Shown in pieces: positions 1 through 23,190 of a stretch of 23,190 nt of DNA; within the stretch, counting starts at the first letter, position 1, and each line of letters opens with the position of its first letter. The position numbers were made by a program, and so were the translations under genes. Where the stretch lies: NCBI RefSeq assembly GCF_003334815.1, contig NZ_QOWO01000050.1; one strand, 5' to 3'. The notes below the pieces were generated by a model. It saw nothing but the letters and a program-made list of their open reading frames with translations, searched no databases and was not told where the DNA came from. Source of the DNA: Escherichia coli (lineage in GTDB: Bacteria > Pseudomonadota > Gammaproteobacteria > Enterobacterales > Enterobacteriaceae).

Positions 1-1
1 G

Positions 2-898
2 TGGCTTGCGCAGTGCGGGCTGACGGTGGAGCAACTGGCCAGACAGGTGGAGCCGGAATACACACCGGCGCGAAAAGCTCATCTTTATCACTGCGACCAC
101 CGGGGACTGCCGCTGGCGCTTATCAGCGAAGACGGCAATACGGCGTGGAGCGCGGAATATGATGAATGGGGCAACCAGCTTAATGAGGAGAACCCGCATC
201 ATGTGTATCAGCCGTACCGTCTGCCAGGGCAGCAGCATGATGAGGAATCAGGGCTGTACTATAACCGTCACCGGTACTACGATCCGTTGCAGGGGCGGTA
301 TATTACTCAGGACCCGATGGGGTTGAAAGGGGGATGGAATTTATATCAGTATCCTTTAAATCCACTACAACAAATTGACCCTATGGGATTATTGCAGACT
401 TGGGATGATGCCAGATCTGGAGCATGTACGGGGGGAGTTTGTGGTGTTCTTTCACGTATAATAGGACCAAGTAAATTTGATAGTACTGCAGATGCTGCGT
501 TAGATGCTTTGAAAGAAACGCAGAATAGATCTCTATGTAATGATATGGAATACTCTGGTATTGTCTGTAAAGATACTAATGGAAAATATTTTGCATCTAA
601 GGCAGAAACTGATAATTTAAGAAAGGAGTCATATCCTCTGAAAAGAAAATGTCCCACAGGTACAGATAGAGTTGCTGCTTATCATACTCACGGTGCAGAT
701 AGTCATGGCGATTATGTTGATGAATTTTTTTCAAGTAGCGATAAAAATCTTGTAAGAAGTAAAGATAATAATCTTGAAGCATTTTATCTCGCAACACCTG
801 ATGGACGATTTGAGGCGCTTAATAATAAAGGAGAATATATTTTTATCAGAAATAGTGTCCCGGGATTGAGTTCAGTATGCATACCGTATCATGATTAA
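2..898 (+). CDS. rhsD: Rhs-family polymorphic toxin, C-terminal ~299 codons (5'-partial; gene begins upstream of window). Conserved Rhs core end followed by a variable AT-rich C-terminal toxin domain
   Basis: Frame is open from position 2 with no stop before the track ORF at 26. Translation contains the Rhs core-terminal signature YDxxGR...[13 protein letters not shown] (PxxxxDPxGL) at about 300-390. Base composition drops sharply to AT-rich immediately after that motif, as expected for a swapped toxin tip. Gene symbol is from recalled context (rhsD-ybbC-ylbH-ybbD next to mnmH/allS). Confidence 0.85.
113..392 (+). repeat. Rhs core-terminal homology block, copy 1 (direct repeat with 1309-1588)
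   Basis: Nucleotide and protein similarity to 1309-1588 visible by eye, including a 33-nt identical block ccggtactacgatccgttgcaggggcggtatat at 271-303 and 1467-1499. Both copies end at the DPxGL motif. Confidence 0.8.
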
Positions 899-937
899 TT
901 TTAGTGCTTTTATTAGTGGGGCCTATAAGGAGATTCA

Positions 938-1306
938 ATGAAATATAGTTCAATATTTTCGATGCTTTCATTTTTTATACTATTTGCCTGTAATGAGACA
1001 GCTGTTTACGGTTCTGATGAAAACATTATTTTTATGAGGTATGTGGAAAAATTACATTTAGATAAATACTCTGTTAAAAATACGGTAAAAACTGAAACAA
1101 TGGCGATACAATTAGCTGAAATATATGTTAGGTATCGCTATGGCGAACGGATTGCAGAAGAAGAAAAACCATATTTAATTACGGAACTACCAGATAGTTG
1201 GGTTGTTGAGGGAGCAAAGTTACCTTATGAAGTTGCGGGTGGTGTATTTATTATAGAAATTAATAAGAAAAATGGATGTGTTTTGAATTTCCTACATAGT
1301 AAATAA
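938..1306 (+). CDS. ybbC: Small protein directly downstream of the Rhs toxin tip; putative cognate Rhs immunity protein with a hydrophobic N-terminus (possible signal peptide or lipoprotein)
   Basis: 122-aa ORF starting 40 nt after the rhs stop, AT-rich like the toxin tip. N-terminus [18 protein letters not shown] is signal-peptide-like with a Cys after the hydrophobic stretch. Position immediately 3' of an Rhs C-terminal tip is the canonical immunity-gene location. Confidence 0.75.
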
Positions 1307-2016
1307 TGCTGGCGCTGATGGATGCGGATGGAAACATTGCGTGGAGCGGGGAGTATGATGAGTGGGGCAACCAGCTGAATGAAGAGAACCCGCATCACCT
1401 GCACCAGCCGTACCGGCTGCCGGGGCAGCAGTATGATAAGGAGTCGGGGCTGTACTACAACCGGAACCGGTACTACGATCCGTTGCAGGGGCGGTATATC
1501 ACTCAGGACCCGATAGGGCTGGAGGGGGGATGGAGTCTGTATGCGTATCCGCTGAATCCGGTGAATGGTATTGATCCATTAGGGTTAAGTCCCGCAGATG
1601 TAGCGCTAATAAGAAGAAAAGATCAACTAAACCATCAAAGAGCATGGGATATATTATCTGATACTTATGAAGATATGAAGAGATTAAATTTAGGTGGGAC
1701 TGATCAATTTTTCCATTGTATGGCATTTTGTCGAGTGTCTAAATTAAATGACGCTGGTGTTAGCCGATCGGCGAAAGGGCTGGGTTATGAAAAAGAGATT
1801 AGAGATTACGGGTTAAATCTGTTCGGTATGTACGGCAGAAAAGTAAAGCTATCCCATTCTGAAATGATTGAAGATAATAAAAAAGACTTGGCTGTAAATG
1901 ACCATGGGTTGACATGTCCATCAACAACAGATTGCTCAGATAGATGTAGTGATTATATTAATCCAGAGCATAAAAAAACGATAAAGGCTTTACAAGATGC
2001 TGGCTATCTCAAGTAA
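1306..2016 (+). CDS. ylbH: Orphan Rhs C-terminal module: ~95 residues of Rhs core end (through DPLGL) fused to a different, AT-rich C-terminal toxin domain of unknown activity
   Basis: 236-aa ORF whose ATG overlaps the ybbC stop (TAATG). N-terminal third is homologous to the end of the upstream rhs core; the sequence after DPLGL (about 1590) is unrelated to the RhsD tip and AT-rich. No upstream Rhs repeat region is in frame, so it is a displaced tip rather than a full rhs gene. Confidence 0.8.
1309..1588 (+). repeat. Rhs core-terminal homology block, copy 2 (5' part of the orphan tip module)
   Basis: Same as copy 1. Encoded peptide [26 protein letters not shown]...[14 protein letters not shown] parallels [26 protein letters not shown]...[14 protein letters not shown] in the main rhs ORF. 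Confidence 0.8.
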
Positions 2017-2257
2017 TCTATCAAAGATGATAATATTTATTTTTGCTATTATAATCATTGTTGTTTTATGCGTAATTACTTATCTTTATTTATACAAAGA
2101 TGAATCTCTTGTAAGTAAACATTACATAAACTATATGGCAATACCAGAAAATGATGGAGTTTTTACATGGCTCCCAGATTTTTTTCCGCACGTAGCGGTG
2201 GATATATCAATATACACAAATGTAGAAGATGATTATTTTTTTCTTATTTTTCCCTAA
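1997..2257 (+). CDS. ybbD: Small predicted membrane protein downstream of the orphan Rhs tip; candidate immunity protein for the orphan toxin (start uncertain; an internal ATG at 2027 just after the ylbH stop is an alternative)
   Basis: 86-aa ORF, very AT-rich, with a strongly hydrophobic N-terminal segment [22 protein letters not shown]. Sits in the immunity-gene position relative to the orphan tip. Weak ribosome-binding sites for both candidate starts. Confidence 0.5.
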
Positions 2258-3000
2258 CAAATGATGATGGGGGTAGGTTTAAGAAAACATTGACAGTGAG
2301 GGCCAGGGAACAAGTGGCGAAAATCGTATCAAAGAATGATCCAGATACAAAAAAAGTGTGGTGTAAATATGGTAAGATACCAGGGCAAGGGGATGGTGTA
2401 AACCTTTTTTTGTTGGTGAAATTAATGTTACGCATTATTTTATAACAAATATTGGAGCTGGATTGCCTGATGCTTGTGCAGAGTAATTGCTTGAATTAAG
2501 AGTCTATCCCATATCGAAGTCGTCAACTTCGTAGTGAGGAAAAGTAAAATTCCTGACTGAGAAAAGACATGTCGGCTATTGTGTAAAGCCATATAGCTCA
2601 GACGATGAATATCTACTCGTATTCAGTTGTTTATTGAGGGTGAGTTCCGACCCTGAAACAACAAATAAAATGAACAGTCAGAGAGTTTACATAGAATTGC
2701 ACTGGTCTTTTACGATATCTGACATTGTGTAATACATATTCAGCCATGCATTAATTAAAATGTTACGTGTTTAATGTGAGTCCCTATCTGAAAATAAATA
2801 ATCCTTCCGGATTAAAATAAATTCTTGCCGGGAAAGAAAGAGGAAATAAACCATTAGCGGAAAACCAGCGGCACGCCAGGGTGACATGCCCCAGTACGGC
2901 GGCCCGATAGTCCAGGGTTCAGCGGGGGTACTGATAGTCGCGCCGACTGCATCGAGAACTCCATACAACTTTTTACGGAACGTCACCTGATAAAATTTGT

Positions 3001-3372
3001 TCAGTATCGTCTTTTGAGATTCTCAAGGTTATGGAGTAACCAGACAGAACGGACACCACTGTCGGAGATAAAAACCCCCTGTTTACGCAGCTCGTTGCTG
3101 GCCCGGTGCTGACCATGTGTCGGGAAAGCGACGGCGTAATCAACAACAGCCTGTTCAGTTGCCTCATCGGTACGGTTCTTAAGGTTAGGAGCGCGGCGAC
3201 TACGATTAATCTGCGCATCCACACCGCCTTCAGCGACCAGTTCGCGGTAACGATAAAACGTATCACGCGAAACGCCCATGATTTTACAGGCTTTTGATAC
3301 GTAGCTGAGTTCTTCAGCCAGATTGAGCAAACCGGCTTTGTGTTTGATGACGGGATTGGCAGTATGAAGCAT
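3001..3372 (-). pseudogene. ylbG: Truncated IS481-like transposase N-terminal (HTH) fragment; no integrase/DDE domain follows
   Basis: Minus-strand ORF with ATG at 3370-3372 preceded by AAGAGGTAA (the track's GTG at 3408 lies upstream of this). Translation MGVSRDTFYRYRELVAEGG...NRSRRAPNLKNRTDEATEQAVVDYAVAFPTHGQHRASNELRKQGVFISDSGVRSVW resembles the N-terminal HTH region of IS481/IS3-like transposases. The ORF stops after ~123 aa and downstream sequence is AT-rich without a recognisable catalytic domain. Confidence 0.55.
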
Positions 3373-3487
3373 GAGAGTTACCTCTTGTTTTGGATAAGGA
3401 TTCGACACTCATATCAAAACCGGTAACTCTCAACCTTTCAAGGCCATGTGTCAGATCAAGTCGCGACTAATACAAATACGTCCCTCA

Positions 3488-4597
<1,110 letters not shown>

Positions 4598-4650
4598 TCA
4601 AATCAGCTTGCGCGCTATTTTACGCGCCAACGCGCAAGGAAACTTGATTT

Positions 4651-5577
4651 TTAACTGCGTGGGTTGCCGAAAATTTCTAAAAATCCGCTGATTTCCGGCC
4701 TGCGCTGGGTAAACAAGGTCACAATATCTTCTACCGCTTTGCCGCTGCCAAATTTGCGCCATGCCAGACTCAATGGCGAAGGAGGGCGCATCGTTGGGAT
4801 TACCCGGCTGACCAGTTGTTGATTATCGATCATTGACTGGCAAAGCGATTTTGGCAAAAAACCAATGCCAACGCCCGCCAGATGGGCGGCGATTTTCGTT
4901 TCCATATCGGGAACAATAATCTCTTTTTGCCCTGGCAATCGCCAGGCGACGCGTTTGGTTAAGGTGCGGGCGCTGTCTTCAATATTGACCGCCGGAAAGC
5001 GCCGCAACTGCGCTTCTGTTAGCGGCTCTTCAACGTTCGCCAGCGGATGATCCGCCGCCATGACAAAGCGCCATTGCACCGATCCTAAGGGATCAAGACT
5101 AAAGGTATTTGCCAGCGCCTCAGTTCCCGTGACGCCGATAGCCAGCGAAAAACCTTCGTACAATAGCGAGTCCCAGACGCCCATATAGATTTGTCGGGAG
5201 ATGTGAAACTGGGTAAAGGGGTAACGCTCATTCAGCCACGCCAGCAACTGGGCGACGGCCTGGGGGTTGTAGAGCAGGTTGTTGATGACAATATTCACCT
5301 GGCGTTCCACGCCATCATTCACCTGTTGCAGCTCGCTTGGCATACTTTCCAGCCAGCTCAGCCAGTCTCTGGCCTGGGAAAGTAGATGCTCGCCAGCCGC
5401 TGTCAACGTCACGCTGCGAGTCGTACGGAAAAACAGCGCTACTCCGGTATTCTCTTCCAGAAGTTTAATGCGATAACTGATCGTCGCCGTGGTTTTACAT
5501 AATCGTTCTGCCGCTTTTGAAAAACTTCCTGTTTCAGCAACCGCAATGAAAGTCCGCAAGGTTTCTGGATCGAACAT
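4651..5577 (-). CDS. allS: LysR-type transcriptional activator of the allantoin catabolic operon
   Basis: 308-aa ORF with a LysR N-terminal HTH ([36 protein letters not shown]). Divergent from allA, as in the allantoin regulon. Confidence 0.9.
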
Positions 5578-5684
5578 CTTCAGGTATCCCCTTTTAAATC
5601 CGCAAGTTGCGTGATTTTCTTATCCTCTGATTTATCAGTATTTTTACATGATAACCCTGTTCAATTTGTGGACTAAATCTAGTT

Positions 5685-5701
5685 TTGGAAAAATATTCCA
5701 A
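5685..5701. promoter_or_regulatory. Candidate AllR operator in the allS-allA divergent region (TTGGAAAAATATTCCAA)
   Basis: 17-mer inverted repeat centred in the 229-bp divergent intergenic region. It differs at a single position from a second 17-mer at 7235-7251 upstream of gcl. A TTGGAA-type dyad is consistent with what I recall of AllR (IclR family) sites. Confidence 0.6.
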
Positions 5702-5806
5702 CTTTTGTATTGATGTTGTTCTCTTAAGGTTTTAGATTGCCTGTTATTGAAACCAAGCTGACCGGTCGGCGGTGGTTGAACGGAATTATGTTACAAGGAC
5801 AAAAAG

Positions 5807-6289
5807 ATGAAACTTCAGGTATTACCGTTAAGTCAGGAAGCCTTTAGTGCTTATGGCGACGTAATCGAAACGCAGCAACGGGATTTTTTCCATATTAACA
5901 ATGGCCTGGTGGAGCGTTACCACGATTTGGCGCTGGTTGAGATTCTTGAGCAAGACCGTACGCTTATCAGCATTAACCGCGCGCAACCGGCGAATCTGCC
6001 GCTGACCATTCACGAACTCGAACGTCATCCGCTGGGTACTCAGGCCTTTATCCCGATGAAAGGTGAGGTGTTTGTGGTGGTCGTGGCGTTAGGTGACGAC
6101 AAACCAGACCTGTCAACGCTGCGGGCGTTTATCACCAACGGCGAACAGGGAGTGAATTACCATCGTAACGTCTGGCATCACCCACTTTTCGCCTGGCAGC
6201 GCGTCACCGATTTTCTGACCATCGATCGCGGCGGCAGTGACAACTGTGATGTTGAAAGTATTCCTGAACAGGAACTCTGTTTTGCGTGA
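5807..6289 (+). CDS. allA: Ureidoglycolate lyase (ureidoglycolate hydrolase family)
   Basis: 160-aa ORF; sequence and length match AllA; position between allS and allR. Confidence 0.9.
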
Positions 6290-6366
6290 CGCCTGCAACC
6301 GACTTGCATAAGATAAACTAATTGTTCATTGTTTATGCTCACTTGTAGGTCGGAGTTAACGTAGGT

Positions 6367-7182
6367 ATGACGGAAGTTAGACGGCGCGGCAGGCCAGGAC
6401 AGGCGGAGCCTGTGGCACAGAAGGGCGCACAGGCGTTAGAGCGGGGAATTGCGATTCTGCAATATTTGGAAAAAAGTGGGGGAAGTTCGTCGGTTAGCGA
6501 TATTTCTCTCAATCTGGATTTGCCGCTCTCCACGACCTTTCGCTTGCTGAAGGTTTTACAGGCAGCGGATTTTGTCTATCAGGACAGTCAATTAGGCTGG
6601 TGGCATATAGGATTAGGTGTCTTTAACGTCGGTGCGGCGTACATCCATAACCGCGATGTCCTCTCCGTCGCCGGGCCGTTTATGCGCCGCCTGATGTTAC
6701 TTTCCGGCGAAACGGTCAATGTCGCGATCCGTAACGGCAATGAAGCGGTATTAATTGGTCAGTTAGAGTGTAAATCGATGGTCAGGATGTGTGCGCCACT
6801 GGGCAGTCGTCTGCCACTGCATGCTTCCGGTGCGGGCAAAGCGCTGCTTTATCCGCTGGCGGAAGAGGAGTTGATGAGCATCATTCTGCAAACCGGTTTG
6901 CAGCAGTTTACGCCAACTACGCTTGTGGATATGCCCACCTTGCTGAAGGACCTGGAACAAGCGCGTGAACTGGGCTATACCGTAGATAAAGAAGAGCATG
7001 TTGTAGGTCTGAATTGCATAGCTTCAGCAATTTACGATGATGTCGGTAGTGTTGTTGCCGCTATCTCCATCTCCGGGCCTTCATCAAGACTGACAGAAGA
7101 TCGTTTTGTCAGTCAGGGTGAGCTGGTCAGAGACACCGCCCGCGATATCAGCACGGCGTTGGGACTGAAAGCACATCCATAA
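6367..7182 (+). CDS. allR: IclR-family transcriptional repressor of the allantoin/glyoxylate regulon
   Basis: 271-aa ORF with an N-terminal HTH and C-terminal IclR effector domain; matches AllR length and context. Confidence 0.9.
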
Positions 7183-7194
7183 TGTCTGTCGCAT

Positions 7195-7219
7195 CCCGCT
7201 CTGCGGAGCGGGTTTTTTT
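7195..7219 (+). terminator. Rho-independent terminator downstream of allR
   Basis: GC-rich hairpin CCCGCTC-TGCG-GAGCGGG followed by a run of seven T, starting 13 nt after the allR stop. Confidence 0.7.
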
Positions 7220-7234
7220 GACAAAATTTGAAAG

Positions 7235-7251
7235 TTGGAAAAATTTTCCAA
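7235..7251. promoter_or_regulatory. Candidate AllR operator in the gcl promoter (perfect palindrome TTGGAAAA-A-TTTTCCAA)
   Basis: Perfect 8-1-8 palindrome 21 nt upstream of the gcl ATG, near-identical to the 17-mer at 5685-5701. A possible -35 hexamer TTGACA lies at 7218-7223. Confidence 0.6.
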
Positions 7252-7271
7252 TAAATAGAGGTAGGAATAAA

Positions 7272-9053
7272 ATGGCAAAAATGAGAGCCGTTGACGCGGC
7301 AATGTATGTGCTGGAGAAAGAAGGTATCACTACCGCCTTCGGTGTTCCGGGAGCTGCAATCAATCCGTTCTACTCAGCGATGCGTAAGCACGGCGGTATT
7401 CGTCACATTCTGGCGCGTCATGTGGAAGGTGCTTCGCACATGGCGGAAGGTTATACCCGCGCAACGGCAGGGAATATCGGCGTATGTCTGGGGACTTCCG
7501 GTCCTGCGGGCACGGACATGATCACCGCGCTCTATTCCGCTTCTGCTGATTCCATTCCTATTCTGTGCATTACCGGCCAGGCACCGCGCGCCCGTCTGCA
7601 TAAAGAAGATTTTCAGGCCGTAGATATTGAAGCAATTGCTAAACCGGTCAGCAAAATGGCGGTTACAGTTCGTGAAGCGGCGCTGGTGCCTCGCGTGCTG
7701 CAACAGGCATTTCACCTGATGCGTTCTGGTCGTCCGGGTCCGGTACTGGTGGATTTACCGTTCGACGTTCAGGTTGCGGAAATCGAGTTTGATCCTGACA
7801 TGTACGAACCGCTGCCGGTCTACAAACCTGCTGCCAGCCGTATGCAGATCGAAAAAGCTGTAGAAATGTTAATCCAGGCCGAACGTCCGGTGATTGTTGC
7901 CGGGGGCGGGGTAATTAATGCTGACGCAGCTGCACTGTTACAACAGTTTGCTGAACTGACCAGCGTTCCGGTGATCCCAACGCTAATGGGCTGGGGCTGT
8001 ATCCCGGACGATCATGAACTGATGGCCGGGATGGTGGGTCTGCAAACCGCGCATCGTTACGGTAACGCAACGCTGCTGGCGTCTGACATGGTGTTTGGTA
8101 TCGGTAACCGTTTTGCTAACCGTCATACCGGCTCGGTAGAGAAATACACCGAAGGGCGCAAAATCGTTCATATTGATATTGAGCCGACGCAAATTGGTCG
8201 CGTGCTGTGTCCGGATCTCGGTATTGTCTCTGATGCTAAAGCGGCGCTGACACTGCTGGTTGAAGTGGCGCAGGAGATGCAAAAAGCGGGTCGTCTGCCG
8301 TGTCGTAAAGAATGGGTCGCCGACTGCCAGCAGCGTAAACGCACTTTGCTGCGCAAAACCCACTTCGACAACGTGCCGGTGAAACCGCAGCGCGTGTATG
8401 AAGAGATGAACAAAGCCTTTGGTCGCGATGTTTGTTATGTCACCACCATTGGTCTGTCACAAATCGCTGCGGCACAAATGCTGCATGTCTTTAAAGACCG
8501 CCACTGGATCAACTGTGGTCAGGCTGGTCCGTTAGGCTGGACGATTCCGGCTGCGCTAGGGGTTTGTGCCGCTGATCCGAAACGCAATGTGGTGGCGATT
8601 TCTGGCGACTTTGACTTCCAGTTCCTGATTGAAGAGTTAGCTGTTGGCGCGCAGTTCAACATTCCGTACATCCATGTGCTGGTCAACAACGCTTATCTGG
8701 GGCTGATTCGTCAGTCACAACGCGCTTTTGACATGGACTACTGCGTGCAACTCGCTTTCGAGAATATCAACTCCAGTGAAGTGAATGGCTACGGTGTTGA
8801 CCACGTAAAAGTAGCGGAAGGTTTAGGTTGTAAAGCTATTCGGGTCTTCAAACCGGAAGATATTGCGCCAGCCTTTGAACAGGCGAAAGCCTTAATGGCG
8901 CAATATCGGGTACCGGTAGTCGTGGAAGTTATTCTCGAGCGTGTGACCAATATTTCGATGGGCAGCGAACTGGATAACGTCATGGAATTTGAAGATATCG
9001 CCGATAACGCAGCGGACGCACCGACTGAAACCTGCTTCATGCACTATGAATAA
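7272..9053 (+). CDS. gcl: Glyoxylate carboligase (tartronate-semialdehyde synthase), thiamine-diphosphate dependent
   Basis: Track ORF 7182-9053 begins at an upstream alternative start inside the terminator; the real start is ATG at 7272 ([19 protein letters not shown]...) preceded by AGAGGTAGGAAT, giving 593 aa. Confidence 0.92.
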
Positions 9054-9065
9054 GGGAGATAAATA

Positions 9066-9842
9066 ATGTTACGTTTCTCTGCTAATTTATCGATGTTATT
9101 TGGAGAATATGATTTTCTCGCCCGTTTTGAGAAAGCTGCGCAGTGTGGTTTTCGCGGCGTTGAATTTATGTTTCCTTATGACTACGACATTGAAGAATTA
9201 AAACATGTGCTGGCGAGTAATAAACTCGAACATACGCTGCACAATTTACCGGCGGGTGACTGGGCGGCGGGGGAGCGCGGTATTGCCTGTATTCCTGGCC
9301 GTGAAGAAGAGTTTCGGGATGGCGTAGCAGCAGCGATTCGTTATGCCCGTGCGCTGGGTAATAAAAAAATTAACTGTCTGGTCGGTAAAACGCCGGCTGG
9401 TTTCAGCAGTGAACAGATTCACGCAACGCTTGTAGAAAACCTGCGTTATGCCGCGAATATGCTGATGAAAGAAGATATTTTATTACTGATTGAACCTATT
9501 AACCATTTTGATATTCCTGGTTTCCATCTCACCGGAACTCGGCAGGCGCTGAAATTGATTGATGATGTTGGTTGCTGCAATTTGAAAATTCAGTATGACA
9601 TTTATCATATGCAGCGGATGGAAGGTGAATTAACCAACACCATGACTCAGTGGGCTGATAAAATTGGTCACCTGCAAATTGCCGATAATCCGCATCGCGG
9701 CGAACCGGGAACCGGAGAAATTAATTATGATTATCTCTTTAAGGTAATCGAAAATTCTGACTACAACGGTTGGGTTGGGTGTGAATATAAACCCCAAACC
9801 ACCACGGAAGCCGGTTTACGCTGGATGGATCCGTACCGTTAA
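9066..9842 (+). CDS. hyi: Hydroxypyruvate isomerase
   Basis: 258-aa ORF 12 nt after gcl with RBS GGGAGA; sequence matches Hyi (xylose-isomerase-like TIM barrel family). Confidence 0.9.
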   Translation: MLRFSANLSMLFGEYDFLARFEKAAQCGFRGVEFMFPYDYDIEELKHVLASNKLEHTLHNLPAGDWAAGERGIACIPGREEEFRDGVAAAIRYARALGNKKINCLVGKTPAGFSSEQIHATLVENLRYAANMLMKEDILLLIEPINHFDIPGFHLTGTRQALKLIDDVGCCNLKIQYDIYHMQRMEGELTNTMTQWADKIGHLQIADNPHRGEPGTGEINYDYLFKVIENSDYNGWVGCEYKPQTTTEAGLRWMDPYR

Positions 9843-9941
9843 AACGTAACGCTATTCAGACAATGCTTTTTTAGGCCGCTAAGTTGGCAGGGGATCGTGT
9901 TGTCTGAATTCAGGAAAAGCGAAATTTAAAAGAGGTTAATT

Positions 9942-10820
9942 ATGAAACTGGGATTTATTGGCTTAGGCATTATGGGTACACCGATGGCCATTAATCTGGC
10001 GCGTGCCGGTCATCAATTACATGTCACGACCATTGGACCGGTTGCTGATGAATTACTGTCACTGGGTGCCGTCAGTGTTGAAACTGCTCGCCAGGTAACG
10101 GAAGCATCGGACATCATTTTTATTATGGTGCCGGACACACCTCAGGTTGAAGAAGTTCTGTTCGGTGAAAATGGTTGTACCAAAGCCTCGCTGAAGGGCA
10201 AAACCATTGTTGATATGAGCTCCATTTCCCCGATTGAAACTAAGCGTTTCGCTCGTCAGGTGAATGAACTGGGCGGCGATTATCTCGATGCGCCAGTCTC
10301 CGGCGGTGAAATCGGTGCGCGTGAAGGGACGTTGTCGATTATGGTTGGCGGTGATGAAGCGGTATTTGAACGTGTTAAACCGCTGTTTGAACTGCTCGGT
10401 AAAAATATCACCCTCGTGGGCGGTAACGGCGATGGTCAAACCTGCAAAGTGGCAAATCAGATTATCGTGGCGCTCAATATTGAAGCGGTTTCTGAAGCCC
10501 TGCTATTTGCTTCAAAAGCCGGTGCGGACCCGGTACGTGTGCGCCAGGCGCTGATGGGCGGCTTTGCTTCCTCACGTATTCTGGAAGTTCATGGCGAGCG
10601 TATGATTAAACGCACCTTTAATCCGGGCTTCAAAATCGCTCTGCACCAGAAAGATCTCAACCTGGCACTGCAAAGTGCGAAAGCACTTGCGCTGAACCTG
10701 CCAAACACTGCGACCTGCCAGGAGTTATTTAATACCTGTGCGGCAAACGGTGGCAGCCAGTTGGATCACTCTGCGTTAGTGCAGGCGCTGGAATTAATGG
10801 CTAACCATAAACTGGCCTGA
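9942..10820 (+). CDS. glxR: Tartronate semialdehyde reductase (NAD-dependent 3-hydroxyacid dehydrogenase family)
   Basis: 292-aa ORF with an N-terminal Rossmann motif GFIGLGIMGTPMA; RBS AAGAGG; matches GlxR. Confidence 0.9.
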   Translation: MKLGFIGLGIMGTPMAINLARAGHQLHVTTIGPVADELLSLGAVSVETARQVTEASDIIFIMVPDTPQVEEVLFGENGCTKASLKGKTIVDMSSISPIETKRFARQVNELGGDYLDAPVSGGEIGAREGTLSIMVGGDEAVFERVKPLFELLGKNITLVGGNGDGQTCKVANQIIVALNIEAVSEALLFASKAGADPVRVRQALMGGFASSRILEVHGERMIKRTFNPGFKIALHQKDLNLALQSAKALALNLPNTATCQELFNTCAANGGSQLDHSALVQALELMANHKLA

Positions 10821-10988
10821 TACCCGCAATAAAAATGGCCGATATCAGAAAATGAATCGGCCAGCAATATTAAAAAAGAAAGCAGCCAAAGATGTTGCTT
10901 CAGTATTAAAAATAATATTTTTATTTTATTTGTTCCTCATAGCTAGATTAAAACAACGTTATTCGATACGTGAAATTAAGAGGGATTT

Positions 10989-12443
10989 ATGGAACATCAG
11001 AGAAAACTATTCCAGCAACGCGGCTATAGCGAAGATCTATTGCCGAAAACGCAAAGCCAGCGGACCTGGAAAACATTTAACTATTTTACCTTATGGATGG
11101 GTTCGGTTCATAACGTTCCCAATTATGTGATGGTCGGCGGCTTTTTTATTCTCGGCTTGTCTACCTTTAGTATTATGCTGGCAATTATCCTCAGCGCCTT
11201 TTTCATTGCCGCGGTAATGGTATTAAACGGTGCTGCGGGCAGTAAATACGGTGTGCCTTTTGCCATGATCCTGCGTGCTTCTTACGGTGTACGTGGTGCA
11301 CTGTTTCCCGGATTATTAAGGGGCGGAATTGCCGCCATCATGTGGTTTGGTTTGCAATGTTACGCGGGGTCACTGGCCTGCTTGATTCTGATTGGCAAAA
11401 TCTGGCCGGGATTTTTAACTCTCGGTGGTGATTTCACTCTGTTAGGCCTTTCTCTACCGGGCTTAATTACTTTCTTAATCTTCTGGCTGGTCAACGTTGG
11501 TATAGGTTTTGGCGGTGGCAAAGTTTTAAATAAATTCACTGCCATTCTTAACCCGTGCATCTATATCGTTTTCGGCGGTATGGCGATTTGGGCGATTTCA
11601 CTGGTCGGGATCGGTCCAATCTTTGACTACATTCCGAGCGGTATTCAGAAAGCAGAAAACGGTGGCTTCCTGTTCCTGGTGGTGATTAACGCGGTAGTTG
11701 CGGTCTGGGCGGCACCGGCGGTGAGCGCATCCGACTTTACGCAAAACGCCCACTCGTTTCGTGAGCAGGCGCTGGGGCAAACGCTGGGTTTAGTTGTGGC
11801 CTATATTCTGTTTGCGGTCGCCGGGGTATGTATTATTGCCGGAGCCAGTATTCACTACGGCGCTGATACCTGGAACGTGCTGGATATTGTTCAGCGTTGG
11901 GACAGCCTGTTCGCCTCGTTCTTTGCGGTACTGGTTATTCTGATGACAACTATCTCCACTAACGCGACCGGTAATATTATTCCAGCCGGTTATCAGATTG
12001 CCGCCATTGCACCGACAAAACTGACCTATAAAAACGGCGTACTGATTGCCAGTATTATCAGCTTGCTGATCTGCCCGTGGAAATTAATGGAAAATCAGGA
12101 CAGCATTTATCTTTTCCTCGATATTATCGGCGGAATGCTTGGTCCGGTAATTGGTGTCATGATGGCGCATTATTTTGTGGTGATGCGCGGACAAATTAAT
12201 CTTGATGAACTGTATACCGCACCTGGCGATTATAAATATTACGATAACGGTTTTAACCTCACTGCGTTTTCAGTAACTCTGGTGGCCGTTATTTTATCTC
12301 TTGGCGGTAAGTTTATTCACTTTATGGAACCGTTATCGCGTGTTTCATGGTTTGTCGGCGTCATCGTCGCCTTTGCGGCCTACGCCTTATTAAAGAAACG
12401 TACAACAGCAGAAAAAACAGGAGAGCAAAAAACCATAGGTTAA
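10989..12443 (+). CDS. ybbW: Allantoin permease, NCS1 family transporter
   Basis: 484-aa highly hydrophobic ORF with multiple predicted transmembrane segments; RBS AAGAGGG; matches YbbW/AllP in length and context. Confidence 0.88.
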   Translation: MEHQRKLFQQRGYSEDLLPKTQSQRTWKTFNYFTLWMGSVHNVPNYVMVGGFFILGLSTFSIMLAIILSAFFIAAVMVLNGAAGSKYGVPFAMILRASYGVRGALFPGLLRGGIAAIMWFGLQCYAGSLACLILIGKIWPGFLTLGGDFTLLGLSLPGLITFLIFWLVNVGIGFGGGKVLNKFTAILNPCIYIVFGGMAIWAISLVGIGPIFDYIPSGIQKAENGGFLFLVVINAVVAVWAAPAVSASDFTQNAHSFREQALGQTLGLVVAYILFAVAGVCIIAGASIHYGADTWNVLDIVQRWDSLFASFFAVLVILMTTISTNATGNIIPAGYQIAAIAPTKLTYKNGVLIASIISLLICPWKLMENQDSIYLFLDIIGGMLGPVIGVMMAHYFVVMRGQINLDELYTAPGDYKYYDNGFNLTAFSVTLVAVILSLGGKFIHFMEPLSRVSWFVGVIVAFAAYALLKKRTTAEKTGEQKTIG

Positions 12444-12502
12444 TTAATCCCGATATTGAACATTGAGTTAAAAACCAATCTGTATTTTACAAGGAGTTTG
12501 TT

Positions 12503-13864
12503 ATGTCTTTTGATTTAATCATTAAAAACGGCACCGTTATTTTAGAAAACGAAGCTCGCGTTGTAGATATCGCCGTTAAAGGCGGAAAAATTGCTGCTAT
12601 CGGTCAGGATCTGGGCGATGCAAAAGAAGTTATGGATGCGTCTGGTCTGGTGGTTTCGCCGGGCATGGTTGATGCGCACACCCATATTTCTGAACCGGGT
12701 CGTAGCCACTGGGAAGGTTATGAAACCGGTACTCGCGCAGCGGCAAAAGGTGGTATCACCACCATGATCGAAATGCCGCTCAACCAGCTGCCTGCAACGG
12801 TTGACCGCGCTTCAATTGAACTGAAGTTCGATGCCGCTAAAGGCAAGCTGACTATTGATGCGGCACAACTCGGTGGCCTGGTGTCTTACAACATCGACCG
12901 TCTGCATGAGCTGGATGAAGTGGGCGTTGTCGGCTTCAAATGCTTCGTTGCGACCTGTGGCGATCGCGGTATCGACAACGACTTCCGTGATGTAAACGAC
13001 TGGCAGTTCTTCAAAGGTGCGCAGAAGCTGGGCGAACTGGGTCAGCCGGTGCTGGTGCACTGCGAAAACGCGCTGATTTGTGACGAACTGGGCGAAGAAG
13101 CGAAGCGTGAAGGTCGCGTAACCGCTCATGACTATGTGGCTTCGCGTCCGGTATTTACCGAAGTGGAAGCAATTCGCCGCGTACTGTATCTGGCGAAAGT
13201 TGCTGGTTGCCGTCTGCACGTTTGCCACGTCAGCAGCCCGGAAGGTGTTGAGGAAGTGACTCGTGCACGTCAGGAAGGTCAGGACGTTACTTGTGAATCC
13301 TGCCCGCATTACTTTGTACTGGATACCGATCAGTTCGAAGAAATCGGTACTCTGGCGAAGTGTTCACCGCCGATCCGCGATCTGGAAAACCAGAAAGGCA
13401 TGTGGGAAAAACTGTTTAACGGTGAAATCGACTGCCTGGTTTCCGACCACTCTCCATGCCCGCCGGAAATGAAAGCCGGTAACATCATGAAAGCATGGGG
13501 CGGTATCGCCGGTCTGCAAAGCTGCATGGACGTGATGTTCGATGAAGCGGTACAGAAACGCGGTATGTCTCTGCCAATGTTCGGCAAATTAATGGCGACT
13601 AACGCAGCAGATATTTTCGGTCTGCAGCAAAAAGGCCGTATCGCCCCAGGAAAAGATGCCGACTTCGTCTTCATTCAGCCGAATAGCAGCTATGTTCTTA
13701 CCAATGACGATCTGGAATATCGCCACAAAGTCAGCCCGTATGTTGGCCGTACCATTGGCGCGCGTATCACGAAAACCATCTTACGTGGTGATGTGATTTA
13801 CGACATTGAACAGGGCTTCCCTGTTGCGCCGAAAGGTCAATTTATCCTTAAACATCAGCAGTAA
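12503..13864 (+). CDS. allB: Allantoinase (cyclic amidohydrolase)
   Basis: 453-aa ORF with the amidohydrolase metal-binding motif DAHTH near the N-terminus; RBS AAGGAG. Confidence 0.92.
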
Positions 13865-13920
13865 TCTGGCCCCTGCAATGCCCGTCCTTGCGGCGGGCAT
13901 TCTCCGGTTAAGGTGTGTTT

Positions 13921-15222
13921 ATGTTCAATTTTGCAGTCAGCCGCGAAAGCCTGTTATCAGGATTTCAGTGGTTTTTCTTTATTTTTTGCAACACGGTTGT
14001 GGTTCCTCCTACGCTACTTTCTGCTTTTCAGTTGCCGCAAAGTAGCCTGCTTACGCTCACGCAATATGCTTTTCTTGCTACCGCACTGGCCTGCTTCGCT
14101 CAGGCGTTTTGCGGTCATCGTCGCGCTATTATGGAAGGGCCAGGTGGCCTGTGGTGGGGAACCATCCTTACTATCACCCTTGGTGAAGCATCGCGCGGGA
14201 CACCGATCAACGATATCGCCACCAGCCTGGCAGTGGGGATTGCACTCTCCGGCGTGCTGACGATGTTGATTGGTTTTAGCGGATTAGGCCATCGCCTGGC
14301 ACGGTTATTTACGCCGTCGGTGATGGTCTTGTTTATGTTGATGCTGGGCGCGCAGCTGACCACTATCTTTTTCAAAGGTATGCTCGGGCTGCCGTTTGGC
14401 ATAGCCGACCCGAATTTTAAAATTCAGTTACCGCCGTTCGCGCTCTCGGTGGCGGTGATGTGCCTGGTACTGGCGATGATTATCTTCCTGCCGCAACGTT
14501 TTGCCCGTTATGGCCTGCTGGTCGGCACCATAACCGGCTGGTTGTTGTGGTACTTTTGCTTTCCTTCTTCGCACTCGCTCTCCGGTGAGTTGCACTGGCA
14601 GTGGTTCCCGCTCGGCAGTGGCGGTGCTTTGTCGCCGGGAATTATTCTGACGGCGGTGATTACAGGTCTGGTAAATATCAGCAATACCTACGGTGCGATT
14701 CGGGGCACGGATGTTTTTTATCCGCAGCAGGGCGCAGGGAATACGCGTTATCGTCGTAGCTTTGTGGCGACCGGATTTATGACGCTGATAACCGTACCGC
14801 TGGCGGTAATTCCATTTTCACCGTTTGTTTCATCCATTGGTTTATTAACCCAGACTGGCGATTACACGCGGCGTTCGTTTATTTATGGCAGCGTTATTTG
14901 CCTGCTGGTGGCGCTGGTTCCTGCACTCACGCGACTGTTTTGCAGTATCCCTTTACCCGTGAGTAGTGCGGTCATGCTGGTTTCTTATCTGCCTTTACTC
15001 TTTTCCGCGCTGGTGTTTAGCCAGCAAATAACGTTTACCGCTCGCAATATTTATCGACTCGCATTGCCGTTATTTGTCGGCATATTTTTAATGGCATTAC
15101 CGCCTGTGTATCTGCAAGACCTTCCATTAACGCTTCGTCCTCTGCTCAGTAACGGCTTATTGGTCGGGATTTTACTGGCTGTTCTTATGGATAACCTTAT
15201 TCCGTGGGAACGCATCGAATAA
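13921..15222 (+). CDS. ybbY: Predicted nucleobase/purine-type permease of unknown substrate
   Basis: Track ORF starts at GTG 13915, but the ATG at 13921 (MFNFAVSRESLL...) with upstream AAGGTG gives 433 aa. Polytopic membrane protein by hydrophobicity. Confidence 0.85.
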   Translation: MFNFAVSRESLLSGFQWFFFIFCNTVVVPPTLLSAFQLPQSSLLTLTQYAFLATALACFAQAFCGHRRAIMEGPGGLWWGTILTITLGEASRGTPINDIATSLAVGIALSGVLTMLIGFSGLGHRLARLFTPSVMVLFMLMLGAQLTTIFFKGMLGLPFGIADPNFKIQLPPFALSVAVMCLVLAMIIFLPQRFARYGLLVGTITGWLLWYFCFPSSHSLSGELHWQWFPLGSGGALSPGIILTAVITGLVNISNTYGAIRGTDVFYPQQGAGNTRYRRSFVATGFMTLITVPLAVIPFSPFVSSIGLLTQTGDYTRRSFIYGSVICLLVALVPALTRLFCSIPLPVSSAVMLVSYLPLLFSALVFSQQITFTARNIYRLALPLFVGIFLMALPPVYLQDLPLTLRPLLSNGLLVGILLAVLMDNLIPWERIE

Positions 15223-15243
15223 TTTGTTGAAAAAGGATTGATA

Positions 15244-16389
15244 ATGAAGATTGTCATTGCGCCAGACTCTTTTAAAGAGAGCTTAAGTGCAGAAAAATGT
15301 TGTCAGGCAATTAAAGCCGGGTTTTCGACCCTCTTTCCCGATGCGAACTATATCTGTTTGCCGATAGCGGATGGCGGCGAAGGGACGGTGGATGCGATGG
15401 TCGCCGCGACGGGCGGCAACATCGTGACGCTTGAAGTCTGCGGGCCGATGGGCGAAAAAGTGAATGCTTTTTATGGCCTTACCGGCGACGGGAAAACGGC
15501 GGTGATTGAGATGGCGGCAGCAAGTGGCCTGATGCTGGTCGCGCCTGAAAAGCGTAATCCGTTGCTGGCCTCCAGTTTTGGTACGGGGGAGTTAATTCGT
15601 CATGCGCTGGATAACGACATTCGCCATATTATTCTCGGCATTGGCGGCAGTGCGACGGTCGACGGCGGTATGGGCATGGCGCAGGCGCTCGGTGTGCGTT
15701 TCCTTGATGCCGACGGTCAGGCGCTGGCGGCAAACGGTGGTAATTTAGCGCGCGTGGCAAGCATTGAGATGGATGAATGCGATCCGCGTCTGGCGAATTG
15801 CCATATTGAAGTAGCATGTGACGTTGATAACCCGCTGGTAGGGGCACGCGGCGCGGCGGCGGTGTTTGGCCCGCAAAAAGGGGCAACGCCGGAGATGGTC
15901 GAAGAACTTGAACAGGGGCTGCAAAATTACGCCCGTGTTTTACAACAGCAAACTGAAATTAATGTCTGCCAGATGGCGGGCGGCGGCGCTGCGGGCGGTA
16001 TGGGTATTGCGGCGGCGGTATTTCTCAATGCGGATATTAAACCGGGCATTGAAATTGTGTTGAATGCGGTCAATCTTGCGCAGGCAGTGCAGGGCGCAGC
16101 ACTGGTGATTACCGGGGAAGGGCGCATCGACTCGCAAACGGCAGGCGGTAAAGCGCCGCTGGGTGTGGCGTCGGTGGCGAAGCAGTTTAATGTACCGGTG
16201 ATTGGGATTGCTGGCGTATTGGGTGATGGCGTGGAAGTGGTGCACCAGTACGGCATTGACGCGGTATTCAGCATTTTGCCTCGTCTGGCACCTTTAGCCG
16301 AAGTGCTCGCCAGCGGTGAAACCAATCTCTTCAACAGCGCGCGAAATATTGCCTGCGCCATTAAAATAGGTCAGGGAATTAAAAACTAA
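15244..16389 (+). CDS. glxK: Glycerate 2-kinase
   Basis: Track ORF starts at TTG 15238; the ATG at 15244 ([14 protein letters not shown]...) with RBS AAGGA gives 381 aa; matches the glycerate kinase family. Confidence 0.9.
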
Positions 16390-16407
16390 CCCTTACCTTT
16401 AAAGCGG

Positions 16408-16539
16408 ATGCGATTTATATCGCATAAGAGTGCAGTACTCATGCCGGATGCGGCATGAGTACCATATCCTTCCTGAAAATCGCGCAAATTCTATATATTG
16501 CAGAGATCATGTAGGCCTGATAAGCGAAGCGCATCAGGC
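16408..16539. repeat. Cluster of REP/BIME-like palindromic units in the glxK-allE convergent intergenic region
   Basis: Three palindromes by eye: ATGCGAT-TTAT-ATCGCAT (about 16408-16425); a perfect 12-bp stem GTACTCATGCCG-GATG-CGGCATGAGTAC (about 16435-16462) containing the REP-like core GCCGGATGCGGC; and GTAGGCCTGATAAGCGAAGCGCATCAGGC (16511-16539), a classical REP consensus in reverse orientation. Confidence 0.6.
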
Positions 16540-16547
16540 AATGTTAC

Positions 16548-16574
16548 AAAAAAAGCCACGGTATAAACCGTGGC
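16548..16574 (-). terminator. Rho-independent terminator for the allE-allC-allD transcript (minus strand)
   Basis: On the minus strand, hairpin GCCACGG-TTTATA-CCGTGGC is followed by seven T (plus strand shows AAAAAAA then the stem). It lies ~45 nt downstream of the allE stop. Confidence 0.6.
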
Positions 16575-16616
16575 AAAATCCAACATAGCTAAAAATAATC
16601 AGGCGAGTGGTATGAC

Positions 16617-17402
16617 TTAAATCTCTACGTCGCGGTTACAATCTTTCGAGTAAATATAGCTGAACGCTTCACCACGCCCTACACCATAACCAGCCTGTAA
16701 AGAATAAGCGCCCATAAAGATGTAATCGCCTTTTTTCACCGGGATCCAGTTATTGTCGAGGTTATAAACCCCCTGACCGGAAAGAATATAGGCACCGTGT
16801 TCCTGAACGTGTGTTTCGATATAACCGTGGCTGGCACCTGGTGCAAAAGAGAGGATATGCATGTTCATATCAAAACCTAACTCTTTGGGCAGAAAATCCA
16901 GCAGAATAACATCGTCCATGCCTTCATAATGAATGCGTTCCAGTTCGCTGGCATTGCCAGAAACCAGCCACGGTGCATAGCCTTCTACCGGAACATAGCG
17001 GCGCTTATATAAAAAGATTTGGCTGTCTTCGGCCTGGGCGTTAACAAACGTCATTAAGGAGCCTGGCGGGCAATAAAGATAGCCACCTTCGCTTAAGGCA
17101 AATGTTTTGCCTTCGGCTTTGGCAGTGATATTTCCAGAGATCACATACAGGAACGTTTCAATGCCTTCGCCACCGAAGCCCTGTTGGTTGCCACCGTTTT
17201 GATGCAGTGTGACCAGATAATCAACAAAAGAGGCACCCAGCTTTGGCGTGGAGAGGATTGTCGCGTCACAATTTTCAAAGCCCGGAATAATATTTTTTAC
17301 CAGACCATCCGGGGTTAACAGTGCGAAATTACCGTGTTTAACAATCGCACGGTTAGCCAGTAAATCTTCGCGGTAACCGGTGACGTTATTTAAATATCCC
17401 AT
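16617..17402 (-). CDS. allE: (S)-ureidoglycine aminohydrolase (bicupin)
   Basis: 261-aa ORF with ATG at 17400-17402; sequence matches YlbA/AllE; operon with allC and allD. Confidence 0.88.
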   Translation of the reverse strand: MGYLNNVTGYREDLLANRAIVKHGNFALLTPDGLVKNIIPGFENCDATILSTPKLGASFVDYLVTLHQNGGNQQGFGGEGIETFLYVISGNITAKAEGKTFALSEGGYLYCPPGSLMTFVNAQAEDSQIFLYKRRYVPVEGYAPWLVSGNASELERIHYEGMDDVILLDFLPKELGFDMNMHILSFAPGASHGYIETHVQEHGAYILSGQGVYNLDNNWIPVKKGDYIFMGAYSLQAGYGVGRGEAFSYIYSKDCNRDVEI

Positions 17403-17412
17403 TTATGACTCC

Positions 17413-18648
17413 TTATTTCTGCCAGGCAAGTTGATAAAGCATGAGTGCCAACGTTTTGACCCCTTCGGCAAGGTCGGTAATATTGGTGCGTTCCGCCGGG
17501 TTATGGCTGATCCCGTTGATGCTGGGGATAAAAATCATGCAGGTTGGTACGCGAGGCGCGAAAATTTGCGCGTCGTGCCCGGCATCACTGTGCATCACCC
17601 GGTAATTCAGTTTTTCTCTTTCACACAATTCTGTCAGGGTGGCGACCAGCTCCTTATTCATCGGCACGGGTTCTTCGTCCATCCATAAATCGATATCAAT
17701 ACCAATGTCCATTTCATCGCAAATCGCCCGCATGTCGTTTTCTAACTGTTGGGTGAAATCGCGCAGCACGGCAGCGTCGGTATGACGACAATCAATGGTG
17801 AACGTGGTTTTACCCGGCACCACATTTACCGTATTCGGGCGCGGCTCTACTTTGCCAAAGGTCAGAACCAGCGGATCGCCCATCCTTTTCGCTTTTTCGA
17901 CCGACTGATGGCAAATGCGACTGAAAGCGTAAACTGTATCACGACGATAACCCATCGGCGTGGTGCCTGCATGGTTTGATTCGCCGTTCAGCGTTACCGT
18001 ATAACGACGCTGCCCGACAATTGCATTCACCACGCCAATTGATTGCCCATTACTTTCCAGCACACAGCCCTGTTCAATATGCAGTTCAACAAAGGCTTTA
18101 ATATCCTGACGCGGAGTTAGTGGGGCGTTCGGAAGAGTAAATCCGCAAGCCTTCATCGCATCGACAAAACTATTTCCTTTGGCATCACAGATATTCCGCA
18201 CGTCGTCAGGATTCGCCAGCCCAAAAATATTTTTACTGCCCCAGAAGACATACGGGAAGCGGCTGCCTTCTTCTTCTGCCATCGCCACCACTTCGACCGT
18301 ACGTAGCGGCGCGCCGTATTGCGTTTTCAGCCAGTCAATTGCCAGCCACGCCGCCAGCGCGCCGAATTGCCCGTCAAGGTTACCGCCGTTAACCACGGTA
18401 TCGATATGCGAACCGCTCAGAACCACTTCCTGTGGATATTCGGTGCCATTCAGGCGACCGTATAAATTCCCCACTTCATCGAAACGTGTTTCCAGCCCGC
18501 TTGCTGCCATTCTTTTTTTAAATTGCTGCTGGGTTTCCAGCCATTCCGGCGAATAAAGTAAACGGGTCATCCCACCCGCTGGGTCAGCGCCAAAAGAGGA
18601 AAGCCAGGGCAGCGTTTCTTCTATAGCTTGACGGAAATGTGTAATCAT
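17413..18648 (-). CDS. allC: Allantoate amidohydrolase (M20 peptidase family)
   Basis: Track ORF extends to an upstream alternative start at 18666; the internal ATG giving MITHFRQAIEETLPWL... yields 411 aa. 10-nt gap to allE. Confidence 0.9.
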   Translation of the reverse strand: MITHFRQAIEETLPWLSSFGADPAGGMTRLLYSPEWLETQQQFKKRMAASGLETRFDEVGNLYGRLNGTEYPQEVVLSGSHIDTVVNGGNLDGQFGALAAWLAIDWLKTQYGAPLRTVEVVAMAEEEGSRFPYVFWGSKNIFGLANPDDVRNICDAKGNSFVDAMKACGFTLPNAPLTPRQDIKAFVELHIEQGCVLESNGQSIGVVNAIVGQRRYTVTLNGESNHAGTTPMGYRRDTVYAFSRICHQSVEKAKRMGDPLVLTFGKVEPRPNTVNVVPGKTTFTIDCRHTDAAVLRDFTQQLENDMRAICDEMDIGIDIDLWMDEEPVPMNKELVATLTELCEREKLNYRVMHSDAGHDAQIFAPRVPTCMIFIPSINGISHNPAERTNITDLAEGVKTLALMLYQLAWQK

Positions 18649-18669
18649 AAGAAAGTCCTGTCTCAATAA

Positions 18670-19719
18670 TTATTGCGCAAAGGGATTTTTCGTTTCGTAT
18701 GACGTGTTATAAAGCGCGTCGGAAATTAAATACTGGTAAATATCATCAACAATTTCGATGCCTTCGACGGCGGCTTTGCGTTGTTTAATATCCTGATCCT
18801 GTCCGGGATAATAAACCTGATTAAAACCGGGCGCGGGGGTAATGGCATTTAATTCGCGCATGGTCTGGCTAAGATGTTGACGGAATAATTCGCTGGAGGA
18901 GAAAAAGTTCGGATTAATAACTATATGTAATTGCCCCAAATTACGCCCTGCGTGTAAATCGTCATACATCGAACTAACCTGTCGCCCGAACGGTAAGCCG
19001 AGTAAGACGCCTGAGAGGACGTCAATCATCATCATCAGGCCATACCCTTTTGGCCCGGCGGCGGGGAGCAGAGCATGTACCGCGAACGGATCGGTTGTTG
19101 GTACACCGTTTTTATCGACCGCCCAGGTATCCGGGATAGACATATTACGCGAGCGGGCGTCGAGCACTTTTCCCCATGCCTGTACGGTAGTCGCCATATC
19201 AAAGGTAAGGATCTCGTCGCCTTCTCCCGGCGCGGCAAAGGCCAGGGGGTTAGTACCGTAGTAAATTTCCGCGCCGCCAAACGGCACCACCATTGGATCG
19301 GACTGGCACATCGAAATGCCAATGAATCCGGCGCGGGCTGCCTGCTGCACAAAATAAGAGATTGCGCCGCTGTGACCCATCCGGCTGATACCGACCACCG
19401 CAACGCCATTTTGCTGGGCGGTTTTGATGGCATGTTCCATACCCATTTTCGCCGCGACCTGTCCGGCGGCATTGTCGGCATGTAAAATTGCCGAGCACGG
19501 CCCGGTTTCCTCAAGACGAAACTCCGGTTCGCGGTTGGTGCCGCCTTTTGAAATGCGTTCCGCGTAGTATTCCACGCGCACCGCGCCATGAGAGTGGATC
19601 CCTCTGGCATCGGCGTAAACCAATACTTCAGCCACGGTTGCAGCGTGCTCACGTTTTAACCCAGCCTGGCAGAGTTTATTCTCAATTAGCTGGTGGAGTG
19701 TTTCCCGACTGATTTTCAT
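18670..19719 (-). CDS. allD: Ureidoglycolate dehydrogenase (NAD-dependent, Ldh_2 family)
   Basis: 349-aa ORF with ATG at 19717-19719; matches AllD; first gene of the minus-strand allDCE operon. Confidence 0.9.
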   Translation of the reverse strand: MKISRETLHQLIENKLCQAGLKREHAATVAEVLVYADARGIHSHGAVRVEYYAERISKGGTNREPEFRLEETGPCSAILHADNAAGQVAAKMGMEHAIKTAQQNGVAVVGISRMGHSGAISYFVQQAARAGFIGISMCQSDPMVVPFGGAEIYYGTNPLAFAAPGEGDEILTFDMATTVQAWGKVLDARSRNMSIPDTWAVDKNGVPTTDPFAVHALLPAAGPKGYGLMMMIDVLSGVLLGLPFGRQVSSMYDDLHAGRNLGQLHIVINPNFFSSSELFRQHLSQTMRELNAITPAPGFNQVYYPGQDQDIKQRKAAVEGIEIVDDIYQYLISDALYNTSYETKNPFAQ

Positions 19720-19778
19720 CTGTCTTCCTTTTTAACGACGGTGTGAAGCATGACTGCAATTAACATACAGGGAAAATA

Positions 19779-19798
19779 TCTGGATTATGTGATCCAGA
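19779..19798. promoter_or_regulatory. 20-bp palindrome TCTGGAT-TATGTG-ATCCAGA upstream of allD; candidate regulator (possibly AllS) binding site
   Basis: Perfect 7-bp inverted-repeat arms with a 6-bp spacer, ~60 nt upstream of the allD start in the allD/fdrA divergent region. Assignment to AllS is inference only. Confidence 0.35.
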
Positions 19799-19932
19799 CA
19801 GGCAAGAAAATATAGTTAGAATTTATTTGATAATCCGCTCACTTTTAACCTGATTTTTAAAACAACCACGCTTATTAAAAAATAATGAGTAATAGCCTGG
19901 CGGTTATTTGAATTCTTTTGTTAATAATTCCT

Positions 19933-19948
19933 GTGTGATATTCATCAC
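19933..19948. promoter_or_regulatory. CRP-like site TGTGA-tattca-TCACc upstream of fdrA
   Basis: Matches the CRP core TGTGA-N6-TCACA at 9 of 10 core positions, ~95 nt upstream of the fdrA ATG. Confidence 0.35.
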
Positions 19949-20035
19949 CTTATTTACTCGTTGTCATCGATACCGTAATCGCCACATTAACACTGCTCGT
20001 GCAATTGCCATGGGTGCAATTTTTAAGGAGTTGTT

Positions 20036-21703
20036 ATGATCCACGCCTTTATTAAAAAAGGGTGTTTTCAGGATTCGGTCAGTTTAATGATTATTTCACG
20101 AAAACTCAGCGAATCAGAAAATGTTGATGATGTTTCCGTAATGATGGGTACGCCCGCCAATAAAGCGTTATTAGATACCACAGGTTTCTGGCATGACGAT
20201 TTTAATAACGCCACGCCGAACGATATTTGCGTGGCAATTCGTAGCGAAGCGGCGGATGCGGGGATCGCGCAGGCGATTATGCAGCAGCTTGAAGAGGCGC
20301 TAAAACAACTGGCGCAGGGGTCAGGCAGCAGCCAGGCGTTGACGCAGGTGCGTCGCTGGGACAGTGCCTGTCAGAAATTACCCGACGCCAGTCTGGCGCT
20401 GATTTCAGTGGCTGGCGAGTATGCGGCGGAGCTGGCGAACCAGGCGCTGGATCGCAACCTCAACGTGATGATGTTCTCCGATAACGTCACGCTGGAAGAT
20501 GAAATCCAACTTAAAAGCCGCGCGCGGGAAAAAGGCTTGCTGGTGATGGGGCCGGACTGCGGTACGTCGATGATTGCCGGCACGCCGCTGGCTTTTGCTA
20601 ACGTGATGCCGGAAGGCAATATTGGCGTCATTGGCGCTTCCGGTACCGGGATTCAGGAACTGTGTTCGCAGATTGCGCTGGCAGGGGAGGGAATTACTCA
20701 CGCGATTGGCCTTGGCGGGCGCGACCTCAGCCGTGAAGTGGGCGGCATCAGTGCGCTGACGGCGCTGGAAATGCTCAGTGCAGACGAGAAAAGCGAAGTG
20801 CTGGCATTTGTTTCAAAACCGCCTGCCGAAGCTGTGCGTCTGAAAATTGTTAATGCCATGAAAGCAACCGGCAAACCGACGGTGGCGCTGTTTTTAGGTT
20901 ATACCCCGGCGGTGGCCCGCGACGAGAATGTCTGGTTTGCCTCCTCGCTGGATGAGGCCGCACGCCTGGCTTGCCTGCTTTCACGCGTTACGGCGCGACG
21001 TAACGCGATAACGCCTGCCAGCAGCGGATTTATTTGCGGTTTGTATACCGGCGGTACCCTGGCTGCCGAAGCGGCGGGATTACTTGCTGGACACCTTGGC
21101 GTGGAAGCCGACGATACCCATCATCACGGCATGATGCTCGACGCCGATGGTCACCAGATTATTGACCTCGGCGATGATTTCTACACCGTCGGGCGTCCCC
21201 ATCCGATGATCGACCCAGCCTTACGCAATCAGTTAATTGCCGATCTCGGCGCTAAACCGCAAGTGCGCGTATTGCTGCTTGATGTCGTGATTGGCTTCGG
21301 TGTGACCGCCGATCCTGCCGCCTCGCTGGTAAGCGCCTGGCAAAAAGCCTGTGCTGCGCGTTCAGACAATCAACCACTGTATGCCATTGCCACGGTGACA
21401 GGCACTGAACGTGACCCGCAATGCCGCTCGCAGCAAATCGCCACGCTGGAAGATGCGGGGATCGCGGTAGTGAGTTCGCTGCCGGAAGCCACCTTGCTGG
21501 CGGCGGCACTGATTCGTCCGCTTTCGCCTGCCACTCAGCAACACACACCGTCATTACTGGAAAACGTCGCCGTGATTAACATCGGATTACGCAGCTTTGC
21601 GCTGGAGCTACAAAGCGCCAGCAAACCGGTTGTGCATTACCAATGGTCGCCAGTCGCCGGCGGCAATAAAAAACTGGCTCGTTTATTAGAACGTTTGCAA
21701 TAA
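20036..21703 (+). CDS. fdrA: FdrA protein (CoA-binding / succinyl-CoA-synthetase-alpha-like fold family), function unresolved
   Basis: 555-aa ORF with RBS AAGGAG; N-terminus MIHAFIKKGCFQDSVSLMIISRKL matches FdrA; first gene of the fdrA-ylbE-ylbF operon. Confidence 0.88.
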   Translation: MIHAFIKKGCFQDSVSLMIISRKLSESENVDDVSVMMGTPANKALLDTTGFWHDDFNNATPNDICVAIRSEAADAGIAQAIMQQLEEALKQLAQGSGSSQALTQVRRWDSACQKLPDASLALISVAGEYAAELANQALDRNLNVMMFSDNVTLEDEIQLKSRAREKGLLVMGPDCGTSMIAGTPLAFANVMPEGNIGVIGASGTGIQELCSQIALAGEGITHAIGLGGRDLSREVGGISALTALEMLSADEKSEVLAFVSKPPAEAVRLKIVNAMKATGKPTVALFLGYTPAVARDENVWFASSLDEAARLACLLSRVTARRNAITPASSGFICGLYTGGTLAAEAAGLLAGHLGVEADDTHHHGMMLDADGHQIIDLGDDFYTVGRPHPMIDPALRNQLIADLGAKPQVRVLLLDVVIGFGVTADPAASLVSAWQKACAARSDNQPLYAIATVTGTERDPQCRSQQIATLEDAGIAVVSSLPEATLLAAALIRPLSPATQQHTPSLLENVAVINIGLRSFALELQSASKPVVHYQWSPVAGGNKKLARLLERLQ

Positions 21704-21712
21704 GGGGTTCCC

Positions 21713-22972
21713 ATGTTTACATCAGTGGCGCAAGCCAATGCTGCGGTTATCGAACAAATTCGTCGCGCTCGTCCACACTGGCTGGATGTGCAACCGGCTT
21801 CTTCACTTATCAGCGAACTAAACCAGGGCAAAACACTGCTTCACGCCGGGCCGCCAATGCGCTGGCAGGAGATGACCGGACCTATGAAAGGGGCGTGCGT
21901 GGGCGCATGTCTGTTCGAAGGTTGGGCGAAAGATGAAGCGCAGGCGCTGGCAATACTGGAGCAGGGGGAAGTGAACTTCATTCCTTGTCACCATGTGAAT
22001 GCCGTCGGGCCAATGGGCGGTATTACTTCTGCCAGTATGCCGATGCTGGTGGTCGAGAACGTGACCGACGGCAACCGGGCGTACTGCAACCTCAACGAAG
22101 GTATCGGCAAAGTGATGCGTTTTGGCGCTTATGGCGAAGATGTCCTGACTCGCCATCGCTGGATGCGCGATGTGTTAATGCCAGTATTAAGCGCGGCGCT
22201 GGGGCGCATGGAGCACGGTATCGATCTCACGGCGATGATGGCGCAGGGCATTACCATGGGCGATGAGTTCCATCAACGCAATATTGCTTCCTCAGCACTG
22301 TTAATGCGTACGCTGGCCCCACAAATTGCTCGCCTCGATCATGATAAACAGCACATTGCGGAAGTGATGGATTTCCTCAGCGTGACCGATCAGTTCTTCC
22401 TCAACCTCGCGATGGCCTACTGCAAGGCGGCGATGGATGCTGGCGCGATGATCCGCGCAGGCAGCATCGTTACGGCTATGACCCGCAACGGCAATATGTT
22501 CGGGATTCGGGTAAGCGGGCTGGGTGAACGCTGGTTTACTGCGCCTGTAAACACTCCGCAAGGTCTGTTTTTCACCGGCTTCTCGCAGGAGCAGGCGAAC
22601 CCGGATATGGGCGATAGCGCGATTACCGAAACCTTTGGTATCGGAGGTGCGGCAATGATCGCAGCGCCTGGCGTAACGCGCTTTGTCGGTGCGGGTGGCA
22701 TGGAAGCGGCCAGGGCGGTATCTGAAGAGATGGCGGAAATTTACCTTGAACGCAATATGCAGTTGCAGATCCCAAGCTGGGATTTTCAGGGCGCCTGCCT
22801 GGGACTGGACATTCGTCGCGTGGTAGAAACCGGTATTACGCCACTCATCAATACCGGTATCGCCCATAAAGAGGCGGGGATCGGGCAGATTGGCGCAGGC
22901 ACCGTGCGGGCACCGCTGGCGTGTTTTGAACAGGCGCTGGAAGCACTGGCTGAAAGCATGGGGATTGGTTGA
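21713..22972 (+). CDS. ylbE: DUF1116-family protein YlbE, intact 419 aa
   Basis: ORF starts 10 nt after the fdrA stop with RBS AAGGGG; continuous 419-aa frame with no frameshift in this window. Confidence 0.85.
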
Positions 22973-22982
22973 GGAACGCACA

Positions 22983-23135
22983 ATGACGATCATCCATCCT
23001 CTGCTTGCCAGTAGTAGCGCACCGAATTATCGCCAGTCCTGGCGGTTAGCGGGAGTGTGGCGACGGGCGATTAACCTGATGACGGAAAGCGGCGAACTGT
23101 TAACGCTGCATCGGGTGATGCTGCCAACTTACTGA
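22983..23135 (+). pseudogene. ylbF: ylbF 5' fragment (carbamoyltransferase-like protein of the fdrA operon) disrupted by an IS1 insertion after about 44 codons
   Basis: ATG at 22983 with RBS GAGGAA 11 nt after the ylbE stop. Native-looking N-terminus [43 protein letters not shown], then the frame runs into IS1 sequence and terminates at TGA 23133-23135 inside the IS1 inverted repeat. Confidence 0.6.
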
Positions 23136-23190
23136 TTTAGCGTATGATGGTGTTTTTGAGGTGCTCCAGTGGCTTCTGTTTCTATCAGCT
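23114..23190 (+). mobile_element. insA: IS1 left end (terminal inverted repeat plus the start of insA); element continues beyond the window
   Basis: Sequence GGTGATGCTGCCAACTTACTGATTTAG(C)GTATGATGGTGTTTTTGAGGTGCTCCAGTGGCTTCTGTTTCTATCAGCT matches the IS1 left end as I recall it, with one mismatch. GTGGCTTCTGTTTCTATCAGC at ~23169 encodes MASVSIS, the InsA N-terminus. Confidence 0.8.

Follow-up and report, generated by a model that had tools for sequence, protein, structure and literature searches.

The gene ylbF (allH) in the Escherichia coli DNA analysed here is broken at codon 44, and the sequence beyond the break is the left end of IS1. We consider it highly probable that an IS1A-family element of the yjiC-type isoform is joined to ylbF by its left inverted repeat (IRL), between nucleotides 131 and 132 of the gene. 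The chances that the 3′ part of ylbF follows directly after the element in the source genome are about even.

The junction in ylbF and its recurrence

The window, which is the whole stretch of 23,190 nt that was analysed, shares about 100% identity with the allantoin region in many complete E. coli genomes. These relatives include ML35 (over 23 kb), CP8-3_Sichuan, UMNF18, and strain 300709, and the comparison with CP8-3_Sichuan gave 4 mismatches in 23,113 nt. Following the annotation of CP8-3_Sichuan, the gene order is rhsD core, ybbC, an orphan Rhs fragment, ylbG (a pseudogene), mnmH, allS, allA, allR, gcl, hyi, glxR, allW, allB, ybbY, glxK, allE, allC, and allD (minus strand), and then fdrA/allF, ylbE/allG, and the start of ylbF/allH. 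Both genes preceding ylbF are intact according to their open reading frames and the annotation of the collinear genome, namely fdrA/allF at 20036–21703 (plus strand, 555 aa) and ylbE/allG at 21713–22972 (plus strand, 419 aa). We take ylbE of K-12 MG1655 to be a frameshifted pseudogene; in the window, its 419-codon frame is intact.

Near the left end, a 252-bp internal repeat with 83% identity (112–363 and 1308–1559) connects the end of the rhsD core to the downstream orphan Rhs fragment, with ybbC between the copies. This is the usual arrangement of an Rhs main gene and an orphan toxin. Two complete genomes, CH459 and CFS3292, match the 23-kb allantoin region in two pieces, as they carry an extra 1.2–1.3 kb inside it and are otherwise identical. 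The extra DNA probably represents other IS insertions.

The ylbF start codon ATG lies at 22983, and native ylbF extends on the plus strand to 23113, i.e., over nucleotides 1–131 of 816, comprising 43 full codons and two bases of codon 44. This remnant is 100% identical to complete genomes (positions 1–164 of the query 22950–23190). The same holds for annotated ylbF, and the remnant lies downstream of intact fdrA and ylbE in the allFGHK operon. In the pairwise alignment with the intact gene, the window reads ...AACGCTGCATCG and then diverges totally, with the divergence starting exactly after ...CTGCATCG, where the intact gene goes on with TAAGGGTAGTGG... The junction is therefore CTGCATCG joined to GGTGATGC. 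IS1 supplies the third base of codon 44, which changes CGT to CGG and still encodes Arg. The ylbF frame (ORF 22890..23135) reads MTII...LTLHR over 44 codons, continues with VMLPTY, and ends at the TGA at 23133–23135 (plus strand). The truncated AllH thus comprises 50 aa, of which 44 are native and the last six are VMLPTY, and the product is annotated as CAM9147962.1. A reading made from the sequence only had placed an IS1 insertion about 44 codons into ylbF and had the ylbF frame running into the element and terminating there. The alignment to intact ylbF sets the boundary at codon 44 and bears out both statements. A native allelic variant of ylbF at 23114–23190 was rejected: intact ylbF goes on with ...CATCGTAAGGGTAGTGG..., there is no similarity past 23113, and the 77-mer is an exact IS1 sequence.

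When 5,426 complete E. coli genomes were searched, none matched across the junction. The truncated product of 50 aa, looked up by exact identity, was found in two records, the draft assembly GCA_965212685.1 and a Logan contig shared by seven runs (locus L004), both of which are 100% identical to the window, with the IS1 bases included. A SKESA-type contig of GCA_021722305.1 (L025) likewise matches the window at 100% identity and stops 1 nt short of the junction; there are two similar places besides. A scan of JGI metagenome contigs for the left junction gave zero matches. The sequence-only reading had called the insertion strain-specific. Its absence from the complete genomes and its recurrence in the draft and the Logan contig fit this and show the event to be lineage-specific.

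Both ends of the window fall in repeats. The left end (1–900) is inside the multi-copy Rhs core, which occurs at a median of 3 places per genome, and the right end holds exactly 77 nt of multi-copy IS1. The window looks like one whole short-read contig assembled with k = 77 and bounded by these two repeats, which would explain why it stops 77 nt into the element. Such an end is also what an assembly artefact could produce, i.e., a chimeric contig end in which an IS1 k-mer was glued to intact ylbF, since exactly 77 nt of a repeat are included before the sequence stops, as would occur at a node of a de Bruijn graph. We regard this explanation as very improbable. An independent NCBI assembly and the Logan contig common to seven runs contain exactly this junction, a third assembly set breaks at the same base, and contig ends of this kind require reads across the junction. 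Since independent datasets share the identical junction, it is real and belongs to one lineage rather than to one assembly.

Codons 43–45 of ylbF are also a place where many metagenome and Logan contigs start or stop (L019–L024, L026–L027, L029, L031, L034, L036–L040). Apparently, this happens because in mixed E. coli populations two common alleles, CGT AAG and CGG CAG, give rise to a bubble. Contig ends at these codons alone do not indicate an IS. One ENA metagenome contig, NODE_4083 (L007 1–700), is a chimera in which a foreign high-G+C gene is fused to ylbF at GGAGGATGGGTG, with a low coverage of 3.8x.

The IS1 end and its isoform

Positions 23114–23190 (plus strand) correspond to positions 1–77 of the 768-bp IS1, an IS1A-family element of the yjiC-type isoform. 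The element has the same orientation as ylbF and is joined by its left end. IRL (23 bp, GGTGATGCTGCCAACTTACTGAT) occupies 23114–23136 on the plus strand and is identical to IRL of K-12 IS1A; it pairs with the right inverted repeat (IRR) in GCA_965212685.1 at 18 of 23 positions. A consensus scan on the identical sequence of GCA_965212685.1 found a promoter-like site at 23121–23148 (plus strand), consisting of CTGCCA, a 16-nt spacer, and TATGAT. By its position, we take this site to be the IS1 promoter pIRL. The start of insA follows at 23169–23190 (plus strand, 22 nt; IS1 position 56) with GTG, six further codons, and one base (V A S V S I S).

A search with the 77-mer retrieved IS1 copies from 8,314 records in 4,309 genomes (E = 1e-31). 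In 260 of these records the copy is identical, and most of the others have one mismatch, which rules out a chance match. The same 77 nt are the first 77 nt of full 768-bp IS1 elements in GCA_965212685.1 and ML35. Alignment to IS1 copies hence agrees with the earlier identification of the last 77 nt as the IS1 left inverted repeat and the beginning of insA.

T28C: Compared with K-12 IS1A (NC_000913.3), 76 of 77 positions of the window are identical, and the sole difference is T28C at window position 23141. The full element in GCA_965212685.1 is identical to K-12 IS1A at 764 of 768 positions and differs by T28C, G103A, A262T, and C677T. C677T results in S208L in InsAB′, whereas InsA is unchanged and IRL, IRR, and the A6C frameshift site are the same. 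The C at 23141 falls in the spacer of the promoter-like CTGCCA-16-TATGAT site. An extended −10 effect was considered and rejected, as the TG is out of register with the TATGAT hexamer, and there is no reason to assign a functional meaning to T28C. From the single mismatch, the sequence-only reading had suggested an IS1 variant. The mismatch is real and marks a minority isoform, but the novelty was overstated: the element is 99.5% identical to IS1A, exact copies are common, and the isoform with its four SNPs is an already known minority member of the IS1A family.

Many complete genomes carry exact copies of the isoform, in most cases at yjiC (ML35, H10407, ATCC 8739, SE15, and others). The yjiC-adjacent IS1 of ML35 is identical to the ylbF-joined element of GCA_965212685.1 at 768 of 768 positions, and so also over the 77 nt of the window. 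It lies at a different locus from the ylbF copy and is flanked by a clean 9-bp duplication, GAATTATAT. The yjiC copy is a plausible donor of the copy in ylbF. If the window ends where a k = 77 contig ended, at least two IS1 copies with C at position 28 should be present in the source genome, which agrees with one resident copy, expected at yjiC-uxuR, and a second one in ylbF.

Sequence beyond the element

Within the window, there is no IS1 right end, target duplication, or ylbF 3′ part. The only assembly that reads through the element is GCA_965212685.1. Its contig (locus L003, 181 kb) has the same ylbF junction, the left 10.2 kb are identical to the window, and a complete IS1 of 768 bp occupies 10132–10899. 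This element encodes InsA of 91 aa, carries the frameshift site TTAAAAAAC at position 305, and encodes InsAB′ of 232 aa, which matches Pfam PF03811, PF12759, and PF03400 (Zn_ribbon_InsA, HTH_Tnp_IS1, and DDE_Tnp_IS1). Together with IRL in the window, the length, IRR (18/23), insA/insB′, the frameshift site, and the Pfam domains found in GCA_965212685.1 identify the element as IS1.

The right end of this IS1 abuts CTGAATTTCG..., at about codon 45 of a gene for an ECSE_1600-family autotransporter beside lsrK. The right flank reads CTGAATTTCGTTG... and is not ylbF. It comprises the first ~134 nt of the autotransporter gene on the minus strand, which encode an ESPR signal peptide (L003 10900–11033), followed by the promoter region of that gene, lsrK, lsrR, and lsrACDBFG; the flank sequence on the lsrK side is CTGAATTTCGTTGTCAG. 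No flanking duplication of 8–9 bp was found in GCA_965212685.1, where the left flank is GCTGCATCG and the right flank is CTGAATTTC. The absent duplication argues against a simple insertion as assembled, not against the identity of the element as IS1. The sequence-only reading had proposed to extend the sequence by about 800 bp in search of the IS1 right end and a duplication of this size. In GCA_965212685.1, the one assembly that allows it, the extension delivered the complete element, but then the autotransporter gene and lsrK instead of ylbF, and no duplication.

The event probably started with the transposition of the resident yjiC-type IS1 copy into ylbF. IS1 usually makes 9-bp target duplications. 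The expected duplication would be that of GCTGCATCG, and the predicted target site is 23105–23113, as judged from the junction and the usual duplication length; this nonamer is not duplicated in GCA_965212685.1. For a simple insertion, the right junction is predicted to read ...GGAGTCATTACC + (GCTGCATCG) + TAAGGGTAGTGG. Put differently, the last 77 nt of IS1 end in ...CTATCAATAAGTTGGAGTCATTACC, and with a 9-bp duplication, the predicted continuation is GCTGCATCGTAAGGGTAGTGG. The composition of the target nonamer counts against a simple insertion, since it is G+C-rich (6/9) and the usual target preference of IS1 is A+T-rich.

The predicted right junction with duplications of 2–14 bp gave zero matches in JGI metagenome contigs. 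Exact look-ups of the ylbF 3′ products that would be expected beside an IS1 end were designed for 217 aa (GTG start), 235 aa (TTG start inside IRR), 240 aa (edge-partial), and 230, 229, and 228 aa (partials), and none was found in an IS1 context. The 217-aa look-up returned only point-mutant or chimeric metagenome contigs, and the cluster of this product mixes YlbE and YlbF fragments. Matches of 229/228 aa and of 43/44 aa were rejected as IS junctions because the metagenome contigs behind them are interrupted at the polymorphic CGT-AAG site or at neighbouring bases. As an exact product match is needed, these negative look-ups are weak evidence.

One way to account for the missing 3′ part is a real rearrangement, in which, as in the assembly GCA_965212685.1, IS1 connects the 5′ part of ylbF with the autotransporter/lsrK region close to the terminus. 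The event would be multi-step and of megabase scale, would place the allantoin region beside the lsr (autoinducer-2) region, and would leave the ylbF 3′ part at another IS1 copy. We hold this as a tentative possibility, clearly short of an even chance. It draws on the 181-kb contig, which reads from the ylbF 5′ part through the 768-bp IS1 into the autotransporter 5′ end, lsrK, lsrR, and lsrACDBFG without a target duplication and matches the window identically over its left 10.2 kb, and on the exact look-ups, in which an IS1-adjacent ylbF 3′ product is not on record. Against it stands the layout of collinear genomes. Strain 300709 has ylbF at 0.777 Mb and the autotransporter flank 1.03 Mb away at 1.809 Mb, each on the plus strand, and a single event connecting them would be a deletion of about 1 Mb with many essential genes. 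A deletion of ~1 Mb across many essential genes is inviable, so a single-step deletion of 1.03 Mb was rejected. A single inversion was rejected as well because the strand topology is of the deletion type and not of the inversion type. Given this topology, at least two IS1–IS1 recombination events, e.g., overlapping inversions, would be needed. Moreover, GCA_965212685.1 looks like a short-read assembly, and its contig also ends inside rhsD; a link assembled through a multi-copy repeat of 768 bp therefore carries little weight.

The autotransporter 5′ region is itself a hot spot of IS1, so a second, independent copy there together with a misjoin is plausible. One IS1 copy in ylbF and another in the autotransporter gene, in direct orientation to each other, would then be present in the lineage, and the wrong flanks would have been joined by the assembler. 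In support of this, at least 16 complete genomes have IS1 inside the 660-bp flank, 22 have it within a few hundred bases of the GCA_965212685.1 site, and one further genome has IS1 at about codon 8 of the autotransporter gene. A separate simple IS1 insertion in the autotransporter gene should leave a remainder product of 1769 aa, for which the exact look-up gave no match. For a 1760-aa remainder product, apart from ordinary genomes, the look-up yielded a single, unrelated IS1 insertion near codon 8. The autotransporter 5′ end and promoter beside lsrK (L003 10900–11033, L041 9123–9256) are a recurrent IS1 target in dozens of complete genomes, at several positions.

IS1 is also known to generate adjacent deletions. 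An insertion in ylbF followed by such a deletion could have taken out the 3′ part of ylbF, perhaps along with ybcF, purK, and purE, which would leave nearby DNA on the right side of the element. That no IS1-adjacent ylbF 3′ product was found in the collection speaks for this course of events, although the look-ups are weak here as well because an exact product match is required. The only read-through shows a distant locus and not nearby DNA, and a deletion could not pass lpxH and cysS, 3–5 kb downstream, which we assume to be essential. Hence, we consider an adjacent deletion improbable.

When genes are annotated, an IS end found at the edge of a contig stands for a broken gene and does not prove a simple insertion. 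If the link to lsrK is true, it would document a large rearrangement bounded by IS1, of a kind known in IS-rich E. coli and Shigella.

Loss of AllH and comparable alleles

Only 44 of 271 AllH codons remain, and the Pfam AllH domain (PF11392) is located in the missing C-terminal 217 aa. A Pfam search with the 50-aa product gave no match to the AllH domain or any other; thus, the remnant is a pseudogene fragment. The earlier claim that ylbF is inactivated holds on these grounds. Three genes, fdrA, ylbE, and ylbF, renamed allF, allG, and allH, jointly code for oxamic transcarbamylase (Kim and Kim 2024, PMC11326118). They form an operon with allK/ybcF, which is the last gene of allFGHK (PMC11326118). 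Because AllH is cut to 44 of 271 codons with its domain missing and allF and allG are intact, the allele should be null for the oxamic transcarbamylase step. The lineage would lose the anaerobic branch in which AllFGH convert oxalurate to oxamate and carbamoyl phosphate, and ureidoglycolate would be diverted to the glyoxylate/oxalate route.

Polarity of the element could reach only allK/ybcF. IS1 insertions are classically polar, and in intact genomes, there is a 4-nt overlap between ylbF and ybcF. The element would terminate or uncouple the transcription and translation of this single downstream gene, and a reduced expression of allK is therefore likely if allK is still downstream.

An engineered counterpart is the ΔallH (ΔylbF) strain, which on 20 mM allantoin formed 1.2 mM oxamate versus 17.7 mM in the wild type and in which oxalate rose from 2.4 to 10.4 mM (Kim and Kim 2024, PMC11326118). 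AllH is lost alike in both cases, and the expected phenotype of the IS1 allele is less oxamate and more oxalate. The ΔallH strain is an engineered deletion in the K-12 background, whereas the allele described here is a natural IS disruption that may also lower allK expression.

K45*: In another lineage, a nonsense allele (AAG to TAG; GCA_040040525.1 and related contigs; L015 10130–10135, also L016–L018) truncates AllH at the same 44 residues. The C-terminal 217-aa AllH domain is likewise detached, being either untranslated or separately translated, and gene callers give products of 44 and 217 aa. Unlike the IS1 allele, K45* is a point mutation in another ylbF background without a mobile element, and no transcriptional polarity is expected. 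The 44-aa product occurs in 49 contigs, some of which are contig-end truncations rather than the nonsense allele. As K45* alleles exist besides the IS1 allele, natural allH nulls arise repeatedly.

The element is known and identical to existing copies, and the case is a lineage-specific loss-of-function allele of an already characterised gene. Its significance beyond strain annotation is small. The lineage is predicted to be unable to run the anaerobic ATP-yielding branch of allantoin degradation (AllFGH, then AllK), and it would offer a natural allH null for studies of this recently elucidated pathway.
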